64,000 nucleotides of DNA. Origin: Kofleriaceae bacterium. Lineage in GTDB: Bacteria > Myxococcota_A > Polyangia > Haliangiales > Haliangiaceae. The translations under genes were made by a program, and so were the position numbers. This document shows, one piece after another, positions 1 to 64,000 of this stretch. The stretch covers positions 256,001 through 320,000 of the forward strand of contig CBDCCZ010000018.1 of NCBI GenBank assembly GCA_965215005.1, in the 5' to 3' direction. Each line of letters starts with the position of its first letter. Positions within the stretch are counted from its first letter, which is position 1. Under the pieces are notes generated by a model, which saw only the letters and a list, made by a program, of their open reading frames with translations, made no database searches and was not told the DNA's origin.

Positions 1-2
1 AC

Positions 3-299
3 GACAGCCAAGGCCGTTTCAATGAGGAGCAGTTCGATCGACTGTTCGCCGATTGGGACAAGAACGGCGATGGCGGCTTGAACGCACTGGAGCTGGCCCG
101 GCGAACCGTGGTGGAAGCGGATCTTTGGGATGTCTTCGGAGTCGTTGCCTCGACTGGCGAGTTTGGCCTGCTGTTCGCCGTCGCCGCGGAAGATGGCAAG
201 CTCAGCCGCGACCGTATGCGCGCGTTCTACGACGGAACGCTGTTCTATACCTTGGCGGAAGAGCGCGAAGGGCAGCCCTGGTGGGGATGGTGGTGGTAG
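3..299 (+). CDS. Caleosin/peroxygenase-like protein, C-terminal part (5' end outside window)
   Basis: The frame is open from base 3: DSQGRFNEEQFDRLFADWDKNGDGGLNALE...DVFGVVASTGEFGLLFAVAAEDGKLSRDRMRAFYDGTLFYTLA. This follows the caleosin C-terminal pattern (D.EGRF...FE..F, D.FG..A...EW.LLY, DG.LF) and has an EF-hand-like DKNGDGGLNALE. Confidence 0.7.
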   Translation, partial: DSQGRFNEEQFDRLFADWDKNGDGGLNALELARRTVVEADLWDVFGVVASTGEFGLLFAVAAEDGKLSRDRMRAFYDGTLFYTLAEEREGQPWWGWWW

Positions 300-314
300 T
301 CCAGTAGCAGCGGC

Positions 315-1337
315 TCACGGCTCGCTCGAGCTTGGATGCACTTGCCGTTTGAAGACTGCATACAAGTAGATGAAGGCGGGAATGACCGCAACGGCGCCGA
401 TGCCGAGGATGACCAGCGAGTTGGCCAATGCCTCCGGCGGCGCCGCGCTATCGTAGATTGTTAGATGGGGCGCAAGCACGTAAGGATACTGCGCCAGGCC
501 CCAACCGAGAAGAATGAGAACCGTTTGCGCGACCGCGAGGGCGCGCGCCCAGCGGTATCTCCGCTTCCACAGCGTCAGCAGCGCTGCCACCGCTACCGCG
601 GCGGTGATGCTGTGGAAGCCGACCGCCCAGCCACTACTCGTCAAGCTCTCGAAGAGCCGCGGCGCATCGCGAAACGCAAGCGCCGCGCTCGCTGCCGCGC
701 ACCCACCCACCGCGACGGCCGCCCCAATCGCGCGACGACGAAAATCATCGACGAGCGCGGCGGTGTCGGCCTCCACCGTCATGTAGACCGCCGACAAATA
801 ACCGCACAACGCCAGCGTGAACGCCCCAATCGCGAAGGGAAATGGCGCCAGCCAGGGCGCGACGAACAGCGCGTAACCGTCGAGCCGATCGTGCATCAGC
901 GGAATGGCGCCGCGAGCGACCGCTCCGGCCACGACGCCGAGCATCAGCGGCGTGACCACGCTGCTGATCGCGAAAACGTGGCTGGCGCGCCGCTGCAGCC
1001 CTTTGGCGCCGGCCGCATAGGAGCGGAATGCATAGGCAGAGCCGCGCAAGACGATGCCAACGAGCATCGCGGCGATGGGAATGTGCAATGCCGTCATCAC
1101 CACCGCGAACGGCTGCGGAAAACACACGAACAGCATCACCACCACCACGATGAGCCACACGTGGTTGGCTTCCCAAATTGGCGCCACTGCGTGGTCCAGA
1201 GCGCGTCGCTGCTCGCCGACCCGCGGCCCCCACGCCAGAAGCTGCCAGATGCCGCCGCCAAAATCGGCGCCACCCGCCAACAGGTAGAGGATCATGCTGA
1301 GGAGGATGACGCCGGCGCACGCCAACTCAAGCGACAT
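315..1337 (-). CDS. cydB: Cytochrome bd ubiquinol oxidase subunit II
   Basis: GADFGGG, PIWEANHVWL and LRG motifs; multi-TM; overlaps the 3' end of cydA. Confidence 0.93.
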   Translation of the reverse strand: MSLELACAGVILLSMILYLLAGGADFGGGIWQLLAWGPRVGEQRRALDHAVAPIWEANHVWLIVVVVMLFVCFPQPFAVVMTALHIPIAAMLVGIVLRGSAYAFRSYAAGAKGLQRRASHVFAISSVVTPLMLGVVAGAVARGAIPLMHDRLDGYALFVAPWLAPFPFAIGAFTLALCGYLSAVYMTVEADTAALVDDFRRRAIGAAVAVGGCAAASAALAFRDAPRLFESLTSSGWAVGFHSITAAVAVAALLTLWKRRYRWARALAVAQTVLILLGWGLAQYPYVLAPHLTIYDSAAPPEALANSLVILGIGAVAVIPAFIYLYAVFKRQVHPSSSEP

Positions 1338-2655
1338 CGCTCGATGCTCCTGTCACCGCGGTGGGCGCCTGAAACACGTGACGTCGGAGCAGGAACACGA
1401 CGATGACTGCCAAGACGAGGTAGAGAAGCGTGAAGACCGTCAGCGGTACCACTAGAGCCGGCATCGACGTCACTGCGTCCGACGTGCGCATGACTCGATA
1501 GATGATCCACGGTTGTCGACCGACTTCAGTGACCACCCAGCCGGCTTGGATCCCGAGAAATCCCAGCGGGCTGCTCAGCACGAGGAGCCACAAGAACCAG
1601 CGCTGATCCGGCACGCCACGTCGCCGCCTCGCCAAGACTGCCGCGATCACCGAGAGCATGACCAACACCCCGCCAATCGCAATCATGAGCTGAAACGCGA
1701 CGTGGACGATCGCCACCGGTGGCCACTCGTCGCGCGGAAATTCCTTCAAGCCGGCGATTTCCGCTCCGATGTCACCGGTCGCGAGGAAGCTGAGCAGGCC
1801 GGGCAGCTCGAGCGCCCAAGGCGTCTGCATTGCGCCCTCATCGGGCCATCCGCCGATTCGCAGCGGTGCTGAAACCTCGGTGTCGAATTGCCCCTCCATC
1901 GCCGCCAGCTTCACTGGCTGATACCGCGCCACGTCTTTGGCCAGGACATCACCACTCAGCGGCATGAGCAACGCTGCGCTGCCACCCACCCACAGTGCAA
2001 TTGCTAGCGCGGCGCGGTCGAGCTCACTACGCGGCGCGCGCAGGAGCCGGAGCGCGTGAATACCTGCCGCGGCAAACCCGATGGCCACGAACGCAGCAAT
2101 GGTCATGTGCAGCGCCTGGCTCGCCCACATCACGTTGAACATGGCTGCAACCGGATCGATGCTGGCGAAGCCGCCCTCGGCGGTGAGCTCAAAGCCGCTC
2201 GGGGCGTTCATCCACGAATTGGCGGCGATGACGAGAACCCCGGAAGCGGTGCCGGAAATCAGCACCAACACGCCTGCCAAGAGGTGCACCCGACCAGATA
2301 CTCGATCCCAGCCGTAGAGATAGATGCCGAGGAAAATGGCTTCGAGGAAGAATGCCAGTCCCTCCAGTGAAAACGGCATTCCTATCACGGGGCCCGCATG
2401 CTCCATGAACGTCGGCCAAAGCAGCCCGAGCTCGAACGACAGCACCGTTCCCGACACCGCCCCCACCGCGAACAGAATCGCGGTGCCGCGGGCCCAGCGC
2501 CTCGCCAGCTCCAAGTGCACGCGGCTGCCGCGGCGTAGCCACCGTGCTTCCGCCAGCACCATGAGCAGCGGCATCGCGATGCCAGCCGCGGCAAAAACGA
2601 TGTGGAACCCCAGCGAGATCGCCATCTGAGATCGAGCTGCGAACAGATCCGACAT
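1327..2655 (-). CDS. cydA: Cytochrome bd ubiquinol oxidase subunit I (short Q-loop)
   Basis: GFHIVF, GAVSGT, AFFLEA, NSWM, QPVKLAAMEG and EVGRQPW motifs. Start set at ATG 2655. Confidence 0.95.
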   Translation of the reverse strand: MSDLFAARSQMAISLGFHIVFAAAGIAMPLLMVLAEARWLRRGSRVHLELARRWARGTAILFAVGAVSGTVLSFELGLLWPTFMEHAGPVIGMPFSLEGLAFFLEAIFLGIYLYGWDRVSGRVHLLAGVLVLISGTASGVLVIAANSWMNAPSGFELTAEGGFASIDPVAAMFNVMWASQALHMTIAAFVAIGFAAAGIHALRLLRAPRSELDRAALAIALWVGGSAALLMPLSGDVLAKDVARYQPVKLAAMEGQFDTEVSAPLRIGGWPDEGAMQTPWALELPGLLSFLATGDIGAEIAGLKEFPRDEWPPVAIVHVAFQLMIAIGGVLVMLSVIAAVLARRRRGVPDQRWFLWLLVLSSPLGFLGIQAGWVVTEVGRQPWIIYRVMRTSDAVTSMPALVVPLTVFTLLYLVLAVIVVFLLRRHVFQAPTAVTGASSDVA

Positions 2656-2712
2656 GTGCGTCAACCGTACCTCAGATGCGCCTACTCAGCGTTCGACGCA
2701 TGCAATTCGCTC

Positions 2713-2728
2713 AGCCAACGCCTTGCCA
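2713..2728 (-). promoter_or_regulatory. Possible sigma54-type -24/-12 promoter upstream of cydA
   Basis: Minus strand TGGCAAGGCGTTGGCT has GG-N10-GC spacing but is an imperfect match to TGGCAC-N5-TTGC. Confidence 0.25.
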
Positions 2729-2794
2729 CAGCGGCAGCCGACAATCGTTCTACAGCTTTCCCGAAGTTGGCCGAGTCTCAGATCCACGGAAATC

Positions 2795-4480
2795 ATGGGA
2801 GCACCAGCAACGCAACTTGCGCCCTCGGACATCGACGGCATCATCACAGAGCGCATCGCCAGCGAGCGCATCAACGTCCCCGCCTTTCCCGAGGCGGTAG
2901 CGCGCCTCCACACGCTCGTGGGTAGCGACCGCTACACCAATGCGGAAGTCGCCAAGATCATAGGAACCGACCAAAGCCTCACCGCTTCGGTTCTGCGCTA
3001 CGCCAATAGCGCCAGTGTGCGTGGCGGTCGCGAGGTGGCCAGCATTCAAGACGCGGTCGCCCGACTCGGCGCCCGCGAGGTGCTCTCGCTGTGCATCGCC
3101 GTTGGTGTAGGCAGTAAGTTTGCCGCCGACGGTCCACTCGCCGAGATTCGCTATGAGATCTGGCGACGTTCGACGTTCAGTGCCGAGTTCTCTCGACGCG
3201 TGGCGCCAAAGCTCGGGGTAGAGCCCGATACCGCGTTTCTGTGCGGCCTGCTGGCGGACTTCGGAAAAGCCATCGCCATTGCATGCGTCGAGGAAAATGT
3301 TGCGGCCGAGTCCACCGAGGCGCAACCCGCTGAGTTCTGGTGGGCCGTCGCCGAGCGTCACGCACATCCGCTCGGCCAGCTCATGGCGAGTAAGTGGCGC
3401 CTTCCGGCCGCGGTCGCCGCCGTGGTCGGAGGCACGGCCAATAGCACGAGCGCTCCCGAGGTAGTGACGCTGGTGCGGCTCGCGCAGATGGCTCACGAGG
3501 TCGCGGAGCTGCTGGATCGCCGTGCGGGTGTAACTGCAGCAGAGCTCGCGGCGCTGCCGAGCATCGCCAACGCGCAGCTCGCCGCGCACATCGAAGCCAT
3601 CGTGCCGACGTTGCCGGAGCTGGTGGTCAACTTGACGCCGGTCATCGAGCCGAGCAAGCGCAAAGGCGGCAAGCTCTCGCTCGTAGAGCCGCCCGACACC
3701 ACCGTCAAAGGCAAGCGATTCGCCGCGCAGATGCCCGTGCACTACCTGCGCGCCGCCAGCGAGCAGCGCTTTACCTGCACCGTGGTCGCGCGCACCGGGA
3801 TGGTCTTCACCGGCGATGCGGCGCTCCCCATCAACATCGTCGCCAAGCTGCGAGTCGAGCACGCACCGAGCTTCGAGTGCTTTGCCCATATCACCCGCTG
3901 CGTCGGTAAAGGCGCCGTAGCCTTCGAGCTCGAGGCCAAGCCGATGGCGCTCGACGGCGCCCTGCGCGAGCGCTGGAACCAAATGGTCGAAGAGCACGTC
4001 CCCGCACAGGACGATACGCTGGGCGCGCCGGTGCGCGATGAATGGTCGGAAACGACCGGTGAGACGCGCCCGATCCGCCCGCGAGCTGCGCCGTTTCCCG
4101 CCATTGCGGCTCACGCGGCGCGAACCGTCACGCCCACACCTTCCGCCAACGACGCCGCGCGTGCCGCTGCCGAGCTGCATGCGGTGCGAGCGTCCCAACC
4201 CGCAGTCAACGATGAGCCACTCGATGAGCTGCTCGCCGCACCGCTCGAACGCGATGTTTCACTTGGCAGCCAGCCCGTCGTCATCAGCGACGGCGGTGCT
4301 GCCCAAGACGCCAAACCCTCGCCTGCCATGACCGCGAAGATTCCGCGAGGCGGCGAGCAAACCGCACAGCTCCGCGGATACGTGACTCTCAACGAGGGCA
4401 AGCGCAAGTCGCATCTAGTGATTGTGCTCGTGGCGATGGCGCTGCTCGCGATCGCGGCCGCAGGCGCTCTCGTCCTATAG
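2795..4480 (+). CDS. HDOD-domain protein with degenerate PilZ-like domain, linker and C-terminal TM anchor
   Basis: VPAFPEAV, DQSLTASVLRYANS, SIQDAVARLG, AFLCGLLADFGK and MASKWRLP. A beta-rich C-terminal domain follows, then the hydrophobic tail LVIVLVAMALLAIAAAGALVL. Confidence 0.85.
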   Translation: MGAPATQLAPSDIDGIITERIASERINVPAFPEAVARLHTLVGSDRYTNAEVAKIIGTDQSLTASVLRYANSASVRGGREVASIQDAVARLGAREVLSLCIAVGVGSKFAADGPLAEIRYEIWRRSTFSAEFSRRVAPKLGVEPDTAFLCGLLADFGKAIAIACVEENVAAESTEAQPAEFWWAVAERHAHPLGQLMASKWRLPAAVAAVVGGTANSTSAPEVVTLVRLAQMAHEVAELLDRRAGVTAAELAALPSIANAQLAAHIEAIVPTLPELVVNLTPVIEPSKRKGGKLSLVEPPDTTVKGKRFAAQMPVHYLRAASEQRFTCTVVARTGMVFTGDAALPINIVAKLRVEHAPSFECFAHITRCVGKGAVAFELEAKPMALDGALRERWNQMVEEHVPAQDDTLGAPVRDEWSETTGETRPIRPRAAPFPAIAAHAARTVTPTPSANDAARAAAELHAVRASQPAVNDEPLDELLAAPLERDVSLGSQPVVISDGGAAQDAKPSPAMTAKIPRGGEQTAQLRGYVTLNEGKRKSHLVIVLVAMALLAIAAAGALVL

Positions 4481-4554
4481 GCGCAGAGATTGACTAATTC
4501 GCCAACCGCAATGCGATCAATGCAGGGCCCCATGCGGGCTCAGCGAGGTGCCCG

Positions 4555-5751
4555 TTGACCAGACTGCCAGCCGAGCTCGATCAGCGCTTCGTACAGCTCG
4601 TGAGCTCCGACCGCGTATCGCTGCCGCCCTACCCGGCTACCGCGGCTCAGCTCTCCCAGCTCGTCGCCACCGATACCTACTCGCTAGCCGACGTCACGCG
4701 TATCGTATCGGCTGATCAAGTTCTCACCGCTGCAGTGCTGCGACGAGCCAACTCCGCAGCAGCCGGCGCCGCGCAACCCACCTCGTCGATCGATCTCGCG
4801 GTTGCTCGACTGGGCGCGCGCGGGGTCTCGTCGTTGGCGATGAGCGTCGGCATCGGTGCGCAAGCCAAGAAGGATGGCCCGCTGATGGCGCTGCGGCGGC
4901 TGGTGTGGCGCCAAGCGCTGCTGGCCGCCGAGTTCTGCTCGCAGCTCGCGACCCATCGCCACTTGCCGCCCGACGAAGCGTTCGTCTGCGGCTTGCTGCA
5001 TGACTTCGGCAAGGTGATCGCCCTCGGTTGCATCGAGACCATCATCGCCAGAAATCCCGCGCCAGCGCTCGCCGCCGACAAGCTGATGGAAGTGATGGAG
5101 GCGTATCACGTCGAGCTTGGATTGGTGATGGCGGCCAAGTGGCGACTGCCGGATGAGGTCGCTCGCGTTATCACCGAGCACCACGCGCCGCCGAGCAGCA
5201 TCGCGCGCTCTGCGATGTCTGAGCTGGTGATGGCAGCCGACTTCGTCGTCGCGTTGCTCGACTCGGCCCCGCGGATCGAGGCCGCCGATTTGCGAGATAT
5301 GCCGTCGCTTCGCGATGACCGCGAGCTCGACTTCGTTACGCGCTCCGCCCTCGAGCTGCCCGCCGTGCTGAGCGAATACGATGCCGACGAGGGGCCTCTG
5401 CGACGCAAGAGCGAGCCGCAACGCGTGGAGCGCGACGCCAGCACGCTGACCACGCCACAGGTTTCGGTGTCGCTGCGAGCGGAATGCAAGAACACGGAGC
5501 TGCGTGCGACCTGTCTCGCCGCCAATGGCGTTGCCCTCAGCAGCCCGGTGCGTCTGAGCGAACAGCAGGTGCTACCGTTCTCGCTCGAGACCGAGCTCGG
5601 TCCGATCGAATTTTTCGCCACCATCACGAGATGCGTGAAAGAAAAGCGCGCTTTCCTGGTCGAGGCGCGGCCCGTGGCGCTGCCCACCCTAGCGCACGAG
5701 CGCTGGCAAGCGCTGCTCAATCGCCATCAAGCAACGCATGCCGTCGCGTAG
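4555..5751 (+). CDS. HDOD-domain protein with degenerate PilZ-like domain (paralog of upstream gene)
   Basis: LPPYP, DQVLTAAVLRRANS, AFVCGLLHDFGK and HVELGLVMAAKWRLP..ITEHH. The C-terminus FATITRC..EARPVAL..RW resembles the upstream gene. Confidence 0.85.
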   Translation: MTRLPAELDQRFVQLVSSDRVSLPPYPATAAQLSQLVATDTYSLADVTRIVSADQVLTAAVLRRANSAAAGAAQPTSSIDLAVARLGARGVSSLAMSVGIGAQAKKDGPLMALRRLVWRQALLAAEFCSQLATHRHLPPDEAFVCGLLHDFGKVIALGCIETIIARNPAPALAADKLMEVMEAYHVELGLVMAAKWRLPDEVARVITEHHAPPSSIARSAMSELVMAADFVVALLDSAPRIEAADLRDMPSLRDDRELDFVTRSALELPAVLSEYDADEGPLRRKSEPQRVERDASTLTTPQVSVSLRAECKNTELRATCLAANGVALSSPVRLSEQQVLPFSLETELGPIEFFATITRCVKEKRAFLVEARPVALPTLAHERWQALLNRHQATHAVA

Positions 5752-5766
5752 CGCGGCGCTCGAGAC

Positions 5767-6960
5767 TCAGCCCCCGTGCTGGGTCTCGATGAACGCGGCG
5801 TGAAGGGCGCGTACGAGCGCATCGACCCGCTCTTCGGCGCAGAACAAGCTCACCCGCAGCGGCGACGTGCTCATCGCGACGATCTCGATGTCGACCGAAC
5901 GTGCGACGGCGCGCGCGCGCTCGAGCTTGTTGGGATCGCCGCCAATCCCATCGCCCACCACCGACACCGCGCCGACGCCTTCGAAGATGCTGAGCTCGAG
6001 CTCGCGCTCGAACCGCGCCCGAACGCTCGGCCAGTCGGGCACGTCCGCCAGTCCAAACCACAAATCAGCAGAGGACATGTCGGTATCGAGGTGCAGCGCC
6101 GGAACCCGCGCCGCTGACGCCGCCGCGAGCACGCGATCGACACAGCTCTCGCCTTCGGCCCGCACCCGCACAAGCTGTTTTTGCCCGGTGACGCCCACCG
6201 CGTCGACGTCGGCTCCCGCACCCGCGAGATCGATGCGCGTGCCGCCGCCCATTTGCGCCGTTGCTCGCGCGTATAGCGCGATGCCCGTGCGGCGAGCGAT
6301 CTCGACGCAGCCTGCGTGCAGGACTTTGGCGCCGTGCGCCGCGAGCTCTAGCATCTCATCGTGCGAGATCGCCTCGAGCATCTGCGCTGCGTCCACGACG
6401 CGCGGATCGGTGGTGTAGACGCCGGCGACGTCGGAGCAGATCTCGCAGTAGTCAGCCCCAAGCGCCGCGGCAAGCGCCACTGCGGTGGTGTCGGAGCCGC
6501 CGCGCCCGAGGGTGGTGACCTCGCGCTTGTACGACACGCCTTGAAAGCCCGCGACGATCACGATTCGCCCTTTTTCGAGCTCGTCTTGGACGCGAATCGG
6601 CCGCACCTCGATGATGCGGGCCCCCGAATGGCGATCGTTGGTGATGATGCCGCACTGGGAGCCGGTGAGCGAGATGGCTTCGTGGCCGAGCTCGCTCACG
6701 GCCATGCTGAGGAGCGCCATCGACATCCGCTCGCCACACGAGAGCAACATGTCGAGCTCGCGCCGCGAGGGCGCTGCGGAGACTTCGCGCGCCTTTGCCA
6801 GCAGCTCGTCGGTGGTCTTACCCATCGCAGAGACCACCACGACCACGTTCTTGCCCTCGGCCTTGGTAGCGACGATTCGCTCAGCAACCCGCTGAAGCTT
6901 ATCGGCGTCGGCCACCGACGAGCCGCCATATTTCTGCACGACGATAGGCTGCACCCGCAT
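5767..6960 (-). CDS. lysC: Aspartate kinase
   Basis: [36 protein letters not shown] and GAKVLH motifs; C-terminal ACT; AAGGAG RBS before ATG 6960. Confidence 0.95.
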
Positions 6961-7082
6961 CTCCTTGCTGGTGACCAGCATATCGCAGTCGCCGCTGCGC
7001 TTCACGTCTTCGCCGTGAGCCACGTGAACACCGCCGCGCGAGTCGTGACGTGGTTGGCGGCCGCCCGGTGATGGCTACAAGC

Positions 7083-8000
7083 TCACGGCAGCTCGCTTGC
7101 CAGGCCGTCTTCGCGCCAAGTTTGCCAGTAGCGCTTGAACCGGCGCTGCAGGTGCTTGGGTCGCTCGGCATAAATCCGCGCTCCGAGGGAAAACGCCTCG
7201 CTGCGCAACACGCGCTGTCGCGCCGTAATCACGCCTGCGAGCAGCTCACGTTCGCGCTCACTGCCGAGGTCACGGCCATCGCCGTCGAGCAGCGCCCGTA
7301 GCTCGACGAGATCGTGATCGTCACCGAGGCATTCGCCCAGCGTCTTCACCTCGGCTGCCCACTTCTTCAGCGGCGCATCCCAAATATTGCGCACCAGCCG
7401 CAAGTGATAGAGATGGTACTTCACGCGCTTGCGCCACTCGTGGAACTGCTCGCCGCCCTCGTCCCGGGTGCAGCGCTCCATCGCCTCGCGGCCGCGCGCG
7501 TACGTCTTAATCAGCCCAGGTCCCACCGCGGCAAAGCGTTTTTCGGAGAGCCGCCAGGTAGCAACCCGCTCGCGGGCGAGCACGAGCGCGTCCTTGGCGA
7601 CGGACAGTTGATCGGCAGGCGATGGCCCGCCAGCAACCACCTCATCGCGGTACTCCTGCAGATCGCCTCGAAGCTCAGAGAACCCATCCCCCAGCTCGCC
7701 CGCAAACCGCGTTTCCAGCGCCGCCACCGTCTCGACGAAGGCGGCTGCATCGCGCGCGTCGCTGAGCTTACGAGCGATATCCCGCAGGCACGCGTTTTCG
7801 TGGTCGTAGCCGTCGAAGCCAGGACGCACCAGGCGAAGCAAGCCGCGCAGCTTCTTGCACCGCTTGCGCACCTGATGCACGGTTTCGTCGACGTTCAATT
7901 CTTCATCGGCTAGCTCCGCCAGCGCCTTGTCCAGCTGCTCGCAAGCAATGCGCCGCAGGCCCTCGGCGACCGACTCGTCCACTTCGAAGCGATAACTCAT
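7083..8000 (-). CDS. CHAD-domain (polyphosphate-binding) protein
   Basis: VHQVRKRCKKLRGLLRL, LSDARD, FHEWRKRVK and LGDDHDL motifs. Confidence 0.88.
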   Translation of the reverse strand: MSYRFEVDESVAEGLRRIACEQLDKALAELADEELNVDETVHQVRKRCKKLRGLLRLVRPGFDGYDHENACLRDIARKLSDARDAAAFVETVAALETRFAGELGDGFSELRGDLQEYRDEVVAGGPSPADQLSVAKDALVLARERVATWRLSEKRFAAVGPGLIKTYARGREAMERCTRDEGGEQFHEWRKRVKYHLYHLRLVRNIWDAPLKKWAAEVKTLGECLGDDHDLVELRALLDGDGRDLGSERERELLAGVITARQRVLRSEAFSLGARIYAERPKHLQRRFKRYWQTWREDGLASELP

Positions 8001-8047
8001 AAACTGCCTTCGTCCTTTCTCACCATGGTGGCACGCTCCTAGGCAGC

Positions 8048-9427
8048 ATGATCGATGATTCCCGAGTTCGCGAGCTCAGCGATGCACCACTAGCCGATGG
8101 CCGCTACGTGCTCTACTGGATGCAGCAATCACAGCGGGCGCGATTCAACCCCGCCCTCGAGCTCGCCGTGCGCCGCGCTCGCGACCTGGGTCTGCCCGTG
8201 CTCGTCGGCTTTGGCCTCATGGACGATTATCCCGCAGCCAACGCGCGTCATTACCTATTCCTCCTGCAGGGTCTTCGTGAGGTCGCGCGCGACCTTGCTC
8301 GCCGCGGCATCGGCTTCGTCATTCGCCGAGGCGCTCCGGCCCGCGTCGCTCTCGAGCTGGCTCGTGAAGCCGCACTCGTCATCTGCGATCGCGGGTATCA
8401 GCGGCACCAAAAAGCGTGGCGACGCGAGGTCGCGGCGGGGGCAGAGCGACAAGTCCTGGAGGTCGAAGGCGATGTCCTGGTTCCGGTGGAAATCGCCTCG
8501 CATAAAGCTGAATACGCAGCGCGCACCATCCGCGGCAAGCTGCGCGACGCCTGGGATTTTTATCTCGCCGGGCTCAGCGAGAGCAAAGTAGGCAAGAGAG
8601 CCGACTCTCTGGCGCTCCAAAGCGACCTCGACCTGCGTGATCCCGCTGCGTGCCTAAAGACCCTCTCCGTCGACCACAGTGTTCCGCCCGTATCGCGGTT
8701 CGTCGGCGGCTATTCGCAAGCACGCAATCATCTAAGGTCCTTCCTTCGCCAGCGTCTGGATGGATACGCCGAAGGCCGCAGTGAGCCTGCTGCCTATCAA
8801 GTCTCGTACATGAGTCCTTACCTGCACTTTGGGCAGATCTCTCCTGTGGAAGTCGCCCTTGCCGTCAAAGAGGCCTCTTCAGGCAGCTCCGACGATCGCG
8901 CCAGCTATCTCGAGGAGCTTCTGGTTCGCCGGGAGCTCGCCGCCAACTTCGTCATGTTCACCGACAACTACGACAGCTACGACTGCTTGCCGAGCTGGGC
9001 GCGCAAGACCTTGGCCGAGCACGCCGATGATGACCGCCCGCACCGGTATAGCCGCCGCCAGCTACAAGCTGCCGCCACTGCCGACGAGTACTGGAATGCA
9101 GCCATGCGCGAGATGACGCAGACGGGATACATGCACAACTACATGCGCATGTACTGGGGCAAAAAGATCATCGAGTGGTCGGGCACGCCGCGATATGCCT
9201 ATGCAACGGCGCTAACCTTCAACAATACGTATTTTATCGACGGCCGCGACTGCAACTCATTCGCCAATGTCGCGTGGTGCTTTGGTCTCCACGACCGAGC
9301 GTGGGCCGAACGCGACATCTTCGGCAAGATTCGCTATATGAACCACCGTGGGCTCGACCGCAAGTTCGACATGCCCGCCTACGTAGCCGCCGTCGATGCT
9401 CTGGTAGCTGCCGAAGCGCACCAGTAG
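8048..9427 (+). CDS. phrB: Class II CPD photolyase
   Basis: VLYWMQQSQR, EYAARTIR, MSPYLHFGQIS, YMHNYMRMYWGKKI and DGRDCNSFANVAWCFGLHDR motifs. Confidence 0.93.
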   Translation: MIDDSRVRELSDAPLADGRYVLYWMQQSQRARFNPALELAVRRARDLGLPVLVGFGLMDDYPAANARHYLFLLQGLREVARDLARRGIGFVIRRGAPARVALELAREAALVICDRGYQRHQKAWRREVAAGAERQVLEVEGDVLVPVEIASHKAEYAARTIRGKLRDAWDFYLAGLSESKVGKRADSLALQSDLDLRDPAACLKTLSVDHSVPPVSRFVGGYSQARNHLRSFLRQRLDGYAEGRSEPAAYQVSYMSPYLHFGQISPVEVALAVKEASSGSSDDRASYLEELLVRRELAANFVMFTDNYDSYDCLPSWARKTLAEHADDDRPHRYSRRQLQAAATADEYWNAAMREMTQTGYMHNYMRMYWGKKIIEWSGTPRYAYATALTFNNTYFIDGRDCNSFANVAWCFGLHDRAWAERDIFGKIRYMNHRGLDRKFDMPAYVAAVDALVAAEAHQ

Positions 9428-9476
9428 CGCGCAATCCCGCGTCGGAGGTAGTGTCCGATCCGGTCGTGGCGCAGCG

Positions 9477-10568
9477 CTAGCGAACCGCGAGCGTCATCCG
9501 GCCACCGATGCTGAAAGCGACGTCGCGACGCGGCGCCGCTGCAAGCCAGTCCAAAGCCGCCGCGTCGAACGCCTCGATGGGTGCCGTCCGGATGCGCAGC
9601 TCGCTGCGTCCGGCTTTGATCAGCGACACGATCGCATCGAACACTTCGGCCATGGCGTCGCGGGCATCGTCGCCCGGTTCACCAGCGGCGAGTTGCGCAG
9701 CAATGTCTTCATTGGAGAGAGTCATGAGCAAGCTGCCGATCCGAATCGCCGCTTCGTTATCGCAGATGAAGGCGCCAACCTGCTCGCCAAAACCATCGAC
9801 CACCATACACACCATGCTCATGCCGCTGTCGTCAGCGTCTGCCGCCACTACCTCCAGAGCCGCGCCCTCGACCAGCTCCTCCAGGCACGCCGCGAGCTCC
9901 TGCTGCGAGGGAAGGCGCCAGCCGCTGCGCTCGGCGGCCTCCGAGCCGCGACGTTGCGGTTCATCATCGCTCGGTGCCGAAGCCGACGCGCCCTCAACCG
10001 TCGCCGGCGGCTCGTCGGCTGCATTGGCCGGCGATTCGAGCGGCGCTCCGCCGCGTGCTGCCCCTTCCGCATTGCGCGGCGCTCCTTCCAGCACCGCAAG
10101 CCGCGCCACGAGCTGCTCATACGCATTGGTCATCGTCTCGAGCTTGCTCAGTAGCTCCGGCCCCGCCAGTCGCTCGAGCCGCGCCAGTCGACTGGTGAGC
10201 TGCTCATTCTGCCGCCGCAGCTCGGCGAGCTCGCCGCTATCGCTAGGCGCAGGCGCATTCGCCGCCGCAGGCGCTGGCAGTGACTCCTCGTCGCGCACCG
10301 CGCGCAAGCAATCACTGGCGGTCCATGAGCCATCGAAGGGCTCGTAGCTGTCTTCGCAAGCACTGCCTTCGAGAATCATCCGCGCGCCCTGCAGCAGCGC
10401 AGGGTCGCGCGACCAGCGGTCGAGATGCTCGAGAATCCGCTGCGGCCCCTCGACCTCCACGGTTCGCGGTAACAGCAGCGCCCCGGTCGCGATCAACCGC
10501 TCGACCTCGAGCACCCAGGTCTGGCCGCGCCGGTGCAGGCGCTTTGGCGTCGTAGGTAATGAGCGCAT
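9477..10568 (-). CDS. Hypothetical protein: unknown N-domain, coiled coil, C-terminal CheX/CheC-like domain
   Basis: Coiled coil LAELRRQNEQLTSRLARLE. The C-terminal GAFICDNEAAIRIGSLLM...DDARDAMAEVFDAIVS...P resembles the CheX fold. Confidence 0.55.
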   Translation of the reverse strand: MRSLPTTPKRLHRRGQTWVLEVERLIATGALLLPRTVEVEGPQRILEHLDRWSRDPALLQGARMILEGSACEDSYEPFDGSWTASDCLRAVRDEESLPAPAAANAPAPSDSGELAELRRQNEQLTSRLARLERLAGPELLSKLETMTNAYEQLVARLAVLEGAPRNAEGAARGGAPLESPANAADEPPATVEGASASAPSDDEPQRRGSEAAERSGWRLPSQQELAACLEELVEGAALEVVAADADDSGMSMVCMVVDGFGEQVGAFICDNEAAIRIGSLLMTLSNEDIAAQLAAGEPGDDARDAMAEVFDAIVSLIKAGRSELRIRTAPIEAFDAAALDWLAAAPRRDVAFSIGGRMTLAVR

Positions 10569-10702
10569 GATTCCCCGAGCAAGCGCGCCAGCTCAGCTTG
10601 CTGCGCGCCTTCTCGACCTGATTCGACCGCCTCGCCCATGGCTTGAGGCAGGTGCACGTTACTCACTCAACCGGCATCGCTGAGGCGGCACACACCGCGG
10701 CG

Positions 10703-11425
10703 CTAGAACCGCTTGGCGTCTTCGGCCGCGTAGGCAGCGACCGCTCGATCCGCGGCGGCCGCACGCGCCAGCGCCGCGAGCACCTCGCCTACACGCGCGC
10801 CAGGAATCGCGCAGGTCATCTCAGTGGACTTCATCCCGGTGCGCACCCGGCTGAGCATGCAGCCGACGCTAATCGCCACCTGCCCGTGCTGCTTGGCCAT
10901 GGCGACGATGTGGCACTGCGGTTTGCCTTCGAACCGCACCTCGGGCAACGCATCGGAAAGCACCATCGCCTGCTTACCATTAATACGCAGGAGCACCACA
11001 TCTGGCGCCGTGGTGGCAGCGGCCAAAGGGCCATACACCACGGCCTCCGGGCGCTCCTCCACCACCGGAATCTGCGGAACCATCGCCATCGTCACCCAGC
11101 CGCTCGCGAGCAGCGCAGCGACATCGGCGTTGCCAGCAACCTCGGCCATTGTCTTGAAGCCATGGGTCATGCTGCCGACGCTGCAGTTGCCATGATCGGC
11201 CGCGACCGTCGAGAACGTGCGCTCGGTGGCTTTCATCCAAAACACGCAGCCGGCCGGTACCGCGCCGGTGCGGCCATCGGCGGTCGGTTCGGGATGCGTG
11301 CCGCCGTAAGGCGTCACTGCCGTGGGCGCACTGGCAGCAAAGGTGATGGCAATGGGGGGCGTAGCGAGCCCGAGAGCGTCGGTCAGGGCCGATGCGTTGG
11401 TGTGGTGGTTCTGCGGTTGGTTCAT
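10703..11425 (-). CDS. DUF169-like protein
   Basis: ALGLATPPIAI, GCVFW, NCSVG, VVYGPL...PDVV, PQC and SVGC..SR pattern. Confidence 0.7.
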   Translation of the reverse strand: MNQPQNHHTNASALTDALGLATPPIAITFAASAPTAVTPYGGTHPEPTADGRTGAVPAGCVFWMKATERTFSTVAADHGNCSVGSMTHGFKTMAEVAGNADVAALLASGWVTMAMVPQIPVVEERPEAVVYGPLAAATTAPDVVLLRINGKQAMVLSDALPEVRFEGKPQCHIVAMAKQHGQVAISVGCMLSRVRTGMKSTEMTCAIPGARVGEVLAALARAAAADRAVAAYAAEDAKRF

Positions 11426-11440
11426 GGTCTCGAGCGCACG

Positions 11441-12619
11441 CTACGCCGAGGCAGGCGCGTCGCGCAAATGCCCTCGCCCCGCTTCGCCTACGAATGCATA
11501 AATCTTGCTTCCACCGTGATCGGTGAGGAAGCGGCTCGCGAGCGCGAGCCCCGTGGCGCTGGCGAGCGCGCGGTGCGGCGTCACCAGCGCCAACGTCGAT
11601 CCCTCTGCCAGCTCCGCGCAACGCTGCCCGAGACGGTGATACAGCGGCTCGAGCGGCTTTCGGCGATCTCCGACGCGGTTGCCATAGGGAGGGTTGGTGA
11701 CGACCGAGGCGCGCTCGGCGCCAAAGTTCGACGCGCCACCCACGGTAGCCGTCTCCAGCGCGAGAACGATACCGGCGCGTTCTGCGTTGCGTGCCGCCGC
11801 TTCGATAGCGCCACGGTCACGGTCGCTGCCGCGTAAATCCAGGCGCGGCGACTGCATCTGCCGCAGCGCTTCGGCACGCACTCGGCGCCAGATTTCTGGC
11901 TCGAAGCACGGTGCGGTTTCAAAGGCGAAACGTCGCGCATGCCCGGGTGGAACGCGGCGCGCCAGCAGCGCGGCTTCTATCAATATGGTTCCCGCACCGC
12001 AAAACGGATCGATCAGTGGCTCACTGCCGTTCCAACCGCTGGCAACCACCAGCGCCCGCGCCAGATCTTCGCGAAGAGGTGCCTTGGCGGTGATTTGGCG
12101 ATAGCCACGCCGATTGAGCAAAACCCCCGACACATCGATCGATAAAGTGCAGACATCACGCTCCAGGCGAGCGGCCACCGCCGGCGTGCTCGCCTCGAGC
12201 GGGTCATTGCATTCGGCGCTTTCTCCCAGCGCGCCACCGAGTCGCGTCGCGATTGCCTCGCGCACCCGCTCGGTGATCGCTCCGGTGTGATAGAGGCGTG
12301 ATTTTCGTGCGCTCGCGCGCACCGGCGCCGGCGCCCCCGGCCACAGCCAATGCTCCCACGGCACGCGCGTCGCGCGTTTCACCAGCGTCTCGAACGAAGA
12401 GACGCGAAACTGCCCAACGCGCACCAACACTTTGAGCGCCAGCCCGAGCTCGAGATTTGCTCGGTATAGAAGCGCGAGCGGACCACGCAGGGTGACTCCA
12501 CCTGGCTCCGCTCGCAGCTCGTCAGGCTCGAGCGCTGCGGCCTCCGCCGCGAGCATCGACTCGAGCCCTGGCGCACAAGCAACGAATAGCTCGAAGAGCC
12601 GGCTCGATGAATCCATCAT
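11441..12619 (-). CDS. THUMP-domain SAM-dependent RNA methyltransferase (RlmL/YpsC-like)
   Basis: APGLE..LAAE, LNRRGYR...APLRE.LA, DPFCGAGTILIEAA and TNPPYG motifs. Confidence 0.88.
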   Translation of the reverse strand: MMDSSSRLFELFVACAPGLESMLAAEAAALEPDELRAEPGGVTLRGPLALLYRANLELGLALKVLVRVGQFRVSSFETLVKRATRVPWEHWLWPGAPAPVRASARKSRLYHTGAITERVREAIATRLGGALGESAECNDPLEASTPAVAARLERDVCTLSIDVSGVLLNRRGYRQITAKAPLREDLARALVVASGWNGSEPLIDPFCGAGTILIEAALLARRVPPGHARRFAFETAPCFEPEIWRRVRAEALRQMQSPRLDLRGSDRDRGAIEAAARNAERAGIVLALETATVGGASNFGAERASVVTNPPYGNRVGDRRKPLEPLYHRLGQRCAELAEGSTLALVTPHRALASATGLALASRFLTDHGGSKIYAFVGEAGRGHLRDAPASA

Positions 12620-12750
12620 GCCCGTACCTACACTGAGTGTTCGCGTCATGCACCGAAGTGATCTCCTTTTTGACGTCGCGGCCGATCAGCGCGCCATTCC
12701 ATCCCGCCGAATTCTGGACTTCACGAGGACGGCTCCGATAATGCGAGGAT

Positions 12751-15129
12751 ATGTCTTCAGTGCCAGCTTGGTCGGAGCGCGGAGTCGATGCGACACCAGC
12801 GCTCGCACGGCCCACGCCAAGCATCAAGCTGCTGGCCGAGCGTATCCTCGTCGACTGCGGCAGCGGTTTGGCGACTTCCTATGAAGAGGTCGAAGCGCCG
12901 GTCATCCAGCTGCGCTTTCTCTATCCGGGTGGGCTATGGGTTGCCGCTGCCGATCCTTCGGAGCGGATCTTTGGCCACGATGGCGACCGAGTGTTCGTTC
13001 ACGACCGCGATGTCGCGGCCGAAGCGCAAGCGAGGTATCTCCTCGAAAGCTTCGGTGCCGTCGAAGCAGGTTGCATCGATACCGTGGGCACGCTGCCCGA
13101 CAGCCGCGCCGACTACATCCTTCACACCAACGCGGACCTCCACGCCATCGTCTCCTTCAGCGCCTACGCGCTGCCGCAGCTCGAAGCGCTCGGATGGCAC
13201 GTGGAGATCGATACGGAGTTTCCGTGGAGCATCACCACGCACACCAGCCCGTGGTATGCGCGGGTCGCGCCGGATGGCGAAGAGGACGATTGGTTTAGCC
13301 TCGAGCTGGGAATCGAGGTCGACGGCCGGCGCATCAGCTTACTGCCGGCGCTCGTCGAGCTGCTCGATGGCAGCCCCGATCAATCGAGCCTCGCTTCCCT
13401 CACTCGCATCGCCAAGAAGTTCGTCGCGTTGCCGTTGGAAGATGGCCGCTACGTCCCGGTCCCCACCGAGCGGCTGCGATCGGTGGTCAAGGTGTTGCTC
13501 GAGCTCTATCAAGAGGGCGGCTGGACGGGTGACGGCGTTCGCTTTGCGGGCGCGGGCGCCGCAGCGCTCACAGGACTCGATGCGGCCTTCACCGATGAGG
13601 CCGATACGCTGCCGCTGCGTTGGGAAGGCGACACTGAAATCCGCGATCGAGGTCTAGCGCTGGCCGCCGGACCTGTCATCGCGCCCGTGACGCCACCGGC
13701 GCTGCTACGAGCCACGCTGCGCCCTTATCAGGAAGAGGGGCTGAGCTGGCTCCAACATCTGCGGGCGCACGATGCCGGCGGCGTTCTCGCCGACGACATG
13801 GGTCTTGGCAAGACGTTGCAGACCATCGCCCACCTCGCCGCGGAGAAAGCAGCGGGCCGCATGGATCGCCCCTCGCTGGTGATCGCGCCAACCAGCTTGG
13901 TCGGCAACTGGAAGCGCGAAATCAAAAAGTTCGCCCCGCATTTATCGGTGCTCGTTCAGTATGGACCCAAGCGCCATCGCCATTGGGGCGAGCTCGTCGA
14001 CCACGATATCGTCATCACCACGTACCCGCTGCTCGTGCGCGATCAAGAACTCTTCGCCGAGCGCGCGTTCCACTACCTCATTCTCGACGAAGCGCAGACG
14101 ATCAAAAACACGAGGAGCCTGGCACACCGCGCGGTGAAGCGAGTGCCATCGCGACACCGCTTGTGTCTCACTGGAACGCCGGTGGAGAACAACCTCGAGG
14201 AGCTCTGGGCGCTGTTCGACTTTCTCACGCCTGGCTTGCTCGGTGACGCCGAGCGCTTTCGCTCCTCGTTTCGGATCCCGATCGAACGCGACGGCAAGAC
14301 CAAGCGCCTCGAGGCGCTGCGGCAGCGGGTGGCGCCCTACATCCTGCGACGAATGAAAGACACCGTCGCCAAAGATCTGCCTCCCAAGACCGAGATTGTT
14401 CGACCCGTCGAGCTCGATGGGGCGCAGCGCGAGCTCTATGAGAGCATTCGCGTGGCTGCTCACGCCAACGTCCGGCGAACGATCCGTAAAAAAGGCATGG
14501 CCGCCTCGACCATCACCATCCTCGATGCACTGATGAAGCTGCGGCAAGTGTGCTGTGATCCGCGGCTGGTTCGCGTGCAAAGTGCCCACGAGGTCAAAGA
14601 ATCTGCCAAGTACGCGATGCTCTTCGAGCTTCTGGCAACGCAGCTCGAGCAGGGCCGCCGCGCGCTCATCTTCTCGCAGTTCACCACCATGCTCGAGCTC
14701 ATCAGCGCGGGGCTGCAGGAGCGCAGCATCCGCCACGTGTCGCTCACGGGCTCGACCCCCGATCGCCAAAAGATGTGTGACATCTTCGAATCGGGCGCGG
14801 TCGACGTGTTCTTGATCAGTCTCAAGGCGGGCGGCACGGGCCTCAATCTAACCAGCGCCGACACCGTGATTCACTACGACCCGTGGTGGAATCCCGCGGC
14901 GCAAGCGCAAGCGACGGATCGTGCGTATCGCATCGGCCAAACCAAGCCGGTCTTCGTCTACAACCTCATCGTTGCCGGCTCGGTCGAGGAACGGATGCTC
15001 CGTCTGCAGCGCAAGAAGCGCCACTTGGCCGACAGCATCTTGGGGCAAGCGAGCGAGGGCGCAACCGGAAGCTTTACCGAGGGCGAGCTCGAAGAGCTGC
15101 TGGCGCCGCTAACGGCTGATTGTGAGTGA
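12751..15129 (+). CDS. SNF2-family (Swi2/Snf2) helicase/ATPase
   Basis: LRPYQ, LADDMGLGKT, DEAQ, TGTPVEN, LRQVCC, FSQF, SLKAGGTGLNL and DPWWNP..QATDRAYRIGQ motifs. Confidence 0.95.
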   Translation: MSSVPAWSERGVDATPALARPTPSIKLLAERILVDCGSGLATSYEEVEAPVIQLRFLYPGGLWVAAADPSERIFGHDGDRVFVHDRDVAAEAQARYLLESFGAVEAGCIDTVGTLPDSRADYILHTNADLHAIVSFSAYALPQLEALGWHVEIDTEFPWSITTHTSPWYARVAPDGEEDDWFSLELGIEVDGRRISLLPALVELLDGSPDQSSLASLTRIAKKFVALPLEDGRYVPVPTERLRSVVKVLLELYQEGGWTGDGVRFAGAGAAALTGLDAAFTDEADTLPLRWEGDTEIRDRGLALAAGPVIAPVTPPALLRATLRPYQEEGLSWLQHLRAHDAGGVLADDMGLGKTLQTIAHLAAEKAAGRMDRPSLVIAPTSLVGNWKREIKKFAPHLSVLVQYGPKRHRHWGELVDHDIVITTYPLLVRDQELFAERAFHYLILDEAQTIKNTRSLAHRAVKRVPSRHRLCLTGTPVENNLEELWALFDFLTPGLLGDAERFRSSFRIPIERDGKTKRLEALRQRVAPYILRRMKDTVAKDLPPKTEIVRPVELDGAQRELYESIRVAAHANVRRTIRKKGMAASTITILDALMKLRQVCCDPRLVRVQSAHEVKESAKYAMLFELLATQLEQGRRALIFSQFTTMLELISAGLQERSIRHVSLTGSTPDRQKMCDIFESGAVDVFLISLKAGGTGLNLTSADTVIHYDPWWNPAAQAQATDRAYRIGQTKPVFVYNLIVAGSVEERMLRLQRKKRHLADSILGQASEGATGSFTEGELEELLAPLTADCE

Positions 15130-16026
15130 CGGCGCGACCGGCGCCAGGTCCGCCGGCATTAGCGCCGCGTGCAGCGCAGTAGCGATGAGCTCGGCCCGCC
15201 CCGGCGAGTGCAGAGTAGCGCGATGAACGACGGCCCAATGCACCGGCGGCAGCGCCAACCCCACCTCGACGGCAACGAAGCCGGCGGCGTCGCCAACGCA
15301 GCGCGGCAGCACCGCCGCTAAGCACCCGAACCGAACCAGCTCCAGTACTGCCGCGCCACTGGCAACACAGATCGTCACCCGCCGCGGAACATCGCTCGGA
15401 AAGCCATCGCAGGGGCGATTGTCGCCGGTCACCGCCACTGCGAAGTCCAGCGCCTCGAGCGCGGCTGCACCACGAGCTGCCGCTGGGTGAGACGGCGCCA
15501 CGAACACCGCGCGCTGATGCGGCGCAAGTGGGGTGAACGTGAGCCCCTCATCGCTGCCGATCACACCTTCTTCGAGCAGCGCCACGTCGACCTCGCCGCG
15601 ATGCAGTGACGCAACCGCCTCTTGCGGCTCGAGCGAGCGAAGCGTCAACGCGAGATCCGGATGCTCTTGCCAAAGCGGAGCCAACGCCGCCAGCAGCCGA
15701 GGCGCCAGCTCACCCGGCGCGACCAGGTTGACGGGCCCGGTCCACGTCATGTTCTTGGCGCGGGCGACGCCATCATCGAGTAGTCGCATCGCCTCGCGAA
15801 CGGAGGCCAGTAGGTCATGACCTCGTTGGTTGAGCTGTAGGCCGCCCGGGTGGCGATCGAACAGCGGATGGCCGATGCGGTCCTCGAGAAGCTTCACTGA
15901 CCGTGACAAGGCGGAGGCAGCAACGTGCAGACGCTTGGAGGCTTCCGCCAAATTTTGCGTCTCCGCAACCGCCCGAAATGGCACCAACCAGCTCCACAGC
16001 CCGTAGAGATTGCGCGCATATTCCAT
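15109..16026 (-). CDS. LysR-family transcriptional regulator
   Basis: HTH FRAVAETQNLAEASKRLHVAASALSRSVKLLEDRIGHPLFDR, followed by a substrate-binding domain (LHRGEVDVAL). Start set at ATG 16026. Confidence 0.9.
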   Translation of the reverse strand: MEYARNLYGLWSWLVPFRAVAETQNLAEASKRLHVAASALSRSVKLLEDRIGHPLFDRHPGGLQLNQRGHDLLASVREAMRLLDDGVARAKNMTWTGPVNLVAPGELAPRLLAALAPLWQEHPDLALTLRSLEPQEAVASLHRGEVDVALLEEGVIGSDEGLTFTPLAPHQRAVFVAPSHPAAARGAAALEALDFAVAVTGDNRPCDGFPSDVPRRVTICVASGAAVLELVRFGCLAAVLPRCVGDAAGFVAVEVGLALPPVHWAVVHRATLHSPGRAELIATALHAALMPADLAPVAPSLTISR

Positions 16027-16334
16027 AGCGTCTCCGCGACTAGCGGCGACCGTATCACGCGCGGGAAGTGAGCTGCAGCGTTCTGGTCTTCGAGCCCGCT
16101 CCCTCCGCACGTAGGTTGCTCCTCCATTTTCAAAGAACCCGAGTTTGGCAGCCGCCGTTACCGTTCGTAGGTTCGTGACTGCGAGGCCAGAAATTCGGCT
16201 CGAGGGATCTGCCGCCTCGCACCGAAGGTTTCGAACGACGGCTTCGAATAGTTGCTGATCCGTTCGGAGTGCGAGGCAACGTAAGGAGGGTGGGGGCGTT
16301 CTCTCTCTGCGCCCATCACGGAGGAACACACACG

Positions 16335-17756
16335 ATGCAGCACTTTCAAGATTCTCTTCTTTGGCTAGCCGTGGGCGCCGTCGCGCTGACCGGCTGCGAG
16401 ACCATCGTCGTCGATGGCGGCAACGAGCGTCCGTCCAGCGGTGAGCTCGCCGACGACGAGCCGGCGCCACCGCCGCCGATGGGGCCCCTCACCTTTGAGG
16501 AGCTCAAAGAGCTGCTCAGCGCGGAGAAGCCGCAGGTCATGGCGATGGCGCTCGAATTGCTCGAGAGCCGCTACGACCTGCGCAATGACCCGAGCCAGGT
16601 AACGATGACCCGCGGCAAGCCGGTCCAGAGCGGCATCCGCGTGCTCCCGCCCGCGGGGTATACGTGGGCCCAGCTAGGCGCTCTCAGCCCCGCCGAGATC
16701 CATCAGCAGGATCTATTTCCGCGCGGCTTCATGCCGCTACCGCACATCAAGCATGCCGAAGGCGGAATGGTCTTTCCGCATTTCCATATCGACGAGGTGC
16801 TGTCACAGACCGGTCGCGACCTCGAGCGGTTCGATCTCGACTTCGACATCCCGGACCATTTGCTGCCCGAGTTCCCACCCGCGATCTTCCTGACCACGCG
16901 TCCGGATCTCGGTGACGTGTCGCAGGGCGAGGTCGTCACCACCCATAACTACTACCGCCTGTTCAAAGACATCCTCAACACCAAGCAGCTCGATGGCTTG
17001 CGCCTTTTGGTGTCGCCGTTCGCGCAGCAGCAGTTCAACCTTATCGATGATCGCCGCTCGTGCGAGCCGAGCCTAGGCGTCTCGTGCCTCGACTGCCACG
17101 TCAACGGTCACACCAACGCCGCCACGCACTTGGTGGGTGACATTCGCCCGCAGGAATTCCGCAACCGCATCGACACCCCAACGCTGCGCGGCGTCAACAT
17201 TCAGCGCAGCTTTGGCTCGCAACGCGCGCTCACCTCAGTGGAAGACTTCACCGAGTTCGAGCAGCGTGCCGCGTACTTTGATGGCGATCTCGTGACTGCG
17301 GCGCTCAAGGGCGTCAACCCGCTCGAGCGCGCCAGCCAAGTTCACCACATGTCTGAGATGCAGAAGCTCTTCGACTTCCCACCCGCGCCCAAGCTCGACG
17401 TGTTCGGCCGGCTCAATGACTTGGCCACCGCCACCGAGCTCCGTGGCGAGAAGCTGTTCTTTGGCAAAGCGCAATGCAGCAGCTGCCATACCGGTTCCTA
17501 CTTCACCGACAACTCCATGCACGATCTCGGCCTCGAACGCTTCTTCGAGCCGCGGATGATCAACGGCATGCTCGCCGACGGCGACGGCCCCATTAAGACG
17601 TTCCCGCTGCGCGGCATCAAAGATTCGCCGCCTTACCTGCACGACGGCCGACTGCTCACCCTCGAAGACACCATCGAGTTCTTCAACTTGGTCCTCGAGC
17701 TGCGCCTCACCAGCCGCGAGAAGGCCGATTTGCTGGCCTACCTGCTCGTTCTCTGA
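16335..17756 (+). CDS. Di-heme cytochrome c peroxidase/MauG-like lipoprotein
   Basis: GAGG RBS; lipobox LTGC; two CxxCH motifs (CLDCH, CSSCH); DTPTLRG, KTFPLRG and PPYLHDGR. Confidence 0.85.
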   Translation: MQHFQDSLLWLAVGAVALTGCETIVVDGGNERPSSGELADDEPAPPPPMGPLTFEELKELLSAEKPQVMAMALELLESRYDLRNDPSQVTMTRGKPVQSGIRVLPPAGYTWAQLGALSPAEIHQQDLFPRGFMPLPHIKHAEGGMVFPHFHIDEVLSQTGRDLERFDLDFDIPDHLLPEFPPAIFLTTRPDLGDVSQGEVVTTHNYYRLFKDILNTKQLDGLRLLVSPFAQQQFNLIDDRRSCEPSLGVSCLDCHVNGHTNAATHLVGDIRPQEFRNRIDTPTLRGVNIQRSFGSQRALTSVEDFTEFEQRAAYFDGDLVTAALKGVNPLERASQVHHMSEMQKLFDFPPAPKLDVFGRLNDLATATELRGEKLFFGKAQCSSCHTGSYFTDNSMHDLGLERFFEPRMINGMLADGDGPIKTFPLRGIKDSPPYLHDGRLLTLEDTIEFFNLVLELRLTSREKADLLAYLLVL

Positions 17757-17770
17757 TCCCACGCGTGAGA

Positions 17771-17797
17771 CTGCCCGCGGCACAAGCCCGCGGGCAG
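17771..17797. terminator. Stem-loop between convergent genes
   Basis: CTGCCCGCGG-N7-CCGCGGGCAG is a perfect 10-bp stem. Confidence 0.6.
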
Positions 17798-17833
17798 CTC
17801 CATCCGCATCCGTTCTCAGAGCAGCCGTCGCGA

Positions 17834-19381
17834 TCAATTCCTCTTTCGAGTGAGCTCAGAGCTCTGGAATATCGCCGTCGGCGCGCCATCATCATCGTAG
17901 CCAACCAATCGCAGCTCGACTGCCGCGGTGTCTCCGCGGTCGATGACATCGACGATGCCCACGTTCAGCCCCCCGTACGGGTTCTTGTCGTGACCGGCCA
18001 CGCCGGGCAGCATCGATACCGCCGCTGTCGGGCCGTTCTCGATCTTGAGCTCGCTCACGCTCGCCGCGACCCTCTCGGTCAAGTAGTCGAGCACAGCGCT
18101 TTCGTGATTGGAAACCGCGCTCGAGATCAGCTGGTACATCGTCGGCCCGCCCTCGAAGTCCACGCGGTACGCGCCGCCACTGTGAACATCGCCGCCAAGC
18201 AAGAGGATGTTTTGGTGCGGGCAGCGCTGTCCGTGCTCGATCAACACCCGCAGCAAACGGTCGCGAGATTGCACGCACTGGGGGTGCCCCCAGCGCTCAT
18301 GCAGATCGCTGCCTTGGGAGAGCAGGCTCGCGGCAGCCGTTAGAACCATGCCATCTAGATAGATCAGCGGGATGCTGGTCATGAGCACCAAGAGCTTGGC
18401 CTCGGCGTTGGCCGCAAGGAAGGTGCGGAAGTGCTCGAGCTGCGTGCGCGAGTACACGTGGGTAGTGCCGTCGGTCGTCCGCCGCTGCGAGCGCACGTCC
18501 ATGACGTAAATCGCCGCCTGTGCCCAGCGAAAGCCGTAATCGAGCTCGGAGGGGCGCTTTCCGGCGGCCGAGAGCCGCGTGACGCGACTGCCTTGATAGT
18601 CAAAGTACGCCTCGAGCGCGCCCTCCCGCAGCCGCTCCCAGCGGGGGCTGTCGTGGTCGGGATGGGTGCCGAAGTTATCAACCACCTCGTGGTCGTCGAG
18701 CATCGGATAGCACGCAAAGGAGCTCTGCACTCTTTGAAATGGCGTTAGTCCCCAAAACTGCCGATGGCGTCGCTGATACAGTGCCCGCACCTCCTCCACG
18801 GTGCAGTCGAGGATCGATTGCCGACCGGGAGGAGCAATCGTTGCGAAATAGTCATCGACGAAGAGCGAGCACTTCGGCGGGTAGTCCGCATACATTTGGT
18901 CGCCCATCAGAAGCAGAAACTGCGCCTGCGCGTCATCCAGCGCTCGATGCGCCGCAGACAGCATGCTCACGCCGAAATCGCGAACGCTCGAGTCGCGATT
19001 GGAGAACGGCTGATGGCACGAAAACGCTCCGAAGCTCCAGCGCGGAGGCATCGGCGCATCGCCTGCCGGTGCGGTGCGGAAGCGCGCTTCGGCGAAACTG
19101 CGTTTGCTGTCGCCATCGAGGAGCGTGACCAGGTAGGCGCGCTCCGGCGCCAGCGGCGGGCTGGCGCCAAAATCATCAGGATACGTCCACGCGCTGGTTC
19201 CGTCGGCCGCGGCATCCTCGACCGCAATCGCGACCTCGGCGTGCTGCATTCCATCGTCGCTCTCGATCGCGAGTCGGTAGCTACCGAGCCGCTCGACCCG
19301 CACCCAGATGCGTGCCGAACGAGACGTTACGCATCCCACCGCGATGGTGGTTCCGAGCTCGAGCTCTCCAAACTGCGTCAT
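17834..19381 (-). CDS. PhoD-like metallophosphatase (no obvious signal peptide)
   Basis: FSCH, MGDQMYAD, DDHEV.DN, MDVRSQR and GGDVH motifs. Confidence 0.85.
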   Translation of the reverse strand: MTQFGELELGTTIAVGCVTSRSARIWVRVERLGSYRLAIESDDGMQHAEVAIAVEDAAADGTSAWTYPDDFGASPPLAPERAYLVTLLDGDSKRSFAEARFRTAPAGDAPMPPRWSFGAFSCHQPFSNRDSSVRDFGVSMLSAAHRALDDAQAQFLLLMGDQMYADYPPKCSLFVDDYFATIAPPGRQSILDCTVEEVRALYQRRHRQFWGLTPFQRVQSSFACYPMLDDHEVVDNFGTHPDHDSPRWERLREGALEAYFDYQGSRVTRLSAAGKRPSELDYGFRWAQAAIYVMDVRSQRRTTDGTTHVYSRTQLEHFRTFLAANAEAKLLVLMTSIPLIYLDGMVLTAAASLLSQGSDLHERWGHPQCVQSRDRLLRVLIEHGQRCPHQNILLLGGDVHSGGAYRVDFEGGPTMYQLISSAVSNHESAVLDYLTERVAASVSELKIENGPTAAVSMLPGVAGHDKNPYGGLNVGIVDVIDRGDTAAVELRLVGYDDDGAPTAIFQSSELTRKRN

Positions 19382-19383
19382 CG

Positions 19384-19959
19384 TTACTCCGCCGGCGATG
19401 CGAGCGCCGCACAATCAATCTCGGTCACTGACACGGTATCAGCGTCGCACGCCTCAGCTAGGAGTGCGAGGCTGCGCTGCTGTCGGCCTTCGGAGATGCA
19501 CGCGCAGGCATCGCGGGGCACCCAGAGCTCGAAATTGCGCACTCGCGCATCGCTGGCAGTCGCTAGCACACACATATCGGTGGTAATGCCAGAGAGGATC
19601 AAGCGCTCGGTGCCGAGCAACGTCAAGAGTTGGTCGAGCGGAGTTTGATAAAATCCGCTGCGATGCGGCTTGAGGATGAAGAAATCGCGCTCACGCGGCC
19701 GTAGCTGCCTCACGATATCGGCGCCTTTGGACTCAAGACACTGCTCGACCGTCTCTCGAAAGCTCGACCGCCAGCGGCCAAAGTTATCGTTGACGTAGAT
19801 GACCGGCACCTCCGCTTCATCGGCGCGCTCGCGCAAGGCCAAGACGTTCTCAACAATGGCCTTGGTGTTGGCCAGAAGCTCCTCGGCGCCGGGGTAGGCG
19901 AAATAATTGATAAAGTCGATGAGAAGGAGAGCCGCAGGGCAGCGCTGGCCATCGTTCAT
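19384..19959 (-). CDS. Isochorismatase-family cysteine hydrolase
   Basis: ALLLIDFIN, PVIYVND, KPHRSGFYQT and GITTDMCVLATA motifs. Confidence 0.9.
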   Translation of the reverse strand: MNDGQRCPAALLLIDFINYFAYPGAEELLANTKAIVENVLALRERADEAEVPVIYVNDNFGRWRSSFRETVEQCLESKGADIVRQLRPRERDFFILKPHRSGFYQTPLDQLLTLLGTERLILSGITTDMCVLATASDARVRNFELWVPRDACACISEGRQQRSLALLAEACDADTVSVTEIDCAALASPAE

Positions 19960-20023
19960 GTCGGAGAGGGTAGCGCGGTTGACGCCTCGCTGCCGCGGCG
20001 TCGGGATCCGCTACAGTAAAGAC

Positions 20024-20893
20024 GTGCGTGCGCGAATCGAGCTTCCGATCGTCGCGTTGTTAGCGCTGAGCGTCGTGGCCAGCAAGCCAACACGAGCTGA
20101 CAGCCGCAGCGCGCAAAGCGAGATTTGGAGCGGGTTTACGCGCCCGCACGCGGGTCCCGCGCAGGCCATTGGCTCGTACGGCAACGGGTGCTTGCAAGGC
20201 GCCGCTCGCGTCCCGCGCCGCGGGAAAGGCTTTCGCGTGGTGCGGCCATGGCGCAACCGGCATTGGGCGCATCCGCAGACCATTGCGTTGCTTCGCGATC
20301 TGGGTCGCCGACTCGCGCGCCGCGGGTTGGGCGCAATGCTCATCGCCGACGTCGCGCAACCGCGAGGCGGTCCCGCGCCCAGCGGACACGCCAGCCATCA
20401 AACCGGTCTGGATGCCGACATCTGGTTCGCCACGCCGGCGCAAGCGCGACGCGCCGGCTCGCGGCGGCTCCTGCAACCGGTCTCCTTGATCGACGGCACG
20501 CGCAAGACCACCAGCAAGCACTGGCGACGACGCACCGAGCTGCTGCTGCGTTGGGCGGCCGAGGATGCGCGCGTCTCACGTATTTTCGTTCACCCGCTGA
20601 TCAAGCAGCGGCTGTGCCACAAGACCCGCGGCGACCGCACCTGGCTGCGCAAGATTCGTCCTTGGTGGGGACATCACGAGCACTTCCACGTGCGTCTGGT
20701 GTGTCCTGCCAGGAGCACCGACTGCACGCCACAGGCGGACATCCGCGATGGCGATGGCTGCGACAAGCTGCAGTGGTGGCTTGCCGAGCGCGCCAAGCGC
20801 GACCGCACGAGCGGCCAAGCGAGCTACCAAACGCGGATTCGTGCCCGGCCGCCGATGCCCACCGGTTGCGCCACCGTGCAAACGAAGCAGTAG
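20024..20893 (+). CDS. mepA: Penicillin-insensitive murein endopeptidase
   Basis: Signal peptide; IGSYGNGCLQG, RNRHWAHP, PRGG..SGHASHQTGLDADIW and RPWWGHHEHFHVRL.CP motifs. Confidence 0.92.
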   Translation: MRARIELPIVALLALSVVASKPTRADSRSAQSEIWSGFTRPHAGPAQAIGSYGNGCLQGAARVPRRGKGFRVVRPWRNRHWAHPQTIALLRDLGRRLARRGLGAMLIADVAQPRGGPAPSGHASHQTGLDADIWFATPAQARRAGSRRLLQPVSLIDGTRKTTSKHWRRRTELLLRWAAEDARVSRIFVHPLIKQRLCHKTRGDRTWLRKIRPWWGHHEHFHVRLVCPARSTDCTPQADIRDGDGCDKLQWWLAERAKRDRTSGQASYQTRIRARPPMPTGCATVQTKQ

Positions 20894-20900
20894 CGGCGCA

Positions 20901-22295
20901 TCACGCGAGATGCTCGGCGGCGCGCCGCAGGTCGGCGGCCAACTCGCGGAGCCGCCGCGGATCATCGCCGGCGCGGAGGATCGCTGCCGGGTGCCAGGTG
21001 ACAGTGACGCTGGTTTGTCGCGGGCCGGGATAGAGCAAGCCACGACCGCCGCTCACCGAGATGCGGCGCCCAAGCAACGACAACGCGGCGCTCTGTCCCA
21101 GCGCCACGACCGCCTGCGGTCGCACCAGCTCGAGCTCGAGCTCGAGCCACGGCCGACAACGCTCAATCTCGCCGGCGTCGGGCCGTTGATGCAAACGACG
21201 CTTGCCGCGCTGGCTAAACTTGAAGTGCTTCACCGCATTGGTGACGTAGATGGCGGATCTGTCGATGCCTGCGGCGGCCAGCGCGGTATCGAGAACTCGC
21301 CCCGAAGGACCGACGAACGGCCGACCGGCCAAATCTTCTTCATCGCCCGGTTGCTCGCCTACCAGCATTAGCGCCGCCGGCGCTGAGCCCTCACCAAACA
21401 CGGTTTGATTGGCGGGCGCGAACAACTCGCAGCCACGGCAGCTTGCGGCGCATTGCTGGGCTAGAGGCAGACTCGACTGCGCAGGCAGAAAGTCGCGCGC
21501 GCTGGGCTGGCCGCTCAACATCATGGTGGTGCGCTCTTGCGCCTGTTGTACCAGCTTCGGAATCAGCGGCGCCTCGGGCAGCGTCGACCAATGCTTCTTG
21601 GGCATCTCCGTGCGCATGGCGGTCAGGTTGAGCCGCGCCGGGTTGAATGTGGCCGCGTAGTAGGTTCGCCACAACGCATCCAGCTCATCGCCCGCGGGGG
21701 CTCGCGAACGCGGCGCTCCGGGGCCGAATCGCAATTGTTGACCATCCCACGCCACCGATTCGTCCGGGGTCATCAGCATCCAGCGCATGGCGGCAAAGCG
21801 CTCCGCGAAAAACGGCGCGACCAGCGGCAACACGCGGTGCTCCGCGCGATGCCACGCCACCCATCGCTCCCCAACATCATCTTCTAGGCGGCAAAATCGC
21901 ACGAACGCTTTGGTCTTATGGGCGTCGCGGCGAACCGCGTCGGCAAGCGCACGCGCGGTCGCGACGTCGCGATCGGCGGCATCCTCGAGGAGCTCGGGGC
22001 TCACGCGGCACAGCCGCCAGAGCAGCCGGTACAGAAGCTGCCAACGAGATGGATCGCGATGCTGAGCGACGAGCCGCGCCATCGCCAGAAATCGCCGCGG
22101 AACCCGCGCATCGCGTGTTGCGCCAGCACTGCACGCATTGGCCCGCAGCGCGGTCGGCGCGGCACTAGCAAAGAGGTCGGCTTGCGCGGCGCTCGGGTCA
22201 CACAGCTGGAGCATCTGGGGCGCTTCGCCCGCCGCTAGCAGAGAGCGCGCGCGCTTCCTCCAATCGGCATAATTTTCGACCTCGATGCGCCTCAA
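20901..22295 (-). CDS. udgX: DUF4130-UdgX fusion (uracil-DNA-binding protein)
   Basis: N-terminal HKTKAFVRF...FAERF...LWRTYY..FNPAR...EMPKKHW.TLPE (DUF4130). C-terminal CRGC, VGEQPGDEED, GRPFVG, NAVKHFKF..RGKRRLHQ and HPAAILR (UdgX). Confidence 0.9.
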   Translation of the reverse strand: MRRIEVENYADWRKRARSLLAAGEAPQMLQLCDPSAAQADLFASAAPTALRANACSAGATRDARVPRRFLAMARLVAQHRDPSRWQLLYRLLWRLCRVSPELLEDAADRDVATARALADAVRRDAHKTKAFVRFCRLEDDVGERWVAWHRAEHRVLPLVAPFFAERFAAMRWMLMTPDESVAWDGQQLRFGPGAPRSRAPAGDELDALWRTYYAATFNPARLNLTAMRTEMPKKHWSTLPEAPLIPKLVQQAQERTTMMLSGQPSARDFLPAQSSLPLAQQCAASCRGCELFAPANQTVFGEGSAPAALMLVGEQPGDEEDLAGRPFVGPSGRVLDTALAAAGIDRSAIYVTNAVKHFKFSQRGKRRLHQRPDAGEIERCRPWLELELELVRPQAVVALGQSAALSLLGRRISVSGGRGLLYPGPRQTSVTVTWHPAAILRAGDDPRRLRELAADLRRAAEHLA

Positions 22296-23545
22296 AGCTG
22301 CCCATCCCGCGCGCTTGCGCCCGCTTCAAACAGCTCGAGCTGCCGTGCCTTAGGCCGCAGCCGCGCTGCGAGCTTGGCGCTCTCGAGCTCGCCGGCGCCG
22401 GGGCCGTGACCGACACAGACGATGAACGGCAGCGCGCGCTTTACCGCCAACCGAAGCCGCCGCAAATCTTCGAGTCGGATGGCGCGCTGCCGGCGAATCG
22501 CCAGCAGCCGCGTCACGCTGCGCGCGCCGATGCCGGGAATGCGCAGCAGCATCTCGCGGTCGGCGCGATTGAGGTCGAGCGGGAACACGTGGCGGTGGCG
22601 CAGCGCCCACGCCAGCTTCGGATCCATCTCGAGCGATAGGTTGGGAGATTCGTCGGTGGTGAGCTCTTCGGCCGTAAAGCCATAGAAGCGCATCAGCCAA
22701 TCGGCTTGATACAGACGATGCTCACGAACCAGCGGCGCGGGCTTGCTCGGCAACAGCGGGCTCGCCGAGGGGATCGGACTGAATGCGCTGTAATAGACTC
22801 GCCGCAGCGCGTGCTCGGCGTACAGCGCCGACGAGCGGTGCAACAGGCTTCGGTCAGGGCTGGGGGTCGCGCCGACGATCATCTGGGTGGATTGACCTGC
22901 CGGCGCAAACGCCGGCGCCGCCGTTCCACGTAGGGAGCGATCGTTACTCGCGCGACAGCGACGATGTATTTCGCCCATGGTGGAGTCGACCGCAGCCATG
23001 GTCTTGGCGGGCGCCAACCGTTGCAGATCGGCATCGCTCGGCAGCTCGACGTTGGCGCTGAGGCGATCGGCGTGAACGCCGGCGGCGGCCACGGCTTCCG
23101 CAGAGGCGCCTGGAACCGCTTTGAGATGGATATAGCCGCCAAAGCCCTCCTCCACCCGCAGCCGGCGCGCCACCTCAGTGAGCTCGGCCATGGTGTCATC
23201 GGGGCTTCGCACGATGCCGGAGCTGAGAAACAAGCCTTCGATGTAGTTGCGGCGATAGAAGTCCATCGTGAGCCGAACCAGCTCGGCCACCGAGAACGCC
23301 GCGCGCGGCACCGACGACGAAACCCGGTTCACGCAGTAGCGGCAATCGTAGATGCAGGCGTTGGTGAAGAGCACCTTGAGCAGCGAGACACATCGGCCAT
23401 CGGGGGTGTAGCTATGGCAAATACCCATGCCTTGGGTGCTGCCGAGCCCGGTTTTCGTGCCCGCACGGCGCGAGCCGCTAGAGGCGCACGAAGCATCGTA
23501 TTTGGCCGCGTCGGCCAGCACTCGCAGCTTCTCCGACAGTTGCAC
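22292..23545 (-). CDS. Putative DNA modification/repair radical SAM protein with HhH domain
   Basis: DAAKYDASCASSG, GICHS..PDGRC, CIYDCRYC, REHRLYQADWL and LLRIPGIG motifs. Start set at GTG 23545 (alternative 23560). Overlaps udgX. Confidence 0.93.
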   Translation of the reverse strand: MQLSEKLRVLADAAKYDASCASSGSRRAGTKTGLGSTQGMGICHSYTPDGRCVSLLKVLFTNACIYDCRYCVNRVSSSVPRAAFSVAELVRLTMDFYRRNYIEGLFLSSGIVRSPDDTMAELTEVARRLRVEEGFGGYIHLKAVPGASAEAVAAAGVHADRLSANVELPSDADLQRLAPAKTMAAVDSTMGEIHRRCRASNDRSLRGTAAPAFAPAGQSTQMIVGATPSPDRSLLHRSSALYAEHALRRVYYSAFSPIPSASPLLPSKPAPLVREHRLYQADWLMRFYGFTAEELTTDESPNLSLEMDPKLAWALRHRHVFPLDLNRADREMLLRIPGIGARSVTRLLAIRRQRAIRLEDLRRLRLAVKRALPFIVCVGHGPGAGELESAKLAARLRPKARQLELFEAGASARDGQL

Positions 23546-23552
23546 CAGCTCA

Positions 23553-23568
23553 CTGTACACAGTTTCAG
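23553..23568. promoter_or_regulatory. Candidate LexA (SOS) box
   Basis: CTGTACACAGTTTCAG is CTG-N10-CAG and is close to the Myxococcus consensus CTRHAMRYBYGTTCAGS. It overlaps a TACAGT -10-like hexamer on the minus strand. Confidence 0.6.
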
Positions 23569-23610
23569 GTACCGAGCAACGAGCTGCGAGAATCGCTGAG
23601 AGGCGGCCGT

Positions 23611-23907
23611 TCAGCTATCGACGCGCATCCGCGCCGGCCAATACACCACGTGACCGGCGCGCACGATGGTGTCGAGAAAGTGGATGAGCTCCATCGCCTT
23701 GTTGGGCTCCTCGAAGAACTCCACGACCACAGGACCCGTGGTCGCCGAGTCCGATGGACCTACGCCGCGTTCGCCGCGAAAGGTGGTGAGGCCAGAGACT
23801 TTGCCCCAACCAAGGAGTCGCTCTTCGAGCTTCGCGGCTCTGGCGTCGTCTTCGGACATGTACACACGCACCACCATCACATCAATCGAACGGGGCATTG
23901 CGCCCAT
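23611..23907 (-). CDS. DUF190 (PII-like) protein
   Basis: VVRVYMSE...GLTTFRGERGVG...PVVVEFFE pattern. Confidence 0.7.
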   Translation of the reverse strand: MGAMPRSIDVMVVRVYMSEDDARAAKLEERLLGWGKVSGLTTFRGERGVGPSDSATTGPVVVEFFEEPNKAMELIHFLDTIVRAGHVVYWPARMRVDS

Positions 23908-24011
23908 CCTAGTTCAGAAGCCGGGTCCGTGGGTCGCTGCGTGCGCTGGCTGCTTGCGAGTTGCCGGGCCCGCGCTTGCTCGGGTGCGCATGCTGAGCAA
24001 TCATCGCGCCG

Positions 24012-26288
24012 ATGCACGCCAGATCCTTTCGTCTCGCTGGGCTACCGCAGCCCCACTACAGCGCTGCGCTGGCGCTGCTGCTAGCAATTGCGGGCCCCGG
24101 ATGCGGCGATAAGCGCCGCGCCAGCGATACCGGCAGCGCCGCCACCACCTCGGCGACGTCACCAGCAACGGCAGTGACGGCAGCCCGAGCTCCAACAACT
24201 CCGCCGCTGGCGATTGACGGCCCAGTCTTTGATTTAGCGGCAAACGAGTTACTCGTTCACACCTACGACCGCGACGGCGCCCTGGTGGTTCCCGTTGCTA
24301 GCGAGGCGCTGCGCAAGTACGTCACCGAGTATAAGAATCCGTGGGGCGCCGTCGTCCGCGTCGATGCCCACCCGGGGCGGGCGTTGACGAGTCGCAGCGC
24401 GCGCTTGCAGCTGCCGTGGCTCGCCTCTGGAGAGGCGACCCTGCGCCTGCGCGTTCACGGCGTCGCCGCCGGGCAGCGCGTATCGGTCTTCGTCAACGGC
24501 ACCAACGTCGCCAACGAGAGTCTGCAAGCCGATTGGCAGGTGGCCACGATAGCGCTGGGCACCCTGGCAGCCGGTGAGGTCGAGCTCCGCCTCACCTTCG
24601 GCAAGCGCGGCAGCGCCGGCGATACCTCTGCCTACGCGCTCGTGCATTCCTTAGACGTAGCCCCGGGCGCCCCGCAGGCAACCGATGCCAGTGAGTACCC
24701 GCCGCTGTCGCCAGTCGCCGAGGTCGAGGGCGTCCCCGCTCTCACCGGCTTTGCCAGCTATGCCATGTACTTGGAAGCGCCGCCCGATGCATTCTTGACC
24801 CTGCGTACTCGTGGCAGCGGCGGCTTCGCGGTCCGTGCACGTCCAGCGGTCGGCGAGGCCGTCACGCTTCTCGAAGCAGAGCAATCCAGCGGCGACACCG
24901 AGCGGCGCATCTCGCTAGCGCCGATCGCTGGCGAATTGGTGCGCCTGGAGCTCACCGCGCCCGCACCAATCGCAGCGCTGCTCGAGCCAACGATTGCGCT
25001 GGTGGAGGTGGATGAGCGCCCGGCCCCACCACCCGTCGAGAACGCGATTCTTTGGGTGGGCGATGCGTTGCGCTCGGACAAGCTCGCGCTCTACGGAGAG
25101 ACTCGCGTGCAGACGCCGCGCATCACGGCGCTCGGCAAACAGCGAGGCATCGCGTTTCTCAACAATCAAGCAGCTTCGCCCTCGTCCCCGCCCTCGCATG
25201 CCAGCATCCAAACCGGCATGATTCCGCGCGTGCACGGCATCGTCGGCGACTCCTCCAAGGTCGCAGCCGGCACCCCGCTACTATCGAGTCAGCTCGAAGC
25301 AGCCGGAGTCAAGACCGCCTACGTCGGCAACAATCCCTTCGGCATGGCTCGGCTCGAGGAGCCAGGAAACTGGACCTGGTTTCGGCAGCCGGGTCGCGAA
25401 GGCAAGAGCCACGACTGCTCAGTGATGGTCGAGCTCATGCTCGAGTTCGCCAAAACCCAGCACGATGCCGGCAAGCGGTTCTTTATCTCGTCGCTCGCCT
25501 ATGAGCCGCACACCCCCTATCGATTTCACGAAGGCATTACCGAGAAGTACTTTGCAGGACCGTACCCGCCGCCGATCGGCACCAGCGCGAGTACCGTGCT
25601 CGACGACATCAACGCCGGCCGCCTCAAGCCGACGCCCGAGCAGTGGAAGCAGCTTATCGCCCTTCACGACGGCGAGATCGAGTACATGGACGGCTGCGTC
25701 GGCAGCTTGCTCGATGGGCTCGAAGAGATGGGGGTGCTCGAGAACACCGCCTTCATCCTCACCTCCGACCACGGCGAGGGATTCTGGGAGCATCAGCATC
25801 TGGGGCACGCATGGGGGCACAATGCTGAGGTTGCCAACGTGCCGCTGGTGATCGTTTCGCCGGGGCTGACGAGTGAAGGACGCACCATCGACACCGTCAC
25901 CAGTCACCTCGACATCACGCCAACGATCCTGGCGCTGATGGGCGTCGAGCCGGCGCCGCAGATTCAAGGACAGAGCCTGCTGCCGCTGATCGCGCGCAAC
26001 GGCCCGTGGACGCCCCGGGTGGTGCCGCTCGAGTACGGCCGCAGCTTTTCGCTGCGCGCGCGCGACTGGCGCTACATCACCGACTACGCCGGCGGCGAGA
26101 CCCTATTTCATCTCGCCGAGGATCCCGGCGAGCAGCGCGAGCTTGGGGCAGAGAGGCCCATCGCGCTGCGCTACTTTCGCGACCTCACCGGCGTATTTCT
26201 CGCGCACCGGCAGGATTGGCGGATGGCGAGCTGGGGGCCACTGAACAACCACCAGTCGGCGTTTCTCGAGCACCTTGGGATCCGCTAG
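24012..26288 (+). CDS. Sulfatase-superfamily lipoprotein
   Basis: Lipobox-like [48 protein letters not shown] and HLDITPTIL motifs. Confidence 0.88.
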
Positions 26289-26330
26289 TGGTTTACGGCG
26301 CAAATCCTAAACGGCTAGCCAAGCAACCAT

Positions 26331-26493
26331 CGCTTGGAGAGACGCCGAAGGGAGCACAGGGCAGCAGAGATGCCGCCTTTGCCGCGCATCCGGGCGGCGG
26401 AAGTGTCATGGAGCCCGCAGCTTGGTACCGATTCGCGCGCTTGCTCGAACTGCAGCGAGCTGCCATAACAGCGCCCTTCGGCGGCGCCAAGTG
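26331..26493. other. Long imperfect inverted-repeat structure directly upstream of glnS
   Basis: Nested stems CGCTTGG/CCAAGTG, CGCCGAAGGG/CCCTTCGGCG and GGCAGC/GCTGCC, plus an internal hairpin GCCGCC/GGCGGC. Confidence 0.5.
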
Positions 26494-26501
26494 AGATCTA
26501 C

Positions 26502-28820
26502 GTGAGCGACACACCTTTGCAAGAAGAGTCCACCGACTTCATTCGCGAGATCGTCGCGCGCGACGTTCGCGAGGGCACCTATGGGGGCCGCGTCGCTACT
26601 CGCTTCCCCCCCGAGCCCAACGGCTATCTGCACATCGGCCACGCCAAAGCGATCTTCATCGATTTTGGCATCGCAGAAGAGTTCGGCGGCGTCTGCAACC
26701 TGCGCTTCGACGACACCAATCCCACCAAAGAAGAGCGCGAGTACGCCGAGGCGATCGCTCGCGACGTTCGCTGGCTCGGCTGCGACTATGGTGAGCAGGT
26801 GTTCTATGCCTCGGACTACTTCGAGCGCATGTACGAGCTCGCCGAGAAGCTGATCGAAAGCGGCAAAGCCTACGTAGACGAGTCGACCGAGGCCGAGATC
26901 CGGCAGCTGCGCGGCTCCCTCACCGAGCCGGGCCGCCCGAGCCGCTATCGCGATCGCCCATCCGCGGACAGCCTGGCGCTGTTTCGCCGCATGCGCGCCG
27001 GTGAGCTCGCCGACGGCGCCGCGGTGCTGCGCGCCAAGATCGACCTCGCCGCGGCCAACATGAAGATGCGCGATCCGCTGCTCTATCGGATCCGCAAGGC
27101 TCACCACGATCGTACCGGCGATGCCTGGTGCATCTATCCTATGTACGACTACGCGCATCCACTATCGGATGCGTTCGAGCGCATTACCCACTCGCTGTGC
27201 ACTCTCGAGTTCGAGAACAACCGCGAGCTCTACGACTGGGTGGTGCGCGAAACCGGCGTCGAGTGGACGCCACGGCAGTATGAATTCGCCCGCCTCGCCG
27301 TGGGTTACACCATCACCAGCAAGCGCAAGCTCTTGCATCTGGTGAAAGACGGCCATGTCACCGGCTGGGACGATCCGCGCATGCCGACCATCGCCGCAAT
27401 GCGACGGCGCGGCTATACGCCCTCGGCGCTGCGACGGTTCTGCGATCTAGTGGGCGTTGCCAAGCACAACAGCTTGGTCGATATCGGCAAGCTCGAGTAT
27501 GCGCTGCGCGATGATCTGAACCCCGTGGCACCGCGGGTGATGTGCGTTCTCGAGCCGCTCAAGGTGGTGCTGACCAACCTGCCAGAAACGCACCGCGAGG
27601 AGTTGCAGGCGCCCTACTTCCCCCGCGACATCGGCAAAGAAGGCGAACGTGCGGTACCGTTTGGCCGCGAAATTTACATCGAACGCGACGACTTTCGCCG
27701 CGAGCCCCCCGCCAAGTTTCGCCGCTTGGCGCCTGGGCGTACAGTGCGACTGCGCTACGGCTACTGCATCACCTGCGAGGACGTGATCGAAGATGCTCAG
27801 GGCGCGGTGGTGGAGCTGCGAGCGCGCGTTCACCTCGAGACCACCCGCGGCGCCAATCCAGAGGGCCTCGAGGTCGCGGGCGTCATTCACTGGGTGGATG
27901 CTGCGAGCTCCCTGCCGGCAGAGGTGCGGCTCTACGACCGTTTGTTCACTGTTGAGAAGCCGGACGCCGGCGATGACTTCCTGTCGTACCTCAACCCCGA
28001 CTCGCTGCGCGTCTGCACCGGCGCGCGCATCGAGCGCAGCGTTGGCAGCGATTCGCCTGAGCTGCGCTATCAGTTCGAGCGTCAGGGCTACTTTTGGCAA
28101 GACCCCAGCGATTCACGTCCAGAGGCGCTGGTGTTTAGCCGCATCGTCACGTTGCGTGACTCGTGGGCGGCCGCTGCCACGCAGCCGCCGGCAGTCACGG
28201 TGGCCAAGAGCGAGCGTTCCAAGACTCGCCCGCCAAAGCGCTCGCCCCTCGAGGTGCGCACCGAAGCCCGCAGCCGCGATTCGCTCTTGGCCGACCGGTT
28301 TGCCCGCTATCAAGCCGAGCTCGGCCTTAGCCGCGACACAGCGGATCTCCTCACCGGCGATCGCGACGCCGGGCAGGTGTTCGAGCAAGCCATCGCCGTG
28401 ACGCCCAAGCACGAGGCGGTGGTCAACTGGATCATCAACGAGCTGCCGCGTGAGCTCGGTAGTCGCTCGCTTGCCGACACCGCGCTCACCGGCGGCGCGC
28501 TTGGCGCTTTGGTGGCTCTCGTCGAAGAAGGCACCATCAATGCGCCCGCGGGACGCGAAGTGTTGGCCGAGCTGGTGGCGCGCGGCGGCGAGCCGGCAGC
28601 GATCGTAGAGGCGCGTGGCCTTCAGCAAATCGATGACGACAGCGCGCTGCAAGCCATGGTCGAGGAGGTCATCGCTGCGCATCCCAGCGAGTGCCGCGCC
28701 TACCAGGACGGCAAGAAGGGCCTGCTTGGCTTTTTCGTCGGCCAGGTGATGAAGAAGTCGCGCGGCAAGGCCAACCCGCAGCGAGTCCAAGCGCTCCTCG
28801 CCGACCATCTCGACAACTAA
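26502..28820 (+). CDS. glnS: Glutamine--tRNA ligase with C-terminal GatB/YqeY domain
   Basis: TRFPPEPNGYLHIGH, RFDDTNP, ITHSLCTLEF, TSKRK, GWDDPRMPT and QFERQGYF. C-terminal YQDGKKGLLGFFVGQVMKKSRGKANP is YqeY-like. Confidence 0.96.
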   Translation: MSDTPLQEESTDFIREIVARDVREGTYGGRVATRFPPEPNGYLHIGHAKAIFIDFGIAEEFGGVCNLRFDDTNPTKEEREYAEAIARDVRWLGCDYGEQVFYASDYFERMYELAEKLIESGKAYVDESTEAEIRQLRGSLTEPGRPSRYRDRPSADSLALFRRMRAGELADGAAVLRAKIDLAAANMKMRDPLLYRIRKAHHDRTGDAWCIYPMYDYAHPLSDAFERITHSLCTLEFENNRELYDWVVRETGVEWTPRQYEFARLAVGYTITSKRKLLHLVKDGHVTGWDDPRMPTIAAMRRRGYTPSALRRFCDLVGVAKHNSLVDIGKLEYALRDDLNPVAPRVMCVLEPLKVVLTNLPETHREELQAPYFPRDIGKEGERAVPFGREIYIERDDFRREPPAKFRRLAPGRTVRLRYGYCITCEDVIEDAQGAVVELRARVHLETTRGANPEGLEVAGVIHWVDAASSLPAEVRLYDRLFTVEKPDAGDDFLSYLNPDSLRVCTGARIERSVGSDSPELRYQFERQGYFWQDPSDSRPEALVFSRIVTLRDSWAAAATQPPAVTVAKSERSKTRPPKRSPLEVRTEARSRDSLLADRFARYQAELGLSRDTADLLTGDRDAGQVFEQAIAVTPKHEAVVNWIINELPRELGSRSLADTALTGGALGALVALVEEGTINAPAGREVLAELVARGGEPAAIVEARGLQQIDDDSALQAMVEEVIAAHPSECRAYQDGKKGLLGFFVGQVMKKSRGKANPQRVQALLADHLDN

Positions 28821-28856
28821 CGCCGAGGGGTGCGGCTTCGGCGGTGACCAGATTGG

Positions 28857-29951
28857 CTAGCGCCGCTGCAGCTCGCGCGGCACCGTGGTGACGTGCAGCA
28901 TCACCGACTCGTCATAGTCCGAGACGTAGTACCAGCGGCCATCATCGCCGAGCGCCATCCCTTCGACGTGCTGCCGATCTTCGAACACCCGAACCCGCCG
29001 CGGCTCGATCGGCCCCGGGCTCTGCATCGACTCCAGCGACACCGACCAGTGGCCACAGAGCGTGCTCTTCGAGCCCGGATAATCCATCGTGATGGTGCTG
29101 TCTTTGCGCGCCGTGCCGATCGGCCCCGTGAGCACGTGCAGCTCATCGCCGATGCGCTCGAGCCCGCGCACCCCCGCTGATCGATCCCGCGCCCCGACCC
29201 CCGCGAGCCACCACACTTGCGTCACCCGCGGCGGCAATCCGTCTTCTTCGAAGAGTCGGTCGAAACCCTCGAGCTCGACCAGCAGCGGCTCACCGTTATC
29301 AGTCAGCGGATACCGCAGCCCAACGATCGCGCGGCCGTCCTCGAGAAACGCCAGACCTTCGACGTTGATCGGCCAGTCCTCGACGCGCACCAGCGGCGCC
29401 CATGGCGAATCCTTCTTGGCACCGACGCGCAACGTCTGCGCCAGGTAGACATCCCGCGAGTGCGGTCCCATCGGGATGAGCGTCACTCCACTGTCGCGCA
29501 AGCCATCGTTGATCGCTCGGTGCAACACGAACGGCCGGCGTGCGATCTCCAACGGCGAGCTCGTCTTATGGACCTTGCCGTCGACGTCCTGCTCGCGAAA
29601 CCGAGCCACGAACGCCCGCTTGGGCTGCAAAGGGCCATCCTTGGAACCAAACTGCGAGCCCAACACGTACAGCCATTCGCCAGCGCGGGCCAAACACTCG
29701 GCATCGTCGGTCTTGTCCTCGCAGCTCGGCTCCGCCGACAGCACCTTGAGCTTCCAGCCACTCGCGAGGTCTTTATCGCGCTTATGCCCGAGCAGCGCCA
29801 CGGACTCCTCAACTCGGCCTTCGTCGAGCACGACCCAAAAGCCGCGATCAAAGCCATGGGCTTGCAAGATCTGCGAGCTCTCGCAGCGAACCAACGCTGA
29901 AGCCTCGGCGGGCCCGTTTTCGAGCTCTACAGTGATAAGGGCGTCGCTCAC
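28857..29951 (-). CDS. Hypothetical beta-propeller protein (DUF3616-like)
   Basis: Repeated blade motifs DAECLA, NVEGLA..GLRYP, GVRGLE..LTGP and HVEGMA..VSD. Confidence 0.55.
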   Translation of the reverse strand: MSDALITVELENGPAEASALVRCESSQILQAHGFDRGFWVVLDEGRVEESVALLGHKRDKDLASGWKLKVLSAEPSCEDKTDDAECLARAGEWLYVLGSQFGSKDGPLQPKRAFVARFREQDVDGKVHKTSSPLEIARRPFVLHRAINDGLRDSGVTLIPMGPHSRDVYLAQTLRVGAKKDSPWAPLVRVEDWPINVEGLAFLEDGRAIVGLRYPLTDNGEPLLVELEGFDRLFEEDGLPPRVTQVWWLAGVGARDRSAGVRGLERIGDELHVLTGPIGTARKDSTITMDYPGSKSTLCGHWSVSLESMQSPGPIEPRRVRVFEDRQHVEGMALGDDGRWYYVSDYDESVMLHVTTVPRELQRR

Positions 29952-29960
29952 AGCCGCCCA

Positions 29961-29972
29961 GGGTACTACAAG
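29961..29972 (+). repeat. Left 12-bp direct repeat GGGTACTACAAG
   Basis: Identical copy at 32652-32663. Confidence 0.75.
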
Positions 29973-30047
29973 AAGTTGAGTGATGCGCGATCCGCGTACG
30001 GGTCAGCCTGCGGGGATGGCTGGAGGAGGCTCTGTTCGTGCGACATG

Positions 30048-30410
30048 CATCCGCGATCGATTAAGATGTAGCGCCTCCGAACGCCTGCTCACGCTTTCAT
30101 TTCGCGCGGCTGCGGCGCTGCGGCGCTGGTTCGTGTTCGGGCAATGATCCACGCGTTGCGTACGATCCGCTCGTCCATCTCCTCGAGCGAAAGGGGGCGA
30201 GTGAAGAGGATCTGGCTCAGGAAGTAGGATAGCGAGCGAATGAGGACCAGAAGGGTTGCGAGCTGGCCGGGGACCGATGCGGCCTGCCATAGCAAGTTCG
30301 ACCAAGCGACCGAGGCAGAGTGCGATGATGCGACCATAGAGAAACGCCCGAATCGCGCTGGGGTGCCACGCGAGGACGGCCGATAGGCCATTGCAGGCGC
30401 TTTTTTGAGC
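30048..30410 (-). mobile_element. Degenerate IS4-family transposase 3' remnant with right terminal inverted repeat
   Basis: Across three frames it reads KSACNGLSAVLAWHPSAIRAFLYGRIIALCL / QLATLLVLIRS...LSLEEMDERI..IIARTR / NQRR..RAK*KREQAFGGATS*. The final TAA lies inside CATCCGCGATCGATTAAG (30048-30065), which resembles IS231-type CAT...TTAAG ends. Confidence 0.6.
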
Positions 30411-30476
30411 TGCGCTAACCTCCAATTCCGGCAGCGTCCGCGAATCTTCTACCTGCGCGCAACCTGGGGGAAGTAT

Positions 30477-32576
30477 ATGCATTTCCGTTCTAAACTTGCA
30501 TTTTCCATCGCACTCCTTGCACCGGGCTGCAGTCTTAGCACGGGTGGATCTGCTCCCTCCGTAGCCACGACTCCCTCCGTAGCCACGACACATACCCCGG
30601 TGGATGCGGAGAGGGATGGAGCGCATGAAGATCCTTATCGATGGATGGAGCAAGATACTGCGCGTCTCGCAACCTGGGTGCACGAACACGCTTCGAACGA
30701 TGTCGAGCTACCCGCAGAAGCAGCACTACGGCGCCGAATCTTAGAGCTGTCGGGTAGGACCTCCTACGAGGGAAGAGTGACCCCTTTTGGGGGTGGGGAA
30801 CTCTTTCTGCAGCTTGCTGCCGGATCGGATGCAGCGACGCTTGCCTATCGTACGAAGGACGGGAAGAAGCGATCCATTCCCGCCGTTGACGAATCAGTTG
30901 CCGAGGGCAAGCGAATAACGCAATTCATTCCGTCCCCGCGAGGGCGGTGGATTGCCGTTCAATACGTCGAGTCGGGTAGCGAGCTAAGTGAACTGCGTTT
31001 CCTCGATTTTGAACGGGGGCAGTTCCTACCGTCCACGTTTGGCCCTGTGTGGGCGGAGTTTGCTGCGGCCTGGCACCCCAACGGTGATGGCGTCTTCTTC
31101 ACGCAGATGGACCCAAGCGCGAAAGATCCTATGCAGGGCATGCGCCTCCGATACTGGAAGTTCGGCGCGCCCGAGAAGAGCGTCACCGATTTGGTGGTGG
31201 CCGGCGAAGACGGCATTCTTCCGCAGCAGTTTCCCCTCGCTTACGCGCCACGTGGGTCGAAATGGCTGATCGTTGTGGCGGCGAACGCCAACCCGGCTTG
31301 GGAACTTTACGCTATTCGACTAAGTGATGCGGTAAGCGGGCGCCCGCTACAATTGCGCAAAGTGGTCGGTAAGGAAGATCTAGTTGGAAGAGATGCCTTC
31401 GCTGTGCGTGGAGACGAGCTATTCATCATCTCCGGAAAGGAAGCGCCGAACGGACAAATAGAAGTTGTCAACCTGGAAACGGGCACGCGAGAGACAGTGC
31501 TTGCAGGTGAAGAGCATGCCTTGAAGAAGCTGAGTGCAACCCGGGAACACGTCTATGCGCACGCACTGCAGGACGGCGCTTCGGTGTTGTTCAGATGCGA
31601 GGGAAAACAATGTCGTGCGCTGCCGATGCCACTGGAGGGTGCGTGGGTGGAGCGTCTCTTCTCCTGGGAAGACGCATCGGAGCTCATTCTCAGCCAAGAG
31701 GGACTTGTGGAGCCCAGAACTTACTTCTCTATTCCAGACCGTGGCCCAACACGTCCGCTCGGCATCGGCTCGACCACCAGCGTAGACCTTTCGCAGCTTC
31801 ACACGCGGCGACTCGAGGCAACTAGCTTCGATGGCGCTAGAGTTCCCATGACGATTGTGACCACAGATGCCCGCAGGCCACAACCGACCCTTATGAAAGC
31901 CTACGGCGCCTACGGTATCTACCTGCAGCCTTCGTTCGTTCCGAGCACGCTGGCTTGGGTGGAGGGCGGACGCAACATCATTTACTGCCATGTGCGCGGA
32001 GGCGGTGCGAAAGGTATCGCGTGGCACCAGGCTGGAAGCGGGCGAAACAAGATGAAGGGGGTTCGCGACCTGTTGGCCTGCGCCGAATTGGCGATACAGG
32101 AAGGTCTCACCACCTCTGATATGATGGCCGTAGAAGGTGGGAGCATAGGTGGTCTGCTGGTCGGCTTGGCTGCGACGGAGTCTCCGGCGACTTTCGCAGT
32201 AGTGGGCCTGGAGGGCGCACTCTTGAACCCCGCCCGCTATCTCGAGAGTCGGAACGGTGCGAACGCACAAGAGGAAATGGGAGCGACACCAGACACGGCA
32301 GAAGGTCTTGCATTTCTCTTGTCAATCGACCCCTATCATCGGCTACGCGATAAAGAGCCCTATCCCCCGATGTTCTTCCGCATTCCGCTTCGGGATCAAC
32401 GTGTGGAGCCTTGGAGCGCCGCAAAGTTCGCGGCCCGTTTGTTGGAACTCGTGGATCCGAAAGCCGTGTTCATCGTGACCGACGATGAGGCGCATGGAGG
32501 AGCCAGCTCGATGGGTTCCTGGGCAGAGGCACTCGCGAGGAAGTGGGCGTTCTACTTGAGCGTCATCGAGAAATGA
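30477..32576 (+). CDS. Prolyl oligopeptidase (S9A) family lipoprotein
   Basis: Lipobox APGC; DPYRWME; beta-propeller; DGARVPM, YGAYG, HVRGGG, nucleophile GGSIGG, DQRV and AHG. Visibly lower GC than its flanks. Confidence 0.9.
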   Translation: MHFRSKLAFSIALLAPGCSLSTGGSAPSVATTPSVATTHTPVDAERDGAHEDPYRWMEQDTARLATWVHEHASNDVELPAEAALRRRILELSGRTSYEGRVTPFGGGELFLQLAAGSDAATLAYRTKDGKKRSIPAVDESVAEGKRITQFIPSPRGRWIAVQYVESGSELSELRFLDFERGQFLPSTFGPVWAEFAAAWHPNGDGVFFTQMDPSAKDPMQGMRLRYWKFGAPEKSVTDLVVAGEDGILPQQFPLAYAPRGSKWLIVVAANANPAWELYAIRLSDAVSGRPLQLRKVVGKEDLVGRDAFAVRGDELFIISGKEAPNGQIEVVNLETGTRETVLAGEEHALKKLSATREHVYAHALQDGASVLFRCEGKQCRALPMPLEGAWVERLFSWEDASELILSQEGLVEPRTYFSIPDRGPTRPLGIGSTTSVDLSQLHTRRLEATSFDGARVPMTIVTTDARRPQPTLMKAYGAYGIYLQPSFVPSTLAWVEGGRNIIYCHVRGGGAKGIAWHQAGSGRNKMKGVRDLLACAELAIQEGLTTSDMMAVEGGSIGGLLVGLAATESPATFAVVGLEGALLNPARYLESRNGANAQEEMGATPDTAEGLAFLLSIDPYHRLRDKEPYPPMFFRIPLRDQRVEPWSAAKFAARLLELVDPKAVFIVTDDEAHGGASSMGSWAEALARKWAFYLSVIEK

Positions 32577-32651
32577 TGCCGCCGTCGCGCCGCTCGCACC
32601 CCGTTACTACACTGCTAGCGTCAGGCCGACACGACGCAATTCGTGCCTCAC

Positions 32652-32663
32652 GGGTACTACAAG
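32652..32663 (+). repeat. Right 12-bp direct repeat GGGTACTACAAG
   Basis: Identical copy at 29961-29972. Confidence 0.75.
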
Positions 32664-32671
32664 TTGCGGGC

Positions 32672-34288
32672 TCAGCGGAGGGCTGGCAGGGTGACGCGGA
32701 CTTTTGCGCCGCCCGCGGGTGCATCGCCGATGTCGATGCGGCCGCGGTGTTGCTCGACGATGTTCTTGACGATCGATAGGCCGAGGCCGGTGCCTTCGCC
32801 GCCGATCTTGGTGCTGTAGAACGGCTCGAAGATCTTGTCGCGCTCGCAGGCGGCGATGCCGCTGCCATCGTCTTCCACCGTTAGCACCACCCATCCGTCC
32901 TCTACCGTGGTGACGATTCTTACGCGTCCGGGGCCGCCAGTTTCTCGCGCCGCGTGGACGGCGTTGGTGACGAGGTTGACGACGACTTGGTCAAGCTGCC
33001 CCGGAACTGCGTGCAATGGCGGCAGTGGCTCCGCCAGACAGCACTCTAGCTGCACCGCCGAGCGCTCGAACAGGTGCTCGCAAAACGACATGGAGTGGCC
33101 CACGACCTGGTTGAGATCGATCACCTCGAGGTCGTCACCGGCGGGCTTGGCATACTGCACCAGGTCGCGGGCAAACGAGAGGATGCGCTGAGCACCGTCG
33201 GCAATCCGCCGCAGCTTCTCGATATCGCCAGAGTCAGCACGCGCCGCGTCGAACTTCTTGAGCAGATATTCGGCATAGACGCTGATCGAGGTGAGTGGAT
33301 TGTTCAGCTCGTGCGCGACCCCCGCCGCTAGCTGGCCGAGCGTGGCCAATTTTTCGGCCTGCACCACCTGGCGCTGCAACTCGCGCAGCTTGGTCTGATC
33401 ATGACCGACGGCAACCACCGCCTCGACGTGCTCGCGTCGCGCGATGGTCGCGATGCTCCACATGGTGCGAATCTGCTGGCCGTCCTTGCCCAAGAAGCTC
33501 AAGTCGATCGCCTCGGAGCCGCCGCCCTCGAGAGCCTGCACGAAGTGCTGGGAGATGCGAGCCCGCTCCTGCGGAGGTAGCCAATCCCGCAGATCGCGAC
33601 CCACGATTTCATCGTGCGCGTAGCCGGTGAGGCGGCACAATGCCTGATTACACACCGTGATGCGCCAATGGCGATCGACGCCGAGAATCAGCGCATTGGC
33701 GTGCTCGATGAGTGTTGCCTGGTAATCGCGCAACACCGAGGCCTCGCGGTGCAGCCGCTCATTGCGCAGCGCGACCGAGAGGTGATTGGCAATTGGCAAC
33801 AGGATCGGCTCGTCGGCCGTGGTGCCGTCGACTGCGGCGGAATAGCCGACGTCGAGCACCCCATAGAGCTCTCCAGAAGCCACGAGCGGTACGGTAAAGC
33901 CAAACGCGACGCTCACGAATGGCGACTCCCAGCGCTCGCCGAGCTTGAGCCGCGCGCTGTTGGCAATCGACGTTTTCAACCGAGTCTTCGAGATCGACGA
34001 CGGCGGCAACACCACCCGCTCCTGCAGCGCCGCCGGTCGCAGCGCACCGCCCCGCACGTAGCCGCGCGCCTGCTCGCTGGAACGCGGATCGAAGACTCGT
34101 ACGGCGATGGCGCGTTCGCAGAACAGCTGCGACATGATGTCGAGAAACAGCTCCACCACGGCCGCTTCATCCATCTCGAGATGAACCTCGCGACCCAGCT
34201 GCAAGACTCCCCCGAGCAGCTCGCTGCTGCTCGGGGTTGGCAGCTGGGAGCTAGCAGCCCGTCGCTGCTCGCTGCTGGCGTCTTTCAT
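32672..34288 (-). CDS. GAF-PAS sensor histidine kinase (NtrB-like)
   Basis: [42 protein letters not shown] and GTGLGL motifs. Confidence 0.93.
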
Positions 34289-36474
34289 TGGCCGTGCTCG
34301 CCCCTTGAAACGCGCACGTCGACCTCGGTGGCCGCCCGTTCCGACCTCTCTTCATCGGCGCCCAGCACCTCCCCGAGGTCGAGGTGATCGATGGTCGCAG
34401 CGCGCTGGTGATGCACGTGCTCGCCGGTGAGGTCATCGCCTTGAGAATCCTCCGCCGACTCCTCGACCAACGGCAGGACCAGCGACGGCGAGCTGTGGGC
34501 GGCGCTCTTGTCGAGGTCGAGGATGCTTGCGGAGCCGACGTACTGCTTCGTCTCGTACTTGGTGATGCGGCCGATCTTTTTGACGAGCTCCGCCATTCGC
34601 TCGGCCTCACGCATAATGATCTCGGTGGCGCGCAAGTGACGCGCATCCTTCTCGCTTTGCCGCTCGATGAGCTGGGTGTAGCCGATGATGGACGTAAGCG
34701 GCTGATTGAGCTCATGGGCCGCGGCGCCGGCGAGCTCCGCGACCAGCGCCTGCTTCTCGGATAGCTGAAGCTTCTCCTGCGCCTGCAAGAGCCGCTGCTC
34801 GATGCGGATGCGGTCGCGTAGGTCGCTAAAGATGCCAACGGTGGCGACCTCGTGATGGTCTTCGTAAATGATAGAGGCGGTCATATTCACCGGCACCAGC
34901 TCGCCGCTCTTCGAGCGAACTTCACGGCGAGTCTGCTCGAGGCGGCCAACGCCGCCGTAGGAGGTCGAGCGCAGCATGCGCATGATCTGCCGAGGAACGG
35001 CTTCCGGGTACAGGCTCCACACCGGCAGCTGGCCGATGACGGAGCTCGCGGTGTAGCCGAACAAGCGCTCGGCCCCCTGATTGAACAGAATCACGTTGCC
35101 GCGCAAATCGGCGGCGACGATGGCATCCACGGTGGAGTCGATGAGCCGCTCGAGAAACTCCTTGGTCTTGCGCAGCTCGACCTCCAGAGCCCGCTCCTGG
35201 GTGACGTCGCGGAACGACAAGATGACCGCGCCGCTGCGAGCGAGCACCGTCGAGGTGGTGACGGAGACGCAGATGGGTGCGCCGCTGGTGGTCGAGAGAT
35301 CGAGATCGAACGCCTCGATGTTCTGGCCTCCGAGAACGCTGGAGATGACCTCGGCGAGGGCATCTCGCTGATCTGCCGCCACCAGATCGAGCAACGAGGA
35401 GCCCATCAGGCCGTCGCGCGCAAAGCCGGTGATGTCTTCGGCGGTGCCGTTGACGAACAGGATGCGCCCCGCCTCATCGAGTACCACCACGCCATCGGCG
35501 GCGGCCTCGAAGTGCTCCTTGAGAGAGTCGATGGTGCGTAGCCGTCGAGTCGCTTCATAGCGCGCCCGAGACAGGCGGTGCGTCTGCTCGCGCAGACTCT
35601 CCATCACCTGGCCCTGACCGAGCTGCGCGGCGGTTTGCCGCGCGAACGCCGTGGCGAACTGCAGCCGCTCTTCGTCTAGATCGTGCAGGTCGCTCCGCGC
35701 CCGGCGCATATGCAGCGCTCCAAAGATGCGACCGTGCCAGGCCACCGGAAACACGGCGATGGCGCCGACGCCCTTGTAAGCCAGAATTCCGGCCACTTCC
35801 GCGGTGAGCGGATCGCTGCTCGCGTTGGCGATCAGCACCGGAGCAGCGCTCGCGAGCGCTGCTCCGAGCTCAGGATATTCCTCGAGAGCAATGGTGAAGC
35901 GAGTGAGGTGCGGCTCGTCGGTGGCAGCGATGATGTAGCCGTGCGGTGAATGTTCCGCGTGCGCAAACAGCGACACGCGATCGAAGTCGAGAACTTCGGC
36001 GGCGATGAGCAGCCGGTCGCGAAGCACGTCTGGCGCGTCGCCGCGGCTGGCAAGCGCGCCGGCGTTGAGCAACGCCTCGTGGTGAGTTTCGATGAGTCGG
36101 GCGCGGCGCCGCTGATCGAACCCGCGAATGAGTCCGCGTGCTCGCGCTCCGACGACCGCGGGATGCAATGGCAACAGCACGACGTCGTCGGCGCCCGCCG
36201 CGAGAACGGTTGCGACTGCGTCCGTTGGCACCGGCGCCACCGCGGCCAAGAGTGGCACGTCGGCAAGCGCAGGCGTGCCGCGAGCTTCGCCGCAGAGGGC
36301 GGCGACCTCATCGCCCACGATGATCACCAACGAGGGCAGCAGCGTCCCAGCCGCGAGCGCCAGCGATGAACGCGACACGACCGCATCGAGGCCCGCAGCG
36401 CAGATGATTGCCGCCGCCGACGCTCGGTCGTGCTCGTCACCGCCAACGAGTAGGATGTAAGACTGCGCGGTCAC
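34285..36474 (-). CDS. Pseudo-receiver-GAF-PAS-PAS-HisKA protein lacking an ATPase domain
   Basis: Degenerate REC ([11 protein letters not shown]), GAF, two PAS domains ([19 protein letters not shown]) and H-box [10 protein letters not shown]. No N/G1/F/G2 boxes occur before the stop. Confidence 0.85.
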
Positions 36475-36575
36475 GCCAGGTGCAGATTACCATGCACAAA
36501 TGTCGCGCGGCTTACAAAGCGTGAATCGTCTGTGTGGCTGGGAGGCCGGCTGACGGGGTCTTCTGGCGTGCACGC

Positions 36576-38030
36576 TCACGTAGCCAGGAGGGCCTCATGA
36601 GCCGCAACGGCGGCGGCATATACCTGTTTGAGCGGAACCGCGTTGGCCCGAGCGGCGGCACGACATGCTTCGTACTCCGGCGCAGCGTTGACGATGGTGG
36701 CGGCTAGGCGCGCGCGCTTGACCGCAATGCGGCCAAAGCGAGTTTCGACCTCGACGACCTCGCGCTCGAGGACGCGACGCTCCACGAGATCGAAGCGAAC
36801 GCCGATGCTGGTGGTCTCACGCAGCACGGCGGCGGTCGCTGCTTCGAGCCGCTCGACCGGCACGAGTGCAGAGAGCTGCCATGCCGGGCGCGACTTTTTC
36901 ATCGTGATGGAGGTCCACCAAACCTCGAGCGCTCCGGCGGAGAGCAGCTGCTCCTGCGCGTGCTCGCACAGCTCGGCGGGCATATCATCGATGTTGGCCT
37001 CGAGGCGATACAGCGCGCCGAACGCGGCAAACGGTGCTTCTGCGCCCGCGGCATTCGCTGAGCCGAGCTCGCTCGAGCCCGGCTGCGTTCGCGGACTCGA
37101 CACCACCCGTCCCACGGTGAGGCGCACGACGTTGGGACGATCCGCCAGCTCCAGGTCGCCGGCGCCGTAGCCGATCGCCAACGGCACCAGCGCCGGCATC
37201 GGCGCCCATTGCGTGACGGTTGCCGCGACGATGGCTGCACCGGTGGGGGTGCACAGCTCCTTGGCCACGCCGCCGCCCTCGATCACCGCGCCGGCCTCGC
37301 GCAAGATCTCGAGCGCCGCGGGAGAGGGCACCGGCATCCGGCCGTGGGCGCACCACACGGATCCGTGCCCCACCGCGACCGACGACGCGGTCACCGAGGC
37401 CGGCTCGAGCCACGCAAGCCCCGCCGCCACACCGACGATGTCGACAATGGAGTCGATGGCGCCGACCTCGTGAAACGTTACCTCCTGCACCGAGGTGCCA
37501 TGAAGCATCGCCTCCGCGCGCGCAACCCGCTCGAACATATCGAGCGCGCGAGCACGCACCGCTTCATCGAGCTCGGCGGTGACGAGACGGGCGCGAATAT
37601 CGGCCCAACGCGTGTGGCTATGGTCGTGCGCTCGTTCGTGCGCGTGATGCTCGTGCGCGTGATGCTCGTGCGCGTGATGCTCGTGCGCGTGATGCTCGTG
37701 CGCGTGATGCTCGTGCGCGTGATGCTCGTGCGCGTGATGCTCGTGCGCGTGATGCTCGTGCGCGTGATGCTCGTGCTCTACCCGGACCTTGACGTCGATC
37801 GCGGCCACGCCGCCCTTGAGCACCGCTGCCGCGCTGAGCCGATCTGGCTCGATTCCCATCGCCTCGACGGCCTCGCGCAGCACCGCCAGCGGCACACCGA
37901 GCGCCAACAACGCCCCCAGCGTCATATCGCCGGCGATACCGCTCACGCAGTCGAAATGCAGGTGCTGACCGCGCAGCTCTTCGCGCCGCCCCGGCGCCTC
38001 GCGGCTCGTTTCCATCACTGACGTTTCCAT
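36576..38030 (-). CDS. larC: Nickel pincer cofactor Ni-insertase LarC
   Basis: [15 protein letters not shown], His-rich tract, [48 protein letters not shown] and PEYE.C motifs. Full length in one frame. Confidence 0.95.
37636..37776. repeat. Perfect 15-bp tandem repeat x9 (TCGTGCGCGTGATGC) encoding (HEHHA)9 in LarC
   Basis: Nine identical units plus a partial unit, read directly from the sequence. Confidence 0.97.
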
Positions 38031-38036
38031 CACTGA
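38007..38036. repeat. 15-bp tandem duplication of the larB stop/larC start junction
   Basis: CGTTTCCATCACTGA x2, giving METSV-METS at the LarC N-terminus. Confidence 0.9.
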
Positions 38037-38806
38037 CTCACCTTGCGCGCGATCAACGATGCGGCCACCGCCGCGCCAAATCCATTGTCGATGTTGACCA
38101 CCGTGACCCCCGCCGAGCACGACGACAACATCCCCAGCAACGCCGCCAAGCCGCCCAGGCCAACCCCATAGCCAACGCTCGTCGGCACCGCAATCACCGG
38201 CGCCTCGATAAGGCCTGCCACCACCGACGGCAACGCCCCCTCCATGCCTGCCACCACCACCGCGACCTCCGCCGCGCGCAGCCGCTCGGTCACCGCCACC
38301 ACCCGATGCAGTCCGGCAACCCCGACATCGACGTGGCGCTCGACTCGATGCCCGAGAAACGCTGCAGTAAGCGCCGCTTCCTCGGCCACCGGCAAATCAC
38401 TAGTGCCCGCGGCCACCACCGCCACCAACCCAGGGCGCACCACTGCCTCCTCGGCAGGCACCACCAGCGCTTGCGCGAGCGCCTCATACCGCGCCGCCGG
38501 CAGCTCCTGCCGCACCGCCGCCGCTTTGTCTGCGCTCACTCGAGTCGCGAGCGCCCCTCGGCCGCCATCTGCCAAGGCCCGCAGAATCGCCGCGATTTGC
38601 GCCGCCGTCTTCCACTGCCCAAGCACCACTTCTGGCACCCCCGCGCGCACCTCGCGGTGATGATCCACCACCGCCATGTCGCCGGGTTGGCGCGCTTCGG
38701 CAAGCCGCTCGAATGGCAGCTGTCGCAACTCCTCTACGGCATCATCAATCTCGACGCCGCCGGCGCGCACCCGCTGTAATAACTGCTGCAACCGCTCTCT
38801 CGTCAT
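38030..38806 (-). CDS. larB: Nickel pincer cofactor biosynthesis protein LarB
   Basis: [48 protein letters not shown] and [11 protein letters not shown] motifs. Confidence 0.96.
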
Positions 38807-38832
38807 CGGCGGCAGTCATACCTCAAGGCGGC

Positions 38833-40083
38833 TCACTTGCGGCGGCGAATGATCTGCACCACCTCGACCGCGCGATCGGTGGCGGCGATCACCCGCACCG
38901 TCACCGCACCGATGACGAACGACTCCCCCGGCTCGGGAATTCGGCGAAATTGCTCCAGCACCAAGCCGGCCACGGTCTCATAGTCCTCGCTTTCAGGAAG
39001 CTCGATTCCCAGCTCCTCGCTCACTCGGTCGAGCGAGGTTCGGGCCTCCACACGCCACACCCCCGGCCGCTCCTGCCGCACCGGGGACGGACCGCGGTCG
39101 TATTCATCATCGATCTCGCCGACGATCTCCTCGAGGATGTCCTCGACGGTGACGATGCCGACCGCACCGCCATACTCGTCTACGACCACGGCGATGTGAT
39201 TGCCCGCCGCTTGCAGCTCGACCAGCAGATCGACCGCGGGCATGCTCTCAGGCACGAACATGCAAGGGCGCGCCACCTCGCCCACGGTCTTGTCACGCGC
39301 CGATGGCCCCGCTTGCAATAGATCGAATACGTGCACCATGCCGATGATGTCGTCGACGCGCGCGCGATACACCGGCATCCGCGAGTGCTGCTTGTCGCCC
39401 ACCTCGCCGGCGGCTTCGGCCAGCACCGTCTCTTGCGGCAGCGCGGTCACCTCCGAGAGCGGCACCATCACGTCGGCAACCGTGGCCGCCGACAGCTCGA
39501 GAACGCCGGCGATCATGTCGCGCTCTTCTTGCGTGATCTCCGAGCCCTCCGCCGCCTCGGCTTCGATGAGCAGCGCGAGCTCGTCGCGGGTGACGAAGGC
39601 GCGCTCGCCCTTGGTGCCAAGCAGCCGCGTCATCGCCCCTGCAAAGCCGCTCATCAGCCACACTGCCGGCCGCAGCAGCACCGAAGCAACGCGCAGCGGC
39701 ACGATGATATGGCTAACGATGCGATCGGCGTGCTGCTGAAACAGGGTCTTAGGCACCACCTCGCCAAAGATCAACGTCATCGGCGTCACCAGGGCGATTG
39801 CCAGCAACTCGCTCGAGCCGCTATCGCCGACCACCAGCGCCAGCGCCACGGTCACCGAAAAGGTCACTGTGGCGGTGTTGGTGCCCATGAGCGTGGTGGC
39901 CAGCAGCACCTCGGGGCGCTGCAAGAATCGCTCGGCCATCGCTGCACGGACATCGCCCTCCTCGGCACGCTGCCGCAGCCGTGCTCGGTTCACCGACACC
40001 AGCGCGATTTCCGAGCCTGAGAAGAACGCCTCGATGCAGACGCACACCAGCCCGACCAGCATCGCTACCGGCAGCGAGATCAT
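38833..40083 (-). CDS. CNNM/HlyC-CorC family transporter (DUF21-CBS-CorC)
   Basis: [49 protein letters not shown] and YETVAG motifs. Confidence 0.92.
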
Positions 40084-41204
40084 CGCCGCTCCTTGCGAGG
40101 CCCGCGATCGCTGGCCAATGCGACGCGCACCACGCCGGAATCGCTTCGCACGCGAACCGCCGCGCGGCGGCCGGTTTTGAGCTGCTCGCGCTCATCGCGA
40201 ATCTCGCCAAACAGCTCTTCGAGCAAGTCTTCCATGGTGATCAAACCGATCAGCTTGCCGTACTCGTTGACGACCAGCGCCATGTGGATCTTGCGATTCT
40301 TGAAGATGCGAAACAGGCGCTCTAATGGGATGGTGCGCGGCACGAACAGCGGCTCATGCAAGAGCTGCGTGAGCGGCCGCGGCGCCGCCAACGCCGCCGC
40401 CTGCACTACCAGATCCTTGGCGTAGAGAATGCCGCGAATGTTGTCGAGCGACTTTTGATAGATGGGGACGCGCGAGTAGCCGCGTGTGGCTACCTCTTTG
40501 ACCAACCGCGTCAGTGGTAGCTCATAGGAGAGCGCAAAGATCTTGTCGCGCGGCTCCATGATGTCACCAACGGTCTTGTCGCCAAACTCGAAGACCTTGT
40601 GGATGAGGAGCTGCTCGCGAACGTCCACCGCGCCTTCCGCGCTGCCGGCATCGACCAAGGTACGGAACTCAGCTTCGCTCATCTGCTTGCTGACCCGCGA
40701 TGCAGTGCTGCTGCCAAACGGCCGCAGCGCCAGGCCCGCGATGAAGTGAACCACCACCCGCACCGGCAACACCAGCCAGCTCCACAGCCACAGCGGCCGA
40801 GCGGCAAACCGAACCCAGCCGAGCGAGGTCTTGATCGCGAGGCTCTTGGGGGTGATTTCGCCGAAGAACAAGAGCAGCGGCAGCGCCATGAACGTGGTGA
40901 GAAGGGCCAGCGTGAGCTCGCTGGTGCCGGGAAATAGCAGCGGCGTCATCGAGGCCATCACGGTGGAGACCGAGACGTTGACGACCTCGTTGCCGATGAG
41001 AACCGTGGCGATGAGCTGACGCGGCTTGCTCAGCAGGCGAGCGACCAGCGCATCGGCTTTGTTGGTCGCGCTCTTCATCTGCTCGCGGTCGACGCGGCGC
41101 AGCGAGAACATCGCCACCTCAGTGCCGGAGAAGAACCCCGATAGTAGCACCAGAGTCCCCAGAATGAGAAGATACGGGCCTATGTCGCCCAGCACGTCAC
41201 CCAT
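40080..41204 (-). CDS. CNNM (DUF21-CBS) family protein without CorC domain
   Basis: [26 protein letters not shown] and [24 protein letters not shown] motifs. Confidence 0.9.
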
Positions 41205-42426
41205 CGCGCGACTCAGAGGAAGCAGCGAGCTCATCGGCGATTGTTGGTAGCGACACGATGAAAACGCTGCCGCTGCCGAGGGTGCTCTCGCACCATATCA
41301 TTCCGCCGTGGGCTTCGACGTAGCTCTTGGCCAGCGTAAGGCCTAGGCCGGTGCCGCCATACTCACGCGTCGATGAAGAGTCGACTTGGAAGAACGGCTC
41401 GAAGATGTGCGCCAGCTTCTCGGGGGAGATGCCGATGCCCGAATCGGAAACATACAACCGCAGCCCCAGCCGTGTGGCAACATCGGCACCTCGCCGCAGC
41501 GGCCCAACCTCCGCACGCACCTCGACCCGGCCACCCGCGGGGGTGAACTTGATGGCGTTGGCGAGCAGGTTCCACACCACCTGGCGGATCTTGCGCGCAT
41601 CCCCCAGCACGCGTGGCACCCGCGAGTGGACCACGCTCACCTCCACACCGCGCTTTTGCGCCTGGGGAGCAAACGTCGCCACAACGCTGTCAATGACCTC
41701 GCAGAGTCCTACGGGTGCCGGGCTGAGGTCGAGCTCGCCCGCCTCTAGAAGGGAAGCATCGAGAATGCCGGTGATGAGCTGCAGCAGCTGGTCAGCCTTG
41801 CCGAGGATGGTGCGCACGTAGTCGCGCTGCTCTTCGCCGAGCTCGCCAGCAAGCCCTTCGATGAGCATCTCGCTGTAGCCGATGACGCTCGTGAGCGGCG
41901 TCCGCAGCTCGTGCGACATGGTGGCCAGAAAGTTGGACTTGAGTCGATCGACTTCCTGCATACGCTCGACCGCGCGCTCGAGCCGCTCGTTCTTGGCGGT
42001 GAGCTCGGCGAACGAATCGGCCATCGCAGCGTCGTGAACCGTGCTGGTGAGATGGCGCGCGAGCGCCGCGTGGATGACGACGCCAAACACCCGCTCAAGC
42101 GCGTGAGCCACGGTTTGGAGCTGGGTCGCGACGCCCGGCCCCACCGCGATCCACGCCAGGCGTCTGCCGTCGACGAGGAGGGGCCGAAGCGCAAAGCCGC
42201 CGCCGCCAAGCTCTAGCGTCCCGCACACCAGCTCGGCAGTGAGCAGCTCCTGATGGCAGTCGCGCTCCTCACCAGTGGCGCAGAGCAATCGGCCGCTGCG
42301 ATCGATGAGCGAGACGCTGGTGGCGTGGAGCTCGGCAAAGCTTGCAGCCACGTCTTCGAGGTCGCGCGCGTTGACGAGCTCAATGAGCTCGACACGCCGG
42401 TCGAGCGCCGACGGGCGGTTCACCAC
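41197..42426 (-). CDS. Cytoplasmic sensor histidine kinase (PocR-like N-terminal domain)
   Basis: [38 protein letters not shown] and GGTGLGL motifs. Confidence 0.92.
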
Positions 42427-42459
42427 GGCAGGATAGCATGCACCCGCAGGCGCACGCGC

Positions 42460-43128
42460 TCAGGCGCCCGGAGGCAGATGGATATCCAGGTGCTGTTGCA
42501 GGGCATCGAGAAACGTTTCCCGGCTCATCTTGAAGCTGCGCTCGAGCGGGACATGTTGGTTCACCGCATCCCAGGTGTGCGCAACCAGGCCGAAGAAGCA
42601 CTCGAGCACGCCTTCGCCGCGGAGCGCCGTGGCTAGATACACCGGCCGCTGCCCCCAGTCAAAGTTACTCAGCCCTTCCCCCTCGAGCACCGCAGGCAGA
42701 TCGCGTTTGTTGTACTGCACCACGATGGGCACCCGCGCCGGGTCGAGCCCGACGCGCTGCAGGTTGTCGAGCATGGAAGCGAACGACTCGCGATTCGCCT
42801 CGGCCTGCGCCGGATCGGAATCGGCGATGAACGCAATGCCATCGGCCCCTTGCAGCACCACGCGACGAGTTGCGGCATGCATCGGCTGCCCCGGAACCGT
42901 GTAGACCTTGAGGCGGAACGAGAGCCCCGAGGCCTCGAAGAACAGCGGCAACAAGTCGAAGAACAGCGTTCGGTCGTCGCGAGTCTCCAACGTGAGCAAA
43001 CGACCGCGGCCGCGCTCGTCGACCCGATCGTGGAGCTGTCGCAGGTTGGTGGTCTTACCCGACAGCGGCGGCCCGTAATAGACCAGCTTTAGGGTGAGCT
43101 CGCGCTCGTTGACATCGACGAAAGCCAC
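42460..43128 (-). CDS. sofG: MglA/SofG-family small Ras-like GTPase (SofG-like)
   Basis: [40 protein letters not shown] and NKRD motifs. No adjacent mglB. The [13 protein letters not shown] segment resembles SofG. Confidence 0.75.
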
Positions 43129-43181
43129 GGAAATGAGAGACGAACGTACGCCTGCGATGGCCCGTGGATCAAGCACGCGAG

Positions 43182-43862
43182 CTACGGCAACTGCGCGGCT
43201 CGGCTGGAGCGTTCTTGGCTGGACTGGTGCTCGCCGTTTCCCTGCCCGAGCAGCATGTAGGTAGCGCCCGCGCCGCCGAGCACGACCAGCATGATGAGCA
43301 TGAGCAGCACGCCGCGGTACGGCTCTTTGTCGTTCGCGGCATCCTTGCTCGCGACCGCCCGCGACAGCAGCGCCGCCTCAGCCATCTTGGCGATGCGCGC
43401 AAGCCGCGCCTCGTCAGTTGCGTCGCCGCCGTGATCGCGAAGGCGAGCGCGATAGCGGCGAGCGGCGTCGCTGTAGGCGCTTTGGGCTGCGACTCGCTCG
43501 AGAAAGCGCTCGTGGGCACCGGCGTCGTGCCATGCGGCGAGGCAGGCGCGCCACGCTGCTTCGAGGCGCGGCTCGAGCGTGCGATGCGCGGCGTCCCACG
43601 CGGCGAAGCGATCCGCGGCCAACCCGCAGACGCGGCACGCCGAGGCCGGCGGTTGCTCGCTGCCGCACTTGGGACAGCTCATCGCTGCGTCGGCGGGCGG
43701 CGCTGAGGGTTGGTCGACCACCGCCTCGGCTGCCGTCGCAGCGCGGGTCTCGGCTACGTGGTAGCTGGCCGAGCAGGCCCCGCAGGTGACCTGAATGCCT
43801 GCGCCCACCACGCGAAAGCGAATGCCGACGATCTCCTTGCACTTTAGGCACTGGACTTTCAA
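43182..43862 (-). CDS. Zinc-ribbon membrane protein
   Basis: CLKC..CGAC and CPKC..CRVC pairs; C-terminal TM. Confidence 0.75.
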
Positions 43863-43871
43863 AGGCTCACC

Positions 43872-44801
43872 TCACACGAGCGCGCGCATCGGCACCGGCG
43901 TAAAGATCAGAATGAACACGAGCAGCATGAACAACGCCAGCCGTCGACGGCCTGGCGACAGCTGGGCCTGTCCCACCGGCGGGTGATAATCGCCCCCCGC
44001 CATTCGACGCATGATCAGCAGCAGCAGCGCCCACAAACACCACGGAACGGCTCCCCAGCTGGCATGCGAGAGAGCGCGGCCCCAGCCAAGGCCTGCATCG
44101 CGAGCCTCGATCATCAACGCGGCACCCACGATCGCCGCGATGCCCAGGAGAGCGCCGTGCAAAATCCCCGAGGTGCGCTCGTGGCGGCTGCCAAGCACCG
44201 CACAAGCGACATGCCCTCCGTCGAGCTGACCGATGGGTAATAGGTTGATGAAGGTGATGAGAATGCCCACCCATGCCGCAAACGCCATTGGATGGAGCTG
44301 CACATCGGTTCCATCGGCTGCCGGTAGATATCGGCCAAATGCCAGATACTTGAGCGCGATATAGGCGATGGAGTTTCCTTCGAGCACCGCGCCGGGCTCG
44401 GCAACCCCGCTGGTCGGCGAAAACCAAAGACCTACGATCAGAAGCGGCACGGCGACCACCAGGCCAGCAATCGGGCCTGCGGCGCCGACGTCGAGGAGCT
44501 TGTCGCGATCCTCGATCGGCGTGCGCATGCGGATGATGGCGCCCATGGTGCCGAGTGAGATCATCGGCGGCAGCGGGATGAAGTACGGCAGCGACGCATC
44601 CACGCCGTGATGGCGCGCGACGACGAAGTGACCCATCTCGTGACAAACGAGAATCGTCATCAAGGTGGCCGAGAACGCAGCTCCCGCCCACACGCCGCCG
44701 GGCGGATACGTAAGCCCAAACAGGAACGTGGTCACACACGAAGCAGCAAAGAGCAGCGCGTGGAGAAGGTACCGAGGGCGCTCGCGCGCGGAAGGCTGCA
44801 C
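43872..44801 (-). CDS. Site-2 protease (peptidase M50)
   Basis: HEMGH, LPYFIP, GTMGA, AAGPIAG and NLLPIGQLDGGH motifs. Start set at GTG 44801. Confidence 0.92.
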   Translation of the reverse strand: MQPSARERPRYLLHALLFAASCVTTFLFGLTYPPGGVWAGAAFSATLMTILVCHEMGHFVVARHHGVDASLPYFIPLPPMISLGTMGAIIRMRTPIEDRDKLLDVGAAGPIAGLVVAVPLLIVGLWFSPTSGVAEPGAVLEGNSIAYIALKYLAFGRYLPAADGTDVQLHPMAFAAWVGILITFINLLPIGQLDGGHVACAVLGSRHERTSGILHGALLGIAAIVGAALMIEARDAGLGWGRALSHASWGAVPWCLWALLLLIMRRMAGGDYHPPVGQAQLSPGRRRLALFMLLVFILIFTPVPMRALV

Positions 44802-44877
44802 GTCGATAGAGTAGCAATCCGCGCTGGCGTAGCGATAGCCGCCGCAGAGTCGTGGCGATAGAGAGCTCCGTGAGCCG

Positions 44878-46293
44878 CTAATACTCGTGTAGGACGAAGT
44901 CGCCGCGCTGCACTCGCAGGACCAGAACCTGCCGAAGCATCGCACCTCCCGCGGCAAATGCGGCCGGTCCGGCGGCGCCATCGCCGCGGACGCCGCGGAG
45001 GTGCCGCGCCAGCGCAACGCGCGGCTGAGCGTCACCGGCCGCCTCTTGGCGCGCTTGCAACACCATGCGGGTGGTGTCGAAGGTTTGCGCCACGGTAGCG
45101 CCGGGGACGACACCGGTGCGGTGGAGAAACGCCTGCGCGAAGGTTGCGGCCTGCTCGTTGGCAAACTGCTCGTTGTCCGAGCCCATCCACGTGTCGAGCA
45201 CCACGGCACCTTCCACGGCTGCACCGCCCCGGGTCGGTAGACTCGGATGGTGCCAGCCGGAGGAGCCCAAGAGCTGCACCGTCTGCGGCATCCGGCCGTG
45301 CTTGCGCCGCAGCCGCGAGAGGTCCATGAAGTCGCCGGTGCGCGGCTCGACGTTGAAGTAAGGCAAGTACGAGGCGATCAGCGCGGCGCGCTCGTAGCCA
45401 TCGGGGATGTAGAGAAGCTCGAACGGCACCTCGGGCGAAAAGGTCTTCCAGCCATTCTTGCCGGCGGTGCGCAGGTGGCGACGGAGACGCTCGTTGGTGT
45501 GCGGGTCGAGACCGAAGAAGGCTTTGAGCTCGCGCTCGAGGTTGGCGGCGGCGGGGTCGTAGCTGCCGCTTGCCACCAGCGGCAGGCCCGCCTCCCGCGC
45601 GGCGGCCGCGAACGCCGCGGCTTGCTCGGCGCCAAGCGCGTCTTTAGGCGCCAACACCGCGAGGCGATCGTAGCCGAGCTCGATGGCAACCTCGGCGGCG
45701 GCGCGTGCTTCGGCAGCGGGCGAAAGGAGGCCGTAAAATCGCCAGCTCGCCGTGGCAGCGGCGCCGGGATTGCTCGCTTCGCCGTGCAACAGGACGATGG
45801 GCACCCCCAGCTCGGCGGCGCGCTCGGCCGCCGCGGCGCCCTCTTGCTGCCCCACCGGACCGACGATGGCGATCGCGTGGTGCTCGAGCACAGCGGCATC
45901 GACCGCGGCGCGCGCTCGCTCTACCTCCCCGGCCGTATCGATGAACGTGAGCTGCGCCGAATCGCCCGCGGCGGCAAGCTCGATGGCGGCGCGCAGCGGC
46001 CGCCCGAGCGAGGCGTAGCGACCCGAGAGCGGTAGCAACACGGCGATGCGCGCCGGATCGACGGGCGCGACGGGCGCGACGGGCGCAGCGGGCGCAGCGG
46101 GCGTCGTCGCTGTAGCGCTGGCGGCGGCGTCCTGCGCCGCGGCAGCACCGACGTCCTCGAGGTCGGCCGGCGACGCGTGGCGTTGCTCGACGTGCTCGTA
46201 GCGCGGTGGGCGCGCCGGCCTGCCGCACGCGAGCACCAGCGCAGACGCGATCAGCAACGCGCCCCGCGCTCGCAGCTCAGGCGCCACGCGCAA
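44878..46293 (-). CDS. LpoA-like / periplasmic-binding-fold lipoprotein
   Basis: Lipobox VLAC; IAVLLPLSG, IVGP, FELLYIPD and QLLGSSGW motifs. Confidence 0.75.
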   Translation of the reverse strand: MRVAPELRARGALLIASALVLACGRPARPPRYEHVEQRHASPADLEDVGAAAAQDAAASATATTPAAPAAPVAPVAPVDPARIAVLLPLSGRYASLGRPLRAAIELAAAGDSAQLTFIDTAGEVERARAAVDAAVLEHHAIAIVGPVGQQEGAAAAERAAELGVPIVLLHGEASNPGAAATASWRFYGLLSPAAEARAAAEVAIELGYDRLAVLAPKDALGAEQAAAFAAAAREAGLPLVASGSYDPAAANLERELKAFFGLDPHTNERLRRHLRTAGKNGWKTFSPEVPFELLYIPDGYERAALIASYLPYFNVEPRTGDFMDLSRLRRKHGRMPQTVQLLGSSGWHHPSLPTRGGAAVEGAVVLDTWMGSDNEQFANEQAATFAQAFLHRTGVVPGATVAQTFDTTRMVLQARQEAAGDAQPRVALARHLRGVRGDGAAGPAAFAAGGAMLRQVLVLRVQRGDFVLHEY

Positions 46294-46441
46294 ACGACTG
46301 CCCCATTCTGAACGCCGCTGCGTCCCGGCTGGCGACGTTGCTCATCGGTTGCGTAGGCCCACGACCCGCCCTCTTCGCGCCTCGCCATCCGGGCGCCTCC
46401 GCGGAGCCCACATGGCGGACCGGTCATTGTCGCGCGGCACC

Positions 46442-47382
46442 TCAGGCATCGAACAGCGAGCGCACCTTGTCCATGAAGCCCTTCTTCTGCGGATGCGCGA
46501 GGGCGCCGCCGCTTTCCTTGGCAAACTGCTCGAGCAGCTCGCGCTGCTTGGACGTGAGCCCGGTGGGCGTTTCTATTAGCACCCGCACGAGTTGGTCGCC
46601 TCGCACCGCGCTCTTGGACGCCGAGCGGGGGATGCCGCGGCCGCGAATGCGAAACACACGCCCTGACTGCGTGGCTTCGGGAATGCGCATCCGAACCCTG
46701 CCATCTACGGTGGGAATCTCGATCACCGCACCGAGCGCCGCCTGCGGAAATGTGATGGGCACTTCGCACCAAACGTCGTGACCTTCGCGGCGAAACACCG
46801 AGTGCTCCTTGATGCGGACGATCACGTGCAAATCGCCCGGCTGGGCGCCGCCGCGGCCGCCCTCGCCTTCGCCTTTGAGCATCTTGACCGCGCCCTCTTT
46901 GGTGCCCGGCGGGATGTTGACGGTGAACTCGCGCTCCTGCCGCGGCGCGCTGCCCTCTTCACCGCTCGGGTCGGGAATGCGGATGGTTTTCTTGCAGCCA
47001 AACGCGGCCTCTTCGAACGCCAGCTCGAGGGTGTAACGTAGATCGCGACCGCGCTTTTTCTGCCGCCGCCGCCGCAAGATATCGCCGACGAGCTCGTCGA
47101 AGGCATCGACCACCGAACCAAACCCGCCGGCAACGTCGCCTTGATCGACTCCGGTGAACCCGTAGCGGTCGTAGCGAGCGCGGGTCTTGGCGTTGGAGAG
47201 GACCGCGTAGGCCTCGTTGGCCTCCTTGAATCGCATCTCTGCCAGGTCGTTGTCGGGGTTGATGTCGGGATGGTACTTGCGCGCCATCTCGCGAAAGGCG
47301 CGCTTGAGGTCCGCCTCTTCGGCCTCGCGGCTCACGCCGAGAACCTCGTAGTAGTCCCGTTTCCGGCTTCGGGTGGTTGCGC

Positions 47383-47386
<4 letters not shown>
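46442..47386 (-). CDS. dnaJ: DnaJ-class co-chaperone lacking zinc finger (type II)
   Basis: [28 protein letters not shown] and QAALG motifs; no CxxCxGxG repeats. Confidence 0.9.
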
Positions 47387-49248
<1,862 letters not shown>

Positions 49249-49250
49249 CG

Positions 49251-49276
49251 CTAGCTCCTGCTCCGGGAGGAGCTAG
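49251..49276 (-). promoter_or_regulatory. Hairpin sequestering the dnaK Shine-Dalgarno sequence
   Basis: Minus strand CTAGCTCCT-N8-AGGAGCTAG-CG-GTG places the AGGAG SD inside a 9-bp stem. Confidence 0.6.
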
Positions 49277-49421
49277 TCACGCGCGACGTCAGGCCGCACC
49301 ACGCTATCGCGATGCTCCCCGGTCGCCACGCCACCCGCGACTCACGAAAATCCTCGTGAGCCGCGCGATGCCGCCGGCGCTTGCCTGCGCTCGTTGCCGT
49401 CCTCATGAAACCTGCCCGCGC

Positions 49422-50156
49422 CTACGCGTTGCCGTTGCCTCCCTCGGCGGACCGCTCCCCGCTGTCAGCACCATTGGCCGATGGCGGCGGGGCCGCGGGC
49501 GCCTTGGCGACGATGACCAGCGCCGGCCGCAATAGCCGCTCGCCGATTTTGTAGCCGCGTTGCAGCTGCTGCACCACCACGCCGGGCGCATGCTCCGCGC
49601 TTTCCTGCTGGCCGATGGCCTCATGGACGTTGGGATCGAAGGGCTTGCCCGCCGCGTCCACCGCAAACACGTTGCACTTCTCGAGCGCTTGCTCGAACTG
49701 GCGAAGCACCAGCCGCACGCCCTCGATAAGGGCATTGGCCTCGGGGTCCTCGGCGTGCCCCTGCTGCTCGGCGTGTTGGACCGCGCGCTCGAGATTGTCG
49801 ATGACCGGCAGCATCTCGCGCAGCACCGAGCCCCGCGCTTCGACGCGGGCATCGTCGAGCTCGCGGCGGGTTCGCTTGCGCAGGTTTTCCATATCGGCGG
49901 TGGCGCGTAGCACGCGTTCCCAGTGCTCTTGCTTCTCGCGCTCGACCGTCGCCAGCGTTTGCTGGAGCTCAACCAGTCGCGCGCTGTCGTCGGCGGGCTC
50001 GGCCTTGGCGGGCGGCTCGGTCTCGACCTCAATCGCGACGTCGCCGTCCTCCGGCGATGCTTGGCTTGCGGAGTCGGTGGCCTCGGCGATATCTGGGGCC
50101 TCGACGCGGTTGTCATCGACGGGATGGGATTGCCCGTTGGTCGACTTTTCGCTCAT
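49422..50156 (-). CDS. grpE: Nucleotide exchange factor GrpE
   Basis: [27 protein letters not shown] and QRGY...RLLRPA.V motifs. Confidence 0.96.
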
Positions 50157-50217
50157 TTGCTTAGAGATTACACGAAAGGCCGCCAGAGGCGCGCGGCGGT
50201 GCCCGGACTTCGCGCGC

Positions 50218-51288
50218 CTACAGCTCGCCCATGATCCGCGACACCAGATCGGCGGTAAAATCGACCACCGACATGACCTTGCCGTAGTTCATTCGCATCG
50301 GGCCAATCACCGCAACGGCGCCGATGGGACGGTCATCGGGACCATAAGGCATCGACACCACGGACGACTCGCCGAGAGGCCCAAAGGCGGTTTCGGGGCC
50401 CAGCAGAACCTGAATCCCCGAGGCGCCGAGGGTACGGTCGAGGAGCCGCACCAGCACTTCTTTGTCCTCGAGCGCCGCCAGCAGCTCGCGCATGCGTTCG
50501 AAGTGCTCGCGTTCGCCCGCCCGGCTCGAATCGAGGAGGTTTGCCCCGCCGGTGACGATGATTTCGGCATCGCGCGTGGTCGCGTCGAGCGCCAGCTTAC
50601 TGAGCCGAAGCGCCTCGGAAACCAGCGAGTCGTAGCGATTCTTCTGCTCGCCGAGCTCACGCAGCACCCGCTCACGCACCTCGCTCAGAGTCAGACCGCC
50701 GAGCAGCTCATTGAGATAGTTGTGGATGCGCTCGAGGCGACTGTCATCGATGCCGAGCTCCGCAGCAACCAGCTTGTTCTCAATGGTTCCCTCGCTGGTG
50801 ACCAGGATGGCCAGCAGCTTGCCGCCGTGCAGCGGCACGAACTCGATGTGTTGAAAGCGCTGCAGCTCCGGGCGAGGCGCCAGGACCACCCCGGCGTGCG
50901 AGGTAACGTGCGACAGCATGCGCGAGGTGCGCGGGATGATGGCGTCGAGGTCGAGCGACTCGATGCCGCAGCGGGATCGAATCTCCTCTTTCTCGCGCGG
51001 CGTCAGGCTGCGAATTTTGAGCAGCGAGTCGATGAAGAAGCGCAGCCCGCTATCGGTTGGCACTCGCCCGGCGGAGGTGTGCGGCTGCTCGAGAAGACCG
51101 AGGTCTTCGAGGTCCGCCATCACGTTGCGAACGGTCGCCGGAGATAGGTCGATCTGGTGCTTACGAGTCACGGTGCGCGAGCCAACCGCCTGGCCGCTCT
51201 GCAGATACTCGGAGACCACCGCGGCGAGAATCTTGCGTGCACGACGGTTGAGCGCACCACTCATGGCTTGGCTGGAGTCAGACGGCAT
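50218..51288 (-). CDS. hrcA: Heat-inducible transcription repressor HrcA
   Basis: [28 protein letters not shown] and VIGPMRMNY motifs. Alternative start 51264. Confidence 0.96.
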
Positions 51289-51306
51289 ACGGCGTAACTT
51301 CAGAGT

Positions 51307-52428
51307 TTAGCGTGCCGCGCTCGCAACGCGCGTGGCGATTGCATCGGCGCACAAAAAGCCGCGCAAGGTCGGGCGCAAACGGCCGGATCGAGGCTCGGCG
51401 AGGCCCGCTGCGAGCAACGCATCGGCCAACCCTGGAAAGGTGCGCAAACGCTGCAGGGCGACGCCATCGCTGGTGCGCATCCCGAGCCACACCCGATCTT
51501 CGGCGTATTCTCGAGGAGTTACGATGATTTCCTCGGCGACTGCATGATCTGGGTCTCGCAGATAGGAAGCCGTCGACCGCGCGTTGGTCCAGCGCCGACC
51601 GCCACCGTCGGTGGTGCGAACGAATGATGCAGCGCCGCACCCGAGGCCGAGATATTCGGCGCCGGTCCAATACAGCGAGTTGTGCACCGCGCGATGACCT
51701 GGGCGTGCGTAGGACGAGATCTCATAGTGCTCATAGCCGCGCGCGCTCAGGAGATGATGGGTGCGCTCGTAGAGGTCGGCGAGCTCGTCGGGATCGCGCA
51801 CCGCGAGCTCGCCGCGCGCCGCGCGCTTGCCGAATACGGTGCGCTCTTCGATGGTTAGCTCGTAGACCGATAGGTGCGGAGCGTCGCTGTCGGCGGCGCG
51901 CTCGACGCTCTCGACCGTGGAACCCGAGCCGGGCGCGCCGAGGATCAAGTCGGCCGACAGAGACTGAAAACCGGCCGCAAGCGCCGCGGTGAGCGCGCGG
52001 GCGCCATCACCCATGCGATGATCGCGGCCCAGTGCCACGAGCTCGCCGGCATCATAGGACTGCACGCCGATCGAAAGGCGATTGACCCCCGCCTGCAACC
52101 ACGCCTGCATATTTGCCGGAGTGCAGTCGGTTGGGTTGGCCTCGAGCGTGACCTCACGCGGCACACCGGCAAATCGGGCTCGGACTGCCGCGATGACCTC
52201 GGCGATGCACTCGGGCGCCCACAGCGAGGGCGTGCCGCCGCCGAAATAGATCGAGACCAGCTGCCGGCCCTCGAGCAGCGGCGCCCGCGTCTCGAGCTCT
52301 CGCAGCACCGCATCGCGATAGCGGGTATGCGCGATCGCGCCTTCCGGGGCGACGGTCACCGCAAAGTCGCAGTAAGGACACAGGTTGCGACAATATGGAA
52401 AATGGATATAAACGCCGAATTGCCGCAC
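51307..52428 (-). CDS. hemW: Radical SAM heme chaperone HemW
   Basis: YIHFPYCRNLCPYCDF, YFGGGTPS, EANP, NRLSIGVQS, YEISSYA and HNSLYW motifs. Start set at GTG 52428. Confidence 0.93.
   Translation of the reverse strand: MRQFGVYIHFPYCRNLCPYCDFAVTVAPEGAIAHTRYRDAVLRELETRAPLLEGRQLVSIYFGGGTPSLWAPECIAEVIAAVRARFAGVPREVTLEANPTDCTPANMQAWLQAGVNRLSIGVQSYDAGELVALGRDHRMGDGARALTAALAAGFQSLSADLILGAPGSGSTVESVERAADSDAPHLSVYELTIEERTVFGKRAARGELAVRDPDELADLYERTHHLLSARGYEHYEISSYARPGHRAVHNSLYWTGAEYLGLGCGAASFVRTTDGGGRRWTNARSTASYLRDPDHAVAEEIIVTPREYAEDRVWLGMRTSDGVALQRLRTFPGLADALLAAGLAEPRSGRLRPTLRGFLCADAIATRVASAAR
52385..52412 (+). promoter_or_regulatory. Candidate sigma70 promoter for iscS embedded in hemW
   Basis: TTGCGA-N16-TATAAA lies in an AT-rich patch 28 nt upstream of the iscS TTG. 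Confidence 0.45.
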
Positions 52429-52440
52429 GTCTGAGCACCG

Positions 52441-53595
52441 TTGACCGAGAACCGCTACATATACCTCGATAACGCCGCCACCACCCGGCTCGCGGCCCCC
52501 GTCGCCGAGTGCATGCACCGCTGCGCCATGCACGAATTCGCCAATCCTGCCTCGCTGCATCACGCGGGTATCGCGGCGGAGCGACGCGTGAAGGGCGCGC
52601 GCGAGCAACTGCTGGCGGCGATTGGCGACGCTGGCGGAACACGTGGCGAGCTGATTTGGACCTCGGGCGGCACGGAAGCCGACGCGCTGGGCATCCTCGG
52701 TGGCGGCCGCGCCAACGCGGCGCGCGGTCGCCACGCGCTGGTTGCCGTAAGTGCGCATCCTGCGGTGCGTGAAAACGCCAAGCTGCTTGCGCGCGAAGGC
52801 TGGGAGGTGGAGACGCTGCCGGTGGATGACATGGGCCGCCTGGACCCGCAGCAAGTGGCCGCGGCGGTGCGAGCTGACACCACGCTGCTCGCGCTGATGC
52901 TCGTCAACAATGAGCTCGGCACGATTGATGATGTCGCCGCCATCGCGCACGCGGCTCGGCAGCGAGCCAAGGCGCTTCACGTGCACTGCGATGCGGTGCA
53001 GGCACTCGGCAAGGTCGAGCTTGACGTGGCGAGCTTGGGCGTCGACTCGCTGGCGCTTGCTGCGCACAAGCTGCACGGGCCGAAAGGCGTAGGCGCGCTG
53101 TGGAAGGCGGCTAGCGCGCGGCTCGTGCCGCTGTGGGGCGGCGGCGGGCAACAGCGGCAGGGGCGCGCGGGCACCCTCAATGTGCCCGGCATCGCCGGCT
53201 TTGGCGTCGCTGCCGAGCTCGCGGTGAGCGAGCGCTCAGAGTTGCAAGAACGGTGGCGGGGCTTCGCTGCAGTATTGGCGGCGGCGGCGGCCGAGTCAGC
53301 AGTCGAGCACCGCGAAAATGCCGCGCATGGGCCGCGTGCAGCGCATATCGTGAGCCTGTCGTTTCGTGGCGTTCCTGCCGAGCCGCTGCTGCATGTCCTG
53401 GAAAGCCGCGGCGTGCTCGTGTCTGCTGGCTCAGCGTGCGCCTCGCGCTCGCGCTCCCCTTCGCCAGTGCTCCAGGCGATCGGCGTCGGGCCCGAATGGG
53501 GCACCTTGCGCTTCTCCTTTGGCCGCGAGACCACCTCTTCAGACGTTTCACGCGCCGCTCGGATCTTGATTGATGCCATTGCAGACTTCCGCTGA
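52441..53595 (+). CDS. iscS: Cysteine desulfurase (IscS/NifZ-like, ThiI-associated)
   Basis: YLDNAATT, NPASLH, TSGGTE, VNNELG, HCDAVQ, AHKLHGPKG and SAGSAC motifs. Confidence 0.93.
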   Translation: MTENRYIYLDNAATTRLAAPVAECMHRCAMHEFANPASLHHAGIAAERRVKGAREQLLAAIGDAGGTRGELIWTSGGTEADALGILGGGRANAARGRHALVAVSAHPAVRENAKLLAREGWEVETLPVDDMGRLDPQQVAAAVRADTTLLALMLVNNELGTIDDVAAIAHAARQRAKALHVHCDAVQALGKVELDVASLGVDSLALAAHKLHGPKGVGALWKAASARLVPLWGGGGQQRQGRAGTLNVPGIAGFGVAAELAVSERSELQERWRGFAAVLAAAAAESAVEHRENAAHGPRAAHIVSLSFRGVPAEPLLHVLESRGVLVSAGSACASRSRSPSPVLQAIGVGPEWGTLRFSFGRETTSSDVSRAARILIDAIADFR

Positions 53596-53754
53596 CCAAC
53601 CGACCTCATCCTGTTGCGCGTGTCCGAGATCTTCCTCACGCGAGACCACCTCTTCAAACATTTCACGCGCCGCCCGGACCTCGATTGATGCCATTGCAGA
53701 CTTCCGCTGAACCAACCGACCTCATCCTGTTGCGCGTATCCGAGATCTTTCTCA
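53524..53754 (+). repeat. Diverged 115/116-bp tandem duplication spanning the iscS stop and thiI start
   Basis: Copies at 53524-53638 and 53639-53754. Manual alignment gives 7 substitutions and one 1-nt indel. Confidence 0.95.
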
Positions 53755-54872
53755 AAGGAAGAAATCGCCGCAGCTTCTTTCAAGCACTCGTGCGAAACGC
53801 GCGGCGGCTGGTGAGCGACCTCGACGGCGTGAGCGTGCACGCGCGCTACATGCGCGTGGCCGTCGAGCATCCCCCTGCGTTGCGCCAGGCGTGCCTCGAC
53901 CGCCTCGCGCGAGTGTTTGGCATGGCGTCCATGTCTCCCGCCGTGCGCGTCGAGCCCAGCGTCGAAGCCATCGCAAGCGCGGCCGTCGAGCAAGCGCACG
54001 CCCTTACAGAGGGCAGTTTCAAAGTTGAGTCCAAACGACGCGACAAGCGGTTTCCGCTTACCTCGCAAGAGCTTTCACGGCAAGTCGGAACCGCAGTCGC
54101 TTTGGCCACTGAGCGCCCCGTCGACGTGCACCACCCTAACCACGTTCTGCGCATCGAGGTCGGCGATGAAGACGCCTACGTCTTCTCCCGCGTCATCGAA
54201 GGTCCGAGCGGCTTGCCCGTAGGCACCGCTGGCAATGTCACTTTGCTACTCTCCGGCGGCATCGACTCGCCCGTTGCGGGCTGGTCTGCTATGCGCCGCG
54301 GTTGTCGATTGAACGCTGTCTACTTTCACTCGTTTCCGTACACCGGCGATAAGACTAAAGAGAAAGTCCTCGATCTAGCCAGAATCCTGGCCCCATGGCA
54401 GGGCCGCCTCGCCGTGCATATCGTTCATTTCACCGACGTGCAAAAGCAGCTCCGCGCTGCCGCCCGCCCCGACCTCGCCGTGCTCATGTATCGCCGCATG
54501 ATGATGCGCGTCGCCAGCCGCATCGCCGCCCGCGAGCACTGCCTCGCCCTCATCACCGGCGACAACCTCGGCCAAGTCGCCTCCCAAACCCTCGAAAACC
54601 TCCGCGTCGTCGAAGACGCCGCCACCCTGCCCGTCCTCCGCCCCCTCCTCACCTTCGACAAGCTCGACATCATCGCCCGCGCCCGCGCCATCGGCACCTT
54701 CGACACCTCCACCCTCCCCTACGAAGACTGCTGCTCCCTCTTCGTCCCCAAACACCCTGCCACCCGTGCCCGCATCCGCGACCTCACCCGCGCCGAAGCC
54801 GGCCTCGACCTCGAAACCCTCACCACCACCCTCACCGACTCCACCGAGCGCATCATCCTCGGCGACAGCTAA
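53688..54872 (+). CDS. thiI: tRNA 4-thiouridine synthase ThiI (no rhodanese domain)
   Basis: EIFLKGRNR, THUMP, LLSGGIDSPVA, TGDNLGQVASQT, LRPL and EDCC motifs. Confidence 0.96.
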   Translation: MPLQTSAEPTDLILLRVSEIFLKGRNRRSFFQALVRNARRLVSDLDGVSVHARYMRVAVEHPPALRQACLDRLARVFGMASMSPAVRVEPSVEAIASAAVEQAHALTEGSFKVESKRRDKRFPLTSQELSRQVGTAVALATERPVDVHHPNHVLRIEVGDEDAYVFSRVIEGPSGLPVGTAGNVTLLLSGGIDSPVAGWSAMRRGCRLNAVYFHSFPYTGDKTKEKVLDLARILAPWQGRLAVHIVHFTDVQKQLRAAARPDLAVLMYRRMMMRVASRIAAREHCLALITGDNLGQVASQTLENLRVVEDAATLPVLRPLLTFDKLDIIARARAIGTFDTSTLPYEDCCSLFVPKHPATRARIRDLTRAEAGLDLETLTTTLTDSTERIILGDS

Positions 54873-55200
54873 CGCGGCGCAGGAACCCTTCCCGCAGCCT
54901 CCCTCGAGCATCGCCGTTGCGCTCGGTCGCGCAATCCCGCTCCCAGCCCCCGCCTACGAGCTTCACCAGCGCCCCCGTCCCCTCACTCGCCGCGAATCAA
55001 CAAGCGCCCACTGTTCGTCACCAGCGCACAATCCTCATCTCCACTACAAACCTGCACTCGCTGCAACCCCTCGGCCCCATCCTTTCCAACCGCCCCCGTA
55101 ACTAAGCCCTGCCCCCACCGTCGCGCCCATCACGGGCGCTAATCGCCTCGCCGCAGTGCCGTCGATCCCCACGGCGGGGGACGCGTACGCACAGGGATCC

Positions 55201-55404
55201 TCACGGGCGGAGCGCGGCGTAATGGGCCGCCACCTCGGCGGGGGACCATTCGTGGTTGTAGACGTTGACCTCGTCGATGTCGCCCAGGAAGTAACCCGAG
55301 CTCGAGTAGCGGCCCACCGTGACCTCGTGCTCCCCGCGGGCGATCGGCAGGGACGGTGTTTCCTGTTCGCCGACCAACGTCCCGTCGATGTAGAGACGAA
55401 TCAC
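55201..55404 (-). pseudogene. LamG/concanavalin-A-like domain C-terminal fragment
   Basis: IRLYIDG...VGR...YFLGDIDEVNVYNHEWSPAEVAAHY is a typical LamG ending; only about 67 codons remain. Confidence 0.6.
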
Positions 55405-57164
55405 GCCGTGCCCGTCTCCGCCAAACCGGTTGTGGGTGCCGCTCGATCCAGAGGTGCGTGGCGGGATTCGAGGGAGTGGCTGTCGCGATTCGCGATCCGC
55501 TTGGCGGTCAATCTGCGCAGGCGGCGGTGGCTGATCGTGAATCCGTTGATGGCACCGGCGCTGTTGCGGGTGAAGGTAACGGTGCCCAGTGGGCCGCCGA
55601 CGAAGCGGTCTCCTCCGACGGGCTCGAGGGGGAGTTGCATCTGCCGTGGCCAGTGTAGGCTGAGCGTGTCGCCGTTGAGACGCACGGTAAAGGTGGCGTC
55701 GATCTCATCGATTCGATACTCGCCGACGAATGCCGACAGGTCCGATGTGGCGGGTCGAGGCAGAGTCACTTGTTGGAAGACGCGCGGCTGGGGCCAGTAG
55801 TCGAAGATGCGGACCTCGCGCGGAGCTTCATCCGCAGGGGTGGTGAAGCTCCAATGTTCCACGTCATCGCCAGCGCGGAACTCGCCCTCTCCCAAGGGCA
55901 CGAGCACCTCGAGCGCCGGGGGAGCACCGCGCCGACGGAGCGCTCCGTCGCGCCATTCCACCTGGACGACCTCATCGGAATGCGAGCTCCAATAGGTTCC
56001 GGAAAATTGCCTCTGCTCTGCCTCCGGCACCGCCGTGGCGGGAACGGTTGTCTTGGCTAGGCGGTCGCCGAGATACAGCGCTGCAATCTTGCGAGTGAGC
56101 TCATGCGGTGATGCAGTGGCGGCATTGCAGAGCGCGACGACCGTGAGTTGCTGGTCTGGAAAGGTGACTAGATCCGCGCGGTATCCGGCGTCGATTCCCT
56201 GATGGCCCTCGCTGCGGAGCCCCCGGTGCGTCTCCACTCGGCGGCCCTTGGCGTAGCCGGTGGACGTTCCGTCGTTCAACGTGCCGGGGGTTCGCATCCA
56301 GTCCACCAGTGCTTTGCCGCCGACGCGGGGGTGGTCGAAGTTCTGCTCCCACTTCAGCAGATCGCCCACGGTGGTGAAAAGGCTGGTCGAGCCGTAATGA
56401 TCAAAGACTGGAATACTGATCCGCCACTGGCCATCTGGACCCAGGCGATAGGCAGACGTCCTTCCCGGTACGAGCTCCGTATGATCGACATGGAAGTGTG
56501 TGTCGTTCATAGCGAGTGGCTTGAAGATGCGCTCGGCGGCGAGCTGCCTCAGCGTTTGGCCGGACGCGCGCTTCACAATCTCGGCGAGCAGCGTGTAGCC
56601 CATGTTGTTGTAGAGCGCCTCAGTGCCGGGCTGAAAATTCAGCCCCCGCTGCTTCGCGGCAACCCACAACACATCGTCTGTGGCCATCACATCATCGTCT
56701 CTCCACCCCGCGAGAGCGAGCAGCACTCCCTGCTCCCGTAAGCCGCTGGTGTGGTGAAGCAAGTGTGAGACTGTGATGGGCTTGCCGTAGTCGGGTAGCT
56801 CAGGCAAGTAGGTTCGAATGTCGTCTGTGAGCGATAGCGTTCCGTCTTGCGCCAACAGGCCTATTGCAAGGGCGGTGAACTGCTTGGCGATAGAGGCAGC
56901 GTGGAAGATTGAAGTGGGTGTGATCGGAACGGCGTGTTCTAGGTCGGCCATGCCGTAGCCGCGCACGTAGTCCACGACGCCGTGCTGGGCGATTCCCACC
57001 GCACAACCAGGGGTAGTCGGTCGATTCCAGGGCTCGAAGAGCGCGTCCACCTGGGCATGGCGGTCAGCGGGAGCACGAGGCGCAAGAGAGACTGGCGCTG
57101 CGGGGCGCGCGGCGCAGGCCGCCGCAGTGAGCACCGCCAGGAGGAGAAGTTGGCTTGGTTGCAT
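55401..57164 (-). CDS. Serine hydrolase, beta-lactamase/D-aminopeptidase-like lipoprotein
   Basis: Lipobox AAAC; SIAK (SxxK), LLHHTSG, YNNMGY, IFKPLAM and H.G motifs; C-terminal beta domains. Confidence 0.9.
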   Translation of the reverse strand: MQPSQLLLLAVLTAAACAARPAAPVSLAPRAPADRHAQVDALFEPWNRPTTPGCAVGIAQHGVVDYVRGYGMADLEHAVPITPTSIFHAASIAKQFTALAIGLLAQDGTLSLTDDIRTYLPELPDYGKPITVSHLLHHTSGLREQGVLLALAGWRDDDVMATDDVLWVAAKQRGLNFQPGTEALYNNMGYTLLAEIVKRASGQTLRQLAAERIFKPLAMNDTHFHVDHTELVPGRTSAYRLGPDGQWRISIPVFDHYGSTSLFTTVGDLLKWEQNFDHPRVGGKALVDWMRTPGTLNDGTSTGYAKGRRVETHRGLRSEGHQGIDAGYRADLVTFPDQQLTVVALCNAATASPHELTRKIAALYLGDRLAKTTVPATAVPEAEQRQFSGTYWSSHSDEVVQVEWRDGALRRRGAPPALEVLVPLGEGEFRAGDDVEHWSFTTPADEAPREVRIFDYWPQPRVFQQVTLPRPATSDLSAFVGEYRIDEIDATFTVRLNGDTLSLHWPRQMQLPLEPVGGDRFVGGPLGTVTFTRNSAGAINGFTISHRRLRRLTAKRIANRDSHSLESRHAPLDRAAPTTGLAETGTA

Positions 57165-57187
57165 GCGAGCTCGTAGCGGCTACATCG

Positions 57188-58733
57188 CTACTTCTGCTCG
57201 AAGACGATGGGAAACTGCGTAGAGATGCCCTCGGTGGAGCGGCGAAACTGCCATTTGCGCATGCGCGCTAGCAGGCACTTGCCAAGCTCGTCGTTGGCGT
57301 GGTCGGAGAGGTCGACGTTGGTGACGGTTCCGGCGGCGTTGACGATCATGCGGACGTCGATGCGGCGCACGCGCAAGAACGGATCGGCTTTGAGGGCGCG
57401 CTCGTAGCAGCGTCGTGTGCCGGTAGCGTACTTGCGTGAGACGGAAACGATGTCGAGCGGCGACAGGGGCTGGATGGCATCGTCGCCAAGGGTGATTTCG
57501 CTGAGGCCGCCGCCGCCGGAGGGTTTGGTGGGCGTGGTGACGCGGCCGGTGTTGACGCGATCGCGGCTGGTGGTGCGCGCTCCGCCTGCTCTAGTGGGTT
57601 GGCTATCGTCGGCTTTGGAGCCGACGCGCGGCAGAACGCGCTCGGGGTCGCCCAATCGATAGCCGAGCTCTTCGAGGCTGCCGGCGATGCCGCCGCCCGA
57701 GCCGGCGCGCAGCTCACTGTCGTTGGACTGGCCACGCAGCAGCAAGAACAACAGCAACGCGGCGATCGCGGTGATGCCGACGCCACCGATCAACAGCAGC
57801 GGCATTCGCGAGTGCCGGGGCGAGCTCGTGAGGATGCTCGGGGAGGCATCGGCGATGGCCGCGTCGGAGAGCGCCCGCTCATCGAGAGCACCGGCGATCA
57901 TCGGCGCAGCACCAGCAACGGGCAGCGACGCCGCGGGACCGGTGCCGCGACCAACACGATCGTTGCCCTTACTCTCACCACTGGCGCGCGGAGTCGTCGG
58001 CGCCATCAAGTCGCGCAGGTTGACGACCCGCGACACCTCACCGATGTCGAGATCGAGGCCGTCCTCGCCATCGCCGGCGGAGCTCTCGGTTCTGGGCCGC
58101 GCCTCGGGAAATAGCGCCCCTCCGGAGGAGCCGTTGCGGGTGGTCGAGCGCGCGGGCGAAGAGCTAGCGCCAAACAACGAGCCGTCGCCGCTGGTGGACC
58201 CGCGCGCTGGTGCGGCGGTGTGCGCCGCTGTTTGCGCGGTGTCGGCGCGGTCGCGCAAGCCGCGAAAGTGGCTGATCTTGTCGACCGGTAGCCAATCGTC
58301 CGAAGCCTTCGCTCCAACAAAACAGCTCCGCCCCGACCGGTTTGCCGGCAACCCATTCGCACGCGTCGGTCACCGAGTACGGCCCCGCCTGCACGCCGTC
58401 GATCGAGACGTACCAGTCGGCAGCCAAGCTCTTGGGTGCCACCAAGCTATCGGACGCGCTCGGGTCGCTCGACTTCTTCAGAACGTCCTCGAACGCGCCG
58501 CGCAGCGGCGAGGGGACGCCTGGATCGGTGTCGGGTGAGGCGCCGCGACGAATGCGGGCGCCGACCTCACTGGCACCGCGCGCGCGGTCATCGGCGGCGG
58601 CGCTGGTGTCGCTGGCTTCACGTACGGTGACGACCGCCGAGCAATTCTTGCAGCGAATCTTGAGGATCTTGCCGCGCACGCGATCGTCGCCGATCGAGTA
58701 ACGCGTCTTGCAACGATCACATTGAAACTTCAT
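57188..58733 (-). pseudogene. AgmX/GltJ-like protein (Zn ribbon-GYF_2-TM-TonB-C-like) split by a +1 frameshift at ~58300
   Basis: Frame 1: MKFQCDRCKTRY...KIRCKNC...WYVSIDGVQAGP...CWSEGF. Frame 2 continues DDWLPVDKI...TM...CYERALKADP...CL...WQF. There is one extra G in TTC-G-GAC. Confidence 0.8.
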
Positions 58734-59111
58734 TCGTCGACGTGCAGTGGAGGGAGCGTCGGCCGTCGCTGGAGCGGACGGCGCTGGCTGCGTCGTTCTT
58801 GGTTTTAGCAAACGCCCGTAGATAAATGAAGAAGCGCGCTCCCAGAACCAGCGCGATAGACGCGAGTCGTGCGGCGAATGTGGGAGTTCGCATGACGCTG
58901 TTGCAGCGCTCTTACCCGCCGCATACGGCAAGCGGCCGGCGCAACCGGGGCTTATGGTGGCACGACAGGTTCGACGGCCGGTGTTTCCCCGCAACCTGCC
59001 GGAGCGGCGCACAAATCTCGTCCTGCGCGAGCTAGCGTGATAGGCGTTCCGACTCGCAGCCGCGGAGCCGGTCGATGCTGGCCCGTCGCCACTTCGCAGG
59101 CACCGCCGAGG

Positions 59112-60467
59112 TTACCCCTGCAGCCACTCCAGGGGGCCGCGCCCGGCATTGCCGAATCGGTCGACGTCGGCCAAGCCCATGTGCCTTGCGATGGAGACGA
59201 AGAGCTGATGCAACACCAGCGCTCGATCCTCGCTCGAGCCCGCCGCTTCGAAGTGACGCCCGGTGCGGTAGGCGCCCATGGAGTTGCCGAACAACACCAC
59301 CGGCACGTTGTCGTTGGAGTGCGGTCCCCCGGCACCGAACTCCGAGGTCCAGAGAACGAGCGTGCTCTCTAACAGCGGGCGGCCATCGGCGTCCATGGTG
59401 GTGGCGAGCTTGTCGACGATGTCCATGACCTTGGACGAAAACCAGTTGTAGAAGAGCTCCAGCGCGGGAGCGGCGCTGGCGCTCGGCTGATGCGTCCAAG
59501 CGTGCATCTGAGGGCCGGAATCGCCGGAATCGACGACATCTGACGCGGGCACTGCGTAAGACTCGGGGATCGCAAACCGCGCCGCCTCGTTGCCGAGAGA
59601 GACGCCAATGACGCGGGTGACGTCGCAGGTAAAGGCGAGCGCCATGAGGTCGGTGAAGGCGGTCATCGCCTCGTCGCGTGCTTCGCGACCGGTCCACGCG
59701 GCCGATTCGCCGAGGGAGGTGCGCGGTGCATCGGGCACCGTGCAGGCCCTCTGCGCGGCGTCCATCGAGCGGGCTACGCTCTTCTCCAGCGACTCGATGT
59801 TGCCGCAGTGAAAGTCGAGCATCTCGCGGCCTTCGCTGGTGAGCTGGCCGCGGAGGCGCGCACAGTCGCCGGCGAGTCGATCGAGGACGAAGTGCTTGCG
59901 AACCAAGCGCGGCGAGGGCCCACTGCCGTCGCCGATGGTTCGCGTGATATCCGCGAGCGCCTCAAACGGATTGCTGATGGGCACCAAGCGTTTGCCGGCG
60001 GCTTCATAGAAGGAGCCGTTGGCGTTATCGTGCAGGCCCCACAAGAGTGAGCGCTTGGGCGTGACCACACCGCGCTTTTCGAGCTCCTTGGCGATGAACT
60101 GATCGAGCGACGGACCGGTCGCTGAGTTGGTTCCCTGGGTGGTGGTGGCCGTAAGCGCTCCCACCGAACCGGATTGGTGGCCGTACTCATTGTGAGTGCC
60201 GAAGGGAACGCCGGGCTGGTGGCAGCGGTGAAAGAATAGGCCGCTGGATTTGTGACGCTCGAGGGGCCGCCACCACGGCAGGATGTTGAAGTCGAGCTCG
60301 GTTCCTTCTGTTGGCCCCACCACGTGCTGCGGACCGTTGGGGCTGCACAGGATCACCACTCGACGAGGCGGCTGCGCGGCCTGCGCAAAGGATAGAATAG
60401 GCCGCAACACGGGCACTGCCGCAGCACCCAGCGCGAGCTGGCCGAGAAATCGTCGTCTGTTGATCAT
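59112..60467 (-). CDS. DUF1552-family Tat-exported protein
   Basis: MINRRRFL signal; PNG, GPSLDQFIA, LAFTCDVTRV, DADG..LLE.TLV.W.SE and HS..NVP motifs. Confidence 0.85.
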   Translation of the reverse strand: MINRRRFLGQLALGAAAVPVLRPILSFAQAAQPPRRVVILCSPNGPQHVVGPTEGTELDFNILPWWRPLERHKSSGLFFHRCHQPGVPFGTHNEYGHQSGSVGALTATTTQGTNSATGPSLDQFIAKELEKRGVVTPKRSLLWGLHDNANGSFYEAAGKRLVPISNPFEALADITRTIGDGSGPSPRLVRKHFVLDRLAGDCARLRGQLTSEGREMLDFHCGNIESLEKSVARSMDAAQRACTVPDAPRTSLGESAAWTGREARDEAMTAFTDLMALAFTCDVTRVIGVSLGNEAARFAIPESYAVPASDVVDSGDSGPQMHAWTHQPSASAAPALELFYNWFSSKVMDIVDKLATTMDADGRPLLESTLVLWTSEFGAGGPHSNDNVPVVLFGNSMGAYRTGRHFEAAGSSEDRALVLHQLFVSIARHMGLADVDRFGNAGRGPLEWLQG

Positions 60468-62158
60468 TGGCTTACCCTCACGCGCACGAAGTCCTCGGAA
60501 CGCACCACGGCATCGAGAAGCTCGCGGATTTGCCCGCGGCTGCCGACTGCTGCGCCCTCCAATGCGTCCACCAATGCGCGGTCGTCCTCGCCTTCGAAGT
60601 AACCAAAGGCCCAGCGAAACATGCGCCGTGCCACGCATTGCATCGGCTTGGGATGCTCGGCGAGCAGCCCGGCCATGTCGCTGGCGTTGTCGAACGCGGT
60701 GAGCTCTGCGTCGATGAGTAGCGAGCCTGCGGTGTCAAAGGCGCGCTCCTGTGAGTCGGTGGCGCGATACCGGCCGATCGGATCGAAGTTGAGAAACGCG
60801 AATCCCGGCGGTCCGATGAGCGCATGACAGCTTTGACAGGCGGCGCCCGAGGTACGGAACTCCAGGCGCTCGCGGAACGTCTCGCCTTCGATCTCCGATT
60901 CGTCGACCTCGGGGATCGTCGGAGGCGAGGTGATAACGGTGCACAGAAGGTGCTCATTGATGAACTTGCCGAGCGAGAACGGCGACGCGCCGCTCTCTTT
61001 GGTGTGTGCCGACAGCACCGTGGGATGCATCAGGATGCCGCGTCGCTGCGTCGAGTCGAGGGCACGCTCTTCGAGCTCCTCGCCCAGCTCCGAGGCCTCG
61101 ACGCCGACGATCGCCGCGACCTCGCGCTCAACCACATACCTTTCGGTACCCAGCAGCGCGGCGAGCCCTGCTTCCTGCGTGAACAGCACCTCGTCCACCG
61201 TTGCCCGCAGGCTCTCTTCCGCCAACGCCGCGAGCGTGGCCGGCGTGCCTTCGAGAATCTCGGGGTCTTTGCTCGCGATGCCTCCTTGCGTGAGGCCCAT
61301 CCAGTCGAAGACGAAGCCTTGCAAGCCACGCCGCGCGCGTGGATCGGCGAGCATGCGCTCGAGCTGCATGACCCGCTGCTCGGGATCGGCGAGCGCGCCG
61401 GATTCGGCCGCATCCAAGAGCATCGCATCGGGACCGGATTGCCAGATGAGAAAGCTCAGGCGCGAAGCGACCTCGGCGGGCGTCAAACGCCGGCTCGAGC
61501 CCTGCACCTGCCCTTCGCCAATCTCGCGGCGATAGAGAAACTCTGGCGATGACAGCACCGTCGAGATCAACGTCATGAGCCTCTCGCGCGGCGTCGCACC
61601 AGCGCTGGCATCATCCAATAGCGCCAGGTACGGCGCGGCGAGCTCGGCGTCGGCGCCGCGCAGCGCGAGGCGCAAGAAGTCTGCTGCCCAATCTCTGGCG
61701 CAGCTGCCGTCTTGGGGGTCGCAAGCGAGCGTCGCGACGGCTTCGCCGGCGAGCTCGGCGCCGAGCTCATAGAAGCGCTCGACTTCGTCGTAGCCGATGG
61801 CCTGCGCCATCGCGATTTGACCGTGGCCGGCGACGATGCGCTCCTTTGGTATGCGATCGAGCGGTACGGCGACCCCGAGAAGGTCTTCGGCAAGATTCTT
61901 GTACTCGTTTTGCGTGAGTCGCCGGATTCCCGGCGAGTGGCGATAGTTGGGCAGCCCATCGGCACCGATGCCAGGCCCGTCGCTGGGATCGTCTGGGGTC
62001 GCGCCGGAGGGCTCCTCGATAGATCCGGCGCACGAGGCCAGCGCCGCAGCGACTGCAAGTCCGATGATCCGCGGCGACCGTCGCCGATGTGAGGGAAGAG
62101 AAGCAGCGCCGCTCTGCTGCCCTTCCCGCGCCTTAGAACTGCTTGGCTGATCGCGCAC
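60464..62158 (-). CDS. DUF1592/DUF1588/DUF1585-family lipoprotein with one CxxCH
   Basis: LASC lipobox; RRLT..EY.N..DLLG, LSSPEFLYR, ASRLSF.IW.S.PD, RRGIL, TFRER, CQSCH and FDPIGRYR motifs. Confidence 0.85.
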   Translation of the reverse strand: MRDQPSSSKAREGQQSGAASLPSHRRRSPRIIGLAVAAALASCAGSIEEPSGATPDDPSDGPGIGADGLPNYRHSPGIRRLTQNEYKNLAEDLLGVAVPLDRIPKERIVAGHGQIAMAQAIGYDEVERFYELGAELAGEAVATLACDPQDGSCARDWAADFLRLALRGADAELAAPYLALLDDASAGATPRERLMTLISTVLSSPEFLYRREIGEGQVQGSSRRLTPAEVASRLSFLIWQSGPDAMLLDAAESGALADPEQRVMQLERMLADPRARRGLQGFVFDWMGLTQGGIASKDPEILEGTPATLAALAEESLRATVDEVLFTQEAGLAALLGTERYVVEREVAAIVGVEASELGEELEERALDSTQRRGILMHPTVLSAHTKESGASPFSLGKFINEHLLCTVITSPPTIPEVDESEIEGETFRERLEFRTSGAACQSCHALIGPPGFAFLNFDPIGRYRATDSQERAFDTAGSLLIDAELTAFDNASDMAGLLAEHPKPMQCVARRMFRWAFGYFEGEDDRALVDALEGAAVGSRGQIRELLDAVVRSEDFVRVRVSQ

Positions 62159-62344
62159 CGCCCGAGCCGTTGCACCGCGTGGACCAAGCTCCTGGCGTGC
62201 CTACAACGGGCAGAAGAACGGCGATGTAGGCGCAGAAGGAAGGACGTAAAATCTCGAAATCTTTAGCGATTCATTCACGCCCTGCCGCCGCTGCGAGCCT
62301 CTCGCCGCGACCACGCGCATGCGGCTTCGTAGCGTTGGGGTCTC

Positions 62345-62366
62345 CTCTCCCCCCTACGGGGGAGAG
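62345..62366. repeat. REP-like palindrome / terminator hairpin downstream of ilvA
   Basis: CTCTCCCCC-CTAC-GGGGGAGAG. Confidence 0.55.
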
Positions 62367-62395
62367 AGACCATGGCGAGAGCGGCCGAGCTGCGG

Positions 62396-63610
62396 TCAAC
62401 CCAGACAGCGACGATGCTGATAGCCATGCTTGCGAAGCGCGGTGAGGAGCTCGGCGACATGCGCGGTGCCCCGGGTTTCCAGCGTAGCCGTCGCCACGGT
62501 CTCGCTGAGCTCGACGCCGGCGAACGCGCGAGCGTGGGCAATATCGAGCACGTTGGCGCCGAGGTTGGCGAACACGCCGATGAGCTCGTGCAACGCGCCG
62601 GGGCTGTCGCTGAGGCGAACCTCTAGCTTGACCAAGCGGCCGTCTTTGGCCAAGCCGCGATCGATGATGCGCGAGAGCAGATTGACGTCGATGTTGCCGC
62701 CGCACACCAAAAGCGCAACGCGCTTGCCGAGCGCGATGCCGGCCTTTTGATTGATCGCGGCCGCCAACGGCACTGCGCCCGCGCCTTCGGCAACAGTTTT
62801 CTCGCGCTCTAGCAACAGCAAGATCGCATTGGCGATCTCTTCTTCGCTCACGCAGGCAATGTCGTCAACGTACCGTTCGATCATCGGCAGCGTGCGCTCG
62901 CCGATGCGACGGACCGCGATGCCGTCGGCGAGAGTGGCTGCCGCTGGCACCGTTACGGGCGCGCCGTTCTCGAGCGCTCGCCGCGCCGACTGGACCCGCT
63001 CCGTCTGCACTCCGATGATGCGCACCGACGGCTTGCTCTCCTTAAGCGCGCAGGCGATTCCGCTGATGAGACCGCCGCCGCCGATCGGCGCGATGACCGC
63101 CTCGAGATCCGGCTGCTGCTCGAGTAGCTCGAGACCGATGGTCCCCTGCCCTGCGATCACCAGATCATCGTCGAACGCGTGCACGAAGACGTGATTGCGT
63201 TCTTCGGCGAGCCGCGTCGCTTCGGCGCAGGCATCGTCATAACCCGCGCCGTGGAGGATCACCTGGGCGCCGAACTCGCGGGTGGCGACCACTTTGATGA
63301 GTGGCGTGCGCTCGGGCATGACGATGGTCGCGGCGATACCCAATCGACTCGCGTGATAGGCAACGCCCTGGGCGTGGTTCCCGGCGGATGCGGCGATGAC
63401 GCCACGCTGCCGCTCGTCCTCGGGCATTAGTAGCAAGCGGTTGAGCGCGCCGCGTTCTTTGAACGAACCGGTCATCTGCAGGTTTTCGAGCTTGAAGTAG
63501 ACCTGCATGCCGGTGAGCTTGGAAAACGTCTCCGAGAACGCGCACGGCGACAAGAACACCGAGTCGCCGAGCCTCTCGCGCGCGTCTTTGATATCGCGAT
63601 AGCCAATCAT
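62396..63610 (-). CDS. ilvA: Threonine ammonia-lyase with C-terminal ACT domain
   Basis: KLENLQMTGSFKERG, SAGNHAQG, GQGTIG, PIGGGGL, EGAGA, GGNID and DSPG.L motifs. Confidence 0.95.
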   Translation of the reverse strand: MIGYRDIKDARERLGDSVFLSPCAFSETFSKLTGMQVYFKLENLQMTGSFKERGALNRLLLMPEDERQRGVIAASAGNHAQGVAYHASRLGIAATIVMPERTPLIKVVATREFGAQVILHGAGYDDACAEATRLAEERNHVFVHAFDDDLVIAGQGTIGLELLEQQPDLEAVIAPIGGGGLISGIACALKESKPSVRIIGVQTERVQSARRALENGAPVTVPAAATLADGIAVRRIGERTLPMIERYVDDIACVSEEEIANAILLLLEREKTVAEGAGAVPLAAAINQKAGIALGKRVALLVCGGNIDVNLLSRIIDRGLAKDGRLVKLEVRLSDSPGALHELIGVFANLGANVLDIAHARAFAGVELSETVATATLETRGTAHVAELLTALRKHGYQHRRCLG

Positions 63611-64000
63611 GGCTCGTCTCCCTGCTCCGGGTCTGCGGGTGCCTCGGTGCTCTGAGGTGTTGGGCGCCCCGCCGGGGACGATCCGCTGGCGCCGCGTCCG
63701 GGGACGCGAGATTTCGCCGGCAGGCTCGGCGCCGGCGCCGCTTCGGTATCGGGCAGGAGCGGTGGCGCGGTTTGCGCATCCCGCTCGACCGCGGGCGGCG
63801 GAGCGGGTCGCACCTCCGTCGCTCGCGGCTTGCGGCGTACGCTCATCTCGGTGGGCACGAGCGGCACGACGACCGGTGGCTTTCCGGCCGCCCGATGCCT
63901 CCACAGGCCACCCACTTGCAGATCGCCGTCGCGAGACTCGAGCTCGATGAGAAAGTCGATGCCGTCGAGCTTGGCGCCGCTCCAAGCGGCATTGGCTGCG
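63607..64000 (-). CDS. Hypothetical protein, C-terminal part (5' end outside window)
   Basis: The frame is open to the window edge (…WSGAKLDGIDFLIELESRDGDLQVGGLWRHR + Pro-rich tail). Its stop overlaps the ilvA ATG. Confidence 0.6.
   Translation of the reverse strand, partial: AANAAWSGAKLDGIDFLIELESRDGDLQVGGLWRHRAAGKPPVVVPLVPTEMSVRRKPRATEVRPAPPPAVERDAQTAPPLLPDTEAAPAPSLPAKSRVPGRGASGSSPAGRPTPQSTEAPADPEQGDEP

Follow-up and report, generated by a model that had tools for sequence, protein, structure and literature searches.

The window analysed here, a 64,000-nucleotide stretch of a Kofleriaceae contig (CBDCCZ010000018.1), carries the tRNA 4-thiouridine synthase gene thiI, whose start was read from the sequence as the ATG at 53688, followed by non-coding DNA, a gene remnant, a serine hydrolase gene and the 3' end of a gltJ/AgmX-like gene (Table 1). 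Genes were called with a purpose-built codon model, not a standard caller, in a genome (G000) that is 92.8% complete. Upstream of thiI, the IscS/NifS-like gene served as a control, with ordinary codon use and four-fold C and G at about 1:1. The copies of the tandem duplication that joins the two genes differ by seven transitions and a 1-base indel, and the iscS end in the second copy carries two G>A and three T>C changes.

Table 1. Features of the thiI-gltJ locus, in window coordinates.
Feature	Coordinates	Strand	Evidence
IscS/NifS-like cysteine desulfurase, upstream of thiI	52441..53595	+	profile match below curated cut-offs
115/116-bp tandem duplication, iscS end / thiI start	53524..53754	+	same in second-assembler contig
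thiI, tRNA 4-thiouridine synthase	53688..54872	+	TIGR00342, 355 bits (cut-off 264.5)
C-rich/G-poor ramp, left arm	54404..55172	+ is the C-rich strand	maximal-scoring segment, score 48.7, rank 2/72
Truncated LamG/concanavalin-like remnant	55201..55410	-	PF13385, 43 bits; model positions 90-151 of 151
Serine hydrolase, beta-lactamase fold + DUF3471	55401..57164	-	Pfam
Mirror ramp, right arm, gltJ/AgmX-like gene 3' end	57188..57600	- is C-rich, + is G-rich	skew; NF033768

The original prediction, a reading of the letters alone, had counted 97 codons ending in C and 3 ending in G among the last 110 of thiI, with GAA and CAA preferred for Glu and Gln, and both counts proved exact (third base C97, A8, G3, T2; GAA 5 vs GAG 1, CAA 2 vs CAG 0). 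Four-fold sites in these codons are C69, G1, A0 and T2, and thiI has both the highest C3 and the lowest G3 among the 3,029 genes of 250 or more codons. As predicted, the G-poor + strand runs on from thiI into the non-coding DNA (54873-55172, skew -0.43) within a single tract that ramps up (100-bp skew of -0.35 to -0.57 across 54501-55100) to an abrupt 3' edge facing the variable site. In a sliding-window scan of 123,597 overlapping windows genome-wide (99.9th percentile 0.32), its 500-bp skew of -0.47 was the strongest of 42 stretches past |0.28|. Nor is this ordinary for convergent gene ends, where mean G3 is 37.2 vs 37.8 at tandem ends; convergent ends have no general C-richness, and we rejected a convergent-end effect as the general cause of the skew. 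An assembly artefact is also unlikely, as a contig made by another assembler, probably from the source sample, spans 49209-58300 with 0 differences.

Beyond the tract, the picture departs from the single polarity switch near 55.15 kb that had been proposed: we found instead an inward-pointing pair of tracts flanking 2.3 kb of cargo. The + strand had been described as G-rich through both the hydrolase and the gltJ-like 3' end, which holds for the latter (+0.21, vs +0.01 in the remainder of that gene, with four-fold C60 and G10 in gene sense over its last 130 codons) and only weakly for the former (+0.088 across 55404-57164, and +0.065 across 55173-55403). The description of the non-coding DNA as decayed gained no support in 54873-55172, where we found no structured RNA, promoter, terminator or Rfam match; a truncated LamG remnant lies directly beyond it. 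The hydrolase tail overlaps this remnant, which appears to be older cargo, partly overwritten. The hydrolase itself, matched in 3/30 relatives at E<=1e-40 with 30-39% identity, is a patchily distributed, weakly skewed cargo gene.

Alignment of thiI to its orthologs revealed none with the same codons (skew in 0/22; G3 in 27-56 of 110 codons), and protein constraint was rejected as the cause. The process nonetheless reaches the protein, as had been suspected of this conserved housekeeping enzyme: in the C-terminal helix of ThiI, Thr replaces Ala at three conserved positions, where Ala is present in 14/14, 14/14 and 12/14 close orthologs. Searches of metagenomes and genomes turned up nothing close to this locus, the best protein identity being 66%. 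Gene content at the site varies, in line with the insertion or recombination hotspot that was proposed: across five genomes of different genera, and hence across genera and not within one species, the thiI-gltJ interval is about 30 bp in G011 and G015, 2.3 kb in G000, 9.7 kb in G006 and 24.4 kb in G002, while no orthologous gltJ match was found in G012. Variable content between two fixed core genes is the arrangement of a transfer hotspot, here seen across genera.

The thiI tract had been taken for a localized oddity, and it turned out to be one of 72 that follow a genome-wide rule (two shuffles give 1 and 5). The tracts ramp up over about 1-1.5 kb and stop abruptly at variable DNA, and the 3' end of the C-rich strand faces the variable site whatever the gene direction (3,871 codons on the same strand vs 3,676 on the opposite one), so the strand-coordinated process that was envisaged is borne out. 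Amino-acid content is shifted within them (P 1.8x and T 1.6x; G 1.8x and V 1.4x). Mirror tracts are weakly enriched within 12 kb (21 vs 9 of 58, p = 0.046) and not within 4 kb (p = 0.48). Contig ends of G000 show no ramp enrichment (1 vs 3 of 120), and inspection by eye of tract ends found no shared motif. Selection for G-quadruplexes or for Chi/RecA motifs was rejected, with GGG at 1,575 vs 2,391 +/- 45 in shuffles, 16 G4 motifs vs 40 in shuffles, and TGG odds of 0.87.

Three kinds of site recur beside the tracts. Among first-in-cluster tRNA and tmRNA genes, the upstream DNA is C-rich in 13/40 and G-rich in 0/40, compared with 0.9% and 1.4% in a control of 4,902 protein genes, and the 13 include every tRNA cluster next to an integrase (3/3; post hoc p = 0.029). 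At islands defined by low GC alone, a C-rich flank points inward at 31/351 edges and outward at 6 (p = 3e-5), on a background of about 1% for each polarity; 314 of the 351 edges, the majority, lack an inward tract. GC is lower past the tract 3' end in 47/70 tracts (p = 5e-5). Finally, every one of the 10 Rhs core ends identified has a ramp leading up to the DPxG motif, although these are paralogs and not independent. Two Rhs paralogs share 54-70% identity upstream and 91-98% over the final 1.5 kb, with tips swapped at DPxG (2/9 pairs gave no alignment and were left out of this comparison), and by their sequences Rhs paralogs have demonstrably recombined at core/tip junctions. Rhs amino-acid composition was rejected as the cause, since third positions also ramp and Rhs homologs from relatives do not (0/11).

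Ramps occur in another genus as well, in G041, where 9/25 tRNAs are ramped and 0 have the opposite sign. In G050, of the same genus, 0/27 are ramped, although three adjoin integrases, and in G006 a 9.7-kb insertion separates thiI from gltJ with no ramp. Together with the Rhs genes of relatives, these cases establish that a hotspot alone is not sufficient for a ramp. The presence of MutS, MutL, ComEC, DprA or DinB-like genes does not sort ramped from unramped genomes, and across 29 loci of a phylum sample no clear ramp was found upstream of tmRNA. The skew of G094 is contig-wide and hence a different phenomenon.

The base pattern of the tracts is distinctive. At four-fold sites the C/G contrast is 2.9 log units, A/T 0.03 and C/A 1.6, and a single ranking, C > A = T > G, fits four-fold and two-fold sites alike; at two-fold sites the shifts are C>T and A>G on the G-rich strand. 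Recent substitutions look ordinary. In a strict test on repeats inside ramps, which drew on three of 72 regions and is underpowered, G was lost at 4/486 and C at 7/633 (p = 0.76), and substitutions were not clearly commoner in ramps (18 in 1,728 sites) than in controls (26 in 2,465). A looser, likewise underpowered test at two loci found 7/85 for G>A and 1/128 for C>T, and further polarisation counted eight C>T, three G>A and three T>C changes; this count, too, is underpowered, and overlapping windows confound those of its pairs that share a contig (on C31 and C61). A single ranking combined with ordinary new substitutions is what a fixation bias would be expected to leave. The changes in the dead copy at the iscS end and the looser repeat test fit a mutational bias equally well.

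The tracts thus lie beside variable DNA, are polar and ramped, disregard gene direction, and in Rhs sit on a recombined stretch. They are very probably associated with recombination at variable sites. Our main reading, to which we give a probability of roughly one half, is that tracts are left behind when the conserved flanks of such a site recombine again and again. Cargo would be exchanged through homologous recombination in the flanks, each event including the bases near the junction and fewer events reaching distant ones; because coverage would fall with distance from the junction, the result would be a ramp that ends abruptly on its inner side. Consistent with this geometry, recombination ends around a selected cassette are reported to fall off exponentially to either side, and the efficiency of repair to vary with substitution type (PMC3375284, available text); core genes that flank hotspots are described as recombining more (PMC5635113, available text). 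The available text of the pneumococcal study also reports that mismatch repair affected neither how many segments recombined nor how long they were (PMC3375284).

How the strands become unequal is more tentative, and a gene conversion step biased by orientation strikes us as a plausible candidate that falls a little short of an even chance. Here the heteroduplex strands might hold fixed roles relative to the junction, with G-containing mismatches resolved efficiently and C-containing ones poorly, and these are the least certain steps; such unequal resolution would therefore push G:C pairs into one orientation. The sign of the bias would be set by which strand bears the repair signal, and the model can yield either sign. 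A fixation bias of this kind would operate without a higher mutation rate and could fix mildly deleterious changes, such as the Ala to Thr replacements in ThiI. For thiI itself, recombination with biased fixation is what we infer from a single genome and one sequencing run.

A different origin for the ramps, which we consider unlikely, is error-prone resynthesis: where the variable site suffers breaks or gaps, resection would be followed by filling-in with a low-fidelity DinB- or DnaE2-type polymerase that tends to misinsert G in one of the new strands or C in the opposite one, with resection length setting ramp length. In E. coli, double-strand breaks are reported to create DinB-dependent hotspots that lie to either side of the break, peak within 2 kb and do not depend on transcription direction (PMC3607216, available text). 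G000 has a second DnaE and DinB-like genes, tandem repeats occur in 12/45 ramps vs 3.1 expected (partly circular, as a C-rich repeat lifts the tract score), and the spectrum of the local duplication would suit such a process. Yet the same polymerases are present in unramped genomes, the substitutions in ramp repeats are unbiased and not clearly more frequent, and Rhs paralogs are more similar within the ramp, not less.

Cytosine damage on persistently single-stranded DNA, fixed as C-to-T and C-to-G on the G-rich strand (for example on 3' tails of incoming DNA), was the cause favoured by the original prediction, and as the main cause we now regard it as improbable. It accords with the two-fold shifts and with the search for the main uracil glycosylase of family 4, which scores 202-214 bits in five relatives: in the 92.8%-complete G000 genome this enzyme was not found, the best match reaching 137 bits. 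However, the four-fold A/T contrast of 0.03, against 2.9 for C/G, fits C-to-T damage poorly, with four-fold T not above A; G is lost in all contexts, and least in the one that a TC-preferring deaminase would target, so that the context preference of deaminase-type hypermutation is absent; recent substitutions, from three of 72 regions, are unbiased; and G041 is ramped despite having the glycosylase. A damage route dominated by C-to-G changes may exist.

Selection for Rho loading, in which C-rich, G-poor RNA would halt transcription into foreign DNA, is very improbable. A rut site is marked by C>G without an A/T bias and needs about 100 nt. The tracts share that composition, G000 has rho (689 bits), and 4/5 of the most G-poor gene ends are convergent. 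Convergent ends in general, however, are not C-rich, and no rho turned up in G041, a ramped genome that is 90% complete, nor in G011 or G036; moreover, the ramps exceed 1 kb, cross translated genes of either direction equally instead of following untranslated RNA of one direction, and sit upstream of tRNAs. Least probable of all is a replication skew amplified by short rounds of replication that run outward from integrated elements. This reading has the right origin polarity (C-rich left, G-rich right) and the agreement of 36/45 top tracts with the sign of contig skew, but the replication contrasts in G000 (C/G 0.25, A/T 0.18, C/A 0.03) have another shape than those of the tracts, 18/49 outlier windows oppose the replication sign once the contig mean is removed, and the Rhs tips and 2.3-kb cargo have no obvious origin signs.

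Among published systems, GRINS come closest: regions of about 1 kb with intense skew, strongest at third positions and of unexplained mechanism; single-copy skewed regions are mentioned as well (PMC8256042, available text). The tracts resemble GRINS in third-position skew, in Pro/Thr or Gly/Val shifts and in a link to gene conversion (PMC8256042, available text), which we see for the Rhs ramps, the thiI tract being single-copy. Under the definition in that available text (>500 bp; GC skew and TA skew averaging >0.15 each in absolute value; a copy with >80% identity over >500 bp), applied in 150-nt windows at a step of 30, the thiI tract has the length (769 bp) and GC skew (0.43), but its TA skew is 0.10 (background 0.12-0.14) and it has no copy in the 92.8%-complete genome; a >500-bp copy is present for 6/45 tracts and absent for 39/45, and 3/45, all Rhs, qualify in full. 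The correlation of GC and TA skew, typical of GRINS and outside the formal definition, is 0.14 at thiI (median 0.08 over 44 tracts), in contrast to 0.70 in GRINS (PMC8256042, available text). Unlike GRINS as described there, each tract has one sign, a sharp-edged ramp, and a polarity toward tRNAs, islands or Rhs tips.

Other systems share the setting. In the available text on transfer hotspots (Oliveira et al. 2017, PMC5635113; Touchon et al. 2009, PMC2617782), variable cargo lies between conserved genes with recombination in the flanks, and rate, diversity and GC-biased conversion are reported, whereas a strand-oriented G/C ramp is not. E. coli break hotspots (Shee et al. 2012, PMC3607216, available text) are likewise symmetric, kilobase-scale and independent of transcription direction, but concern mutation rate by a frameshift reporter and not compositional skew, and in G000 recent mutation looks neither raised nor biased. 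A link between islands and switches in GC skew has been described (Du et al. 2011, PMC3148964, available text), there in 100-kb windows with skew from foreign DNA; in G000 the skew lies in the host flank at the 1-kb scale. In the literature covered, where subscription journals are thinly represented, we found no inward-polar skew ramps at tRNA, Rhs or island flanks; the GRINS supplement may hold related cases.

These results suggest that recombination itself rewrites the flanks of gene-swap sites. GRINS-type skews, published without a known cause, here acquire anchors (tRNA 5' ends, the Rhs DPxG motif and island edges), and the tracts offer a fixed polarity, a measurable length and a base rule; with ramped G041 and unramped G050 in one genus, the cause therefore becomes testable by comparative genomics. 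A broader proposition we regard as doubtful: that in some bacteria orientation-biased conversion flips G:C pairs in homology arms with GC content unchanged, prevails over purifying selection on core genes, comes and goes between sister lineages and is the general cause of GRINS-type skews, so that hotspot position, direction and tract length could be read from one genome. A non-adaptive force that recodes a housekeeping enzyme would mislead scans of codon usage and selection, and ramps may flag gene-exchange hotspots in uncultured bacteria represented by a single genome.

The strand-coordinated mutational process at ~55.15 kb proposed in the original prediction drew on a codon count at the end of thiI that proved exact, the last 110 codons ending in C 97 times, A 8, G 3 and T 2; the 500-bp window there has a GC skew of -0.47, the strongest in the 6.2-Mb source genome. 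Among 3,029 genes thiI ranks highest in third-position C (C3) and lowest in third-position G (G3). Taken together, convergent gene ends show no C enrichment (G3 37.2 versus 37.8 for tandem ends), although four of the five most G-poor gene ends are convergent. Across the same 110-codon stretch, 22/22 thiI orthologs hold 27-56 G-ending codons. The conserved protein is altered, as had been suspected: in its last 110 residues ThiI shows 12 departures from consensus at 75 conserved columns (orthologs, 2-11), of which 9, with codons read by eye, are G lost or C gained, and at three columns an Ala found in 14/14, 14/14 and 12/14 relatives is replaced by Thr. A different assembler's contig is identical over 49209-58300 (0 differences), which rules out an assembler artefact; it probably derives from the source sample, so it provides no second strain.

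The skew is not the localized oddity it was taken for. A segment scan of the source genome yielded 72 C-rich, G-poor tracts, versus 1 in one block shuffle and 5 in another, with the thiI tract scoring second and the two gene directions equally covered (3,871 and 3,676 codons). With the tracts aligned where the C-rich strand has its 3' end, skew ramps from 0 to -0.44 across ~1.5 kb and then returns abruptly to 0. The alignment itself creates part of this step, and anchors were therefore chosen independently of skew. Among 351 edges of islands defined by low GC alone, most of which have no tract, a C-rich flank pointed inward, at the variable DNA, in 31 cases and outward in 6 (background ~1% each). 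Upstream DNA was C-rich at 13/40 first-in-cluster tRNA/tmRNA genes and G-rich at 0/40 (protein genes, 0.9% and 1.4%), including all 3 tRNA clusters adjoining an integrase match (post hoc p=0.029). At Rhs core ends, G3 drops to 0.06-0.18 at DPxG, the core/tip junction motif, in 10/10 cases, all paralogs. Far-side mirror tracts are weakly enriched (21 versus 9 of 58, p=0.046).

Features of the thiI-gltJ junction, in locus order after the C-rich segment
Feature	Position	Strand	Remarks
C-rich segment	54404-55172	+ (C-rich strand)	segment scan
iscS-like, thiI	first, second	+	upstream side of junction
C-rich non-coding DNA, 300 bp	3' of thiI		placed by locus order
LamG remnant	after non-coding DNA		only model positions 90-151 of 151 present
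serine hydrolase, beta-lactamase fold/DUF3471	after LamG remnant	-	
gltJ/AgmX-like gene	57188-58733	-	two frames: zinc-ribbon N-terminus 58342-58733, AgmX/PglI C-terminus 57188-58351

The thiI and gltJ ends lie ~30 bp apart in two relatives (G011, G015), 2.3 kb apart in the source genome, 9.7 kb in G006 and 24.4 kb in G002; no match to an orthologous gltJ was found in G012. The gliding-motility domain, together with the closest named thiI relatives, indicates Myxococcota. The hydrolase has matches in 3/30 relatives (30-39% identity). This variable spacing and patchy hydrolase bear out the suspected insertion hotspot: the junction is a recurrent insertion site, its gap varying across five genomes, and is flanked on the host side by the two skewed tracts. 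The G-rich right half is weaker than predicted, with a skew of +0.21 at the gltJ-like 3' end (four-fold sites C60:G10) and +0.088 in the hydrolase. Contigs of the sequencing run break around 58300-58844, so the two frames of the gltJ-like gene may reflect either a frameshift or an assembly error. Upstream, a tandem duplication at 53524-53754 (115/116 bp, setting the overlapping stop of iscS and start of thiI apart) has copies differing by 7 transitions and 1 indel.

Three Rhs pairs place recombination at the ramps. Identity in the first is 54-70% across 3.6 kb and 91-98% in the final 1.5 kb before DPxG; in the second, 92-100% until DPxG and 41% beyond; in the third, 39-57%, then 76% in the last 300 bp before DPxG and 98% just past it. 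Arms have therefore been homogenised, and tips swapped, at ramp positions. The ten core ends sit in mosaic genes on contigs C1, C27, C31, C37, C46 and C61, and swapped tips include Tox-REase-7, Ntox10 and HNH-EHHH; there are also two short orphan-like modules.

Between-strand contrasts at four-fold sites (log units) were C/G 2.9, A/G 1.3, C/T 1.6, C/A 1.6 and A/T 0.03, and at two-fold sites A/G 1.8 and C/T 2.1; tracts thus re-orient G:C pairs, the inward strand ranking the bases C > A = T > G. Replication contrasts follow a different pattern (C/G 0.25, A/G 0.22, C/T 0.21, C/A 0.03, A/T 0.18), by which a scaled-up replication skew was rejected. G is lost in all sequence contexts, most weakly before A, and tracts show no excess of G-runs, G4 motifs or TGG. 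Evidence from recent substitutions is ambiguous: a strict repeat test detected no bias (4/486 for loss of G, 7/633 for loss of C; data from 3/72 regions) and substitutions in Rhs trios were ordinary, while the counts under looser criteria (G>A 7/85 against C>T 1/128) and the dead copy in the 115-bp iscS/thiI duplication (G>A twice, T>C three times) lean toward one.

Direct observations are the inward geometry, the ramp shape and the fact that ramps coincide with recombined Rhs arms. Cassettes would be exchanged by way of their flanking arms. We favour unequal resolution of heteroduplex mismatches, biasing G:C orientation, because a single base ranking fits all site classes and new mutations look ordinary. 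C:C mismatches are poorly repaired. Exchange through flanks is a documented route at hotspots, in the accessible text of PMC5635113; in that of PMC3375284, exchange ends decay exponentially either side of a selected cassette, which would produce a ramp, and repair efficiency varies with substitution type, and no influence of repair on segment number or length was found. Unequal resolution predicts the sign of the bias only if the strand signal is known. The main rival, error-prone resynthesis at breaks, draws on E. coli double-strand-break mutation hotspots (accessible part of PMC3607216); given the ordinary look of new mutations, we consider it a tentative second choice. Cytosine damage, originally envisaged as C-to-T and C-to-G changes on single-stranded DNA, is doubtful, since plain C-to-T damage is contradicted by an A/T contrast of 0.03 against 2.9 for C/G. 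Five relatives share a main family-4 uracil-DNA glycosylase ortholog, also present in G041, that a search of the source genome did not find; only a weaker paralog scores there, at C18:276907-277440. Rho sites are very improbable: rho (TIGR00767) occurs patchily across the family, being full in the source genome (C27:59482-60717), divergent in G006 and not found by this model in G041, G011 or G036. Local replication is the least credible, given the contrast pattern.

Across relatives the trait is patchy. Counting the best-scoring loci, C-rich DNA lay upstream of 9/25 tRNAs in G041 (best 30 of 39 matches), 3/24 in G006 (best 30 of 56), 2/24 in G011 (best 30 of 80) and 0/27 in G050 (best 30 of 66), and G-rich DNA upstream of none among these matches. 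As G041 and G050 belong to one genus, the trait changes fast. G041 carries multi-kilobase ramps of the same C-up, G-down make-up at tmRNA and tRNA-Ala; among 30 order-level tmRNA loci a clear upstream ramp occurs only there and in the source genome, with a partial one in G044, and at phylum level in 0/29. Rhs homologs of relatives were ramped in 0/11 (2/13 loci, having no motif, were left out), and G006 has the insertion at thiI with no ramp. MutS, MutL, ComEC, DprA and DinB-like genes are present in every genome tested. Several G041 contigs (C34, C71, C72, C47, C25) stop right after a tRNA/tmRNA, some behind a ramp, a pattern that variation within the population at these positions would produce. 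In G094, of the same phylum, 20-kb skews reach |0.30| on whole contig stretches (L453-L460), ~10x the source genome's replication skew.

The tracts are real, a variant of a known yet unexplained phenomenon. Like the published skewed repeats called GRINS, as described in the accessible part of PMC8256042, they are skewed, recoding and, at the Rhs ramps, conversion-linked, with their cause unexplained. Only 3/45 tracts, all Rhs, fit the GRINS definition, and the thiI tract was rejected as a member (single-copy, TA skew 0.10, GC/TA r 0.14). New beyond GRINS are a polarity that always faces inward at tRNAs, islands and Rhs tips, the ramp form, the four-fold-site rule limited to G:C, the impact on core genes present in single copy and the patchy occurrence; no published description of an inward-polar skew rule was found in the literature searched, whose coverage leaves out most subscription journals.

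A second C-rich tract in the window (37848-38675, score 25) carries a 15-bp His-rich repeat and lies over what we take to be a LarB-like gene plus the beginning of a LarC-like one. The tract's 3' end adjoins no evident low-GC cargo, hence the island rule does not account for it. The source genome also holds two dispersed repeat families, one of ~120 bp (74-95% identity; locus L103 around 6990-7110 and ~70 other places) and one of ~140 bp.
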